From positions 1 through 55,623 of the forward strand of contig JALXBF010000106.1 of assembly GCA_026991575.1 (NCBI GenBank): a DNA stretch of 55,623 bases. Reading direction: 5' to 3'. The translations under genes were made by a program, and so were the position numbers. Every line of letters begins with the position of its first letter. Position 1 is the stretch's first letter. Source of the stretch: Planctomycetota bacterium. Its GTDB lineage: Bacteria; Planctomycetota; Planctomycetia; JALXBF01. Positions 1-55,623 of this stretch are shown here, piece by piece. The notes under the pieces are model-generated. The model searched no databases. It saw nothing but the letters and a program-made list of their open reading frames with translations, and was not told the DNA's origin.

Positions 1-2
1 TT

Positions 3-608
3 CAGGACGCAAAGGGGCTGGGAATTCGAGACTGGTTTGAGCGAACCAACCCGTTTGCTTTTCAGGAGGTGACGGAGATCCTGCTCGAAGCAGCGCGGAA
101 AGGCTACTGGAATGCCGACGAGGAGACCCTGCGCACGGTAGCGATGGCCTATGTCGAGTCGGTGCGCCGGCACGGTGAGGGTGAGGGGCTGCGCGGTGGC
201 GGCAACGTGAAGTTAACGCGGTTCGTTGAGCGGATCCTAATCCGCGCAGGACACCGGGAACTGCTGGCCCAGTATCGCGGCGTCCGCACCGGAGCGCACG
301 ATCCGCACAGCGGCGGCGAGCCGCCTGCTGCCAGCGCGGCACCCGGGCTCGGCTCGCCATCCCCTGCTCGGCCGGCCGCCGACAACAGTCCGGACCAATC
401 GCTGCAGCCCCGGCAACGCGAAGTCGTCGGCACCGAGTTGGTACCGTCAGCCGAAGACGAGCCCACGAGGGAGCACAAGCTAACGGGCACACCAGCGTCA
501 ACCCGGCAGCCCATCTTGCCGCTCTGGGCAATCGTCGTGGCCCTGGCGCTGGCGACCCTGGCAGGCGGCGCGGCACACGCAGCCTGGCGTCACCGCCGGA
601 GGGGATAG
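3..608 (+). CDS. CobN/magnesium chelatase family protein (HmuS/BtuS-like), C-terminal part (5'-truncated by window edge)
   Basis: Frame is open from base 3: QDAKGLGIRDWFERTNPFAFQEVTEILLEAARKGYWNADEE matches the CobN C-terminal motif (F..NP.A.Q.....LLEA.RKGYW). It ends in a hydrophobic helix plus an Arg-rich tail and is followed by ExbB-like and DUF2149 genes. Confidence 0.85.
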   Translation, partial: QDAKGLGIRDWFERTNPFAFQEVTEILLEAARKGYWNADEETLRTVAMAYVESVRRHGEGEGLRGGGNVKLTRFVERILIRAGHRELLAQYRGVRTGAHDPHSGGEPPAASAAPGLGSPSPARPAADNSPDQSLQPRQREVVGTELVPSAEDEPTREHKLTGTPASTRQPILPLWAIVVALALATLAGGAAHAAWRHRRRG

Positions 609-612
609 CACG

Positions 613-1347
613 GTGCACCAGATCTATGCCTTTCTCAGTGCCGTTTCGGTTGTCCTGCTGATACCCGTGATTCTCTTCCTGCTGGTCACGGCGTTCGTGG
701 TGCTATGGCAGCTCGGGGCTGTCGCCTATGAGGCCTGGCTGCGGCGACGCACCGCCGGCTCTTACCGGACGACCTTATCCCGGCTGCAATGCGCCGGGAC
801 GGTTGATGCCATCGGCTTAGAACGAGCGGTCACCGGCCCGCGCCTTCTCCGAGAGTGGCTGAGCCGCTGCGCAGCGGAAGGCGACGTCCTTGCGGCGACA
901 CCGCCGGACGGATCGGCGGAAGCTGCGCAGCGAGCATTGGACCTGGTGGAGCTTTCTGCCATGGTCCGTCTTGAGCAGCTCAGGCTGCTTGCGCGGCTGG
1001 GGCCAGCCCTGGGGCTGATGGGCACGCTCATCCCTCTGGGACCGGCCCTGGTCGCCCTGGCACAGGGCGATCTTCAAACGCTGGCCGAGAACCTGGTCGT
1101 GGCCTTCGGCACGACAGTCGCCGGACTGTTCGTCGCCGTACTCGCGCAGCTACTGGCGACGGTCCGTGCCCGGTGGTACGCGGAGGATCTCCTGGACCTC
1201 GAGCACCTAACGACGCGTGCCAACCGCCAGCAGCAGCCCCGCCACCACGGCACAAGCTGGGAAGCAAGGAACGGCTTCGCGAACTCCTCCAGGGGCGACG
1301 GGGAACGCGAACCAGCCGCAGGCAAGTTGGCGGGGAACGAACCATGA
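613..1347 (+). CDS. MotA/TolQ/ExbB proton channel family protein
   Basis: N-terminal TM helix and LGPALGLMGTLIPLGPAL...NLVVAFGTTVAGL motif typical of the CobN-associated ExbB subfamily. Confidence 0.88.
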   Translation: MHQIYAFLSAVSVVLLIPVILFLLVTAFVVLWQLGAVAYEAWLRRRTAGSYRTTLSRLQCAGTVDAIGLERAVTGPRLLREWLSRCAAEGDVLAATPPDGSAEAAQRALDLVELSAMVRLEQLRLLARLGPALGLMGTLIPLGPALVALAQGDLQTLAENLVVAFGTTVAGLFVAVLAQLLATVRARWYAEDLLDLEHLTTRANRQQQPRHHGTSWEARNGFANSSRGDGEREPAAGKLAGNEP

Positions 1348-1721
1348 GACGTAGGCGGTTCCGAACACTGTACGGCAGCAGCCTCGGCGACCCGGGCGGC
1401 GATCCGCTTGCCATCGTGGCAAACTTGTTCGACGTGGCCGTTGTGTTCGCTGTGGGTCTGCTGGTGGCCCTGGCACTCAGTACCGTGGGGCAGCTCGTCC
1501 CGCAAGAGCCCGACAGCGTCACCCCGGCAGACTATCGCCGCCTACCGCGCTATCGCATCGGCTCGCGCACCCTGCGCGGCGAGGCGGTCCGGCTCGGTAC
1601 GGCTTACCGGTTGGCCACCGGTGAGGTGGTCTACGTGCCTGAAACGCCCGAGACCGTCGGCTCAGCCGAGCAGGACCACGCGGCTCGGCCGGCGCAAACC
1701 CCTGGGGAGGCACGTCCCTAG
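1344..1721 (+). CDS. DUF2149 domain protein
   Basis: MRRRRFR...DPLAIVANLFDVAVVFAVGLLVAL and C-terminal G.RLGTAYRLATGEVVYVPE are DUF2149 signatures. ATG at 1344 overlaps the upstream stop (ATGA). Confidence 0.88.
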   Translation: MRRRRFRTLYGSSLGDPGGDPLAIVANLFDVAVVFAVGLLVALALSTVGQLVPQEPDSVTPADYRRLPRYRIGSRTLRGEAVRLGTAYRLATGEVVYVPETPETVGSAEQDHAARPAQTPGEARP

Positions 1722-1853
1722 CGGCAGAATCATCCGGCACGGTAGCCCGGGACACTGGTCCGCGCCTGCTGTGCCCTTGCGTTCCACTTCCGAATCGGGT
1801 ACAAGTCTGGCCGAGAAGTTCACTGGCCAAGATATTCCAACGAGGACCGCGTG

Positions 1854-2864
1854 ATGAGTCGCGTACGCCGGGCAGTGTGCTGTTCCTTCGGCTTGCTCGC
1901 AGTACTTCTCGGCCTGAGCGGGAACGAGGGTCGGCCCCAGGTCGTCTACGTCAACAACGTTGTAGGCAGCGATCACAACGACGGTAGCACCCCGCAAACC
2001 ACCAGCCCCGGTGTCGGTCCGGTAGCCACGCTGGAACGAGCGTTTCGGCTGGCCCGTCCCGGCGAAACTATCCGACTCGTCAAGACCGACCGCCCTTACA
2101 GCGGGAGCCTGACCGTGGGCACCCCGGGCCGGGGCGGAATCGCCGGACATCCGATCATCTTGGACGGCAACGGTGTGGAGCTCCGTGGATTCGCGACCGT
2201 GCCGGCTTCCGTATGGCAGTACGTCGGCCAAAGCACCTACCGAATGCAACCCTATCGCAAGGGCTACTACCTGTTGGTGGTTGAGGGGCAGCTGGCCGAG
2301 CGTGTCCCGTACCGCCAGGCCGAGAAGGGCAGCGACCGTCCCGCGCTACGGCCATTGCAGTGGACCGTGCACCGCGGCCACATCTACGTGAGGATCCCTG
2401 AGGGGAAGTACATCGATCAGCTGACCATCGAGATCCCGGGCGCTGACATCGGACTGAGCCTGTATTCGGCCAAACACGTCGTCATCCGGGACCTGACCAT
2501 CACGGGCTACCGGTTAGATGGTGTGCATGTGTTCGGGAATTCGGAGGCGGTGATCCTGGAGAACGTCATCTGCAGGCTTAACGGCCGTGCGGGCATCGCT
2601 GCAGGAGGCACCTCCAGGCTCGTTGCCCGCGGCTGCCAGTTGCAAACCAATCTGGTCAGCGACGTGTACACGTATGGCAGCGCCACCGTCCACCTGAGCA
2701 ATTGTAAGCTCTTGGGCGGCGGCCGGTACCTGGTGTGGGCACGCGGCGGCCGTGTTCTTCTGGAGAATGTCACGCTGGGCACGTACGGCACGAGCCGCTT
2801 CTTCGAGAACGGTGGCAGGATCCAACAATTAGGCGAGGCCCCTGAGGCAGATCGAGCTCCCTGA
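1854..2864 (+). CDS. Secreted right-handed parallel beta-helix repeat protein
   Basis: Signal peptide, [15 protein letters not shown]...ATLERA N-terminal cap (DUF1565-like), and repeated beta-helix coils ([18 protein letters not shown]). GAGGA RBS upstream. Confidence 0.7.
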
Positions 2865-2907
2865 GCGGCCGGACCTCGGCAGCGGCCGTACCGCGGGAGG
2901 CGCGAGT

Positions 2908-3459
2908 ATGAAGGTCACCATCAACGGCACCACGCTGGAATTGGTCCAGGGTGACATCACGAAACAGCAGGTGGATGCGATCGTCAACGCGGCCAACAGC
3001 CGGCTGGCCGGTGGTGGCGGCGTCGACGGCGCGATCCACCGCGCCGGCGGCCCTTCGATCATGAAGGAGTTGAAGGAAAAGTATCCGGGTGGTTGCCCCA
3101 CCGGATCGGCAGTGATCACCGGCGCGGGCGACCTGAAAGCTAAGTACGTGATCCACGCTGTTGGCCCAATCTACCGGGGCGGCACCCATGGCGAAGCGGA
3201 AAAGCTTGCGAGCGCGTACCGGGTGAGCCTGGAGCTGGCAAGCCAGCACGACTGTCAGTCCGTGGCGTTCCCTTCCATCAGTACTGGTGCCTATGGCTAC
3301 CCGGTCGATGAAGCAGCTCGTGTGGCTCTTTCCACGGTCATCGACTTCCTGCGCACCAGTGACCGGAAGCCGTCGCTTGTCCGGTTCGTGCTCTTCGACC
3401 GGCGCACCTATGAGGCTTATGAGGACGCCCTCCGCAAGCTAACGGCCCAGGCTTCGTAG
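2908..3459 (+). CDS. ymdB: Macro domain protein, O-acetyl-ADP-ribose deacetylase (YmdB-like)
   Basis: [32 protein letters not shown] and [12 protein letters not shown] motifs; GGAGG RBS. Confidence 0.92.
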
Positions 3460-3621
3460 ACAGCGCTGCGGCGACCGCTCGCGCACTGTCGGGGACCTCG
3501 GCCGTCTCAGGCACGGTGCCGCCTCCGACCTGCGCTCGCGGGCGTATACTGCGGCAGACACCACCGACACCGCGGAGCGATGCGTGCCACACGGGCAAAC
3601 TGTTGTTGTCAAGGAGCCGTC

Positions 3622-4821
3622 ATGAGCAAGCGTGTCTCTCTTGCCTTCGTCTCTTTGACGTTCGTAGTGGCGGTACTCGCATCGGCACTCGTTGCCGGGC
3701 GGCGCGATGGGGCGGAACCGATGGTGGCGGATCCAGCATTGCTGGCCAAGGCACGGCGCATCCTGGACGATGCGATTCTCATCGATGGCCACAACGACTT
3801 GCCCTGGACCATCCGCGAGCACACCAACGGTGATTTCGACCGCTACGACATCCGCAAACGGCTGCGTTTCGGCCACACCGATATCCCCCGACTGCGGGAC
3901 GGTCGCGTGAAGGCCCAGTTCTGGAGTGTGTTCGTACCGGTGCGCTATGCTGAGCAGGGAACGGCCGTCCGCACGACGCTAGAACAGATCGATCTTGTCT
4001 ACCGGATGATCCGCCGTTATTCGGACACGTTTGAGTTGGCCCGCTCGGCAGCCGACGTGCGCCGTATTGCTGCTGCAGGCAAGATCGCCTCGCTGATCGG
4101 CGTCGAAGGCGGTCATTCGATCGACAACTCGCTCGGCGTGCTTCGCATGTACTACGAGCTCGGCGCACGCTACATGACGCTTACCCACAGCAAGAACACC
4201 GACTGGGCCGACTCGTGCACGGACAAACCAGAGCACGGGGGTCTGACCGAATTCGGCGTTCAAGTCGTCCACGAAATGAATCGCCTCGGCATGCTGGTCG
4301 ACATCTCGCACGTTTCCCACGACACGATGCGTCACGTACTCCGTGTGACCAAAGCCCCCGTAATCGCCTCGCACTCCTCCGCCTACGGCGTGGCCCCGTT
4401 TGCCCGCAACGTGCCCGACGACGTGCTGCGGATGATCCGCGACAACGGCGGTGTTGTCATGGTAAACTTCTTCCCGTTCTTCGTGCACCCAGAAGCTGCA
4501 CGGACGCTGGCCCAGGGGAAACGCCCGGATCCAGTGCCGCAGACCACCATCGAGCACGTGCTTGACCACATCGACCACATTGTCCGCGTTGCTGGTATCG
4601 AGCACGTGGGGTTGGGTTCCGACTACGATGGCATCCCATACACCCCACAGGGGCTTGAAGATGTCTCCACGTTCCCGAACCTAGTCGCCGGCCTCTTGCG
4701 CCGTGGCTATGACGAGCGGGCCATCAAGCTGATCGTCGGCGGCAACGTCCTGCGAGTGCTCGAAGAGGCTGAACGCATCGCTACGAAGCTGCAGGCCGGG
4801 GAAACGACCGTCGCCCCGTAG
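3622..4821 (+). CDS. Membrane dipeptidase (peptidase M19, renal dipeptidase family), exported
   Basis: IDGHNDLP, GVEGGH, YMTLTH, VDISHVS, IASHSS and GLGSDYDG motifs. AAGGAG RBS precedes ATG 3622; signal peptide/anchor present. Confidence 0.92.
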   Translation: MSKRVSLAFVSLTFVVAVLASALVAGRRDGAEPMVADPALLAKARRILDDAILIDGHNDLPWTIREHTNGDFDRYDIRKRLRFGHTDIPRLRDGRVKAQFWSVFVPVRYAEQGTAVRTTLEQIDLVYRMIRRYSDTFELARSAADVRRIAAAGKIASLIGVEGGHSIDNSLGVLRMYYELGARYMTLTHSKNTDWADSCTDKPEHGGLTEFGVQVVHEMNRLGMLVDISHVSHDTMRHVLRVTKAPVIASHSSAYGVAPFARNVPDDVLRMIRDNGGVVMVNFFPFFVHPEAARTLAQGKRPDPVPQTTIEHVLDHIDHIVRVAGIEHVGLGSDYDGIPYTPQGLEDVSTFPNLVAGLLRRGYDERAIKLIVGGNVLRVLEEAERIATKLQAGETTVAP

Positions 4822-4963
4822 CAGTCGCGGCTGCGGGCGCGTCCGCGCTGCCCGCCGCCAGACTCGCCCCAGTGACGTCTCCTGTTTGCATGTCGAGGAC
4901 CCGTGGCTTCCGTGGATGACGGCGACTTGCCGTGCGTCCCCGCGCGGCCGGAGGCATGGCTGG

Positions 4964-6217
4964 TCAGTCCTCGTCGTACAACAGCACGCTGGCCCGCCGC
5001 GGCAGGAACGCACGAAGCTCTTGCTGACAGTGCGCCATGATCTGCTCGAACGGAGCTGCCTCTTCAATCAGGCGATACACGCGCGTATCGGCCAGCAAGC
5101 GAATGTAACGGCGATGGTCCCACTTTTCAGGGTGGGTCAACCGCAGTGCGTGAGCGATGGCCAGTCCGGTCCGCACCGGCTCGAACTCGGTGCGGTCCGT
5201 TACGATCACTTCCAGGCCGTAGCACAGCTCTCCGGCAAACTTGCTGGCCGACGGCCGAAAGCTCACTGGCACAAACACCACGCCACGCAAGCCGTACCGT
5301 TGCAGCGCCCGCCAGAGCGCGAAATGATCCAGCCACGGAGCCCCGAAACGCTCAAACGGCGTATCCGTTCCCCGGCCGACGCTGAGGTTTGTGGTTTCCA
5401 GCAGGCCAATCCCTGGGTACAGCAACGCCTGACGGAGCGAGCGCATGTTCGGTGACGGGTTCACCCATGGCTGGCCGGTACCGTCCAGGTACATCGTTCG
5501 ACGCCAGCCCTCCATGCGGACGACCGCGAGCCGGACGTTGGGAAAACGCTCGCGGCGATATAGCCGGGCGATCTCACCAACGGTCATGCCGTGACGCACC
5601 GGAAGCGTGTGAAACCCGACGAAGCTTTCCATGCCGTGATCCAGCACGGGCCCGGCCACTGCCGTTCCCCCAATGGGATTGGGACGGTCCAGCACGAGGA
5701 ACTGGACACCGGCCTCTTGGGCAGCTTCCATGCAGAGACCAAGCGTGGAAATGTACGTGTAGAAACGGCAACCGATGTCCTGGATGTCGAAGACCAACAC
5801 GTCCACGTTCCGAAGCTGCTCGTGCGTCGGTTTGCGGCGTTTGCCGTAGAGGCTGTAGATGGGCACCCCCGTTCGCTCGTCCCGGCTGTCCGCCACTGCC
5901 CCCTCGGCAACGGCCCGGAAGCCGTGTTCCGGCGTAAAGATTGCCACCAGGTCGACTTCCGGATGTTGATGCAGCAAATCGACCAGGTGTTGACCTTCGG
6001 GGGTGATAGCCGTGCGGTTGGTGATCACAGCCACTCGCTTTCCGTGCAGCGGTCGGAAGTCTCGATCTCTTAGGACCTCCAAGCCGCTTCTGACCGGCAG
6101 ACCCGCTGCCCGCCTGGTCATCAGGATAGGTGCAAGGGATACCGGTTCCGCAGCCTGTGTCGCTACAGCAGCGCACAGCACGGTGGCGAACGCGAGGCAG
6201 TTCAGGCGGTGCTTCAT
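4964..6217 (-). CDS. namZ: Exo-beta-N-acetylmuramidase NamZ (DUF1343/YbbC), secreted
   Basis: FTPEHGF, YSLYG, FDIQDIGCRFYTY, LDRPNPIGG, RHGMTVGE and SPNM motifs; Sec signal peptide (ATQA-A). Confidence 0.9.
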   Translation of the reverse strand: MKHRLNCLAFATVLCAAVATQAAEPVSLAPILMTRRAAGLPVRSGLEVLRDRDFRPLHGKRVAVITNRTAITPEGQHLVDLLHQHPEVDLVAIFTPEHGFRAVAEGAVADSRDERTGVPIYSLYGKRRKPTHEQLRNVDVLVFDIQDIGCRFYTYISTLGLCMEAAQEAGVQFLVLDRPNPIGGTAVAGPVLDHGMESFVGFHTLPVRHGMTVGEIARLYRRERFPNVRLAVVRMEGWRRTMYLDGTGQPWVNPSPNMRSLRQALLYPGIGLLETTNLSVGRGTDTPFERFGAPWLDHFALWRALQRYGLRGVVFVPVSFRPSASKFAGELCYGLEVIVTDRTEFEPVRTGLAIAHALRLTHPEKWDHRRYIRLLADTRVYRLIEEAAPFEQIMAHCQQELRAFLPRRASVLLYDED

Positions 6218-7632
6218 TAGAGCAATCTCCGAAACACGAGCCCGCCCAGTCCCGTTGCGACGACCCCAATGAGGCTAAGCCACGGGAAGGCAACATCGCT
6301 AAGCCCCCAGGCAGCGAGGGCCGCGCCAAGTCCGACGCAGAATGCTACGGCTGCGGCTCGGGTGGAGACGCCCTCCATCAGCGTCAGCGCGAGCAGGCCG
6401 AGAACGACACCGGTTGTCAGCGAGGCCACCGTGAGAATCGGTCCGATGACCGGGCTGTCCCGGTCCAGCCAGTGGATGGCAGCCAGCGCCACGGCTCCCT
6501 GAGCCACCCCGGCAGCGACCGTTGCCAGCCGCGACCACCACAGGCCTTGGCTGCCACCGCGCTCGTGATCGAGCTGACGGGCCATCAAGTCGCCGACGAC
6601 GGTGGAAGCGATCGAGTTAACGGAGCTGGACAGGGTGCTCATGGCTGCCGCCAGCGCTGCTGCGACCACGATGCCGCGGGCCCCAAGCGGCATCGCCTCC
6701 AGAATGAACGTCACGAACACCTCATCCGCCCGCGCCGCGGTGTAGTCCGTGCGGTAGCGGTACCACAGTCCGACGCCGATGAGCAGGAACAGGGCAAACT
6801 GCACGAAAACCAGCACACCGCTGGCCACGAGCACGAGGCGGGCGCGGGTGAGCGAGCCGGTGCACAGATAGCGCTGCACCATGAGCTGGTCGGCGCCATG
6901 GGTGGCTGCGGATAGGAACGCCCCCCCGATGACGCCTGACCAGAAAGTGTACGTCTCGGTCAGGGACAGGCTGAAATCGAAGACGCGCAACTTTCCCGCC
7001 GCTTGCGCCTCGTACCACAGGCTCTGCCAGCCCCCGGCCCCGCCGACCAGTAACACCAGTGCCAGCACCGCGCCAAGGATGTAGACCACCAGCTGGATCG
7101 AGTCGGTCCAGAGCACCGCGCGGATTCCGCCCGCGAATGCATAGGCGACGGTCACGACGGCAACGACCAGCACGGCCCAGTCCAGCGACACTCGCAGCAT
7201 CGCACCGACCAGGATAGCGGTCAGGTACAGCCGTAGGCCATCGGCCACGGTGCGGGTACCCACGAACAGCAACGAAGTCAGCCGCTGCACGGAGCTGCCG
7301 AAGGCGGCTTGCAGGCGTTGGTACAGCGTCAGGTAGGGGCGATCGAACAGGGCCGGAAGCAACCACAGTGCGATGGCTACGCGACCCACGATATAGCCCA
7401 GTGGCAGCTGTAGGAAGCGCAGGTCAAACCGGAACCCGTGTGCCGGCACACTCAGGAACGTCACCGCACTGGTTTCCGTGGCCACGATCGAAAGCAAGGC
7501 CAGCCCGGCCGAGACCTGACGCCCGCCCAGAAAATAGTCCTCAACGCCGCGAGAACGGCCGCTGAGCGATAGGCCGGCAGCCAGCGTTACGATCAAGAAC
7601 AGAACCAACACGACCCAGTCGACGACGGTCAT
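6217..7632 (-). CDS. Sodium:solute symporter (SSS family), probable amino-sugar/MurNAc importer
   Basis: YFLGGR, SIVATETSAVTFLSVP, GGIRAVLWTD, HGADQLMVQRYL and AAAMSTLSSSVNS motifs; about 13 hydrophobic segments; 1-nt overlap with namZ. Confidence 0.9.
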   Translation of the reverse strand: MTVVDWVVLVLFLIVTLAAGLSLSGRSRGVEDYFLGGRQVSAGLALLSIVATETSAVTFLSVPAHGFRFDLRFLQLPLGYIVGRVAIALWLLPALFDRPYLTLYQRLQAAFGSSVQRLTSLLFVGTRTVADGLRLYLTAILVGAMLRVSLDWAVLVVAVVTVAYAFAGGIRAVLWTDSIQLVVYILGAVLALVLLVGGAGGWQSLWYEAQAAGKLRVFDFSLSLTETYTFWSGVIGGAFLSAATHGADQLMVQRYLCTGSLTRARLVLVASGVLVFVQFALFLLIGVGLWYRYRTDYTAARADEVFVTFILEAMPLGARGIVVAAALAAAMSTLSSSVNSIASTVVGDLMARQLDHERGGSQGLWWSRLATVAAGVAQGAVALAAIHWLDRDSPVIGPILTVASLTTGVVLGLLALTLMEGVSTRAAAVAFCVGLGAALAAWGLSDVAFPWLSLIGVVATGLGGLVFRRLL

Positions 7633-7669
7633 TCGGCTACTCCGCTAGACCAGCGCGGCGTCGCCGGGG

Positions 7670-9646
7670 TCAGGCTCGTAACAGACGGGCGGCCAGCGTA
7701 ACGGCGCCGTGGGCTGCCTGACTGACCACGTGGACTGTCTCCGGCTCGACCACCCCTGCGAGCCGATCCAGCAGCCGCTGGCGCAGCGCTCGGCTCGCAG
7801 TCAGTAGCCCACCTGCCAGCAGTACCGGTCCACGCCACGGCGTGTTCTGGGCACGGCTGTCCGCAACTGCCTGCCTGACCTGGTCGGCCAACAGCGCGCT
7901 GGCTTCGTCCAGCATGGCCAGCGCCGCAGTGATCCCTTCCTCAGCCGCTGCCACAGCCGGCTTGGCCAGTTGAGCGATCCTGCGCACGGTATCTTCATCG
8001 GCGCGGGGGGTATACAGGAACGCTCGCACCAGCTGGGCGACATCGTGCCCGTCGTGGCTGGCTGCTAGCGGCCCAGCGGTACGAAGGAACGCAACCACGG
8101 CCTCATCGAGCGGGTCGAGCGGTTGGCCGCTATCCAGTCGCCGGCAGAGCCGCTGCAGGACTCGCCGGCCGAGCCAGTATCCGCTACCGGGATCGCCCAC
8201 CAGCCAGCCCCAGCCGCCGGCCCTGGCAACCGGTCGCCCACCGTCACGAACCTGAACCACTGTGCCGGTCCCCGCGATCACGGCAAGGCCTCGGTCCAGG
8301 CCTGCCGCGGCGTACACAGCGTCGATGTCGGTGTAGACCTGAATGCGATGGGCCAGTCGCAGCGAACGGAGCCAGTCTTGCCATTGCAGGGCGGTTTGCG
8401 ATCCTGCAGCGCCGGCGAGGCAGGCGGCCAGGCTCTCGACGGTCGCGTCCCGCTGGCGCGCCGCGCGGAGGGCCTGAAACACGGCTCGTGCCACGTGCTT
8501 GGCGGCGCGGGCAAAGCCGTAGACGTTGGCGTTTGCGCCCGGTTGCTCCGCTTCCGCCAACACTCGCCATGCGCCGGCCGCATCGACTGCGGCCACAACC
8601 GCGCGCGTTGCCGTGCCGCCGCCATCGATGCCCACAACGAGTCGCTCACCGGGGCGGAGCACGAGCCGGCCTGCCGGCTCCTCCTCCCCCAATGCCACCC
8701 GAACGTGTCCGCGCGCCTGCCGCAGCAGTGCACGTGCCTGTTCCGGCGAACAGCCCCGCTTGCCCACGACCAGCGCCGTCTTAACCTCCCAGCCGCAGCG
8801 ATCCAGCAGCGCCCGGGCCTGGTCGCGCGAAATGCCCAGCAGCTGGCTGACAATGCGGCAGGCGCGCAAGTGAAGTTTCGTGTTCGTGGCCTTCAGGTCA
8901 ACCATCAGGTTGCCGTAGGTCTTGCCGATCTGCACCATGGCACCGGTGGTGATCATGTTCAGCACCAGCTTCGTGGCGGTGCCGGCCTTCAACCTCGTCG
9001 AGCCACTCAGCACCTCCGGGCCCACCACCGGCGCAATCGCAATGTCGCACTCGTCTAGCACGAGGGCATCTCGGTTGCAGGCCAGAGCAATCGTCGTGCA
9101 CCCTCGTCCGCGAGCGTATCGCAAGGCAGCAAGCACGTAGGGCGTTCGTCCGCTGGTTGCGATGCCGCACACGACATCGCGCTCGGTGAGGTTCAGCTGT
9201 TCGAGATCCGCCACCGCTAGCTCAGCCCGGTCCTCGGCCCCTTCCACCGCACGGACCAGCGCGCGTGAGCCGCCGGCGATCACGCCAACGACCATCTCCG
9301 GGGGAGTGCCGAAGGTCGGGGGACACTCCGCGGCGTCCAGGACGCCGAGTCTGCCGGATGTTCCTGCCCCCACGTAGATCAGTCGGCCTCCGGAGCGAAA
9401 CGCCTGCGCCACCACCTCAATGGCCCGCGCAATCGGAACAGCCTGGCTGAGCACCGCCTCCGGGACACGGTGGTCCTCCTCGTTCATCAAGTAGACGATC
9501 TCCAGGGGGGTCAGCCGGTCGATGTCGCGCGAGGCGGGGTTTTGGGCCTCGGTCGTCAGCCCGTCGAGCTGGAAGATTCGCTGGTCAGCCGAATCGGAAC
9601 ACATGGAACCGTCGGAACTCTGATGCTGCAATCGCCGGTTGTGCAC
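7670..9646 (-). CDS. murQ: N-acetylmuramic acid 6-phosphate etherase MurQ fused to a BadF/BadG/BcrA/BcrD-type sugar kinase (MurK/GlcNAc-kinase-like)
   Basis: N-terminal half has TE..N, GAGTSGRLGVLDAAECPPTFG, GAED, GPEVLSGSTRLKAGTATK and GNLMVD. C-terminal half has VGIDGGGT, IAGTGT and AGGWGWLVGDPGSGYWLG. Start may be ATG 9604. Confidence 0.9.
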   Translation of the reverse strand: MHNRRLQHQSSDGSMCSDSADQRIFQLDGLTTEAQNPASRDIDRLTPLEIVYLMNEEDHRVPEAVLSQAVPIARAIEVVAQAFRSGGRLIYVGAGTSGRLGVLDAAECPPTFGTPPEMVVGVIAGGSRALVRAVEGAEDRAELAVADLEQLNLTERDVVCGIATSGRTPYVLAALRYARGRGCTTIALACNRDALVLDECDIAIAPVVGPEVLSGSTRLKAGTATKLVLNMITTGAMVQIGKTYGNLMVDLKATNTKLHLRACRIVSQLLGISRDQARALLDRCGWEVKTALVVGKRGCSPEQARALLRQARGHVRVALGEEEPAGRLVLRPGERLVVGIDGGGTATRAVVAAVDAAGAWRVLAEAEQPGANANVYGFARAAKHVARAVFQALRAARQRDATVESLAACLAGAAGSQTALQWQDWLRSLRLAHRIQVYTDIDAVYAAAGLDRGLAVIAGTGTVVQVRDGGRPVARAGGWGWLVGDPGSGYWLGRRVLQRLCRRLDSGQPLDPLDEAVVAFLRTAGPLAASHDGHDVAQLVRAFLYTPRADEDTVRRIAQLAKPAVAAAEEGITAALAMLDEASALLADQVRQAVADSRAQNTPWRGPVLLAGGLLTASRALRQRLLDRLAGVVEPETVHVVSQAAHGAVTLAARLLRA

Positions 9647-9657
9647 CGCTGGCGGCG

Positions 9658-9912
9658 CTAAGGGTACCTGGCCGCCCCCTCACGCACGCAGGGCAGTTCC
9701 TCGGGCGAGTTGATCCCGTCGGGCAGTTCAGCCTCTTCAATCAGCAGATTTGGGATGCCGTCGATGATACGGAAGACCGGGCCACAGCGGGTACAGATCA
9801 GCTTGTCTCCTTCCAGTTTCAGTTCCGCCTTGCCAAGGGGACAGACGAGGATATCCAGCAGATCCTTCGGAATCGGCAGATCCTGCGGTTCTTTCCGGGT
9901 TTCTTCCGCCAC
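9658..9912 (-). CDS. Trm112 family protein
   Basis: LLDILVCPLGK..L...GDKLIC..C...F.I.DGIP.LL.EEA motif; GTG at 9912 has a GGAG RBS. Confidence 0.85.
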   Translation of the reverse strand: MAEETRKEPQDLPIPKDLLDILVCPLGKAELKLEGDKLICTRCGPVFRIIDGIPNLLIEEAELPDGINSPEELPCVREGAARYP

Positions 9913-10127
9913 AGCGTTCTCCAACGATACCGATGGCCAATGTAGCATGCCAGCGGGCACTCTCACATTATTATGGAGTAGGCAAAGTCCTCTGCAACGG
10001 CACGAGCTAGTCGCCCTGGCCGGCAGCTGCCGGGGTGGGCATCATCAAGAGGGTTGCTCCAGCCTGCCGCAGTGCTGCTGCGTTTTCGGGCCGAGTGGGC
10101 ATGAGGCACGCGTAGGGCAAGAAGCTC

Positions 10128-12200
10128 ATGTCGCAAGAAGTCCTCGAACAGACCGCCAATCAGCCGGCTCCAGGAACCGCGCCGCTGGAAACTGGGCCGA
10201 CCACGACGGCGCAGCGTCTGGGGCCGCGATGGCTGAACCGGCTCCGCGCATGGTTCGGGGGACCGATGACCCGCAAGCGTGGCCGGTGGTCGCTGCTGGT
10301 GTATCGAATCAACGAGCTGGAGCGGAAGATGCGCTCGCTGAGCAGCGGCGAGCTGTATGCGTACAGTCGCGAGCTGCGGCGGCAGGCCGGCGAGGGGGTA
10401 CCGCTGGAGAAGCTACTCGTCGAGGCGTTCGCCCTGGTGCGCGAAGCAGCTCGACGCACCACGGGGCTTCGCCCCTACGACGTGCAGATGCTCGGCGGCA
10501 TCGCGCTGCACTTCGGCTGCATCGCGGAAATGGACACCGGTGAGGGCAAGACACTCGTGGCGGTCGCGCCCGCGTACCTGAATGCGCTCACCGGCCGCGG
10601 CGTCCACATCGTGACGGTCAACGATTACCTGGCACAACGTGATGCCGAGTGGATGGGGCCAATCTACCGAGCGCTCGGGCTGACCGTGGGCTGTATTGTC
10701 AGCGGCATGAGCGATCAGGACCGGCACAAGGCCTACCGGTGCGACATCACCTACGTGACCGCTAAAGAGCTCGGCTTCGATTTCCTGCGCGACCGCTTGC
10801 GGCTGGCGCGGCGGCGTGCCGCCGACTGGATCTCTGTGCTGACTGGTAGGGGGGCACCGGTGTTCACCGTCCAGCGCGAACACCACTACGCGATCATTGA
10901 CGAGGCCGACAGCATCCTGATTGACGAGGCGCGGACGCCGCTGATCATCGCCACTCAGCCCAAGAAAGCTACGGCCGAGATCGCGGCTCGGTACGTGTGG
11001 GCAGACCGCGTGGCACGAAAGCTCGAAGAGAAGAAGCACTACAAGTTCGATCCTGTGCAACGCAAGGTGGAGCTGACGCTCGAGGGCTGCCGGGTAGTGC
11101 GCCAGCATCTGAACGATCCTGCCGTCTTCCGGCTGGGTATGGAGGCCATCTACGAGTTCGTCGAGCGGGCCGTGCTGGCACACCGGGCCTACCTCCGGGA
11201 CCGGGACTATGTGGTCATCAACGGCAAGGTGGTCATCGTCGACGAGTACACCGGGCGGATGATGGAGGGCCGCGAATGGCAGAAAGGAATCCACCGCGCG
11301 GTGGAGGCTAAGGAGGGGATCCCGGTAACCCAGGAAACGGGTGAGGCAGCACGGGTGACAATCCAGACGTTCTTCCGCCGCTATGAGAAGATTGCCGGCA
11401 TGACAGGTACGGCCGTAACCCAGGCATTCGAGTTCCGGGGCATCTACAAGACGCCCGTGTTCCGAGTGCCCACGAACCGGCCCGTGATCCGAAAGATCCT
11501 GCCGCCACGCATCTTCGCGACAGCCGAGGAAAAGTGGCAGGCCGTCGCAGACGAAGTCGAGCGAATCCATCGCACGGGCCGACCAATCCTGATCGGAACC
11601 CGGTCGATTGAAAAGTCCGAACGTCTGAGCGCCCTGTTGAAGCAACGGGGCATCCCCCACCAGGTGCTGAACGCCAAGAACCACGCGCGCGAGGCGGAAA
11701 TCGTGGCCAAAGCAGGCCAGCGCGGGGCCGTGACGGTAGCGACCAACATGGCCGGTCGCGGCACGGACATCAAGTTGGGTGAAGGGGTGGCAGAGCTTGG
11801 CGGACTACACGTCATCGGTACCGAGTTCCACACCTCGCGCCGCATCGACCGACAGCTCATCGGCCGTTGCGGCCGGCAGGGCGATCCGGGTAGCGCTCAA
11901 TTCTTTGTCTCCCTGGAAGACGAGATTCTTGAGTTGATCGCCTCCGGAGAGCGGATCGAGGACAAGATGCAGGCGGAAGTAGCCCGGCGGCGGTTAGAAC
12001 GATTGCGCCGATGGGCGCGTTCCGTGCCGAATGAGCGACTGCAGACGCGTGCCATGCTCCGCGTCTTCTACCGCGCACAACGCCGGCTGGAACGGCTGTA
12101 CTACAACCAGCGCCGCCAGCTGATGGAGATCGAAAAACGCTGGGACGAGATCAAGGAACAGGTCGGGCTTGATCCGGTCCTGGACTGGCGCCAACTCTGA
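10128..12200 (+). CDS. secA: Short SecA paralog (accessory SecA2-like translocase ATPase)
   Basis: EMDTGEGKT (Walker A), VTVNDYLA.RD, IIDEADSILIDEARTPLII, GMTGTA, ATNMAGRGTDIKL and GRCGRQGDPG. Only 690 aa, ending in the scaffold helix. Confidence 0.9.
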   Translation: MSQEVLEQTANQPAPGTAPLETGPTTTAQRLGPRWLNRLRAWFGGPMTRKRGRWSLLVYRINELERKMRSLSSGELYAYSRELRRQAGEGVPLEKLLVEAFALVREAARRTTGLRPYDVQMLGGIALHFGCIAEMDTGEGKTLVAVAPAYLNALTGRGVHIVTVNDYLAQRDAEWMGPIYRALGLTVGCIVSGMSDQDRHKAYRCDITYVTAKELGFDFLRDRLRLARRRAADWISVLTGRGAPVFTVQREHHYAIIDEADSILIDEARTPLIIATQPKKATAEIAARYVWADRVARKLEEKKHYKFDPVQRKVELTLEGCRVVRQHLNDPAVFRLGMEAIYEFVERAVLAHRAYLRDRDYVVINGKVVIVDEYTGRMMEGREWQKGIHRAVEAKEGIPVTQETGEAARVTIQTFFRRYEKIAGMTGTAVTQAFEFRGIYKTPVFRVPTNRPVIRKILPPRIFATAEEKWQAVADEVERIHRTGRPILIGTRSIEKSERLSALLKQRGIPHQVLNAKNHAREAEIVAKAGQRGAVTVATNMAGRGTDIKLGEGVAELGGLHVIGTEFHTSRRIDRQLIGRCGRQGDPGSAQFFVSLEDEILELIASGERIEDKMQAEVARRRLERLRRWARSVPNERLQTRAMLRVFYRAQRRLERLYYNQRRQLMEIEKRWDEIKEQVGLDPVLDWRQL

Positions 12201-12363
12201 CCCCCCGTCACCGCTACACCCCGGCCCGCACTCCCGACCGTCGCGACCGGTATCCTGGAGTGTGGCCGATCGCTCTGGTCGGCCAATTCCGGTGGTCCGG
12301 GCGGTCGCCGATACCGAAGTCACTGCGTAGTCGAGACGCTCTGGCGTACTAGCTGCTCGGTAA

Positions 12364-12387
12364 CGGACGGCCGTCCCGTCCGATTTC
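12364..12387 (+). terminator. Possible intrinsic terminator hairpin between convergent genes
   Basis: CGGACGG-CCGTC-CCGTCCG 7-bp stem followed by ATTTC. A second stem lies at 12263-12285 (TGGCCGATC/GGTCGGCCA). The U-tract is weak. Confidence 0.3.
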
Positions 12388-12389
12388 GC

Positions 12390-13568
12390 TCACGGTTGCG
12401 GTGCTGCGCTGCGCTGGCTGCGGCCCGGTTGGTCGACGATCAAGTTGCCCTCTGACACGACAGCCGCGTCCTCTGGCACGCTGGCCTGGATCATTGCTGG
12501 GTTAACACCAGCGAACACATTCCCCACGACGACGATCTCTCGTGTGCCCTCCAACACAAGACCGCCGGCGTGCCGGTCGCCCGGAGGTCGTCGCCAGCGG
12601 CCTTCCCCGATGTAGCTGTCGGAAAAGTTGTTGCCGGTGACGGTGATCCGGCCCGAGCCGGGCCCAATGCGCAGGGCGAAGGACCGCATGATCGTAAACG
12701 TGTTCGCACTGACCGCACAGCCATGTGCGTCCCGCAGGTCGATGCCTGCCGCATTATGGGCAATCACGTTCGCGGACAGGGTGATGCCATAGCAGTCGCG
12801 GTCCAGCACAATCGCTGCCCCCCGGCACTCCTCGATCATGTTGCCGGACACAACGGAGCCGTAAGTGTTTTCGATCACGACACCGTCGCCCAGGTGATCG
12901 TCCAGGCAGTTGCCGGTCATGCACAGGTTGAATCCGTCTGTGCAGCGTACGCCATCGCCGTTTTCCTCCAATTGGTTCGCGGCGACGACAATGTCGTGGC
13001 ATCCGATCAGGTTGAGCCCGGTTCCTGTGTTGTAAGTGATCAAGCAGTTAACGATCCGCGGATCCTCGTAGCAGTGGTCCAGCACGATGCCATCAGCCCC
13101 GTTATGGCTGACGGAGATGTTCTCGAGCGTCAGCTCGTTGATTCGGTTGGCAACCAGTCCGGGGCCGCTCCGGTCGTTGCCCGTGATCCGCAGGTCCTGA
13201 ATGGTGATGCGCCACAGCTGCTCGCTGCGTGGCACCGCTTTGCCACTTGGGTGTTGCAAGACGATTGCCGGTTTCCCGTTACGATTGACGTTCTTCAGGT
13301 GGGTTGCCGTACCACTGCCTCTGAGCGTCACGTTGCCGCGGCGGATGAACAACGGTTCGCTCAGTTCGAATTCGCCCGGCGGCAGCACGACAATGCCACC
13401 TTCGGGCGGCAACGCGTCAATTGCTGCCTGAATGGACGGATAGTCTGCTGCGTCGATTTGCGGCCGCGCGCCGGGTAGTTCGACGGCCGCTCGGGGCACA
13501 AGCAGCGCTGCGCTGAGCCCCCCGGCCAGGCTGACCACGACAGCACACAAAGCAGGTCGGCCCACCAT
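12390..13568 (-). CDS. Secreted right-handed parallel beta-helix (pectate lyase-like/NosD-like) protein
   Basis: Signal peptide, IQAAIDALPPEGGIVVLPPGEF cap, and many N-containing coils (IVVAANQL, CMTGNCL, VVSGNMI); GGAGG RBS. Confidence 0.8.
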   Translation of the reverse strand: MVGRPALCAVVVSLAGGLSAALLVPRAAVELPGARPQIDAADYPSIQAAIDALPPEGGIVVLPPGEFELSEPLFIRRGNVTLRGSGTATHLKNVNRNGKPAIVLQHPSGKAVPRSEQLWRITIQDLRITGNDRSGPGLVANRINELTLENISVSHNGADGIVLDHCYEDPRIVNCLITYNTGTGLNLIGCHDIVVAANQLEENGDGVRCTDGFNLCMTGNCLDDHLGDGVVIENTYGSVVSGNMIEECRGAAIVLDRDCYGITLSANVIAHNAAGIDLRDAHGCAVSANTFTIMRSFALRIGPGSGRITVTGNNFSDSYIGEGRWRRPPGDRHAGGLVLEGTREIVVVGNVFAGVNPAMIQASVPEDAAVVSEGNLIVDQPGRSQRSAAPQP

Positions 13569-13607
13569 GGTTCTACCTCCGAAGGAGATTGTTAGCGGCT
13601 AGCCGGT

Positions 13608-14012
13608 CTATTTCGGACCGGCATCCCCTCTCAGCATGCGGACCACCGGCTCGTTGGCCGGCGGGAAGCATGCCGGGTCGAGGCGGGCGCACGGGTACCA
13701 GAGAAAGGGCGGCAGCGGCGGCAGGTCACTGAGCGGCGTGCATTGGATGAACTCCAGCATGTACCGGCAGCCATCTCGCTCGAAGCTGGACCGGTGCAAC
13801 ACACGCCCGGCGCGGACGGGCATGCGCGCTTCCTCCCAGGTCTCGCGTTCCGCGCACCGCTGTGCCGTCTCGCCCTTCTCGACCTTGCCCCCGGGAAACT
13901 CCAGCAACGCGCCATACGTCGGATCATGACCCCGGAACCCGACCACCACGCGACCCCCGTGGCAGATCACGGCGATAGCCACATGCACCGTGCGCACTGC
14001 ATCCGCGTTCAT
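13608..14012 (-). CDS. NUDIX hydrolase (MutT-like)
   Basis: EFPGGKVEKGETAQRCAERETWEE Nudix box and C-terminal FPPAN; ATGA overlap with fabI. Confidence 0.85.
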   Translation of the reverse strand: MNADAVRTVHVAIAVICHGGRVVVGFRGHDPTYGALLEFPGGKVEKGETAQRCAERETWEEARMPVRAGRVLHRSSFERDGCRYMLEFIQCTPLSDLPPLPPFLWYPCARLDPACFPPANEPVVRMLRGDAGPK

Positions 14013-14836
14013 CGCGCCTGGAGCTTATCGACGAACTCCTTGAACGACTTACCAGGGGCGCCCATGATGTTGTAGCCGCAGTCGACGTGAAGCACTTCCC
14101 CGGTCACCGCCGAGGAGAGGTCCGACAACAAGAACGCAGCTGCCTTGCCCAGCTCCTCCTGGGCAACATTTCGGCCAAGGGGAGCGATCGTGCGGTGCAA
14201 GCTGAGCATCTGGTCGAAGTCACCCACAGCTGACGCTGCCAGTGTCTTCATCGGACCGGCAGAGATGGCGTTGACTCGGATGTTCCGCGGCCCTAGGTCA
14301 TAGGCCAGGTATCGCACGGCACACTCCAGGGCAGCCTTGCAAACCCCCATCAGGTTGTAGCCGGGTACAACCCGCTCACCCCCGAAGTAGGTCATTGTCA
14401 GGATGGCACCGCCCGATTCCATCAGCGCCGAAGCCGCACGGGCCGTAGCGATCAAGCTGTACACGCTGATGTCCATGGCGATATGAAAGCCGTTGCGGCT
14501 GGCTTCCAGCGTCGGGCACTGGATGTCCTCTCGAGGGGCAAATGCGATGGAGTGCACCATGAAATCGATCTTCCCATAGGTGTCCTTCACCGCAGTGAAG
14601 AACTCCTGGATGTCCTCGTCCTTCGACACATCGCACGGCTTGATCAGCTTGGCACCGATGGGTTCGACCAGACGCCGTACCCGCCGTTCCATGCGTCGCC
14701 GCTCGTCCTTGTCCGGCAAGTGATTGAACGCCAGATCGGCACCTTCCGCGTGCAGGTACTTGGCAATCTGCCACGCGATGCTGTACTCGTTAGCCACGCC
14801 CAGAATGACGCCGACTTTCCCGTCAAAAAGCCCCAT
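14009..14836 (-). CDS. fabI: Enoyl-ACP reductase FabI
   Basis: [49 protein letters not shown] and [20 protein letters not shown]. Confidence 0.95.
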
Positions 14837-15018
14837 TTACGGACCTCCTCGTGGCAAGTGTTCCAACCGGCCATGGCACTATTATCGGTGAGGACGGCCG
14901 TGCTGAACAGCACCAGGGCCTCTGCCGCTGGCATTGCCGCTTAACGGTCAGCGGGTGGTCGCGCATAATTGGTTATCCAACGGGCAATTCTGGCCTTCGG
15001 TGCAGACGAGAGGATACT

Positions 15019-17046
15019 TTGGCCGGCACAGTCTCGTGGTACAGCACTCAAGGGGCAAGCAGTCCAACCGCGGTGGTGACCGCGTTGCGCATCGTCGAGG
15101 ACGCGCTGGCCGCGGCCAGGAATCCCGATGCTGGACCGGCAGCACTGCAGGCCATCCTGGATCGGCTTGGTGCAACGGCCGCCTGGCTGTTGAGGCGGAC
15201 GGACCGCTGGGTGGTCTATCAGGCGGCGGGCCCGGCCAAGGATGATCTGGACTGCCTGCAGCGGCACGAGCGGCTGTTGAGCGAGGCGCAGGAGCAGGAC
15301 GCGGTTGGGTACGTCCGCCTTTCGGAAGCTGCTGAACAGCAGACCGAAGATGCCAACGCCTCCGGAGTGCTCATCCTCTGCCCGTTCGATGAACGTCTCT
15401 GCCCCAACACCGCCCTGGTCGTCCGCCTTGGGCCGGCTCGCGCCAGCGCCGAGGAGCTGGTCTCGGCTCTGGCGGTCGCCCGCCGGGCGCTGTCCGGGGC
15501 AACGTACCTGCTTGAAGAAGGCAAGACGCTGCGCCGGCAGGCGCTGGATCTGCGGCTGCTGCTGGAGACGACCCGCCGATTGGGCACCTGCCGCGATACG
15601 GCCGAACTGCTCGAAGCGATCGCAGCTGCAGCCACCGAGATGCTGGACGCGGAGCGTGCGAGCATCTTCATCTGGGATCGTGAGGCGCACGAGGTCGTTG
15701 CGCGTCCTGCTTTGGGTATCACCGGTCAGGATCTGCGTCTACCTGATGATTACGGCATCGTCGGTCAGGTGCTGCACAGCGGCGAGCCGCTGATCGTCAA
15801 TGATGCTGCCGCCCACCCTGCATTCCGAGCGGACGTAGACCGTAAGACAGGCTTCCGCACCCGCAGTCTTCTGGCGGTCCCTCTGGTCGACCCGGCAGGA
15901 AGCACCCTGGGCGTCTTCGAAGCGCTCAATAAGCGCTCCGGACCGTTCACCGCTCGAGACCGCTGGCTGCTGGAACGACTGGCCGAGCAGGTCGCCGTTG
16001 TGCTACAGAACACGGAGGAGCGGGAGCGGTTAGCCCGCGTCGCCACCAACTATGCGGAGCACCAGGCCGAAGCGGCCATGATCGTCGGCACGAGCCGGGC
16101 AACGCGCGAGCTGCGGGCAACGATCCAACGGCTGGCGCAAACCGACTTACCCGTGTTGATCCAGGGCGAAAGCGGCACGGGCAAGGAAGTTGTGGCACGG
16201 GCCATCCACCTGCAAAGCGCGCGGAGCCGCGGTCCGTTCATCGCCGTCAACTGCGCGGCCATTGCGGAGACGCTGCTGGAAAGCGAGCTGTTCGGGCACG
16301 AACGCGGCGCGTTTACCGACGCCCGGGAATCACGCCCCGGCAAGTTCGAACTGGCCGAAGGAGGCACTCTGTTTCTGGACGAAATCGGCGACATGTCGTT
16401 GCAGGGCCAGGCAAAGCTGCTGCGCGTGCTAGAAGAGAAGGGCGTCTACCGAGTTGGCGGCACGAAACTGATTCCCGTCAACGTGCGTGTCATTGCGGCC
16501 ACGAACCGCGACCTGGCGCAGCGCGTCGCCGATGGTCAGTTTCGGGAGGATCTGTTCTTCCGGCTCAGTGTCGTGACGATCCAGCTCCCCCCGTTGCGCC
16601 AGCGACGTGAGGACATTCTGGCCCTGGCCGACTACTTCCTCGCACGCTTCTGCCGCGATGCAGGACGGTCGCCGCTGCGTTTAACGGACAAGGCTCGCCA
16701 GCGGCTGCTCGAGCACGACTGGCCAGGAAATGTCCGTGAGCTACGGAACCTGATGGAACGTCTTGCGTTCCTGGCGCCCGGTCCGACCATCGACGTGGCC
16801 GAAATTGAGCAGATCCTAGCAGCCACCACGCTTCGCAAGGAAACGCCCGGCGTTGGCGTGCCCGCCGGTCTGACGCTATCGCAAGCGACGGCGGAATTTC
16901 AGCGGCGATACATCCGCGAAGCCATCGAACGAGCCGGCGGCAATGTCGCCGAAGCGGGCCGCCTGTTAGGAATCCATCGGGCAAACCTGTACCGCAAGAT
17001 GAAACAGCTCGGCATGAACCGCTCCCCCAAAGACACACAAGACTAG
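15019..17046 (+). CDS. Sigma-54-dependent transcriptional activator with GAF domain(s) and Fis-type HTH
   Basis: GAF domain ([16 protein letters not shown]), AAA+ domain ([40 protein letters not shown]) and HTH ([20 protein letters not shown]). TTG at 15019 follows GAGAGGA. Confidence 0.9.
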
Positions 17047-17276
17047 CCGGAAGCCACACGCCGTAACCGCGATAGCGTCCCAAGATGCCTGCTGCGGCCC
17101 CCCTTCAGTACGGGCCGGTTTCAGGTCAACACCGTGCGGAGCCATTCGTCGCTCGTCTCCCCTGAAGCTAGGGGCACATTTCGGATCGTCCCGCGGCCAT
17201 CGGGCGCGTGGTAGCGGACGGGGTGCCTAACGGCGGCCACTGGGCCCGGGGCCCGGCGGCCGGCTTGCGGCCCCAG

Positions 17277-17285
17277 TGCTACAAT
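17277..17285 (+). promoter_or_regulatory. Putative extended -10 promoter (TGnTACAAT) for acnA
   Basis: TGCTACAAT about 45 nt upstream of the acnA ATG, in an otherwise GC-rich context. Confidence 0.45.
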
Positions 17286-17329
17286 CCTTTGTCTTGCAGT
17301 ACGCAAGAGGAGTTGTGAGGTAAGGACCC

Positions 17330-20086
<2,757 letters not shown>

Positions 20087-20113
20087 CCAGCACAGCCCCG
20101 CGCCCCAAGACGC

Positions 20114-21694
20114 TCAGCGCACGACCGGTTCGACGCGGCGTGCCATGACTTCGGCCGCCGCCCCAGCAGTCGGCGACAGGATCCGGCCCGTGATCCGGGT
20201 GAGTTTGCCTACGTAAGGATCAAGCCGCAGACCCGGCGCCTCGACCACATACCCCAACGCTCGGCCAGACCGCGGATCACGCACCACGTAGCGGCGCCGG
20301 CCCTGAGGCGTCCTGCCCGCCGGATGCAGAACGCCGACCACGGTTCCGTAACCCGGTGGTAAACCGGGCGCCGCGGCAAGCGGTTGGCCCGCCATCGCAT
20401 GCTGCCCCCCATACCACAGGCCTTGTCCGGGCACAGGGGGTTGTCCCATCGGGGGCGGCATGCGTGACGGTGAGCGGTCGACGCCATGCTGCGGCGCCGG
20501 TCGAGCGGCGGTGGTGGCAGCAGGGCGCGAAGACGCGAAACCGGGGGCAAACGGATCGTCGTCGGACACGTCCCGGTCTCCCTCGAACGCAAACGGATCA
20601 TCAAACCAGCGGTCAAAATCATCGCTGGCCGCGGTCGCATGCGCCGGCGGGAGAGCCGGTCCGGCACCGGCCGATGGGCTCCGCTGCCCGGCGGTCGCCG
20701 CGGGCATGGTCGCTGCGGATGGTTGCGCTGACCGACGAGCGAGACCAAGCAGTTCGCGGTCCCGTGCCCGTGACCGCTCCAGGAGCTGCAGGAATTTTCG
20801 AGCGTATCGTTCGCGAATCTCCTCGCGCTCCAGCAAACCGAGACGGGTGTGGACCACCTTCCGCAGCACGGGGTTCTGGGTCAGGCGAAGCACCTGCTCA
20901 TACTTGGCCTTCAGCGGCAGGATGTCGCGCTGACCGACGGGCTGTTGCATCAGATCCCGGTACGCAGCCTCTGCCTGCTCGAACAACCTCCTCGCGAACG
21001 CCTCGTCCGTTTCCTGGGCACCGCTCTGTGCGTCCGGAGGCGGAGCGGTCATCTCTTCGACGGATTCTGCTTCCAGGGCACCGGCTGCGCCCTCGCGTGC
21101 CGGCGGCGGGGGCACGTGGGCGGCGTGTGCCGAACCAGGCTCGTCGTCCTCGAAGCGAAGGTACTCGGCCTTCACCCAGCGCACCTCGCCTTCCGGTGGC
21201 TCGATCTGCAGCCAGACCCGCTGCAGTGCGTCCTCGGCAAACACACTGCTTTTCAGTATCCGGACACGCTGTCCTTTCTTGAGCCGCACCTGGCTGTGGT
21301 CCAGGCGAGGCGAGACGGTGCTGCCGATCCACACCCATACGCCGTCCTCGGTCGCTTCCCCGATGCCAGGCTCCACGATGCGTACAAAGTCACCGCTTAC
21401 CCAGCAAAACGACCCTTCCGGTGGCACGATTGCCGCCCAGCCATCGGGTCGGACCTGGACCACTTCGACGCGTTGGCCGCGTTTCAAGACTGCCGTGGGG
21501 TAGTAGTTCGTCGATGGGCCGCAGCGGGCGTAGACCTTCGGCGCCGTGATGATTGCGGTTCGTGTAACTGCGCGGCCCGCATGCCCAGAAGCCGGCATTC
21601 CCGGGTCAGAGGGGGGGCTGGCCTGTTGGGCCCAGGCCACCGCCGTGCCCAGTGCTGCAGCTACGCAGACCAGTTTTCCGACGTGCCCCATCAT
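20114..21694 (-). CDS. Secreted SH3-domain-containing protein
   Basis: Signal peptide and two SH3b-like repeats (ARCGPSTNYYPT...LKRGQRVEV...GWAAIVPP.G..CWV; LKKGQRVRIL...WLQIEPPEGEVRWV). These are followed by a helical region, a low-complexity linker and a C-terminal beta domain. GGGAGG RBS. Confidence 0.7.
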   Translation of the reverse strand: MMGHVGKLVCVAAALGTAVAWAQQASPPSDPGMPASGHAGRAVTRTAIITAPKVYARCGPSTNYYPTAVLKRGQRVEVVQVRPDGWAAIVPPEGSFCWVSGDFVRIVEPGIGEATEDGVWVWIGSTVSPRLDHSQVRLKKGQRVRILKSSVFAEDALQRVWLQIEPPEGEVRWVKAEYLRFEDDEPGSAHAAHVPPPPAREGAAGALEAESVEEMTAPPPDAQSGAQETDEAFARRLFEQAEAAYRDLMQQPVGQRDILPLKAKYEQVLRLTQNPVLRKVVHTRLGLLEREEIRERYARKFLQLLERSRARDRELLGLARRSAQPSAATMPAATAGQRSPSAGAGPALPPAHATAASDDFDRWFDDPFAFEGDRDVSDDDPFAPGFASSRPAATTAARPAPQHGVDRSPSRMPPPMGQPPVPGQGLWYGGQHAMAGQPLAAAPGLPPGYGTVVGVLHPAGRTPQGRRRYVVRDPRSGRALGYVVEAPGLRLDPYVGKLTRITGRILSPTAGAAAEVMARRVEPVVR

Positions 21695-22410
21695 GGCTTC
21701 CTCCCTACAGCGCAGCACCTGGCCGCTGCCTGCCGGAACCTGCCCTTGTCTCCGGCGTTAGCGACGTGGACGGGCACTATGGCGAAGCCACCGGAAGAAA
21801 GCAAGACCAACTCGGAGCGCCGGGTCCACTCGGTCCTTGTATCGCGAGTACAGGGGCGGACCGACAGCGGCAATCCTTTCGGTGGCCGGACCGGTAGGGC
21901 TGACGAGGGCGGTTTCGTGCTGTGGCTTGCGTGCCCCAGACGGGCAGCAGGCCTTTACGCGTTGCCTCCGCAAGGGCGATCAGGCAGCGCCGGTAGTCCC
22001 CATACCGTGCGCCGCCGGGGCGGTCTGCCCCGGCCAAGCCGAACGATACCAGCCGACGTACTGTTCGCAAGCTGCAGCTATGCGACCGCGCGATACAGAG
22101 CGGGGGTGGCGAAGCCATGCCACGATGGCGCGGAGGTCAATGGCCGGGCGCATCGCGACAGGTTCACGCGGGCACGAGGGGCGCTGCTGGCTGAGCCTGC
22201 TGTCCGGGGGAATCGGCCCGCCGGCTGCTGGTCTACTGAGGCTTCGTTGCCGGAATCCGGACGATGTCCTTGCCTTGGAAGCGGTCCATCCACGCCCTTG
22301 TCGCCTGGCAGTCGGCCGCGGCGGGGCACGTTCGCACAAGCTGGACCGCCCCCGTCCTCCCGGCCCGATTGACCGCTGCGGCAACCGGAGCATAGCATAG
22401 GTACGTGTTG

Positions 22411-22485
22411 CGGGGCGTAGCGCAGTTTGGTCAGCGCGCCTGCCTTGGGAGCAGGAGGTCGCCGGTTCAAGTCCGGCCGCCCCGA
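22411..22485 (+). tRNA. tRNA-Pro (TGG)
   Basis: Acceptor stem CGGGGCG/CGCCCCG, anticodon arm CCTGC-CTTGGGA-GCAGG, T-loop GGTTCAAGTCC; CCA not encoded. Confidence 0.97.
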
Positions 22486-22596
22486 CTGGTAACAAACACT
22501 TCAGGACGGCGTCACCATCAGCTCCCCGTCCTATGCCGCAGCTGCCGGGCATTGCGCATGCGCCCATACACCGCGGACCGCCCGAGCTTCAACGGA

Positions 22597-24948
22597 TCAG
22601 TCGCCCGAATCGTCGTGCGGCAACGGACCAACCGGGAGCGGGTTCTCGAGCAGGTAGCGGCGCAAGAAGCGAAACGTGCCGACGGCGTTGATGCGGTGTG
22701 GTCCGTCAAAAAACTCGATCTCGGTCCGCTCCGGAATGCCCAACCGGACGTAGAGCCGCCGCACCCGGGCATACTCGTAAGCCACCCACTCGTCCGGTGC
22801 TACCCCGTCACGGTGGCCTCGCTCAACCATGAACGGCCTCGGTGCGATCAGGGCGGCCAACTCGCCATAGTTGAACGTGTTGCCCAGATCGAATTCGAAC
22901 ATCTCGTACTCGATGGTAAACACGTAGCTGTACCGGTCCGTGTATGACGTGTTCTTCCAGATCCATTCGTTGAAGTCTGCGGAGCAAATCGACAGGCAGT
23001 ATTCGTCCTTCAGGATTGCCGGCACACGCATGGCGGTCTTGCCGCCGTAGGACAGCCCGTAGAACGCAATCCGGCTCGGATCGACAAACGGCAACGTTCG
23101 CAGCCACTGGATCGTGCGGCGGTGCTGCTCGACGATGAACGAGAACAGGCTCAGACCGAGCGGATTGGCACGACGGTTGATCACACGGAAGCGGTCCCGG
23201 CCAATGTAGGGATTCTGCGGCGCGTACACCACATAGCCCTGCTCGGCCAACCGAGCCGCGAACGCCTGGTACGCGCCGAAACCGGGACCAGACCGCGTGA
23301 TCGTGTCCTCGGGCCGCCCTTCTAGACCGTGCTGACACACGACGACCGGTCGGCGGCCCGAGACGTTGCGGGGCACCAGAAGGATGCCGTACGCGAACAC
23401 GTCGGGCGGGTACACGTCAAGCATCACCTCGTAGCCGATCCAGCCGGGCTCCTCCCGCCACTTGCGGGTCCACACGCCGTACTGCGGCGCCATCTCGGGC
23501 AGCTTTCCGATCACCTCTCGGTGCAGGTAGTCGCGGTACCACTGAGTGGTTTGCAACCACTTCTCCAAGCTGCTATGGTCCGCTTTGCGCCAGAACCGCT
23601 CGCGCTGCTTCTGGCTTTGCCACCATGCCCAGTGCGTGTGGTCAATCATCTCCTGCAGCTGTCGTTGTTGCCGGTCTGCGGGGTCGGGGAGCGTGCCGAA
23701 CAGGCGCCATTCGGGCATGTGGGCGTCACGCAGCGCCACGCCCAGCGAGTTCGCGAACCGCTCCAGGGCCGCTTGGGAGCCGGGCGTTGGGGGATCAGGC
23801 TGGACCAGCTCGACGAACTCTGCTGCCAGGCCGGCTGCGCGTGCAAGCTTGCGTGCGAAGTCGACTTCGGACCGGACTGCCTCGATCGGGGGCGTGCGAA
23901 TCGCGCCGGGCGCGGCGCCGGCTCTGCCGTCCCGCGGCCTGGGCGGACCGTCGACTGCCGGATGCGCGGCCGCCTCTACGACGACAGGCCTTGGCGCGAT
24001 CAGAGACAACACCTCCGCGTCGCCGAAGTCGCGCACCAGCGTCCAGACGTTGCGGTAGATGGGCTGAGCCCAAAGCGTCTCGCGCGGCCCGACGTAGCCG
24101 CTGACCAGCGCCGCATCGATCCGCTCGTCGACGGCGGCCGCGTAGAGCGTCAGCAGCCCCCCTTCCCCGTAGCCCGCCACGGCTATCGGCAGTCGGTCAG
24201 CATCGCCGCTCTGCTCAAGCCAGTCGATCAGGGCAAGCACCTTGAGCAGCTCGTAGCCGATGACGTGACGCCCAAGTTCGTAGGCACCGCGGTAGACGAA
24301 TTCACGATGCGGCTGGTTGGTGAAGCGGACGGCAGGGTTTCCCGAGAAGCGATCGTCGCGACTAATCAAGCACGGCACAAAGACCCGGCAGCCTGAGGCC
24401 AGTAGCGGTAGCACAAACCGGCTTCTTTCCGATCCGCCCGCTGCCAGCCCGGCCGCTTGCTCCGGTAACCAGTCCGCATCAGGCAAGAAGATGACGTTTG
24501 CCCGGACCGTGCCCAGCGGCTCCAACCACAGCCCCTCACCGTGGACCCGCCCGAACGCTCTCCAGCGGATCCGGTATGCCTGGCCAAACCTGCCGGCCGC
24601 GATCGCCTGCGGCTCGCCCGGAATGCTGAGCACTTCGACTGCCGGCCGGTCAACGCGGTCGTCGCGGACACCGAGGATGCGCGCTAGCCGCCGGCGCGCC
24701 GCCCGCCGAAACACGTCCCTCCGGTCACCGGCCATGGACCGCAGCCAGCGGTTCCGACGCTCCGACCGGACGCGCTTCGTGTGCTGCTCCAGCCACCGGT
24801 TGATGCCGTCAACCATAGCAGCAGCGGGGTCGTCCTTCAGCTCGAGGGCCCTGGTGCCGGGCAAGCGGTCAGGCGGTTCCGCCTCGGCAATCAGCGCACG
24901 GGGGCAAACGACAACAAGACACAGGGCAACAACAACCTTGCGGGCCAT
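22597..24948 (-). CDS. Secreted tandem alpha/beta-hydrolase (dienelactone hydrolase/esterase-like)
   Basis: Signal peptide from ATG 24948 (GAGG RBS). Two hydrolase domains: the first has GYGEGG, the second has VVCQHG, GLSYGG and the FDGPH catalytic His region. Confidence 0.78.
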   Translation of the reverse strand: MARKVVVALCLVVVCPRALIAEAEPPDRLPGTRALELKDDPAAAMVDGINRWLEQHTKRVRSERRNRWLRSMAGDRRDVFRRAARRRLARILGVRDDRVDRPAVEVLSIPGEPQAIAAGRFGQAYRIRWRAFGRVHGEGLWLEPLGTVRANVIFLPDADWLPEQAAGLAAGGSERSRFVLPLLASGCRVFVPCLISRDDRFSGNPAVRFTNQPHREFVYRGAYELGRHVIGYELLKVLALIDWLEQSGDADRLPIAVAGYGEGGLLTLYAAAVDERIDAALVSGYVGPRETLWAQPIYRNVWTLVRDFGDAEVLSLIAPRPVVVEAAAHPAVDGPPRPRDGRAGAAPGAIRTPPIEAVRSEVDFARKLARAAGLAAEFVELVQPDPPTPGSQAALERFANSLGVALRDAHMPEWRLFGTLPDPADRQQRQLQEMIDHTHWAWWQSQKQRERFWRKADHSSLEKWLQTTQWYRDYLHREVIGKLPEMAPQYGVWTRKWREEPGWIGYEVMLDVYPPDVFAYGILLVPRNVSGRRPVVVCQHGLEGRPEDTITRSGPGFGAYQAFAARLAEQGYVVYAPQNPYIGRDRFRVINRRANPLGLSLFSFIVEQHRRTIQWLRTLPFVDPSRIAFYGLSYGGKTAMRVPAILKDEYCLSICSADFNEWIWKNTSYTDRYSYVFTIEYEMFEFDLGNTFNYGELAALIAPRPFMVERGHRDGVAPDEWVAYEYARVRRLYVRLGIPERTEIEFFDGPHRINAVGTFRFLRRYLLENPLPVGPLPHDDSGD

Positions 24949-24959
24949 CGCTACCTCAG

Positions 24960-25682
24960 CTACAGTTCTTTCGCGATGCTGGCCAGCAGCACCAGTCCGT
25001 TGTAGGCGGCGTGCACAATGATGGCAGCAACCAACCACCGAAATGCTCGCCCCGGCTCCGGTCGGCGACCTTCTTGCCAGGCGCGGTGCCATTCGGAGGC
25101 AAGTCCCCAGCCGGTCAGCGCAGTGGCTGCCAGGTGGACAGACGTACAGACGATCCAGCGGTACAGGACCAGCATCCGCGTGGGGCTGGCCGCCGCACCG
25201 AGGTAGACCAGGTTCTCGATCGCGGCAAACGATAAAGCGCTGGCCAACGCGCAGAAGAGCACCTCGGCCCGGTTGCGAAACAGATACGGTTTCGCCTCAA
25301 CTGCCAGCGCCACCAGTAGCGTCTTGGCGATCTCTTCGATGGTCGGTGCCAGGAAAACGACGCCAACCGCGCCGATCGCCAGCCACTGGCCCTTGCTGAT
25401 CGTTTCGATGATTACTGTAACCACGGCGACCGGGCCCGCAACCACTGAAATGAACAGCAGACTGGCCAGACGAGCCACCCCAGGCAGCCGCTCGGCCCGA
25501 GCCTGCCACCAGTGACGAAAGCTCTGCGGTCGCTGCTCCGGCGACAGATGTGCACCCAGCGTGGGCTCGTCCCACACGGCGAACAATTGAGCCTCCTCGC
25601 GGTCACCGTCACGTTCGGTCCTGGGACGCATGTGAGGTTCGTCGAAGACCGAATTGCCCGGTTCCCGTCCGCGGCCAGCCAC
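24960..25682 (-). CDS. PrsW-family glutamic-type intramembrane protease
   Basis: APTIEEIAK, FAAIENL, VHLAAT and IIVHAAYN motifs with multiple TM helices; GTG at 25682 directly after the upstream stop. Confidence 0.85.
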   Translation of the reverse strand: MAGRGREPGNSVFDEPHMRPRTERDGDREEAQLFAVWDEPTLGAHLSPEQRPQSFRHWWQARAERLPGVARLASLLFISVVAGPVAVVTVIIETISKGQWLAIGAVGVVFLAPTIEEIAKTLLVALAVEAKPYLFRNRAEVLFCALASALSFAAIENLVYLGAAASPTRMLVLYRWIVCTSVHLAATALTGWGLASEWHRAWQEGRRPEPGRAFRWLVAAIIVHAAYNGLVLLASIAKEL

Positions 25683-25684
25683 GT

Positions 25685-26179
25685 TCAGTTCCCCCCCTGC
25701 TGCGGGACAACCTGGTAGGCAGTGCCGTAGACGTAGACTTCGCTCATGATCGTGCCCGGGCGGCCGAACGCCTGGCCAAGATCGGACATTTCGATGCGGA
25801 TGTTCGTGATGGCGTTGTAGCCTCGGCGACGTGCCTCCTCCACCATGCGCTCCAACGCCAGGTAGTACGCCCACTGGCTCAGGTGGCGTAGGAAACCGAG
25901 CTCGCCACCGAAGAGCCGCCGCAAGTACGTCAGTCGCCTTACCACCGGGTTGGCAGTCACGACTGCCTGGCCGATGACAAGCGCCGGCGGCAAAGATGGC
26001 CGGTCGACGGCACCAGGAAACCCCTTGCTGTTGGTGAGCACCATGTCTTGGGTGAGTGTCGCGAGCCGCTCGACCGTCCGCCGGACACCACGTCGCGGCT
26101 GCGTCAGGTAGACGATGGTCAGCACGATACCTGCGAAGGCAAGCAGACCTAACACCAGCAGGACGATGGATACTCCCAT
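25685..26179 (-). CDS. YbjQ/UPF0145 heavy-metal-binding-domain protein with N-terminal TM helix
   Basis: LRRLFGGEL...ALERMVEEARRRGYNAITNIRIE...EVYVYGTA; TM segment at the N-terminus. Confidence 0.8.
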   Translation of the reverse strand: MGVSIVLLVLGLLAFAGIVLTIVYLTQPRRGVRRTVERLATLTQDMVLTNSKGFPGAVDRPSLPPALVIGQAVVTANPVVRRLTYLRRLFGGELGFLRHLSQWAYYLALERMVEEARRRGYNAITNIRIEMSDLGQAFGRPGTIMSEVYVYGTAYQVVPQQGGN

Positions 26180-26189
26180 GGCAGTCCCC

Positions 26190-26549
26190 TCATGCCGTAG
26201 GTTCAGCCTCGCCAGTCTCCTCAGCTGCTCCTTCTGGCTCCACCAGCACGGCCGTGCCGTACGCGTACAGTTCGGCAGCACCGGCTGCCACGCTGCTGGT
26301 GCTGAACCGGACGTTGACGATGGCATTGGCCCCGAGCTGTTCCGCCTGAGCCATCATCCGCTCGACGGCCTGCCGCCGGGCTTCCGTGAGCAGTTCCGTG
26401 TACGACTTGATTTCACCGCCGACGACATTCTTCAAGCCGGCTAGGATATCTTTCCCCAGGTGCTTTGCTCGAACCGTGTTTCCTTGTACCAATCCCAAGA
26501 CCCGACTGATGCGATATCCGGGAACCGTCTCGGTATTGACAACAAGCAT
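26190..26549 (-). CDS. YbjQ/UPF0145 family protein
   Basis: GLVQGNTVRAKHLGKDILAGLKNVVGGEIKSYTELLTEAR...GANAIVNVRF...ELYAYGTAV; GGAGGAG RBS. Confidence 0.92.
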   Translation of the reverse strand: MLVVNTETVPGYRISRVLGLVQGNTVRAKHLGKDILAGLKNVVGGEIKSYTELLTEARRQAVERMMAQAEQLGANAIVNVRFSTSSVAAGAAELYAYGTAVLVEPEGAAEETGEAEPTA

Positions 26550-26991
26550 GGCTCCTCCCCCACATGGGACGTTGCCAACCTGATCCGTGAAGAGTGTATC
26601 GAATTTGCCCGGGGGATGTGCAGGGGCAGGTCGGCCGACGTAGCGTGGGCCGTTCTGGGAGGACGATACGCTGGAGGCGATCCAGCACTCCGCGCGGCCA
26701 TGTCCGTGGCTGGATGGAAAGCTCTTGGAGTCCACGCCCGAGCTGAACGCCCTGCGGCACAGCGGGCATTCAGCGTCTGCGGGCATCCCTGCTCCTTCGC
26801 CCACTCGCTTCCCGCGACCATCCGCTCGGCGCTTGTGGGCCACGACGCGGCAGTGTGGGGTGAGGGGGGCGCTGCTAACGGGCCCGCCGGGGCAGCGTGC
26901 GGAAGTCGGCCGCTTCCTGTGCGACCGCGCTGGCCGAGCGTGCTCCGGCGCTGGTCGCTCGCGGGGCCGCCTTCCGGCCGACAGAGCAAGG

Positions 26992-27525
26992 TCAGCCCGC
27001 CGCAGGCTCCTGTTGCTCGCCCGTCAACGGCCGGTCGCGCACCGGCCTCACCACCACCGTGATCCCTTCAACGCGGACCACGCGAACCGGTGTACCCGGT
27101 TCCACCATGATGCCTTCGGTGACCGTGTCCAGCCGTAGGCCGTCCAGCTCAACGATGCCGGCGGGCCGGAGCGGTGTAACGGCTACCCCGATGCGTCCAA
27201 CCAGGTTCTTCAGCCGCTCCTCACGCTCGTCCATCGCACTGGGTATCTCTTCCGGCTTGGGCGCCTCCAGAAAGAACCGTCGGCCCAGTCGCGTTCGCCC
27301 CCAAAGCTTCAGGCCGAACGTGATGACGAAGGGCAACCCGAGGAGAATGATTGCCAGGATGGCCAGTCCAAAAGTGAAGCTCTGGCGAAAGGCCATGACG
27401 ACGGCGGCGACCAGCGCAGTCGTTGCCAGCACGCTGATGATCCCCCCGGAGGGCAAGAACAGCTCGGCGAGCACCAGCAGCATTCCGACCACCAGCAGCC
27501 CAACCGTCCAGAAGGTTGCCGACAT
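26992..27525 (-). CDS. Short NfeD-like membrane protein (C-terminal OB-fold)
   Basis: Three TM helices (AELFLPSGGI), then LVGRIGVAVTPLRPAGIVELDG.RLD...G.PVRVVRVEG..VVVR. Confidence 0.85.
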   Translation of the reverse strand: MSATFWTVGLLVVGMLLVLAELFLPSGGIISVLATTALVAAVVMAFRQSFTFGLAILAIILLGLPFVITFGLKLWGRTRLGRRFFLEAPKPEEIPSAMDEREERLKNLVGRIGVAVTPLRPAGIVELDGLRLDTVTEGIMVEPGTPVRVVRVEGITVVVRPVRDRPLTGEQQEPAAG

Positions 27526-27745
27526 CGCCACGGCCTCTCTCGCACGTCGCTTCAGGCGGACTCGTCGCCGGGCAGGACGGGCGGCGTACCGCAGACGGAC
27601 ATTCACTCAATACTAGCTCAGTAGCATCCGCCCACTGTTCGGCGATCTGCAAACACCGTTCCATAGCCATCGCGCGGAGCATAAACTTGTCCGTGTTCAA
27701 CACCGCACGGCAACCCGGCCGGATACGCGCGACGGAGTCAGCCGC

Positions 27746-29227
27746 ATGGTCCATTCGTCACGACCGCTGTACGGAGCGTCGCTGGCACTTTTGACGGACC
27801 TCTACGAGCTAACCATGGCCTACGGCTACTGGAAAGCCGGCATGGCCGACTGGTGGGCAACGTTTCATGTAACGTTCCGCAAGAACCCGTTTCACGGCAG
27901 CTACGCCGTAGCCTGCGGCCTGCACTCGGTCATCGACTTCGTCGAAAGCCTGCACTTCAGCGAGGACGATCTCGAGTATCTCGCCTCGTTGCGCGGCCAC
28001 GACGGCACGCCGCTCTTCGACGACGACGGATTTCTCGACTATCTCAGCCGACTCACGTTCCAGGGCGACCTTGACGCAGTCCCTGAAGGTACCGTCATCT
28101 GTGCCAACGAACCGCTGGTTCGGGTCTGCGCCCCGCTGCCTCAGGCTCAGATCCTGGAAACCGCTTTGCTGACCCTGCTGAACTTCCAGACCCTGATTGC
28201 CACCAAAGCCGCCCGCGTCTCGCTGGCCGCCGACGGCGACCCGGTCCTGGAGTTCGGCTTACGCCGTGCGCAGGGAATCGACGGCGGCGTCAGCGAAGCA
28301 CGGGCAGCGTATGTGGGCGGCTGCTTCGGTACGTCGAACGTGCTGGCCGGCAAGCTCTTCGGAATCCCGGTACGTGGCACTGTGGCCCATAGCTGGATCA
28401 TGGCGTTCGACGACGAACTGGAGGCATTCCGGCGCTATGCAGAGGCGATGCCTAACAACGTCATCCTCCTGGTCGACACCTACGACACACTGACCGGCGT
28501 TCGGCATGCGATCGAGATCGGGCGACAGCTCCGTGCACGCGGCCAGCGTCTCATCGGCATCCGACTCGATTCGGGCGACCTGGCCGAGCTGAGCAAACAG
28601 GCCCGACGTATGCTGGACGAAGCCGGCTTGACCGACGTAGCCATCGTGGCTAGCAGCGAGTTGGACGAGTACGCCATCGCTGAGCTCAAGCGCAAGGGAG
28701 CCCCGATCCAGATCTGGGGCGTCGGCACCAAGCTAGCGGTGGCATACGATCAGCCGGCTCTCGGTGGCGTCTACAAGCTTGCGGCGGTGCGGCGACCAGG
28801 AGGCCAGTGGGAACCGCGGATCAAGTTGAGCGAAGAGCCGATCAAGATCTCGCATCCGGGACGCATACAGGTACGCCGCTATGCCCGCGACGGTCGCTGG
28901 GCTGTCGATGTCCTCTACGACGTCTCCGAACCGGAACCGTCCCGGCCCGTCGTCGACTTCTACCATCCTGGGCGCACGATCGATCTAGCCGGCCTACAGG
29001 ACTGCGGCGAGCTGCTGGTACCAGTCTTTCGCGGCGGCAAGCTGGTCTATGAGCGGCCGGCGTTGCCGGAAATCCAGCAACGGTGTCGGGAGCAGCTCCG
29101 GCGCCTGCCGGAGGCGGTACGACGGTTCGCCGCGCCGGAGCCTTACCCGCTGGGCGTTTCGGCTCGGATGCAACGCACGAAAGAGGAATGCATCCGGCGG
29201 GCTCGCGCACGGCTGAGGCAGCCATAG
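27746..29227 (+). CDS. pncB: Nicotinate phosphoribosyltransferase
   Basis: LLTDLYELTM, EFGLRRAQG, GTSNV, GT.AHSW, LVDTYD, IRLDSGDL and LGGVYKL. Confidence 0.95.
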   Translation: MVHSSRPLYGASLALLTDLYELTMAYGYWKAGMADWWATFHVTFRKNPFHGSYAVACGLHSVIDFVESLHFSEDDLEYLASLRGHDGTPLFDDDGFLDYLSRLTFQGDLDAVPEGTVICANEPLVRVCAPLPQAQILETALLTLLNFQTLIATKAARVSLAADGDPVLEFGLRRAQGIDGGVSEARAAYVGGCFGTSNVLAGKLFGIPVRGTVAHSWIMAFDDELEAFRRYAEAMPNNVILLVDTYDTLTGVRHAIEIGRQLRARGQRLIGIRLDSGDLAELSKQARRMLDEAGLTDVAIVASSELDEYAIAELKRKGAPIQIWGVGTKLAVAYDQPALGGVYKLAAVRRPGGQWEPRIKLSEEPIKISHPGRIQVRRYARDGRWAVDVLYDVSEPEPSRPVVDFYHPGRTIDLAGLQDCGELLVPVFRGGKLVYERPALPEIQQRCREQLRRLPEAVRRFAAPEPYPLGVSARMQRTKEECIRRARARLRQP

Positions 29228-29602
29228 CCACGACGAACACAGAGCAGGCGGACCAGCGAATGCTCCCGCCGCAGGCTATCGCACGGTGGCGCGCTGCCGT
29301 GATACTCCGCATCCGCGTAAGTCGTGCGATCGGAGCAGCATAGGCATGCTCGTCCGCGACAACGCAACGCCTCCGTTCTCAAGCACGGAAAAACCACCGG
29401 ATCGAAGCGATCAGGCGTACGTCCGTGACGCCCAGCGCGCAGACGCGGCCCCCCGGGCAGGGCATGCCACCCCGCTGCGGGAACACTACCCGGTCACGCG
29501 GGCACATGTTAACATACGTAAGAGTTCCGCTGGTTCGGTGCGGCCCGCCGAGCAACCAACCAGGGCAATCCCTCCGTCGCACAGCCCCAGAGGTACTGTG
29601 TC

Positions 29603-30550
29603 ATGGTCGTCGGAACACGCCTTCTCACGCTGCTGACCTGCCTGATACTGGTCTCGTCCATCACTGCTCGGGGCCAAGAGAAGAAACAGGCCGACAAGCC
29701 AAAGGAGCAGGCCAAACCGGCTCAGAAGGACAAGCAGGCGTCTAAGCCGAAGAGTATCTTCAAGGACAAGAATCTCGAAGCAGCCGTACGGCGGTACGTG
29801 TTCGAGAAACGCTTCAGTGACGCGCCGATCACGGCCGAGGACGTAAAGCACATTTCCTCCATCATCGCACGCAACAAGGGCATCAAGGACCTGTCGGGCC
29901 TGGAGCACTGCGTAAACCTGGCCGAACTGGACCTGGCCGGCAACGAGATCACGGACCTGACGCCGATCCAGAACCTGGACCTCATCCAGCTCCTGGACAT
30001 CTCACGCAACAAGGTCAAGGATCTCAGGCCTTTGGCCAAGTTGAAGAATCTCCAGTATCTCAACGCAGAGTACAACCAGATTGAAGACATCTCGGTCATC
30101 AAAGAGTTACCGAACCTGAACTCGCTGTACCTGTCGTACAACAAGATCAAAGACATTCGACCTGTGGCCGGGGCGAAGAAGCTGTGGAGCCTGTACTTGC
30201 GAGGCAACCTGATCCAGGACATCATCCCGCTGAAGGATCTGGTTTACCTGGCCAATCTCGACCTGGCTGAGAACCGCATTGAGGATATTCGTGCGCTGGA
30301 AGGCATGCGTGAACTCCGCTTTCTGTTCCTGGAACACAACCGCATCAAGGACCTGTCGCCGCTGGTGAAGGCCATGCAACGGGATGTGTCCGGCCCGCGG
30401 GTCATGGCACCGTTTCTGAAGCTATTCGTCTACGGCAACCCCCTGTCCGACGAAGCGAAGAAACAGATCGAGACGCTGCGTAAGCTGGGTGTCCGTGTTT
30501 ATGATGAGCCGCTCAAGAAAGGGAACCAGAACGGGAAGGACAAGAAGTAG
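29603..30550 (+). CDS. Secreted leucine-rich repeat (internalin-like) protein
   Basis: Signal peptide, FKDKNLEAAVR cap, and about eight 22-aa LxxLxxLxLxxNxIxDI repeats. Confidence 0.9.
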   Translation: MVVGTRLLTLLTCLILVSSITARGQEKKQADKPKEQAKPAQKDKQASKPKSIFKDKNLEAAVRRYVFEKRFSDAPITAEDVKHISSIIARNKGIKDLSGLEHCVNLAELDLAGNEITDLTPIQNLDLIQLLDISRNKVKDLRPLAKLKNLQYLNAEYNQIEDISVIKELPNLNSLYLSYNKIKDIRPVAGAKKLWSLYLRGNLIQDIIPLKDLVYLANLDLAENRIEDIRALEGMRELRFLFLEHNRIKDLSPLVKAMQRDVSGPRVMAPFLKLFVYGNPLSDEAKKQIETLRKLGVRVYDEPLKKGNQNGKDKK

Positions 30551-30591
30551 CATGCCGTCGCCGGCGGCGGCCAGGACAGTGGGAAGTAGCG

Positions 30592-31626
30592 ATGGCCACA
30601 GGATCCGTCACGCCCCCGTTCTACGTGGGTATCGATCTCGGCGGCACCTTGATCAAAGCCGGTGTTGTGGATGACGCCGGCAAGCCGCTACTGGAGGAGC
30701 CGGTCGCAGTGCTTACGGAGGCTGACCGGGGCGCGGAGATCAGCCTGGAGAACATGGCCAGGGCTGCCGAGCAGGCGGTGGCGCGCGCTGGTGTCCGCTG
30801 GGACGATGTTGCCGCCGTCGGACTGGGGTCGCCGGGCACCATGGACATTCCCGCCGGGAAGCTGCTGGAGCCGGTGAACCTGCGCGGCCCTGGTTGGCAG
30901 AACTTTCCGATTCGGGATCGGTTGGCCCAGCGGCTCGGCAAGCCGGTGGCGTTTCAGAATGATGCCAACGCGGCCGCTTACGGCGAGTATTGGGCGGGTG
31001 TCGGTCGGGGTGTGCACAGCCTGGTGCTGTTCACGCTGGGTACCGGCATCGGCTGTGGCATCGTCATCGATGACCAGATTGTCGAGGGGCGTCACAGCCA
31101 CGGGGCCGAGTGTGGCCATGTGGTCATCTGCATGCGTCAGGAGGGCCATCCGCTGCCTCGCCAGTGTGGCTGCGGGCGATACGGCTGCCTGGAGGCGTAC
31201 GCGTCGGCCACGGCGCTGGAGAAACGGGCAGCGGAAGGGCTGGCAGCCGGAGCCGACACGCGCCTGAGGGAGTTCTGGGAGGCGACCCCCGCGGAGGATC
31301 GAGCCCGACTCATCGACCAACTCAGCAAGGAGGGCGACGCCTTTTGCCGCAAGCTTATGCGTGAGACGGCGTATTACCTGGCCGTCGGTGCCACCAACCT
31401 GATGCACACGATCGACCCGGACATGGTCGTCTTCGCCGGCGGCATGACGCGCTCGGGCGAGCAGTTCCTAGAGTGGATCCGCGAGGACATCCGCCGGCTG
31501 GCCTTCCCCACCCCGGCCGAAAAGACTAAGGTACTCTACGGCGTGCTGGGCAACTCGGCTGGTTTCGTCGGTGCGGCCGGGTGGGCACGTCGTCAGCACC
31601 GGCGTGGACTGCTAACAGGCTGCTAG
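30592..31626 (+). CDS. ROK family sugar kinase (glucokinase-like)
   Basis: GIDLGGT, NDANAAAYGE, TLGTGIG, AECGH and CGCGRYGCLEAYAS. Confidence 0.9.
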   Translation: MATGSVTPPFYVGIDLGGTLIKAGVVDDAGKPLLEEPVAVLTEADRGAEISLENMARAAEQAVARAGVRWDDVAAVGLGSPGTMDIPAGKLLEPVNLRGPGWQNFPIRDRLAQRLGKPVAFQNDANAAAYGEYWAGVGRGVHSLVLFTLGTGIGCGIVIDDQIVEGRHSHGAECGHVVICMRQEGHPLPRQCGCGRYGCLEAYASATALEKRAAEGLAAGADTRLREFWEATPAEDRARLIDQLSKEGDAFCRKLMRETAYYLAVGATNLMHTIDPDMVVFAGGMTRSGEQFLEWIREDIRRLAFPTPAEKTKVLYGVLGNSAGFVGAAGWARRQHRRGLLTGC

Positions 31627-31820
31627 GCCGCTGCCTCGATGGGCAGCCGACGCAGCCGCCTGGTCATCCGGACACGCCGTCTCGATTAGCGACGGCTGTC
31701 TACCGGCTCCATCCGTACGCGCAGGGCGCTGCGTCCCGGCACTGGGACGGGACCGGTTACCGGGCCGTCTAGAATGAGCAGAGGGTAGGCAGCCGAGGTG
31801 TTCTCCTTCTTCGAGCAACA

Positions 31821-33629
31821 ATGGACGTCCCTCAGGACCGAATCCGCAACTTCTGCATCGTCGCGCACATTGACCACGGCAAGAGCACACTGGCCGACCA
31901 ACTCCTGCTCCAGACGGGCGCGATTTCGCTGCGCGAGTTCCGCGAGCAGGTGCTCGATGACATGGATCTGGAGCGAGAGCGGGGCATCACGATCAAGGCC
32001 AGTGCCGTGACACTCTATCCGGAGATTGACGGCGTCCGCTATGAGCTGAACCTGATCGACACCCCCGGCCACGTCGACTTCCACTACGAAGTGTCACGTG
32101 CGCTGGCCGCCTGCGAGGGTGCTGTGCTGTTAGTGGATGCAACCCAGGGCGTTCAGGCTCAGACGGTGGCCAACGCCTATGCTGCGCTAGAAGCGGATCT
32201 GGTCATTGTGCCCGCGATCAACAAGATTGACCTCGCGCAGGCCCGGCCTGAGGAGGTCGCCGAGGAGATGGATCAGACGCTGGGGATCAAGCCCGAGGAG
32301 ATCCTCTACACCAGCGGGCGGACGGGCCAGGGAGTTCCCGAACTGTTGCGGGCGATCGTCGACCGGGTACCGGCGCCGCAGGGTGATCCGAGCGCGCCGC
32401 TTCGTGCCCTCGTATTCGACTCGCAGTTTGACGAGTATCGCGGCGTGGTGCTGTACGTTCGTGTCAAGGAGGGCACGCTGCGCGTTGGCCAGTCGATCCG
32501 ACTGATGCAGGCAGAGCGAAACTACGAAGTGCTGGAACTGGGCAGGCTCAGACCGCGGCGCACCAAGTGCGACGTGCTCCGCGCCGGGCAGGTCGGCTAC
32601 GTCGTCGCCAACATCAAGGCGATCCAGGACGTGCACATCGGCGACACCATCACGGACGCCGAGCGCCCGGCGGCCCGGCCGCTGCCGGGCTACCGGCGTC
32701 CCAAGCCAATGGTATTCTGTGGCCTGTACCCCGCGCAGCAGACGGAGTTCGAGGACCTGCGCAAGGCGCTGGAACGGCTGGCGTTGAACGATTCGAGCTT
32801 TGTCTTTGAGCCGGAGACGTCCGAAGCACTCGGGTTCGGGTTCCGGTGCGGCTTCCTGGGCATGCTGCACATGGAAATCATCCAGCAGCGGCTCGAACGG
32901 GAAAGCGGCCTGCAGCTGGTGCAGACCGCGCCGACGGTGACCTACGAGGTCGAAACGACGCGCGGCGAGGTGCTGCACATCACTAGTCCCGCGAAGCTGC
33001 CCGACCCGAGCGTGATCCGGGAAATCCGGGAACCGATCGTGAAGGTTTCTTTCATTGTGCCCAGCGAATCAATCGGCGCCATCATGACGCTCTGCGCCGA
33101 TCGGCGCGGCCGCTACGTGCACACCGAGTACCTGGGCCCGGCCCGGGCGTTGCTCGAATATGAGCTCCCGCTGTCGGAGGTCATCTACGACCTGTACGAC
33201 CGCCTGAAGTCGGCCACGCGGGGTTACGGCACGATGGACTACGAGTTCGTAGGCTATCGTGCGTCGGACCTCGTCAAGCTCGATATCCTCGTAGCAGGAA
33301 AACGCGTCGACGCGTTGTCGATCATCGTACACCGCAGTCAGGCCCAACGCCGTGGCCGAGCGTTGGTTAAGAAGCTGCGGGAGGAGATCGACCGGCATCA
33401 GTTCGAGGTGGTGATCCAGGCGGCGATTGGCAGTCGGGTCATAGCCCGCGAGAGCATCCCGGCGCTGCGCAAGAACGTCACGGCGAAGTGCTACGGCGGC
33501 GACATCACACGGAAGCGGAAACTGTGGGCGAAGCAGCGTGAGGGCAAGAAACGGCTCAAGCAGATCGGTCGCGTGGAAATCCCACAGGAAGCGTTTCTTG
33601 CCGTGCTCCGCGCCGACGAGGATCGCTAG
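31821..33629 (+). CDS. lepA: Elongation factor 4 (LepA)
   Basis: IRNFCIVAHIDHGKSTLAD, ERERGITIK, GFRCGFLGMLH and RKNVTAKCYGGDITRKRKL. Confidence 0.98.
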   Translation: MDVPQDRIRNFCIVAHIDHGKSTLADQLLLQTGAISLREFREQVLDDMDLERERGITIKASAVTLYPEIDGVRYELNLIDTPGHVDFHYEVSRALAACEGAVLLVDATQGVQAQTVANAYAALEADLVIVPAINKIDLAQARPEEVAEEMDQTLGIKPEEILYTSGRTGQGVPELLRAIVDRVPAPQGDPSAPLRALVFDSQFDEYRGVVLYVRVKEGTLRVGQSIRLMQAERNYEVLELGRLRPRRTKCDVLRAGQVGYVVANIKAIQDVHIGDTITDAERPAARPLPGYRRPKPMVFCGLYPAQQTEFEDLRKALERLALNDSSFVFEPETSEALGFGFRCGFLGMLHMEIIQQRLERESGLQLVQTAPTVTYEVETTRGEVLHITSPAKLPDPSVIREIREPIVKVSFIVPSESIGAIMTLCADRRGRYVHTEYLGPARALLEYELPLSEVIYDLYDRLKSATRGYGTMDYEFVGYRASDLVKLDILVAGKRVDALSIIVHRSQAQRRGRALVKKLREEIDRHQFEVVIQAAIGSRVIARESIPALRKNVTAKCYGGDITRKRKLWAKQREGKKRLKQIGRVEIPQEAFLAVLRADEDR

Positions 33630-33653
33630 CGAGAACGTTCTGGACAAGCCCCG

Positions 33654-35468
33654 ATGAGTGGTTACAGCGGATCAAGAGCAAACGAGCAGGGTACCTCGGG
33701 ACCGTCACTGCTGGAGAAGCTGCGCCGCGTGCAGAAGACCGACCGGGACACTTCGGCGCGCGAGGAGGTGCAGGCCGGCGGCGCCCGCGAGTTCATCGAG
33801 AGCGTGGTGATCGCGCTGGTGCTGGCCTTCCTATTCCGCACCTACGAAGCCGAAGCATTCGTCATCCCCACCGGCTCCATGGCCCCCACCCTGATGGGCC
33901 GTCACCGGGACGTGGTCTGTAACCAGTGCGGCTTCCCGTACCAGGTTAGCGCCAGTGAGGAGGTAGGCGAGTACGGCAACCTGCTGCATCCGAGTTTCTG
34001 GATCGCCTACAGCCGCTGCCCCAACTGTCAGTTCGTCAACGACATTCGCAACAGCCAGCCGTTCAACGGCGACCGCATCCTGGTCTTTAAGTTCCCCTAC
34101 GACCTGGGCTGGCTGCTGCCCGAGCGGGCTGCTCGGCCGCAGCGTTGGGACGTGATCGTGTTCAAGTACCCTGAGGAGCCCGAGACGAACTACATCAAAC
34201 GGCTGGTGGTGCTGCCGGGTGAGCAGCCGGCCATCTACAACGGCGATGTTTATGTACGCCGAAGCGAAGGGGACCCGTACCGGATTCTGCGGAAACCACC
34301 GCACAAGATCCGGGCGATGCGTCAGGTCGTCTACGACAATAACTACATCCCTGCCGATTGGATCCGTCGCAACTGGCCGCTTCGCTGGCAACTGGAGCCC
34401 CCTTCCGCAGGGGAGATGTTCGACAACGGGAGGCGTTTCCGCGTGGTTGCAACGGGAGAGCGGAACACGGCCACGTTGCGGTACCATCACCTCACAACCG
34501 TGCGGACAACTGCCGAAGACCCCGAGCCGCCCAAGCACAGGCTGGTGCTGGACGAGTACGGCTACGACAACGGGCTGACAACCGGCCAGTTCATGGGCGG
34601 CCACATGCGACACCTGCGGCAGCACTGGGTGCCTGACCTCGGACTGGCCGCCACCGTGACGCTGCCGGAGATCCGCGGTAGCTTTGCGATCGAGATCGTC
34701 AAAGCGGGCGAGCGGTTCACCTGCACGTTTGACCTCGACAGTGGCGCCGCCCTCTTGCGCCGCGGCGACCGCGAGTTAGGCAGGGCCGAACACGGCATCA
34801 GCAAGCCGGGCAGCTGGCCGGTAGAAATGTACAACTTCGACTCGCAGCTAACCGTCATCGTGGACGGTAAGCCGATTTTCGGGGATGGGGTCCCGTATGA
34901 CGGCATCGGGCTGACGCCGGTGAAGCCGCCCACCCAATCAGACACGACACCGGTTGCACTCCATTTCCGTGGTTGTGAAGCTGAAATCACGGACCTCGTG
35001 GTCTACCGCGACATCTACTACACGCACGGCGACGGCTACGATGCGGCCTGGGAGTTGACCGACGAAGAGGCAGGAGACCCAGCCGAGTGGCACCGGCTCG
35101 CAGCCGTCGAACCGCGTGAATTTCCTCGCCTGGGCCCGGACGAATTCATGATGCTCGGTGACAACAGCCCCAAGAGCAAGGACAGCCGCGCATGGCTGGA
35201 GGGTGCCGAGGCGTGGCTCGGCTCGCTCCCGGACATGGATCAGTACAGTCTCGAACAGCGGCGGCAGATCGTGGCCGAGCGGCGGGGTGGTGAGGTGGTT
35301 TCGGCACGGAACTTCTTCGTGCACCGCCGCCTGCTGGTAGGCAGGGCGTTCTTCATCTACTGGCCACACGGCAAACCGTTCCGATGGTCGATCCCGTTGG
35401 GTAGCCACCCCGGCGCGGTTCGGATCCCGTTCTATCCTCAGATCAGCCGCATGCGGTTCATTCGGTAA
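33654..35468 (+). CDS. lepB: Signal peptidase I (long form with Cys-rich and large insert domains)
   Basis: IPTGSMAPTL (Ser), GDRILV.K, YIKRL (Lys) and MLGDNSPKSKDSR; lies directly downstream of lepA. Confidence 0.9.
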   Translation: MSGYSGSRANEQGTSGPSLLEKLRRVQKTDRDTSAREEVQAGGAREFIESVVIALVLAFLFRTYEAEAFVIPTGSMAPTLMGRHRDVVCNQCGFPYQVSASEEVGEYGNLLHPSFWIAYSRCPNCQFVNDIRNSQPFNGDRILVFKFPYDLGWLLPERAARPQRWDVIVFKYPEEPETNYIKRLVVLPGEQPAIYNGDVYVRRSEGDPYRILRKPPHKIRAMRQVVYDNNYIPADWIRRNWPLRWQLEPPSAGEMFDNGRRFRVVATGERNTATLRYHHLTTVRTTAEDPEPPKHRLVLDEYGYDNGLTTGQFMGGHMRHLRQHWVPDLGLAATVTLPEIRGSFAIEIVKAGERFTCTFDLDSGAALLRRGDRELGRAEHGISKPGSWPVEMYNFDSQLTVIVDGKPIFGDGVPYDGIGLTPVKPPTQSDTTPVALHFRGCEAEITDLVVYRDIYYTHGDGYDAAWELTDEEAGDPAEWHRLAAVEPREFPRLGPDEFMMLGDNSPKSKDSRAWLEGAEAWLGSLPDMDQYSLEQRRQIVAERRGGEVVSARNFFVHRRLLVGRAFFIYWPHGKPFRWSIPLGSHPGAVRIPFYPQISRMRFIR

Positions 35469-37902
35469 TCCGATCGCGACCGCTCCGAGCAAACGGCACG
35501 GGGGCCACCAGCGCAGCCAGGACCAACAGCCCGAGTGAGGAGAGAGCCAGACCGGGGAGCAGCAGAGGGGGACGGTAGCGTACCACGACTTCATGCTGGC
35601 CTGGCTCTAAGTCGACGGCCACCTGCCCCCAGTAGTTCAGCCGGATGGCCGCCGGTTTTCCGTTGACTTCGGCCGTCATACCGGGTGCCCACGGTTCGGC
35701 AAGCTCCAGACGCGCCGGGATCGGACACTGCACCGAAATCCGCCAGCGTCCGGCCCGACCGGCGCGATCACGCTCATACGTCACCCGCACTTCTTTACCC
35801 CCGGGCAAGACCGTCCCGTCCACGATGGCAATCGCTGCCGAGCTGAATCCCGTGTACTGGGGGCTGCTGTACAGGCGAACGCGCGGAGCGGGCTGCAGGC
35901 GGCGCAGGACCGTGACCTGGCTCAAGGCGAGCGCCTCCGTCGCAAAGAGCCGCGTCTGATACCAGCCGGGCCGCTCCGGAAATCGGCGCTCCAGCCACTC
36001 GGGCGTCACGAGCAGCAAGTGCACCGCCCATGCATCCAGTGCCCGGTTGCTCCACGTAACCCGCGTCAGGGCCAGATCCCGATCGTACCAGGCGAACATG
36101 GCTTCTGGTGGCGCGCCCCCCGCTTCCAGTAAGGGCGCCGTCACGTGCTTGAACTGAAAGGCGTCGTAACCGGTGAGCTTCTCCAACCCGACCAGGACCG
36201 CGTCCGTGTCCGGCACATACGACGGCAGAGCCAGCACCCGGCACGGCTGCTCGGGGCAGTCGCGCAGCCGAACCTTGAACCGGTCCGCGGTCGTCAGCGT
36301 CAGCGCCTTGGCTCGCGGCAGCACCGGCAGCAGGTGGGTCGCCAGCGCAATCGTCTGCTGAATCAACAGGACCTGCACGGCAAGCCAGCAGCCGCCGGTT
36401 ATTGCGGGGATTGCCACTGCCGTACTCCGCAACACGGCCACCGTCACGGCGCTGACGGCCACGACCACGCCGACCAGACCAAGTACTGTCACGAAGTAGT
36501 CCAGCACTGTGAGCGATTGCTGCTCGATCGAACGTAGCGGATCGACGCCGCAGTGCTGGGGCCACGTCAACGCCAGCACACCGCCAATGGTCCATGCCAC
36601 CAGGGCAGGTACGACGAGCCGGTTTGCCCCCCCCAGCCGCTCGCTCAGTCGCAACCGCTCCGTTAGCCACCACACGCCTGCCGCGATAAGCACAGGAATC
36701 AGCGCGCCAAACCAGAACAGCATACGGCCCGGAGCGCGGAAGAGCGCCACCCCGGGCAAAAACTCGTACAGCACCTCAAAAAGCCGCCCTTCCTTGCCCA
36801 ACGCGAACCACACGGCAAACACGCACAGCAACAGGGCGCGCCGCAGACCACGGTGCCGCAGCCCCGTGATCGCACCGAGCACCGCGAACACGGCGGCAAC
36901 CAATCCGAGCCCCAGGTTTGCCTCCCAGTAGTTCCACGGGCCGCGGTAGTTGTCGTGTGCAGAGCAGCCAAGTGAGAGCGGCAGGACGAGCTGGACCAGA
37001 TTCTGCAACGACGTCGAAAAGCTCCACGCCAGGCGTAGTGGCAGCGCCCCTGAACGAACCGTGTACGGCAAGGTGGCCAGCTGGGGCAACAGCTGAGCCG
37101 CCGCAATTGCCACGGCCAGAACTGCCGCCGTTGCCAGCAGTATGACGTGGGTCGCAAGCCAGCGGATCCCGCGCCGAGCGATCCCCCGGACGGTATCTAC
37201 CACAACGAGCAGGCCCAGGCCGAGCGCCGCGTAGTAAACCTCCTGACCGTGACCGGCGAGAAGACACAGGGCCGCGAACAGCGCAAGCAGACCGACACTG
37301 CGTCGCCGTGAGCCCGTGCGGTCCACCACCCGTTCGTATGCCCACAACAGCCATGGATACCAGGTCGCCGATGACACATGCGGCAGGTGGCCTTCCTGGA
37401 CATGGCCGGCATAGTAGGGGGCAGCCGCAGCCAACACGCCCGCCAGCAAGGCCATAAGAAACGGCAGGCCGTAGTGGAGCGCCACGACATAGACGCCGAC
37501 GGCCAGCAGCCAGGTGTGTAGCGCCATGTTCCAGCTGAACACTGCCGGCCCAGGGCTCAACGCAAACAGCCATGTACCCGGGTAGAAGACCGCCGTCTGC
37601 GGGTTGGCAATCACGGGGCGGCCGGCAAAGGCGTGTGGGTCCCAGTTGGGCAGGTGGCCACTGCGGAGCTCTTCACCGACCAGCACCCGCTGGCCCAGGT
37701 ACTGCCGGAGCGCGTCGTTGTTGCGGCCCACTGGCGGATGGATTAGCCCCCCGGGCGTGAGCAGGAGGTTCTTGTAGCAGACCAATGTCGCGGTGGCCAG
37801 GACAGCAACGGCCAGCCAATGGCGAGCACCTTGGCGCGGGTGCGGCTCGGTGGTGGCAGCCATCGTCAGCAACGATTCCTGACCGCCCAGGCGGTGTGTC
37901 AC
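35458..37902 (-). CDS. YfhO-family polytopic membrane glycosyltransferase (GT-C)
   Basis: PNWDPHAFAGRP..ANPQ.AVFYP, FRAPGR, and C-terminal PG..A.VNGK...V.L.PG.HEV..RYRP motif; many TM helices. Start overlaps the metG stop (alternative ATG 37863). Confidence 0.75.
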   Translation of the reverse strand: MTHRLGGQESLLTMAATTEPHPRQGARHWLAVAVLATATLVCYKNLLLTPGGLIHPPVGRNNDALRQYLGQRVLVGEELRSGHLPNWDPHAFAGRPVIANPQTAVFYPGTWLFALSPGPAVFSWNMALHTWLLAVGVYVVALHYGLPFLMALLAGVLAAAAPYYAGHVQEGHLPHVSSATWYPWLLWAYERVVDRTGSRRRSVGLLALFAALCLLAGHGQEVYYAALGLGLLVVVDTVRGIARRGIRWLATHVILLATAAVLAVAIAAAQLLPQLATLPYTVRSGALPLRLAWSFSTSLQNLVQLVLPLSLGCSAHDNYRGPWNYWEANLGLGLVAAVFAVLGAITGLRHRGLRRALLLCVFAVWFALGKEGRLFEVLYEFLPGVALFRAPGRMLFWFGALIPVLIAAGVWWLTERLRLSERLGGANRLVVPALVAWTIGGVLALTWPQHCGVDPLRSIEQQSLTVLDYFVTVLGLVGVVVAVSAVTVAVLRSTAVAIPAITGGCWLAVQVLLIQQTIALATHLLPVLPRAKALTLTTADRFKVRLRDCPEQPCRVLALPSYVPDTDAVLVGLEKLTGYDAFQFKHVTAPLLEAGGAPPEAMFAWYDRDLALTRVTWSNRALDAWAVHLLLVTPEWLERRFPERPGWYQTRLFATEALALSQVTVLRRLQPAPRVRLYSSPQYTGFSSAAIAIVDGTVLPGGKEVRVTYERDRAGRAGRWRISVQCPIPARLELAEPWAPGMTAEVNGKPAAIRLNYWGQVAVDLEPGQHEVVVRYRPPLLLPGLALSSLGLLVLAALVAPVPFARSGRDRITE

Positions 37903-39446
37903 TGGATGCGCGGAAACAGGGGACGGACCCGGCCCTTCTCGGTTGGAGCGGTTACCTTCAGATCCATAGCCAGCGGACCGGTCCGAGCGGCCATGTCCCA
38001 GTGGATGTCGGCAAAGGCCGGCGTAAAGTTGAATGCCGTATACAGCTTCTGGGCTGTCTGGGGCATGAACGGTGCGATGTACACGGCCGCGGTGCGCAGC
38101 GTACTGGCCAGATTTGCCAGGACTTCCTTACAGCGGTCCCGGTCGGTCTTGGCTAGTTCAAATGGCTTCGTGCGATCCACGTACCGGTTTGCTCGGTCCA
38201 GGATCCCTTCCCAGATCATGGCCAGAGCCATGTGGTACTCGCATGCAGCCATCCTGGCGGTCAGCTCACGGTGAAACGCCTCTAGGTCCAGATCGCCCAA
38301 GACCTCCTGCGGCACCAGCCCTGCGGTTCCTTCAAGGTTCCCCTCGAAGTACCGCAGGCACATGCTGAGAGTTCGACTGTAGAGGTTGCCCAGGTTGTTG
38401 GCGAGGTCTGAGTTGTACACGGAGACGAACTGGTCGAAGCTGAACTCGCCGTCGCCTGTGAACGGGCACAGGCGCAGCAGAACATAGCGGAATGCGTCCG
38501 CACCGAACTGGCCGACCAGGTCCATCGGATCGACGACGTTCCCTAACGACTTCGACATCTTGGCTCCTTTGATGAGCACGAAGCCATGCACTTGAACGCG
38601 GTGCGGCAACTCCAGACCGGCGGCCATGAGCATGGCAGGCCACAGGGCACAGTGAAACCGCGTAATGTCCTTTCCGATCACGTGCATCTCCGCCGGCCAC
38701 CAGCGCCGGAACTTCGCCTCGTCCGTGCCGTAGCCGATGCCGGTGATGTAGTTCAGCAGAGCGTCGAACCAGACATAGATCCGCTGCTGCGGGTCGAACG
38801 GCACCGGGATACCCCAGTCGAGGTTCTGGCGGGTGATCGAGATATCTTCCAGGCCGGACTCGACCAGCGCCACCACCTCGTTGCGTCTCGACTCGGGCTG
38901 GATGAACTCCGGATTGTCCCGGTACAGCTTCAGGAGCCGGTCCTGAAATCGGGACAGCGCGAAGAAGTAGTTCTCCTCGCGCACGGTCTTCAGTTCAAGT
39001 TGCGGATGCTGCTCACACCTGCCGTCAACTAGGTCCTTTGCTGTCTTGAACGCCTCACATCCCTCGCAATAGATGCCCTCGTACGCCTTGCGGTAGATGT
39101 AGCCGGCGTCGTGGACGATCTGGATGAACTTCTGGCAGCCGGTCCAGTGCCGCGGCTCGCTGGTCTGGATGAACTCGTCGTTGGAGATGTTCAAGTCGCG
39201 CCAGGCAGCCTTGAACACCTCGGCCATCTGGTCAACATAGCTCTTCGGATCGAGGCCGAGCTCGGCAGCACGACGCGATACCTTCACCGTGTTCTCGTCG
39301 TTGCCGATCAGGAAAAACGTCGGTTGGCCAAGCATGCGGCGGAAACGGGCCTGCACGTCTGCCCCGATCTTCTCGAACGCATGACCGATGTGCGGCTTAT
39401 TGTTCGGGTAGTCGATCGCTGTCGTGATGTAGAACTTTTCGGCCAT
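37899..39446 (-). CDS. metG: Methionine--tRNA ligase (short form, no C-terminal EMAP domain)
   Basis: FYITTAIDY, HIGH, YCEGCE, YVWFDALLNY, GKDITRFH and KMSKSLGN. Confidence 0.95.
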   Translation of the reverse strand: MAEKFYITTAIDYPNNKPHIGHAFEKIGADVQARFRRMLGQPTFFLIGNDENTVKVSRRAAELGLDPKSYVDQMAEVFKAAWRDLNISNDEFIQTSEPRHWTGCQKFIQIVHDAGYIYRKAYEGIYCEGCEAFKTAKDLVDGRCEQHPQLELKTVREENYFFALSRFQDRLLKLYRDNPEFIQPESRRNEVVALVESGLEDISITRQNLDWGIPVPFDPQQRIYVWFDALLNYITGIGYGTDEAKFRRWWPAEMHVIGKDITRFHCALWPAMLMAAGLELPHRVQVHGFVLIKGAKMSKSLGNVVDPMDLVGQFGADAFRYVLLRLCPFTGDGEFSFDQFVSVYNSDLANNLGNLYSRTLSMCLRYFEGNLEGTAGLVPQEVLGDLDLEAFHRELTARMAACEYHMALAMIWEGILDRANRYVDRTKPFELAKTDRDRCKEVLANLASTLRTAAVYIAPFMPQTAQKLYTAFNFTPAFADIHWDMAARTGPLAMDLKVTAPTEKGRVRPLFPRIQ

Positions 39447-39556
39447 TGGCTCTCCGTCCTGCCGTCACCCGTGCACCGATCCTATCCATGGTATGCCGCC
39501 GTCGGCAGGCTTGGCGGGCTAGAATTCCGCGAACCGAGCTAGCTGGAGTATGGCAC

Positions 39557-40750
39557 GTGGGTCGGAAGCACCGCAAGGGCAAGAAGAAGATCCGGGTCTC
39601 GTTCCGCAAGAAGAAGGAACAGAAGGGCCCCCGCGAGGACTGGACCCGAAAGTACAAGGAGCTTGGCGACGACGTCGGCGACGTGCCGACCTGGGAGACG
39701 GTGCGAGCCAAGGGGGAGCGGTCGCGGCGACGCACGATCATCGTCGACGCCGACGCCGACCTGGACCAGGAAACCGCACCGCTGGCGCAGGCGACCGATG
39801 AGAAGGGTACCTGGATCAGGGGCCGGGTGCTGGAGGTTATCGGCGCGCGGGCGCTGGTAGAGGGGGAGGACGGCCAGGTCTACGTCTGTGCCGTCAGCGG
39901 CGTGCTGCGGAGCGTGGCCATCGACGAGCGGAGCTCTGTGGTGGCCGGCGACCTGGTAGCCGTGCGACTGGCCGAAGGGGCAGTCTCCGGTCCAGACATC
40001 CGCGAACCCCAGGGCATGATCGAGCGGGTCGAGCCCCGCCGGACCATGCTCACGCGAGCCTACCGCGGCAAGGAGCAGGTGGTCGCGGCCAACGTCGATC
40101 AGGTGGTCGTCGTGGTGACACCGGCCGACCCACCCCTGAAACTCAACCTGCTGGATCGCTACCTCGTGGCCGCCGGTCAGGGGAATCTGGACGCGGTCAT
40201 CTGTCTGAACAAGGTCGACCTCGCAGAGTTGGACGAGTTCGTGAGCATCCTGGGGCTCTACGCGCAGCTTGGCTATCAGACCGTAGCGACCAGCGCCACC
40301 ACCGGCTTTGGACTCGAACGACTCAAGCACCTCTTGTCTGGCAAGATCAGTGTGCTGGCCGGCCAGAGCGGCGTCGGGAAATCCTCGCTCATCAACGCCC
40401 TCCAGCCCGGCCTGAACCTGCGCACCCGCGAGGTGAGCAAAGCAACGGGCCACGGTCGACACACGACCACCGTCACCCGCCTGTACAAGTGGCACTTTGG
40501 CGGCTGGGTGGTGGACACGCCGGGCATTCGCCAGTTCAGCCTCTGGAACGTCAAACCCGAGGAGCTCGAAGGGTACTTCGTGGAGTTCCGGCCCTACGTG
40601 CCGTACTGTCGCTTTCCCAGCTGCACGCACACCCATGAACAAGGTTGTGCCGTGAAACGAGCCGTGGCGCGCGGTGAGATCGACGCCGCACGCTACCAGC
40701 GCTACTGCAACCTCTATTTCGGTGAAGAAGAGAAGTTCGAAGAGGAGTAA
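39557..40750 (+). CDS. rsgA: Ribosome small subunit-dependent GTPase A
   Basis: AANVDQ, NKVDL, GQSGVGKSSLIN, GRHTTT, DTPGIR and the CRFPSCTHTHEQGCAV Zn site. GTG 39557 follows GGAG. Confidence 0.93.
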   Translation: MGRKHRKGKKKIRVSFRKKKEQKGPREDWTRKYKELGDDVGDVPTWETVRAKGERSRRRTIIVDADADLDQETAPLAQATDEKGTWIRGRVLEVIGARALVEGEDGQVYVCAVSGVLRSVAIDERSSVVAGDLVAVRLAEGAVSGPDIREPQGMIERVEPRRTMLTRAYRGKEQVVAANVDQVVVVVTPADPPLKLNLLDRYLVAAGQGNLDAVICLNKVDLAELDEFVSILGLYAQLGYQTVATSATTGFGLERLKHLLSGKISVLAGQSGVGKSSLINALQPGLNLRTREVSKATGHGRHTTTVTRLYKWHFGGWVVDTPGIRQFSLWNVKPEELEGYFVEFRPYVPYCRFPSCTHTHEQGCAVKRAVARGEIDAARYQRYCNLYFGEEEKFEEE

Positions 40751-40800
40751 TCCCGGAAGCTTGCGCGCTCGCTGCTCGCACACGCCGCGACAACCGCACC

Positions 40801-41922
40801 ATGAACCCGATCTCACGAAAGCTGCTAGGCCTCGGCCTGAACTGGCTGCTGCTGCTTATCCCGGTCGCTCTGGTGCTGGAAGTCGGCCACAAGCTTGGCT
40901 ACGACTGGGCCAGCCCGACGGCGATTTTCGTCACCAGCGCGGTGGCCATCATCCCACTGGCCGGATGGATGGGACGCGCCACCGAGCACCTGGCCTCGCG
41001 ACTGGGCGAAGGGGTTGGCGGCCTGTTGAACGCCACGCTTGGCAACGCAGCGGAAGCAATCATCGCGCTGGTGGCCCTCTGGGAGGCGACCGATCCGGAA
41101 AAGCAGGAGCTGATGCATGGCATCGTCAAAGCCTCTCTGACCGGATCGATCATCGGGAACATCCTCTTGGTGCTGGGCCTGGCACTGCTTGTCGGCGGGC
41201 TTCGGCATCAGGTCCAGCGGTTCAACGTCACCGCGGCTCGAGCCAATTCGACCCTGTTGACCATCGCCGTTGCGGCATTCCTGTTGCCGGCGCTGCTGTC
41301 CTACATCGTGCCCTCCAGTGCCGAAGCGATCGATGCGCTCAGCGTCGAGATCTCACTCTTGTTACTCGTTGCCTACGGGCTCAGCCTCACCTTCTCGCTC
41401 GTGACGCATCGGCACCTCTACGAAGGGGCCGCCGCCGAAGAACACGGCCACGAGCAGGCATGGCCGGTAGCCAAAGCGATCGGGGTACTCGTGGCCACGA
41501 CCGTGGGCATCGCCTTCCTGGCCGAGTGGATGGTTGGGTCCGTGCAGGAAGCCGCTCACACGTTCGGCCTCAGCGACGTGTTTGTCGGTGTGATCATCGT
41601 CGCTGTTGTCGGCAACGCCGCCGAGCACAGCACCGCCGTGCTGGTGGCCGCGCGGAACCGGATGGACCTGAGCCTGGCCATCGCCGCCGGTTCTTCCATT
41701 CAGATCGCCATTTTCGTGGCGCCGGCACTCGTGTTGCTGAGCCACGCCTTTGGCGCCCCGATGGACTTCGTGTTCACGGTCCCCGAAATCGTGGCCGTGG
41801 CTCTGTCGGTATGGGTCGTGGACCAGATATCCGGCGACGGCCAGAGCAACTGGCTCGAAGGCGCCATGCTGCTGGTCGTGTACGCGTTGATCGCGCTGCT
41901 GTTCTACCACCTGCCGCAGTAG
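40801..41922 (+). CDS. Calcium/proton exchanger (CAX/ChaA family)
   Basis: Alpha-repeat motifs [31 protein letters not shown] and GSSIQIA. Confidence 0.92.
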
Positions 41923-42163
41923 CCCGTCTTGTAGGCTTCACAGGTCAAGCAGCGATTGCGGTTGCCAGAGATCGTGCGCCGTACAAACGCGGCCTCCCGA
42001 CACACCGAGTCGCTCCCTTCCGGCCGTCCGCCCGCCGTTGCCGACGACATGGGAAGCGCCCGGCGAACTGGGGGTCAGCGGTAGAATGGGCAAGCGAGGA
42101 GTTTCCGGACGATGTACCCAGGTGCATGGGTGCCGCGTGTCAGGGGTAGAATAGGTGGGCTGA

Positions 42164-42250
42164 GGAGAGGTGCCAGAGCGGCCGATTGGGCCGGTTTTGA
42201 AAACCGGTGACCCCGCAAGGGGTCCGTGGGTTCGAATCCCACCCTCTCCG
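42164..42250 (+). tRNA. tRNA-Ser (TGA)
   Basis: Acceptor stem GGAGAGG/CCTCTCC, anticodon arm CCGGT-TTTGAAA-ACCGG, long variable arm ACCCC-GCAA-GGGGT, T-loop GGTTCGAATCC; CCA not encoded. Confidence 0.97.
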
Positions 42251-42968
42251 CTTCCTCGGCTGGCTCCAGGCGGGTCATTCCATAGCAAGGTGCGCCTGGG
42301 TGCCCGGGGTGTACGCGCCGCAAGCGACTTCGCGCCACGCTTATCGCCCTTCGCAGCCTGGAGACCGACAGGCTCGGTGTGTGCTGCGCGCGTAAGGGAA
42401 GAGCAACTCGAAGAACAGCACACCGAAGGAGCTCACCCACATCAGTCCTCAGAGCAGCGGTTGCCCTATGGGCTGGTGAGGTCGCCGTCGCCATCAGAGA
42501 TCCGGATCTGTCCGAGCTGCCACCGTTCTTAGGTCCACCACGGGAGCCGCCCGAGGGAGCGTGTCCTGTGACGAGCGCCGTTTCGCAAGATCCGGCCACC
42601 CCCGGAAGGAACGCTACGCGGCTCCGACGGAACGCCTCCATCACCCGAAAAGGTCGACGTGCCACACACAGTCACACGCAACGCCACCACATCCATGCTT
42701 GCCAACGGCTGACGTAGGTTCGCTCACTGCGGCGGCGAGTCGGGGACTGGCTCCAGCCGGCACTCCACGTAAAGCCTTTTCCCCGTGTCCATCCGGCATC
42801 TCCCTGGTACACCGCCCCTCAACGCTGACCGGTATACGTTCTCCTAAGATGCTCCTCCTGTGGCAGGCCATGTCACCCTTCAGCTGCTACGGTCCGAGCG
42901 CATCCGCTCTGGGGGCCGGATCCCCTCGGGAGAGCTATCGCGAGTATCTACGGCGAATTTCCGGGCAG

Positions 42969-44189
42969 TTAGAAGTCCAGAGAGTTGCCGGTGCCGCGCT
43001 CCAGCCGAAATGCTCGATGGCACTGATTGCAGATGCGATTGAGCTGCGAGACTGCCTTGCGCGCCTGATCGCGGTCCTTCCGCCGGCTTGCCTCGGCAGC
43101 CTTCAGTGCCCACTGCTCCATGTCGCGTGCGTACTTCACATACGTTGGCTCGTTGCTCCGGTAGAAGGAGGAAACGCGCGACAGGATGGCCAGCAGCTTC
43201 GCTTCGTGTGCAAAGAGGTAGTTGTCCTTGTCGAACGTGGGGGTGTTTACCCCCCCGCGAATCCGCTTGAACCCGGTCTCAATCCGAGCCATCAGATCTC
43301 CCAGCGACGCCACGTCCTCCCACGTCACGGGCTCGCCAGCCTCCCCGCTACTCTGGCCGGACAGAAGCGCAGCAGCCTCCTCGTAAGCCATTTTGGCCTC
43401 CTCATAGTTTTCCGCCGATCGTTCCGAAGCGGCGAGCTGCAGATCCATGGCAAGCTCAGCCAGCGTGCGTGCCACGCGACGCAGCTTCCGATCCGCATCT
43501 GGATGTTCCTGAAGAATCACGGCCAAGATGCCGAGCACGGCGGCGTCGCCTTCGAGCTCCCGGAAGTACCGGTCGAAGTCTTTCCGCGTGCGCAGCTTCA
43601 GCTCCACCTGCTCCAGCAGGAACTGCAGCTCCTGGCGAAGCTCCTCAACCGAGATGTAGTCCTTCCAATCGACCGTTTGCTCACGGCCGTCTGCAGCCTC
43701 TTCGGCCGGCACGTCACCCTTCTCCGTTCCGTTCCTCTGTACCGACTCGCCGGCAGAGGCCACCGGTTCAGTGGCGGCACGATCGGCGTCGCCAGGAAGC
43801 TGCGGAGTCGGTTCTGGCGACGTGGGTTGGCGGTGCCGGCGGAGAATGATCCGCGGAATCTTACGTCGGCGCTTCGCAGGCTTCGCCGCGGCATCCGAAC
43901 CGCTACGTTTGGTAGCCCCCGCCGTCTTTGAACCGCCACGCCCTGGTCGGTCCGAACTGGCGGACTTGGCAGGCCGAGCCTTCGGCCGTTTTGATTCCCG
44001 GGCGTGGGCAGTCCCTGTGGCACCGGCTCCCGTGTCCCGCTGCTGAGAACTGTTCGTCTCACCCCGGGCAAGCATCCGATCGAGCTCAGGGGGCCGGCGG
44101 TAACAAGCAGCCAGCATCAGGCACACCAGCGCCGTCACCGCCAGGGCCAGCGTACCTAACGGCAGCCGCCATTCGGTGGTTCGCTTCAT
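42969..44189 (-). CDS. Putative lipoprotein with C-terminal cytochrome c' (class II) heme motif
   Basis: Lipobox LAAC, long basic/low-complexity linker, two helical domains, C-terminal CNQCHRAFR; GGGAGG RBS. Confidence 0.65.
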   Translation of the reverse strand: MKRTTEWRLPLGTLALAVTALVCLMLAACYRRPPELDRMLARGETNSSQQRDTGAGATGTAHARESKRPKARPAKSASSDRPGRGGSKTAGATKRSGSDAAAKPAKRRRKIPRIILRRHRQPTSPEPTPQLPGDADRAATEPVASAGESVQRNGTEKGDVPAEEAADGREQTVDWKDYISVEELRQELQFLLEQVELKLRTRKDFDRYFRELEGDAAVLGILAVILQEHPDADRKLRRVARTLAELAMDLQLAASERSAENYEEAKMAYEEAAALLSGQSSGEAGEPVTWEDVASLGDLMARIETGFKRIRGGVNTPTFDKDNYLFAHEAKLLAILSRVSSFYRSNEPTYVKYARDMEQWALKAAEASRRKDRDQARKAVSQLNRICNQCHRAFRLERGTGNSLDF

Positions 44190-44306
44190 CGCCGCAGAAG
44201 CCTCCCCGGCTGTGAGCGCAACCCGGCGCGCCAGGCCAGGCCACAGCCGCTGATCAAGGCCGAGGCTGTCGCATGTGACCCGCTGCGGCGCCGCGGCAGC
44301 GGCGGG

Positions 44307-44438
44307 CTACTCAATGGGACCGTAGCGATCCCAGGTGCGACCAGGCATTGGCCGACGGAATCGCCCTTTGCGTCCACGGCGGCGCACTCCCTTCTTCGGC
44401 AACATAACGATCGTCCGGCGTCGTTTTCTCTTGGCCAT
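44307..44438 (-). CDS. Small Arg/Lys-rich hypothetical protein (43 aa)
   Basis: MAKRKRRRTIVMLPKKGVRRRGRKGRFRRPMPGRTWDRYGPIE; GGAG 6 nt upstream of ATG; GC hairpin after the stop. Confidence 0.5.
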   Translation of the reverse strand: MAKRKRRRTIVMLPKKGVRRRGRKGRFRRPMPGRTWDRYGPIE

Positions 44439-44714
44439 CACAAGCTCCGGATACTCAGCCACGGAATCAGGATTCCGACGTACATCGTAATGATTGTGGT
44501 GGCAACGACCGGGGACAACCGGTTCGCCGCGTGCCGGTTGGGACAGCAGCAGCAGTCGACGGCAGTGGCTGCTGGCACGTGTGTGTCGCCAGCTGGATCC
44601 GAAGCCGCTCGCACGGGCGTCTTTCGGGCCCCCCTGACGACGGCGCAAGTTCCGGGCCCCGGAGTAACGCTTCTCACCGGGAGCCGTTCGCAGCAATCGC
44701 CGCCCGCAACGGCT

Positions 44715-46421
44715 GTGGATTTCCTCACGGTTAAGCAAGCAATCAGCTGGATTGGTCGCGCCGCTCGATGGTTCGCGGTGCCGCTGGCCGTGGCGCCACT
44801 GTTCTTCCTGTCGCTGGGAAGCACGCCGCTGTGGCAAGATGAGGCGCAGACGGCCCTGCTGGCGCGTCAGATTCGGCAGCATGGCGTGCCTCTGGTCGGA
44901 ACCGGCCACCAGAGCGCCTCGGCCCTGGCCGGTCGAGATATTGGCGCCCAGGGGCTGTTCGTCCACATTCCCCCGATGCAAGCATACCTGACGGCTGCTG
45001 CGTTTGAGGTATTTGGCGAAACGTCCTGGTCGGCGCGGCTGCCGTTTGCTCTGGCCGGATGGACCTGCGTGCTCTGCGTGCCATGGGCCATGCGGCGGGC
45101 AAGCAACACCGAGAAGGCCGTTGCCCAACTCGTGCTGGGCACACACGTGCCGTTTCTGCTGTACAGCAGACAGTGCCGCTACTACAGCGTTGCCGCCTTG
45201 GGGATCTTGCTGGCCTGTGGCGCAGCCCACGCGGTGGCCCAGGCGCACCGGGACGGCATGCGGCCGCGAACTGCCGACCTGATGATCGCCTGGGCCGGGC
45301 TAACGATTACGGCGCTAAGTTTCGAGTTTTCGTTTCTCGCCGCCGTGACGGCCGTCGTGAGCGCGCTGGTGGTCGGCGTCGCGGTCAACCCCCGCCTGGT
45401 CATCGCAGACCTGCGCCGGCTGCTAGCGGTTCTCGGCCCGCCCGTAGTCCTCTTCCTGGGCTGGCTTGCTCTCGCAAGAACCGCGCCGTCCCGCCGGCTC
45501 GGCCAGGGGTTCAACGACAGCGCACCGGACGTGCCATGGTTTTTCCTCGGGCAACTAAACGCCTATGGAATCCCCCTGCTGCTTCTGGCCGGTCTCCAGG
45601 CGGCGACGCTCGTCCGCGGCCTGTTGCGACGATCCCGGCTGGATGGCGTGGGGGAAGCCGCCGCATTCATGGCGCTGACATGCCTTGTCATGGCGGTGCA
45701 CACGACCGCAGCGACCTACACAACGCACCGTTTCTTTCGCTATGTCGTACCGCTCGTGCCCGTGGCGGTGGCGGCTGCCGTTGTTGCCGTGCAATGGGTC
45801 GGGCGGGTTTGGTCGCCGCGCCGACCATGGCTGGTAACCGTCCCGCTCTGGCTGATGTTGGTTACCGGCCTGTGGGCTCCCCGGCGGTCGTCCGACGGAG
45901 AAGCACTTTGGCCGTGGGACGCCGCGCTGGAGCGTGTCACGGCAGTGCGGTGGAGCCGCCGCAATGACGTGCACCTGGGGAGCTTCCTGGCCGAGCTGGC
46001 CTCCCCACCACGAGGCCCGGTTGCTGCGGTGATCGACTACCTGAACCGGCACGCAAAGCCGGGTGACGTGGTCGTCGCCGAGTATGGCGAAAAGCCGTTG
46101 AAGTTTCACACGCAGTGCCGGATCTACGGTGGCGAGACGGCTCAGTTACCGACCAGAGCACCGCAGTGGTTGTGGCGGCGGCATTTTCCGTCGCTGTGGT
46201 GGGAAGTGAAGCAGACGCGTCAGTGGGTGGAGGCTCAGCTCCGGTCGGGCCGGTGGCAGAAGATCATCCTCCACGGTACCGCCGACTCGCTCTGGGAAAA
46301 CCGACCGGACCCAGAGGTGCACATCTTCAGCAACCGGGCACGGTCCGGTCCGCCCGTCGTGCTCTGGCGGCGTGTCGCCGAGACGCGACGTGGTACGCCG
46401 CAGCGCAAGAGGCCGCGTTAG
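44715..46421 (+). CDS. ArnT/PMT-like (GT39/GT83) membrane glycosyltransferase
   Basis: PLWQDEAQTALLAR (DE motif), FGET.WSARLPFAL, YSRQCRYY, FFRYVVPL.P and many TM helices. Start uncertain (ORF open from 44490). Confidence 0.75.
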   Translation: MDFLTVKQAISWIGRAARWFAVPLAVAPLFFLSLGSTPLWQDEAQTALLARQIRQHGVPLVGTGHQSASALAGRDIGAQGLFVHIPPMQAYLTAAAFEVFGETSWSARLPFALAGWTCVLCVPWAMRRASNTEKAVAQLVLGTHVPFLLYSRQCRYYSVAALGILLACGAAHAVAQAHRDGMRPRTADLMIAWAGLTITALSFEFSFLAAVTAVVSALVVGVAVNPRLVIADLRRLLAVLGPPVVLFLGWLALARTAPSRRLGQGFNDSAPDVPWFFLGQLNAYGIPLLLLAGLQAATLVRGLLRRSRLDGVGEAAAFMALTCLVMAVHTTAATYTTHRFFRYVVPLVPVAVAAAVVAVQWVGRVWSPRRPWLVTVPLWLMLVTGLWAPRRSSDGEALWPWDAALERVTAVRWSRRNDVHLGSFLAELASPPRGPVAAVIDYLNRHAKPGDVVVAEYGEKPLKFHTQCRIYGGETAQLPTRAPQWLWRRHFPSLWWEVKQTRQWVEAQLRSGRWQKIILHGTADSLWENRPDPEVHIFSNRARSGPPVVLWRRVAETRRGTPQRKRPR

Positions 46422-46482
46422 CGGCGGGCCTGGCAGGCAGTGGGGGAAGTGGGTCGTGGGCAGGTTGGCGCGCGTCCGGGAC

Positions 46483-46511
46483 TTGAACCTGGCAACGGGC
46501 CGGCCTAGAAT
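46483..46511 (+). promoter_or_regulatory. Sigma-70 promoter of feoAB
   Basis: TTGAAC-N17-TAGAAT. Confidence 0.65.
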
Positions 46512-46520
46512 TGGACGGAA

Positions 46521-46539
46521 AGTGATACTGAGTCTCATT
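46521..46539. promoter_or_regulatory. Fur-box-like operator upstream of feoA
   Basis: AGTGATACT-G-AGTCTCATT, an imperfect 9-1-9 palindrome resembling AATGATAAT-N-ATTATCATT, just downstream of the -10. Confidence 0.65.
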
Positions 46540-46576
46540 AGCAGGAAGGGTGAGCTGCGCCGGAGAGGACGCACCG

Positions 46577-46819
46577 ATGACACGGCTATCGCACCTGGCG
46601 GTCGGCGACCAGGCAGAAGTGCTCGACGTGCTCGGCGACGACGCTCTGGCCGGTCGACTCATGGAAATGGGCCTCACGCCCGGCGCCCAGGTCAGGCTCA
46701 TCGGCAAAGCCCCGTGGGGCGACCCGCTGGAGTTCCAGGTCCGCGGGTACCGGTTGAGCCTGCGACGAAGCGAAGCTGAGCGCGTCTGCATCCGGACCCT
46801 GGCCACCGCCTCCCGCTAA
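46577..46819 (+). CDS. feoA: Ferrous iron transport protein A
   Basis: RLMEMGLTPG...APWGDPLE.QVRGYRLSLRRSEA; GAGAGGA RBS. Confidence 0.95.
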   Translation: MTRLSHLAVGDQAEVLDVLGDDALAGRLMEMGLTPGAQVRLIGKAPWGDPLEFQVRGYRLSLRRSEAERVCIRTLATASR

Positions 46820-46835
46820 CCCGCACGCCTGTGCC

Positions 46836-49103
46836 ATGCCGCCCGATTCCGCCGCCTCCACAGCGCACCGTACCATCCACGTCGCCCTGATCGGCAACCC
46901 CAACACGGGCAAGTCCACTCTGTTCAACGCCCTGGCCGGCCTGCGCCAACGTGTCGGCAACTACCCGGGAGTCACCGTTGAGAAGCGCGTCGGCTATTTT
47001 GAGCATGAGTCTCAACAGTTCGCACTCGTTGACCTGCCCGGCACCTACTCGCTCTCGCCCCGCTCACCCGACGAACTGCTTGTCTTCGAGCTGCTGCTGG
47101 GCAAACTCCCCGACCAACCGGCCCCGGACGTCATCCTCTGCATCGTCGACGCGTCGAACCTGGAGCGCAACCTCTACCTTGTCAGCCAGCTGCTAGAACT
47201 CGGCAAACCGATCGTAATTGCCTTAAACATGATGGACTTGGCCGAGCAGGCCGGCTGGCAAATCAACATCGAACAGCTCCAGCAGCGGCTTGGCGTGCCC
47301 GTCGTGCCGATCCAGGCGCACCGCCGCATCGGCCTGGACAAACTCAAACAGGAACTGCTCAACGCAGTGCACCAACCTGCGCCACCGTGCCCGGCCGTTT
47401 TCCCCGACGTGGTCGACCGGCTCGCCACCGAATTGCAGCGCACTCTCCGCGACACGCTACAGAAGAACGCGGCCTCATCGGCCTCCGCCCGCAACAGCGA
47501 CGGTGAACTGTCACTGTGCCTGGTCCGCCGTCTGCTGCTGGACGTTGGCGGAGCGGTTGAACGAACGCTTCTGCCACCCGACGAAAACACACTCCGGGTT
47601 GTGCGCGAGGCACGCGAGCAACTGAAGGCAGCAGGAGTCCGTCTCAACGCCGTGGAAGCCATCTCACGCTACGACTGGATCCGCAACCTGCTGGACGGCG
47701 CCGTTCGCTATGCCCCACCGTCTGAACTCACCCTCACGGACCGCGTCGACCGAATCCTGACGCATAAGCTCTGGGGTACGCTCGTGCTCGCGGCCGTGAT
47801 GTTGGCCGTCTTCCTGTCCATCTTCCGACTCGCTGAGTGGCCGATGGACTGGATTGACCGGACGATTGCCGGGCTGGGCGAGGCGCTGGCGGCTCGATTG
47901 CCTCAAGGCGCGATCCGGTCGCTGTTGGTCGACGGTGTGATCGCCGGGGTGGGAGCAGTCGTCGTATTCCTGCCTCAAATCATGTTGCTGTTCCTGTTCA
48001 TTGGCATTTTGGAAGACTGCGGTTACATGGCACGCGCGGCGTTCCTCATGGACAAGCTCATGCAGAGCGTGGGCTTGAGCGGCAAGTCGTTCATTCCGTT
48101 GCTGTCCTCGTTTGCCTGCGCCGTGCCCGGCATCATGTCGGCCCGAGTCATCGAGAACCCACGCGACCGACTGGCAACGATTCTGGTCGCGCCGCTGATG
48201 AGCTGCTCGGCTCGCCTGCCGGTCTACACCGTCCTGATCGCGGCGTTCGTACCTACCAACACGGCATTGGGCAGTCTGCTTCCCGGTCTGGTGCTCTTTG
48301 CCATGTACGTGCTCGGCATCGTCGTGGCCGTCGCCGTTGCCTGGGTCCTGAAGCGAACCTTGCTCCGCGGCCAGGGGTCACCGTTCGTCATGGAGTTGCC
48401 TGTTTACAAGGTACCCTCGCCGCAAGTGGTCTTCTTCCGCGTGTTCGACCGCTCGTGGGCCTTCCTGAAGCGGGCTGGCACGATCATCTTCGCCGTCTCG
48501 ATCGTGATCTGGGCCCTGAGCTACTACCCACGCGATCACAAGCTGATCAATAGCTACCAGCAGCGCATCGCAGCACTGACTTCAGCGATGCGGGACAGCC
48601 ATTCAGCGGAGCAGAGCGACAAGCTGGCAGCCCAGATCGAAACTCTCGAGGCAGAGCTACAGGCTGAATTGCTCAAGCGAAGCGTCCTGGGACGGCTGGG
48701 CCGAGCGATCGAACCGATTGTCAGACCGGCCGGCTGGGACTGGCGGATCGGCTGCGCCGTGGTCGCCTCGTTCCCAGCCCGTGAGGTGGTCATCAGTGTG
48801 CTGGGCGTCATCTACGGCGTTGGGGAGGTGGACACCGAAGATGAGAGCTCCGCAGGACGACTGGTAAGCAAACTGCGAAACGCACGATGGGACGACACGG
48901 GGGAACCGGTGTTCAACCTGCCGGTTGCCCTATCCCTAATGGTTTTCTTCGCGCTCTGCGCCCAGTGTGCGTCGACACTGGTCGTGCTGGCCCGCGAAGC
49001 AGGCCACTGGCGGTGGTCGGTATTCACGTTCACGTACATGACCGTGTTGGCTTACCTGGCTGCGGTGGCCACGTACCGCGTCGGCACAATGCTAGGTTGG
49101 TGA
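46836..49103 (+). CDS. feoB: Ferrous iron transport protein B
   Basis: GNPNTGKST, VGNYPGVTVE, DLPGTYSL, LEDCGYMARAAF, CSARLPVY and gate domains. Confidence 0.97.
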   Translation: MPPDSAASTAHRTIHVALIGNPNTGKSTLFNALAGLRQRVGNYPGVTVEKRVGYFEHESQQFALVDLPGTYSLSPRSPDELLVFELLLGKLPDQPAPDVILCIVDASNLERNLYLVSQLLELGKPIVIALNMMDLAEQAGWQINIEQLQQRLGVPVVPIQAHRRIGLDKLKQELLNAVHQPAPPCPAVFPDVVDRLATELQRTLRDTLQKNAASSASARNSDGELSLCLVRRLLLDVGGAVERTLLPPDENTLRVVREAREQLKAAGVRLNAVEAISRYDWIRNLLDGAVRYAPPSELTLTDRVDRILTHKLWGTLVLAAVMLAVFLSIFRLAEWPMDWIDRTIAGLGEALAARLPQGAIRSLLVDGVIAGVGAVVVFLPQIMLLFLFIGILEDCGYMARAAFLMDKLMQSVGLSGKSFIPLLSSFACAVPGIMSARVIENPRDRLATILVAPLMSCSARLPVYTVLIAAFVPTNTALGSLLPGLVLFAMYVLGIVVAVAVAWVLKRTLLRGQGSPFVMELPVYKVPSPQVVFFRVFDRSWAFLKRAGTIIFAVSIVIWALSYYPRDHKLINSYQQRIAALTSAMRDSHSAEQSDKLAAQIETLEAELQAELLKRSVLGRLGRAIEPIVRPAGWDWRIGCAVVASFPAREVVISVLGVIYGVGEVDTEDESSAGRLVSKLRNARWDDTGEPVFNLPVALSLMVFFALCAQCASTLVVLAREAGHWRWSVFTFTYMTVLAYLAAVATYRVGTMLGW

Positions 49104-49119
49104 GCAGAGCGACCCTGTG

Positions 49120-49380
49120 ATGAACTGGCAAGACGTGACTGTCCTGGCCGCAGCAGCGCTTGCGGCCGTATACCTGGTTCGCCGCTTTGTGCGGCGCGGC
49201 GCAGCCTGCGGCGACTGCGCCGCAGCTGCATCCTCTTGCAGCTCCTGCCCCATCCTCACCCCATCGCAGTCCCTTCACCAGCTGTCGAACAGCCCCGCCG
49301 ACAGCAGACAGGCTCCCGGCCACCGCGGACCCGACGCGGGCGCCCCTGCGACAGAGCCGCACGACAACCCAAACACATGA
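49120..49380 (+). CDS. FeoB-associated Cys-rich membrane protein
   Basis: N-terminal TM helix followed by CGDC...CSSCP, directly after feoB. Confidence 0.7.
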   Translation: MNWQDVTVLAAAALAAVYLVRRFVRRGAACGDCAAAASSCSSCPILTPSQSLHQLSNSPADSRQAPGHRGPDAGAPATEPHDNPNT

Positions 49381-49441
49381 CGTCGTTCTGACCCGGTCGA
49401 ACCACGCGGGATCCACAAACCATGGACTGGGCCAGCAGCAG

Positions 49442-50689
49442 TTAGTGCGTGATCCGTTCGGCACGTAGGCAGCGCGAGATCTGCCGGATCGCCTGCCGGA
49501 TACGGTGTTCGTTCTCAACCAGCGCCAGCCTCAGGTAGCCTTCGCCGGCCGGTCCGAAACCGCGCCCCGGCGAAACGGCTACATTGGCTTCCGTCAACAG
49601 CTTGAGCGCAAAGTCGATCGAGCCCATCCGGCTCCGCCAGGGCTCGGGTACCGGCGCCCACACGAACATCGTGGCCTTTGGCGGCGTAACCTCCCAGCCA
49701 ATTCTGCGCAAACCGGCACAGAGTACGTCACGACGTCGCTGGTAGATCGCTCGCTGCCGCTCAACCGCATCCTCACAGTGTCTCAGCGCAATGATCGCCG
49801 CAATCTGAATTGGTGCAAAGATGCCGTAGTCGTAGTAGCCCTTGATCGTCGCCAGCGCCCGCACAATTTCCGCATTGCCGCAGCAGAAGCCCAGCCGCCA
49901 GCCGGCCATGCTGAAGCCTTTCGACATCGTCGTGAACTCAACGCCGACTTCCTTCGCACCAGGCACCGACAAGAAGCTCGGCGCACGGTAGCCATCGAAG
50001 CAGATGTCCGCGTACGCGAAGTCGTGGATCACGTATAGTCCGTAATGCCGCGCCAACCGGACAACGTCTTCAAAGAACGGCTTCTCCACCGTGACAGTCG
50101 TTGGATTGTGCGGGAAGTTGATCACGAGCACCTTGGGCTTCGGATACAGGTGTTCGCAGACGGTCGCGACGTTAGACAGAAAACGCTCCGGGTTGGTCAC
50201 GTCCAACGAAATGACGTTGCCGGCAGCCAGTACCACCCCGTAGACGTGCACCGGATAGGACGGAGCGGGCACGATCGCCGTATCGCCCGGTCCGAGCAAG
50301 GCCAGGCAAATGTGGCTGAACCCCTCCTTAGAACCAATCGTGGCGATGACCTCCGTTTCCGGATCCAGGTGCACGCCGTACAGCCGTTCGTAGCGAGCAG
50401 CAACATCGCGACGCAGGTTGTACAGCCCCCGGCTCGGCGTGTAGCGGTGGTTCCGAGGATCCTGTGCTGCCTGGCACAGCTTCTCGATGATGCGCGGGTC
50501 GGGTGGATCGTTCGGGTTCCCCATGCCCAGATCGATCACATCGTCACCCGCCCGCCGCTTGCGGTACATGAGCTCATTGATCTTGGCAAACAGATAGGGC
50601 GGAAGCCGACGCACACGGGCAGCAACGTTGATCTCAAACGGTTGGTCCCATTCCGCAGGTAGGCTGTCGTCAAACGCGTCGTTCCGCAT
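49442..50689 (-). CDS. Class I/II PLP-dependent aminotransferase (AlaC / LL-diaminopimelate aminotransferase-like)
   Basis: [46 protein letters not shown] and [12 protein letters not shown]. Confidence 0.9.
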
Positions 50690-51002
50690 GTTGCAACCTG
50701 CCTCCGCGCGTCATGCTCGTCCGGCGTAAGACCGGCACGCCACCCCCCTCTCAAGAACCCGCTGCCTTACCGCCCCCCCCTCTCTGCGTCACCGGATCCA
50801 CCATCCCCCACGTAGCTCTCGACTTTGGATGTGCTCGATCTAGCACCATCCTGCTGCGACCGGTTCCGCAGCACCCTCCTCCGAATAACTACTCGCTCAG
50901 ACCGGCCGATTGCGACTGAAGAACTTGAGCAATTGTATCGCTTCCAATTGGCCGTCCCCGCAGTCCGGAACGTCGACGTACAGCCTCCCTTTGGAAGCCG
51001 GC

Positions 51003-51884
51003 TCACGCTCCGCCGGCCAGCTCAACGGCCAGCTCCGCAGCCAAGCAGGCATTCGCCACTACCAATGCATAGTTCGTCTGCACCGTTCTCCCCTCGCTCA
51101 GCTCCGCCATGCGGCGAAGCACGAATGGCGTCACGGCGGCACCATCCAAGCCGGCCTGCTTTGCATCGGCCAGCGCTTCGCTGACCCACGCTTCGACCAT
51201 CTCCGGCGGCAAGGCATGCTCCTCTGGAGGCGGCTGCACGATGAGCAGGCCGCCGGGTAGATCGTGCTGACGGTGGGCGTGCCAGATCTCCGCCAACTCC
51301 CGCACACTGGCGACCGACCAACGCAGGGCGATGCCCGTTCTAGCGGTGTAAAAGCCGGGCAGTTCCTCTGTTCCGAACCCGACAACCGGCACGCCCAACG
51401 TCTCCAGCAGCTCATGGGTCGCACGTACGTCCAGCAGGGACTTGATCCCCGAACACACCACGATAACAGGCGTGCGTGCCAGGATCGGGAGGTCGGCTGA
51501 GACATCCGGTAACCGTGCGAAATCACGGTGCACGCCGCCGATGCCGCCAGTTGCTGCGACGCGAATGCCGGCTCTGTGAGCCAGCAGCGCGGTAGTAGCC
51601 ACCGTCGTGGCCGCGTTGGCCCGCCGTGCCGCAAGCAGGGCCAAATCGGCCACCGTTGCTTTTGGCCATGCTCCGCCGTTCTCGCACAGCGGCGCCAGCT
51701 GCTTCGGACTATCCCAGAAAACCGGTGTGCCGCCGGCAATCGCCACAAATCTCGGCTCAGCCTGTCGTTCCCGCACGGCCGCCGCAACGTCACAAGCCAG
51801 CCGGAAATTGTCCGGCCGGGGCATGCCCTGGGCAAAGAGGCTGGTCTCAACGGCCACGCAGGCAGCAGGCTGTGTGCTTGTCAT
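51003..51884 (-). CDS. psuG: Pseudouridine-5'-phosphate glycosidase family protein
   Basis: VAVETS...GMP.P.N, ATTVA.T, ATGGIGGVHR, DVSADL, CSGIKSLLD, T.E.LET.GVPV, VTPF.L. Confidence 0.9.
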   Translation of the reverse strand: MTSTQPAACVAVETSLFAQGMPRPDNFRLACDVAAAVRERQAEPRFVAIAGGTPVFWDSPKQLAPLCENGGAWPKATVADLALLAARRANAATTVATTALLAHRAGIRVAATGGIGGVHRDFARLPDVSADLPILARTPVIVVCSGIKSLLDVRATHELLETLGVPVVGFGTEELPGFYTARTGIALRWSVASVRELAEIWHAHRQHDLPGGLLIVQPPPEEHALPPEMVEAWVSEALADAKQAGLDGAAVTPFVLRRMAELSEGRTVQTNYALVVANACLAAELAVELAGGA

Positions 51885-51910
51885 GTTAGACGTAGCACTC
51901 CTCGGTGGTC

Positions 51911-52180
51911 TTACTGCACGGCGCCGGGTGGGATAGCGCCCGTCTTATGCCGGGGTCGATTAGCTTGCGCCTGCTTAATCTGCTTGTGTACCTTGTGTCC
52001 AGCGCCGCGCCACCGCTTCCGCTCCTCATCCAGGAAAGCCCGGTCGAACGAAATCGATCCGATGTGTTTACCACCGGAACTGACCTCGATCTCATCGGCG
52101 TCCTTAAGCAGGTCGCGGAACAGTTCCAGCATATCCTGGCTCAGTTCTTCCCAGTTCAGCTGCTTCTTCTTGCGGCTCAT
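51911..52180 (-). CDS. Small hypothetical protein, N-terminus resembling a Phd/YefM antitoxin fold
   Basis: Strong GGGAGG RBS; fills the gap between galK and psuG. Pattern is beta-alpha-alpha-beta(EIEVSS)-GK-beta(HIGSIS). Confidence 0.6.
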   Translation of the reverse strand: MSRKKKQLNWEELSQDMLELFRDLLKDADEIEVSSGGKHIGSISFDRAFLDEERKRWRGAGHKVHKQIKQAQANRPRHKTGAIPPGAVQ

Positions 52181-52208
52181 GGTTTGTCCCTCCCGGGCCG
52201 GAAGCCCG

Positions 52209-53387
52209 CTAACTCAACCGCTGATAGCCTGCCCCGTCCACCGCCGTCACCGGAAACACCCGGGGTGTGCGGCCAAAGCTGCGTCGGAATGCACCGGCCA
52301 ACTCTTCTTGCACCCTGGTCGCGTCGGCGGCCGCCGCCAGCACGATGGCGCAGCCGCCAAAGCCTCCGCCGGTCATGCGCGCCCCGAGCGCGCCGGCCCG
52401 CTCCGCAGACTCTACAAGCAAATCCAGTTCCGCGCAGCTCACCTCGTAGTCATCCCGAAGCGACCGGTGGCTGTCGAACATTTGTAGGCCGAAGGCGCCG
52501 TAGTCGGCACGCACCAGCGCTGCCGCAGCTTCTACCGTGCGTTGGTCTTCGGTCACGACGTGGCGAGCTCGGCGATAGCGCAGCTCGCCAAGCTCATCCC
52601 GCAGTGCGTCGATCATCTCGATGGTCGCATCGCGCAGGGTCCAGACGTGAGGAAACTGGCGTGCCAAAATGTCAGCTGCCTCGCGACAGGCCCGCCGTCG
52701 GTTCGCGTACTCCGAGGTCGCCAGCTCGTGCCGAACCCCGGTGTCCGCCACCAGCAGCACGAACCGGTCCAGATCGACGGGCACGGGCCGAACCCGGTTG
52801 GTGCGGCAATCGATGAGCAGGGCGTGCCCCTGTCGGCCGAACGTCGCGGCGAGCTGGTCCATCAGCCCGCAAGGGGTACCTGCGAAGTGGTGCTCGGCCC
52901 ATTGACAGCCGAGAGCCTTTTGCAGCGGATCGAACGACTGCTGCGTAACGGCCTCAATCAGCGTGGCCACGGCCACTTCTAGCGCGGCGCTACTGCTCAA
53001 TCCGCCACCCACCGGCACGGTAGACACGAGCATCAGGTCGAGCCCCGGCAGCTCGCAGCCCACATGCCGGCTAGCCCAAGCGATAACCCCGCGGACGTAG
53101 TTTGCCCACGCCGGCTCCGCCGGCTCGATCGGGCTGGTCAACTCTACCGCCTCGCCCGGAAACTGGTCACTGAAAACGTACCAGCGTCGGTCATCGCGGG
53201 GCGAAGCGGTCGCGACGGTCCAGGCGTTGATGGCGATCGGCAGGACATAGCCTTCGTTGTAGTCGGTATGCTCGCCGATAAGGTTCACGCGACCGGGTGC
53301 CCACGCGGCCCACACCGGCTCTGTGCCATAGCGCTCGCGGTGCGCGACTCGTGCCCACCCCAGAAGCTCTTCGAGCTCCGGTCTCAT
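52209..53387 (-). CDS. galK: Galactokinase
   Basis: APGRVNLIGEHTDYNEG, PVGGGLSSSAALE, CGLMDQ, SLRDDYEVSC.ELD and GARMTGGGFGGC. Confidence 0.93.
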   Translation of the reverse strand: MRPELEELLGWARVAHRERYGTEPVWAAWAPGRVNLIGEHTDYNEGYVLPIAINAWTVATASPRDDRRWYVFSDQFPGEAVELTSPIEPAEPAWANYVRGVIAWASRHVGCELPGLDLMLVSTVPVGGGLSSSAALEVAVATLIEAVTQQSFDPLQKALGCQWAEHHFAGTPCGLMDQLAATFGRQGHALLIDCRTNRVRPVPVDLDRFVLLVADTGVRHELATSEYANRRRACREAADILARQFPHVWTLRDATIEMIDALRDELGELRYRRARHVVTEDQRTVEAAAALVRADYGAFGLQMFDSHRSLRDDYEVSCAELDLLVESAERAGALGARMTGGGFGGCAIVLAAAADATRVQEELAGAFRRSFGRTPRVFPVTAVDGAGYQRLS

Positions 53388-53536
53388 CTGCAGCCTCACT
53401 CCGCCGCTGCCGCTGCGCGGGACAACGCAGAGCAGCCGACGTGTCCGATTAAACCGGCCCGGGAGCCTGTGCCGATCCTAACGACTGGAACGGCATCTGT
53501 CCGGGGCCTGGCTAAGTACATTTCCGAGGACTACCG

Positions 53537-55150
53537 GTGGCTCGACCGCCGTGCAAGCTGTTAACGCTGATCGTCCTTTCCTGCGCCGTAACGGGCACAT
53601 CCACCGGATGCCGCAGTCCTGCGCTGCTGACCCCAGCCAGCCACCAGGGCCCGTCTCCTCATGAGCCTGCCCTATCGTATGCTCCCCAAGCACCGTCCTG
53701 GCTTGCAGGTCAGCCGCACGACGGTTCGGTCCATGCGGCGTTACCGGTTATCCAGGCGGCCCGCGTCGTAGTCGTTAGCGATCGGACGTCGGCTCAGCAG
53801 GCGGGAGACCGGCCAGCCTGGCGACCGGCTGCTGGCCGCGGTGCGGACGCCGCGGCTACCGAGAGTGGCGAGACGGTCTATCCCATTGACCTGCCCACGG
53901 CGCTACGGCTGGCCGGAGCGCAGAACCTGGACATCCGACTCGCCCAGGAGCTTCTGGCCGAAGCAGCAGCTCGCGAACAGTGGGCCAGTGTGCTCTGGTA
54001 TCCGACCATCCGACTAGGCACCGAGTACATCAAACACGATGGCAGGCTTCAAGAGACGGTTGGTCCGGTCCTGGAGGTGAGCCGCAACAGCGGCTTCATC
54101 GGTGGCGGTCTGTTCGCCGAGTTTCGCCTGGCCGACGCGCTATATGAGCCACTCGCGGCACGGCAGCAGACAGCGGCAGCCGAGAACCGGGTGGCTAGTG
54201 TTACGAACCAGGTGCTGCACTGGGTGACACAGGCGTACTTCGATCTGGTGGCCGCCGAGGCTGAACGGCTGATTCTGCAGGGAATCGTGCGCGAAGCCGA
54301 GAAGCTTGCCCGGCTGACCAGCCAGTTTGCCAGGACCGGACAGGGCCTGGAGTCCGACGCAGCTCGCGCGGAAGCTGAGCTGGCACGGCGCAAAGCGGAG
54401 TTGGCCTGGGCAACGGAGCAAGTGCGGATTGCCTCAGCCCGACTCGTGCGTTTACTCCGACTGGACCCGCGTGTGCAGCTGAGACCGGTCAATGCGCCGC
54501 TGGCACCGCTGGAGCTTGTTGAGGCGCAGCGCTCGTTGCGCGAGCTCATCGATCAGGCACTGAGCACGCGGCCGGAAGTGCGCGAGCAGAACGCGTTGGT
54601 GCAGGCGGCGCTGGCCAGGCTCCGCGAGGAGCGAATGAGAGCCTGGCTGCCCGAGCTGGCGCTGGGCGTGTCGGCTGGAGGCTACGGCGGAGGTGAAGGG
54701 TCGTTCTTCGGCAACTTTAGCGACCGGTCGGACGTGACACTGGGTGCGTTCTGGGCGTGGCGCAACCTGGGTGCCGGCGAAGACGCGGCGCGTAAGATCC
54801 GGGAGGCACGCTACCGCCAGGCAGCCATCGCGGCCAACCAACTCGCCGATGAAATCGCCCGTCAGGTCACCGTGGCATTCGCACGGGTCCACCATCGGCG
54901 GGTGCAGCTAGAGGCAGCCCGAACCGCTGCCGAAGCAGCACAACGATCGCTGGAATTGAACCTGCGACGAATTCGCGGCGCGGAGGGACTGCCGATCGAG
55001 GCTCTCGATGCACTCCGCACGCTGGCCGACACACAGCGGGGCTACGTCCAGGCGGTCACGGCGTACAATCAGGCCCAGTTCGAGCTGGCCTGGGCCACGG
55101 GCCAGCCCTTGGACCGGTTACTGCAGCAACTGCCCCCTGCCCAACCGTAG
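53537..55150 (+). CDS. TolC-family outer membrane efflux lipoprotein
   Basis: Lipobox STGC, IDLPTALRLAG.QN.DI, two OEP repeats (AYFDLV; YVQAVTAYNQAQFEL..ATG); GAGGA RBS. Confidence 0.85.
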   Translation: MARPPCKLLTLIVLSCAVTGTSTGCRSPALLTPASHQGPSPHEPALSYAPQAPSWLAGQPHDGSVHAALPVIQAARVVVVSDRTSAQQAGDRPAWRPAAGRGADAAATESGETVYPIDLPTALRLAGAQNLDIRLAQELLAEAAAREQWASVLWYPTIRLGTEYIKHDGRLQETVGPVLEVSRNSGFIGGGLFAEFRLADALYEPLAARQQTAAAENRVASVTNQVLHWVTQAYFDLVAAEAERLILQGIVREAEKLARLTSQFARTGQGLESDAARAEAELARRKAELAWATEQVRIASARLVRLLRLDPRVQLRPVNAPLAPLELVEAQRSLRELIDQALSTRPEVREQNALVQAALARLREERMRAWLPELALGVSAGGYGGGEGSFFGNFSDRSDVTLGAFWAWRNLGAGEDAARKIREARYRQAAIAANQLADEIARQVTVAFARVHHRRVQLEAARTAAEAAQRSLELNLRRIRGAEGLPIEALDALRTLADTQRGYVQAVTAYNQAQFELAWATGQPLDRLLQQLPPAQP

Positions 55151-55537
55151 ACGACCCGCAGCACCACAGGCCATGCCCATGCGGCTAATGACCCTGGCTC
55201 CGACGGACATGGGATGCCGGCTCAGTGCGGCTGGGCAGCTGGATTGGCCACGTGCCTGAGCCGGGTGGATGAGGCGGGCCATGGGATCTCAGCCCCCCTG
55301 TCCGCAAGGACCAGTGGGTACCGCCGGCGGCCCGGTAGAGTGGGTTCGCTTCCCTCGCCTTGCTGCTAGCGAGCATGGCCCGGCCGCGGCGCGGACACCG
55401 TGGCCGGCGGGGGTGCGATTCCGTATTTGTAGCACATAGCGTCAGTCGGGACGGTGTTCCGGCGTCGCGTCGGGCCAGCGGATGGGGTGGTGCCCGGCGT
55501 GGTCTTGGTGACAGGCGAACCGGAGACAAATCGGGCA

Positions 55538-55623
55538 GCCTACTTCAAACGGGTCGCGGGCAGCTTTACGCCCACCCGGCCGGAAGTTGATTCCATAGCG
55601 CCCGCGACCCGTTTGAAGTAGGC
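55538..55623. repeat. Perfect 24-bp inverted repeat with 38-nt spacer (MITE/REP-like), running to the window end
   Basis: GCCTACTTCAAACGGGTCGCGGGC (55538-55561) and its exact reverse complement GCCCGCGACCCGTTTGAAGTAGGC (55600-55623). Confidence 0.85.

Follow-up and report, generated by a model that had tools for sequence, protein, structure and literature searches.

Introduction

Whether a planctomycete possesses its own route for the salvage of MurNAc, and which steps such a route would comprise, is the question raised by three neighbouring genes encoding a MurQ-kinase fusion protein, an SSS-family transporter and a NamZ homologue. They are located in a window of 55,623 nucleotides (contig JALXBF010000106.1), the whole stretch of DNA that was analysed. 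The logic of MurNAc salvage was established experimentally for the (ampG-)namZ1-murT-murK-murQ operon of the oral bacterium Tannerella forsythia (PMC5790795; PMC10465942; PMC7670621; 10.1101/2021.12.02.470905). The presence of peptidoglycan in planctomycetes was accepted only in 2015. A full-text literature search retrieved no paper describing peptidoglycan turnover or feeding in planctomycetes, and it found neither a planctomycete MurQ/NamZ system nor a MurQ-kinase fusion. We read the three genes as a PTS-independent operon whose products would cut MurNAc from the wall, take it up and turn it into GlcNAc-6-phosphate, and assign to this reading a probability of about 0.7.

Organisation of the gene cluster

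The locus is composed of three adjacent, co-oriented ORFs on the minus strand between positions 4964 and 9646 (Table 1). Their coordinates agree exactly with the three co-oriented genes, the 37-nt gap and the 1-nt overlap of the original prediction. The overlap is formed by the stop codon of the SSS gene and the start codon of the NamZ gene (junction TAATG). The open frame of the fusion gene extends to a GTG at 9646 (7670..9646) and then encodes 658 aa (P0001); the database gene call (P0004) takes the ATG at 9604. The fusion, SSS and NamZ genes may well be co-transcribed. A scan of the locus for promoters and terminators revealed no pattern above the background of shuffled sequences: one promoter-like site on the opposite strand and three terminator-like sites within the SSS gene were matched, not more than in the shuffles.

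Table 1 Features of the putative MurNAc gene cluster and its direct neighbours (aa amino acids, nt nucleotides)
Feature	Position	Strand	Remarks
M19 membrane dipeptidase gene	3580..4821	(+)	convergent; PF01244, 410 bits
NamZ (GH171 exo-beta-N-acetylmuramidase homologue) gene	4964..6217	(-)	417 aa; PF07075 + PF20732
Predicted Sec signal peptide of NamZ	6152..6217	(-)	residues 1-22, ...ATQA/AEP; by inspection
SSS-family transporter gene (P0002)	6217..7632	(-)	471 aa; PF00474
Spacer, fusion gene to SSS gene	7633..7669	(-)	37 nt; GGAG 7 nt upstream of SSS start codon
murQ-kinase fusion gene	7670..9604	(-)	P0004, 644 aa from ATG 9604
BadF/BcrAD-type (ASKHA) sugar kinase domain	7691..8635	(-)	PF01869, residues 338-652 of P0001
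MurQ (SIS-fold MurNAc-6P etherase) domain	8684..9568	(-)	TIGR00274, residues 30-319 of P0001
Trm112p/YcaR-like small ORF	9658..9966	(-)	co-oriented, 53 nt upstream of fusion gene; PF03966, 34 bits

Four other genes, the Trm112-like ORF, the M19 dipeptidase, SecA and a macro-domain gene, were considered as parts of the system and rejected, because homologues of them were absent from 110 related loci (tblastn). The Trm112p/YcaR-like ORF thus probably lies outside the salvage system, and the M19 dipeptidase is a neighbour only.

The MurQ-kinase fusion protein

TIGR00274, the equivalog model for the MurNAc-6P etherase, is matched by the MurQ half at 393 bits (cut-off 302) over model positions 1-290 of 291; judged by this score above the cut-off, the MurQ half belongs to the MurNAc-6P etherase family. 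In a profile search of the whole genome the same model gave 396 bits, and this was the sole full MurQ match. The catalytic glutamates of the MurQ SIS active site are E83 and E114 in E. coli numbering. Residues E93, E121 and E124 of P0004, invariant among 28 aligned fusion proteins, are candidates for the equivalent positions.

The kinase half matches PF01869 (BcrAD_BadFG) with 99 bits (cut-off 31.5). In the alignment of fusion proteins it keeps the ASKHA motifs DGGGT, the catalytic Asp D426, GTG(S/T) (GTGT here), GGWG..GD.GS and GG. The closest solved chains are 2e2n, 8zo3, 1zc6 and 2ch5, among them the broad-range hexokinase 2e2n (E 4e-21) and 8zo3 (E 2.3e-16), titled MurNAc/GlcNAc kinase, which comes nearest among the solved kinases with a MurNAc annotation. 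The latter is probably the MurK of Clostridium acetobutylicum (Reith et al. 2011). It shares the GGWG...GD.GSG block with the planctomycete kinase; however, it is a stand-alone protein with N-D before the catalytic Asp and a GDEGS motif, in contrast to the fused protein with T-D and GDPGS described here. A close kinship with T. forsythia MurK was not found: the chains 8ow7 and 8oqk gave just a weak match over about 80 residues (E 2e-4), and better matches exist elsewhere. Since the kinase is distant from this MurK and nearer to 8zo3 and 2e2n, we infer its MurNAc specificity from the fusion and not from its own sequence.

The same holds for the substrate pocket. According to PMC10465942, the lactyl pocket of T. 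forsythia MurK comprises the small residues S133-P134-L135, and T94, not Asn, precedes the catalytic Asp. At the corresponding pocket positions the planctomycete kinase, like human NAGK and 8zo3, has G-G-W instead of the SPL of T. forsythia MurK; a bulky Glu or His is missing, and the T-D before the catalytic Asp resembles T. forsythia MurK. Such a pocket appears compatible with MurNAc, and as it is shared with NAGK and 8zo3, its residues do not separate MurNAc from GlcNAc.

The operon could also be one mainly for the uptake of chitin-derived GlcNAc or another amino sugar, with the SSS protein as a GlcNAc importer, a kinase acting as NagK, and MurQ and NamZ as a minor side entry. Among solved structures, the GlcNAc kinases 1zc6 and 2ch5 are near relatives of the kinase besides the dual MurNAc/GlcNAc kinase 8zo3, its pocket residues are compatible with GlcNAc, and the NCBIfam model NagK_SO3507 is matched weakly (65 bits vs cut-off 370). 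However, MurQ and NamZ, which make up half of the four modules, belong to MurNAc-specific families, the kinase is covalently bound to MurQ, NagA and NagB are not part of the cluster, and the conserved partners of the SSS gene in two phyla (NamZ, MurQ, AnmK and an AmgK-like kinase) are all MurNAc enzymes. We therefore regard a GlcNAc route as quite improbable.

A further point concerns the GDEGS motif, which reads GDPGS in the kinase half described here and in its nearest relatives. The Glu is present in 24 of the 28 aligned fusion proteins and replaced by P or S in the other four, which belong to a family at 49-74 % identity. From this exchange it might be argued that the kinase half is catalytically weakened and has a regulatory or scaffolding role, MurNAc-6P being provided by an unrecognised source. 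This is very improbable, since the kinase half retains its catalytic Asp and the remaining ASKHA motifs, the variant is kept in all four related proteins, and neither a PTS nor AnmK was found in the genome as another source. The natural fusion could act as a one-protein converter of MurNAc to GlcNAc-6P, and its benefit may lie in the equal dosage of both activities or in a hand-over of MurNAc-6P.

NamZ and the cleavage product

Both NamZ domains, NamZ_N and NamZ_C, are present in the third gene product (PF07075, 282 bits; PF20732, 151 bits). Its N-terminus, with K/H/R residues followed by a hydrophobic core at residues 5-23 (hydropathy script) and then TQA/AE, reads as a Sec signal peptide by inspection and hydropathy, and export is thus predicted. 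The putative catalytic Glu of BsNamZ is E92 and its cleft Arg R279 (PMC8054146). Identical residues are found at E97 (PEHG) and R282 (GRGT) in the alignments of the planctomycete protein with 4k05 and 4jja; E97 and R282 are presumably the equivalents of the two BsNamZ residues. In the literature, mentions of GH171 were encountered for Myxococcota/Bdellovibrionota and for trench sediments.

The structural matches may have a bearing on the product. The planctomycete NamZ aligns with PDB 4k05 at 263 bits (E 5.5e-77) and with 4jja at 180 bits (E 7e-52). The former is BfNamZ1, on the branch of TfNamZ1, an enzyme which releases disaccharides according to 10.1101/2021.12.02.470905. As NamZ is closer to 4K05 than to 4JJA, its product could be GlcNAc-MurNAc rather than MurNAc. 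NamZ might then be a TfNamZ1-like exo-disaccharidase, the SSS protein an importer of GlcNAc-MurNAc, MurNAc-GlcNAc or anhydro-MurNAc, and splitting a cytoplasmic step. An orthologue of the SSS protein (47 % identity) directly downstream of AnmK in one of the nearest relatives, G358, and the failure to find a periplasmic glucosaminidase family in the genome would fit this scheme. However, BsNamZ, which releases MurNAc alone, is by identity also nearest to the NamZ1 branch, so that placement on this branch is no guide to the product, and the cytoplasmic enzymes required, NagZ (GH3), GH20 and AnmK, were not found in the genome. In addition, small solutes are the usual cargo of SSS carriers. Import of a disaccharide or of anhydro-MurNAc is hence unlikely, and free MurNAc is the more probable cargo.

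The SSS transporter

The product of the second gene is recognised by PF00474 (SSF; 87 bits, cut-off 22.8) and stays below the cut-off of the NCBIfam superfamily model TIGR00813 (167 vs 184 bits); a simple scan detected 11 hydrophobic segments. We infer from the genomic context that it imports MurNAc. The original prediction spoke of a different transporter class, which is right in comparison with MurP and AmpG. It is not borne out in comparison with Tannerella MurT, since in PMC5790795 MurT is also placed in the sodium symporter superfamily (introduction), and in the MFS in the discussion. A 2.4-Mb bin labelled Bacteroides uniformis yielded no useful SSS, and a murT-murK-murQ operon was found in none of six MurQ regions of a second phylum; one of these regions contains a soluble GT4-like protein followed by a kinase and MurQ.

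Conservation of the linkage

Conserved synteny had been proposed beforehand as a test of the pathway, and it was passed. The survey from the MurQ side covered 80 loci with a MurQ-kinase alignment, 19 with murQ and a contiguous kinase and 61 others. Among the 19, both SSS and NamZ are present in 12, which thereby unite all four functions; SSS only was found in two, NamZ only in four and neither in one, so that at least one of them accompanies murQ and the kinase in 18. In total, SSS occurs in 14/19 and NamZ in 16/19 of these loci vs 4/61 and 3/61 of the others, an enrichment which argues against a grouping by chance. Gene order and strand differ among the murQ-kinase loci. The two genes are fused in four and adjacent but separate in 15, and fused and split forms interleave on the MurQ tree (sisters are e.g. 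L011 and L012, support 95/92). Among the database matches listed, all 120 proteins of about 620 aa contain both domains.

A comparable picture emerges from the transporter side. MurQ and/or NamZ lie within 1.5 kb at nine of the 12 best non-self SSS loci of an own-phylum sample (38-46 % identity; tblastn), and no MurNAc-pathway neighbour is present in the 1.5-kb flanks of the other three. The nine nearest relatives with an SSS match have MurQ and/or NamZ adjacent in five cases, AnmK directly upstream in one (G358) and no MurNAc-pathway neighbour within 1.5 kb in three. In a genome of the same family (G354) an SSS-NamZ pair occurs with no MurQ-kinase within 1.5 kb. In the second phylum two SSS types adjoin NamZ, 33-40 % and 23 % identical to P0002. 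NamZ is located directly upstream of the type belonging to the same subfamily (33-40 %) in at least 27 of 151 genomes; MurQ was found in none of these 27, and an APH-family kinase (AmgK-like) is also present at the one NamZ-SSS locus examined. The 30 best SSS homologues of this phylum (35-46 % identity) adjoin STAS, Ham1 and other unrelated genes, with NamZ adjacent in one of 30.

The linkage of SSS, NamZ and MurQ-kinase is therefore conserved, though not universal. That the three genes are chance neighbours with no joint function, as might be concluded from a promoter and terminator pattern not exceeding background, is already disfavoured by the synteny counts and hardly credible: the linkage recurs in varied orders and orientations in many genomes and two phyla, and the SSS and NamZ genes overlap in their stop and start codons.

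The proposed pathway and its missing steps

In the salvage operon as we read it, NamZ would be exported to the periplasm and would act there on peptidoglycan fragments devoid of peptides, freeing MurNAc from their non-reducing end. Free MurNAc, possibly along with related forms, would be moved over the inner membrane by the SSS protein by means of an ion gradient. The kinase half would phosphorylate MurNAc at C6 with ATP, and the MurQ half would remove the D-lactyl ether, yielding GlcNAc-6-phosphate and D-lactate. GlcNAc-6-P may then enter NagA/NagB-type enzymes encoded elsewhere or return to wall synthesis. The substrates of all four activities are predicted ones, as is the direction of flux, which may serve food or self-recycling.

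The rest of the genome, 97.8 % complete, was searched for further components, an absence meaning no match in its contigs. It contains MurA as well as NagA-like and PF01182 genes, two of each kind. There are no matches to PTS EIIC (PTS_EIIC), AnmK or GH3, which leaves the fused kinase as the only visible source of MurNAc-6P; this, together with the synteny, supports the predicted sequence of cutting, import, phosphorylation and removal of the ether. To call the three genes a complete pathway, however, was an overstatement. NamZ enzymes require peptide-free glycan ends (10.1101/2021.12.02.470905), likely amidase genes including an AmiE-like gene are located on other contigs, and no glucosaminidase of the families GH3, GH20 or GH73 was found in the genome. 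MurNAc ends are perhaps exposed by an enzyme outside the recognised glucosaminidase families, possibly the second NamZ paralogue.

The transporter may be a member of an uncharacterised family which imports MurNAc-type sugars in more than one phylum and travels with NamZ. If so, it would feed the own route of each lineage, i.e. MurQ and kinase here, AnmK in a relative and, where MurQ is lacking in part of the second phylum, an AmgK-like kinase. Furthermore, periplasmic exo-lysis and an SSS importer would replace the anhydromuropeptide paradigm of AmpG, NagZ and AnmK in this planctomycete lineage. Taken jointly, a NamZ-linked family of MurNAc importers across phyla, the replacement of AmpG/NagZ/AnmK and a novel end-exposing enzyme form a tentative picture which is rather doubtful as a whole.

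Comparison with known systems

The gain from this locus is incremental, as the chemistry and the logic of the pathway were already known. Nevertheless it offers a concrete and testable route of four activities for MurNAc in a planctomycete. In two phyla its SSS subfamily occurs together with NamZ and with kinases for MurNAc, which would make this subfamily a useful marker for the scavenging of free MurNAc in metagenomes.

With the AmpG-NagZ-AnmK-MurQ recycling of anhydromuropeptides in E. coli the planctomycete route would share MurQ as the final step, whereas AnmK, a GH3 NagZ and an AmpG-like MFS homologue were not found in the planctomycete genome. NamZ and MurQ are united in one operon also in Bacillus subtilis (murQ-murR-murP-amiE-nagZ-namZ; PMC8054146), where exo-lytic enzymes dismantle the wall outside the cytoplasm, as predicted here. 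In contrast to the planctomycete, which would use the SSS protein and the kinase, import and phosphorylation of MurNAc are carried out there by the PTS transporter MurP. Moreover, the Bacillus operon includes AmiE and NagZ, whereas the AmiE-like gene of the planctomycete lies on another contig and NagZ was not found.

The planctomycete operon is most likely a variation on the T. forsythia route. It differs in that MurQ and kinase form one polypeptide, the kinase is distant from T. forsythia MurK and no ampG-like gene was found. Furthermore, the planctomycete, unlike T. forsythia, carries MurA and is thus not a MurNAc auxotroph. Common to both, as far as the planctomycete functions are predicted from the genes, is the grouping of an exported GH171 muramidase, a non-PTS MurNAc transporter of the inner membrane, a PF01869 kinase and MurQ, with the NamZ gene beside that of the transporter.

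Organisation of the operon

The three genes are regarded here as a genuine operon, conserved in relatives, whose most likely role is salvage of N-acetylmuramic acid (MurNAc) independently of a PTS, a reading to which we assign a probability of about 0.7. As originally described, they are co-oriented and tightly packed: three minus-strand ORFs are joined by a 37-nt spacer, with a GGAG 5' of the SSS gene, and by a 1-nt overlap (TAATG) of the SSS stop codon with the NamZ start codon. Their proposed identities (MurQ-kinase, SSS symporter, secreted NamZ) are borne out by the profile scores (see table) and by a typical predicted export signal at the NamZ N-terminus (by inspection and hydropathy). 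In the public gene call (644 aa) the first gene starts at ATG 9604, not at GTG 9646. The genome comprises 4.96 Mb in 191 contigs, of which the window is C106, and is 97.8% complete. The operon is flanked by a Trm112-like ORF upstream in the same orientation and a convergent M19 dipeptidase gene downstream; since a search of 110 related loci found no counterpart of either, both were rejected as parts of the system.

Features of the operon and of related loci (coordinates without prefix refer to the window; C, contigs of the same genome; L, fetched loci; G, surveyed genomes)
Feature	Location	Strand	Remark
Gene 1, MurQ etherase + kinase	7670..9646	-	TIGR00274 393 bits (cut-off 302); PF01869 99 bits
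Kinase domain of gene 1	7691-8635	-	
Gene 2, SSS transporter	6217..7632	-	PF00474 87 bits
Gene 3, NamZ/GH171	4964..6217	-	both NamZ/GH171 domains present
Second NamZ paralogue	C114:44991-46343 (L006:9992-11344)		450 aa, 39% identical to operon copy
Separate PF00144 homologue	C171:9404-10573 (L199:5905-7074)		389 aa, 52% identity
PF00144-NamZ fusions	L008:3927-6293, L013:3686-6316, L018:5541-7868, L021:2677-5295		
MFS_1/BT1-type transporter genes	L019:4616-5962, L077:9835-11121		directly after kinase gene
AnmK-SSS locus	L204 (G358:C240:23079-27470)		SSS orthologue, 47% identity
APH-family kinase with NamZ-SSS	L198 (G273:C1:1926000-1938000)		
SusD-NamZ-MurQ-SSS-GH3/beta-lactamase	L196 (G254:C24:300000-312000), L197 (G350:C15:499000-511000)		SSS 23% identity; GH3/beta-lactamase fusion protein 1018 aa

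Conservation of the gene cluster and the MurQ-kinase fusion

A survey of namZ-SSS-murQ neighbourhoods, set as a check beforehand, found conserved synteny. Among 80 genome loci, retrieved by means of an alignment of 28 fusion proteins, 19 carry murQ followed by this kinase on the same strand; 12 of them have both SSS and NamZ, two SSS only (one ending at a contig boundary), four NamZ only and one neither. SSS occurs in four and NamZ in three of the remaining 61, which lack murQ with a contiguous kinase. The gene order is murQ/kinase-SSS-namZ in the window and namZ-SSS-murQ/kinase in Gemmataceae-labelled loci; in Pirellulales-labelled loci SSS and NamZ are transcribed divergently from murQ-kinase.

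A single fused ORF is found in only four of the 19 loci (L012, L015, L020, L022); in the other 15, among them those of the isolate Aeoliella straminimaris and of closed same-class genomes, murQ and kinase are adjacent but separate. All kinase-linked planctomycete sequences fall into one group of the MurQ tree (support 93/89), where fused and split forms interleave and one fused and one split Gemmataceae locus are sisters (95/92). This repeated fusion or splitting of neighbours argues that both act on consecutive steps. Among the matches listed, all 120 database proteins of about 610-680 aa possess both domains; where a source name is given, it is just "N-acetylmuramic acid 6-phosphate etherase", and a full-text literature search found no description of the fusion.

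Planctomycete-type clusters, with MurQ inside the planctomycete clade, were also seen in loci L009, L019 and L077, which are labelled as Nitrosopumilus, Lysobacterales and Gammaproteobacteria MAGs, likely through mis-binning or mislabelling and less likely through gene transfer. In L019 and L077 an MFS_1/BT1-type gene follows the kinase gene; given that L019 has no SSS, it may be an alternative importer.

The transporter in a wider context

In a 201-genome sample of the phylum, the 12 SSS loci that match best, leaving aside the window's own, include nine with MurQ and/or NamZ in their 1.5-kb flanks. The exceptions are L097, L098 (unrelated neighbours, GcpE and a BNR-repeat protein) and L107. 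Of the nine nearest relatives with an SSS match, five have MurQ and/or NamZ adjacent, one has AnmK directly upstream and three have no MurNAc-pathway neighbour. As related genomes are not independent, both sets of counts amount to a pattern rather than a statistic. The AnmK gene, on the same strand in a same-class relative (L204), hints that the carrier may also accept anhydro-MurNAc.

A second phylum, presumably Bacteroidota in GTDB terms, was entered through an Ignavibacteriaceae-labelled locus. There, 138 of the 151 genomes surveyed contain an SSS match (E <= 1e-20). NamZ flanks just one of the best 30 matches (35-46% identity), none has MurQ or a kinase in its flanks, and the scanned neighbours are STAS, Ham1 and other unrelated proteins. 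By comparison of SSS and NamZ match coordinates, together with locus L151, NamZ lies directly upstream of SSS (33-40% identity) in at least 27 of the 151 genomes (G209...G353), and none of these 27 has MurQ at E <= 1e-40. The one such locus examined (L198) has an upstream kinase of the APH family, to which AmgK belongs; this arrangement is suggestive of anabolic use of MurNAc delivered by the same type of importer. Two loci (L196, L197) resemble polysaccharide-utilisation clusters and contain a more distant SSS. In the gammaproteobacteria Vibrio sp. F13 (L031) and Microbulbifer agarilyticus (L051) murR precedes SSS-BadF kinase-(anmK)-murQ; close by in Microbulbifer are NamZ, an HGSNAT-like gene and genes resembling glycolate/D-lactate oxidase. 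The recurrent partnership with MurNAc enzymes in several contexts supports a MurNAc-type substrate; the survey also shows that this SSS subfamily is not confined to such a role.

Kinase specificity

The nearest solved relative of the kinase is a hexokinase of broad specificity (2e2n, E 4e-21), followed by a protein titled MurNAc/GlcNAc kinase (8zo3, E 2e-16), the GlcNAc kinases 1zc6 and 2ch5 (E 2.7e-11 and 1.6e-10) and T. forsythia MurK (8ow7, E 2e-4). The MurNAc specificity of MurK is ascribed to small S133-P134-L135 residues and T94 preceding the catalytic Asp (PMC10465942). The window kinase has the T-D and a G-G-W pocket as in human NAGK and 8zo3; thus MurNAc fits, and GlcNAc is also possible. 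GDEGS, found in 24 of the 28 aligned fusions, is replaced by GDPGS in the window protein (P472) and two of its closest relatives (P0005, P0007) and by GDSGS in the third (P0006).

The MurNAc-kinase assignment is therefore inferred from the fusion and the lack of alternatives, not from the sequence. A profile search of the genome gave no match for PTS_EIIC, AnmK or GH3, and tblastn no homologue of AnmK, AmpG-like MFS proteins from related loci, a GH3 domain or an APH-type kinase, so that the fused kinase is the only visible source of MurQ substrate. Candidates for an onward route for GlcNAc-6P are two PF01182 genes and a pair of NagA-like genes, whose scores of 207 and 195 bits fall short of the equivalog cut-off (225.65).

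NamZ and the supply of MurNAc

NamZ enzymes cut at peptide-free ends, according to a preprint (10.1101/2021.12.02.470905). Of the "complete" three-gene pathway originally proposed, genes predicted to cut, import, phosphorylate and de-etherify are present; completeness did not stand, as amidase candidates lie on other contigs and no GH3, GH20 or GH73 to remove GlcNAc and expose MurNAc ends was found in the 97.8%-complete genome, which has two NamZ genes. An N-terminal beta-lactamase-fold domain (PF00144, about 330 aa) precedes NamZ in all four long NamZ ORFs scanned from Pirellulales-labelled relatives. The fold is that of Bacillus AmiE, and the domain is probably an AmiE-like MurNAc-L-Ala amidase. 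Its closest homologue in the genome is a separate gene adjoining phospholipid genes, and an Amidase_2 gene lies on contig C126.

The second NamZ is a solitary gene flanked by an MMPL-like gene and a DUF6263 gene; at the position of the putative catalytic glutamate it reads PQHG, against PEHG in the operon NamZ and the two solved homologues. Of the structures 4K05 (BfNamZ1, which shares a branch with TfNamZ1, a disaccharide-forming enzyme) and 4JJA, the former gives the operon NamZ its higher score, and the sequence of the operon NamZ does not discriminate between MurNAc and GlcNAc-MurNAc as product.

Comparison with Tannerella forsythia

A full-text literature search found no description of a MurNAc salvage system of this type in Planctomycetes. 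In T. forsythia, ampG-namZ1-murT-murK-murQ form one transcription unit. MurK acts there as a MurNAc-specific 6-kinase, an E. coli murP mutant can be rescued on MurNAc by the pair MurT and MurK, and the transporter receives its substrates from NamZ enzymes (PMC5790795, PMC5388701, PMC7670621, preprint 10.1101/2021.12.02.470905); MurT is placed in the sodium symporter superfamily at one point of PMC5790795 and in the MFS at another. The operon described here probably follows the logic of namZ1-murT-murK-murQ. It differs in that MurQ and the kinase are fused, the kinase belongs to a different PF01869 branch, no ampG was found and the host is MurA-positive (442 bits) and hence makes its own MurNAc.
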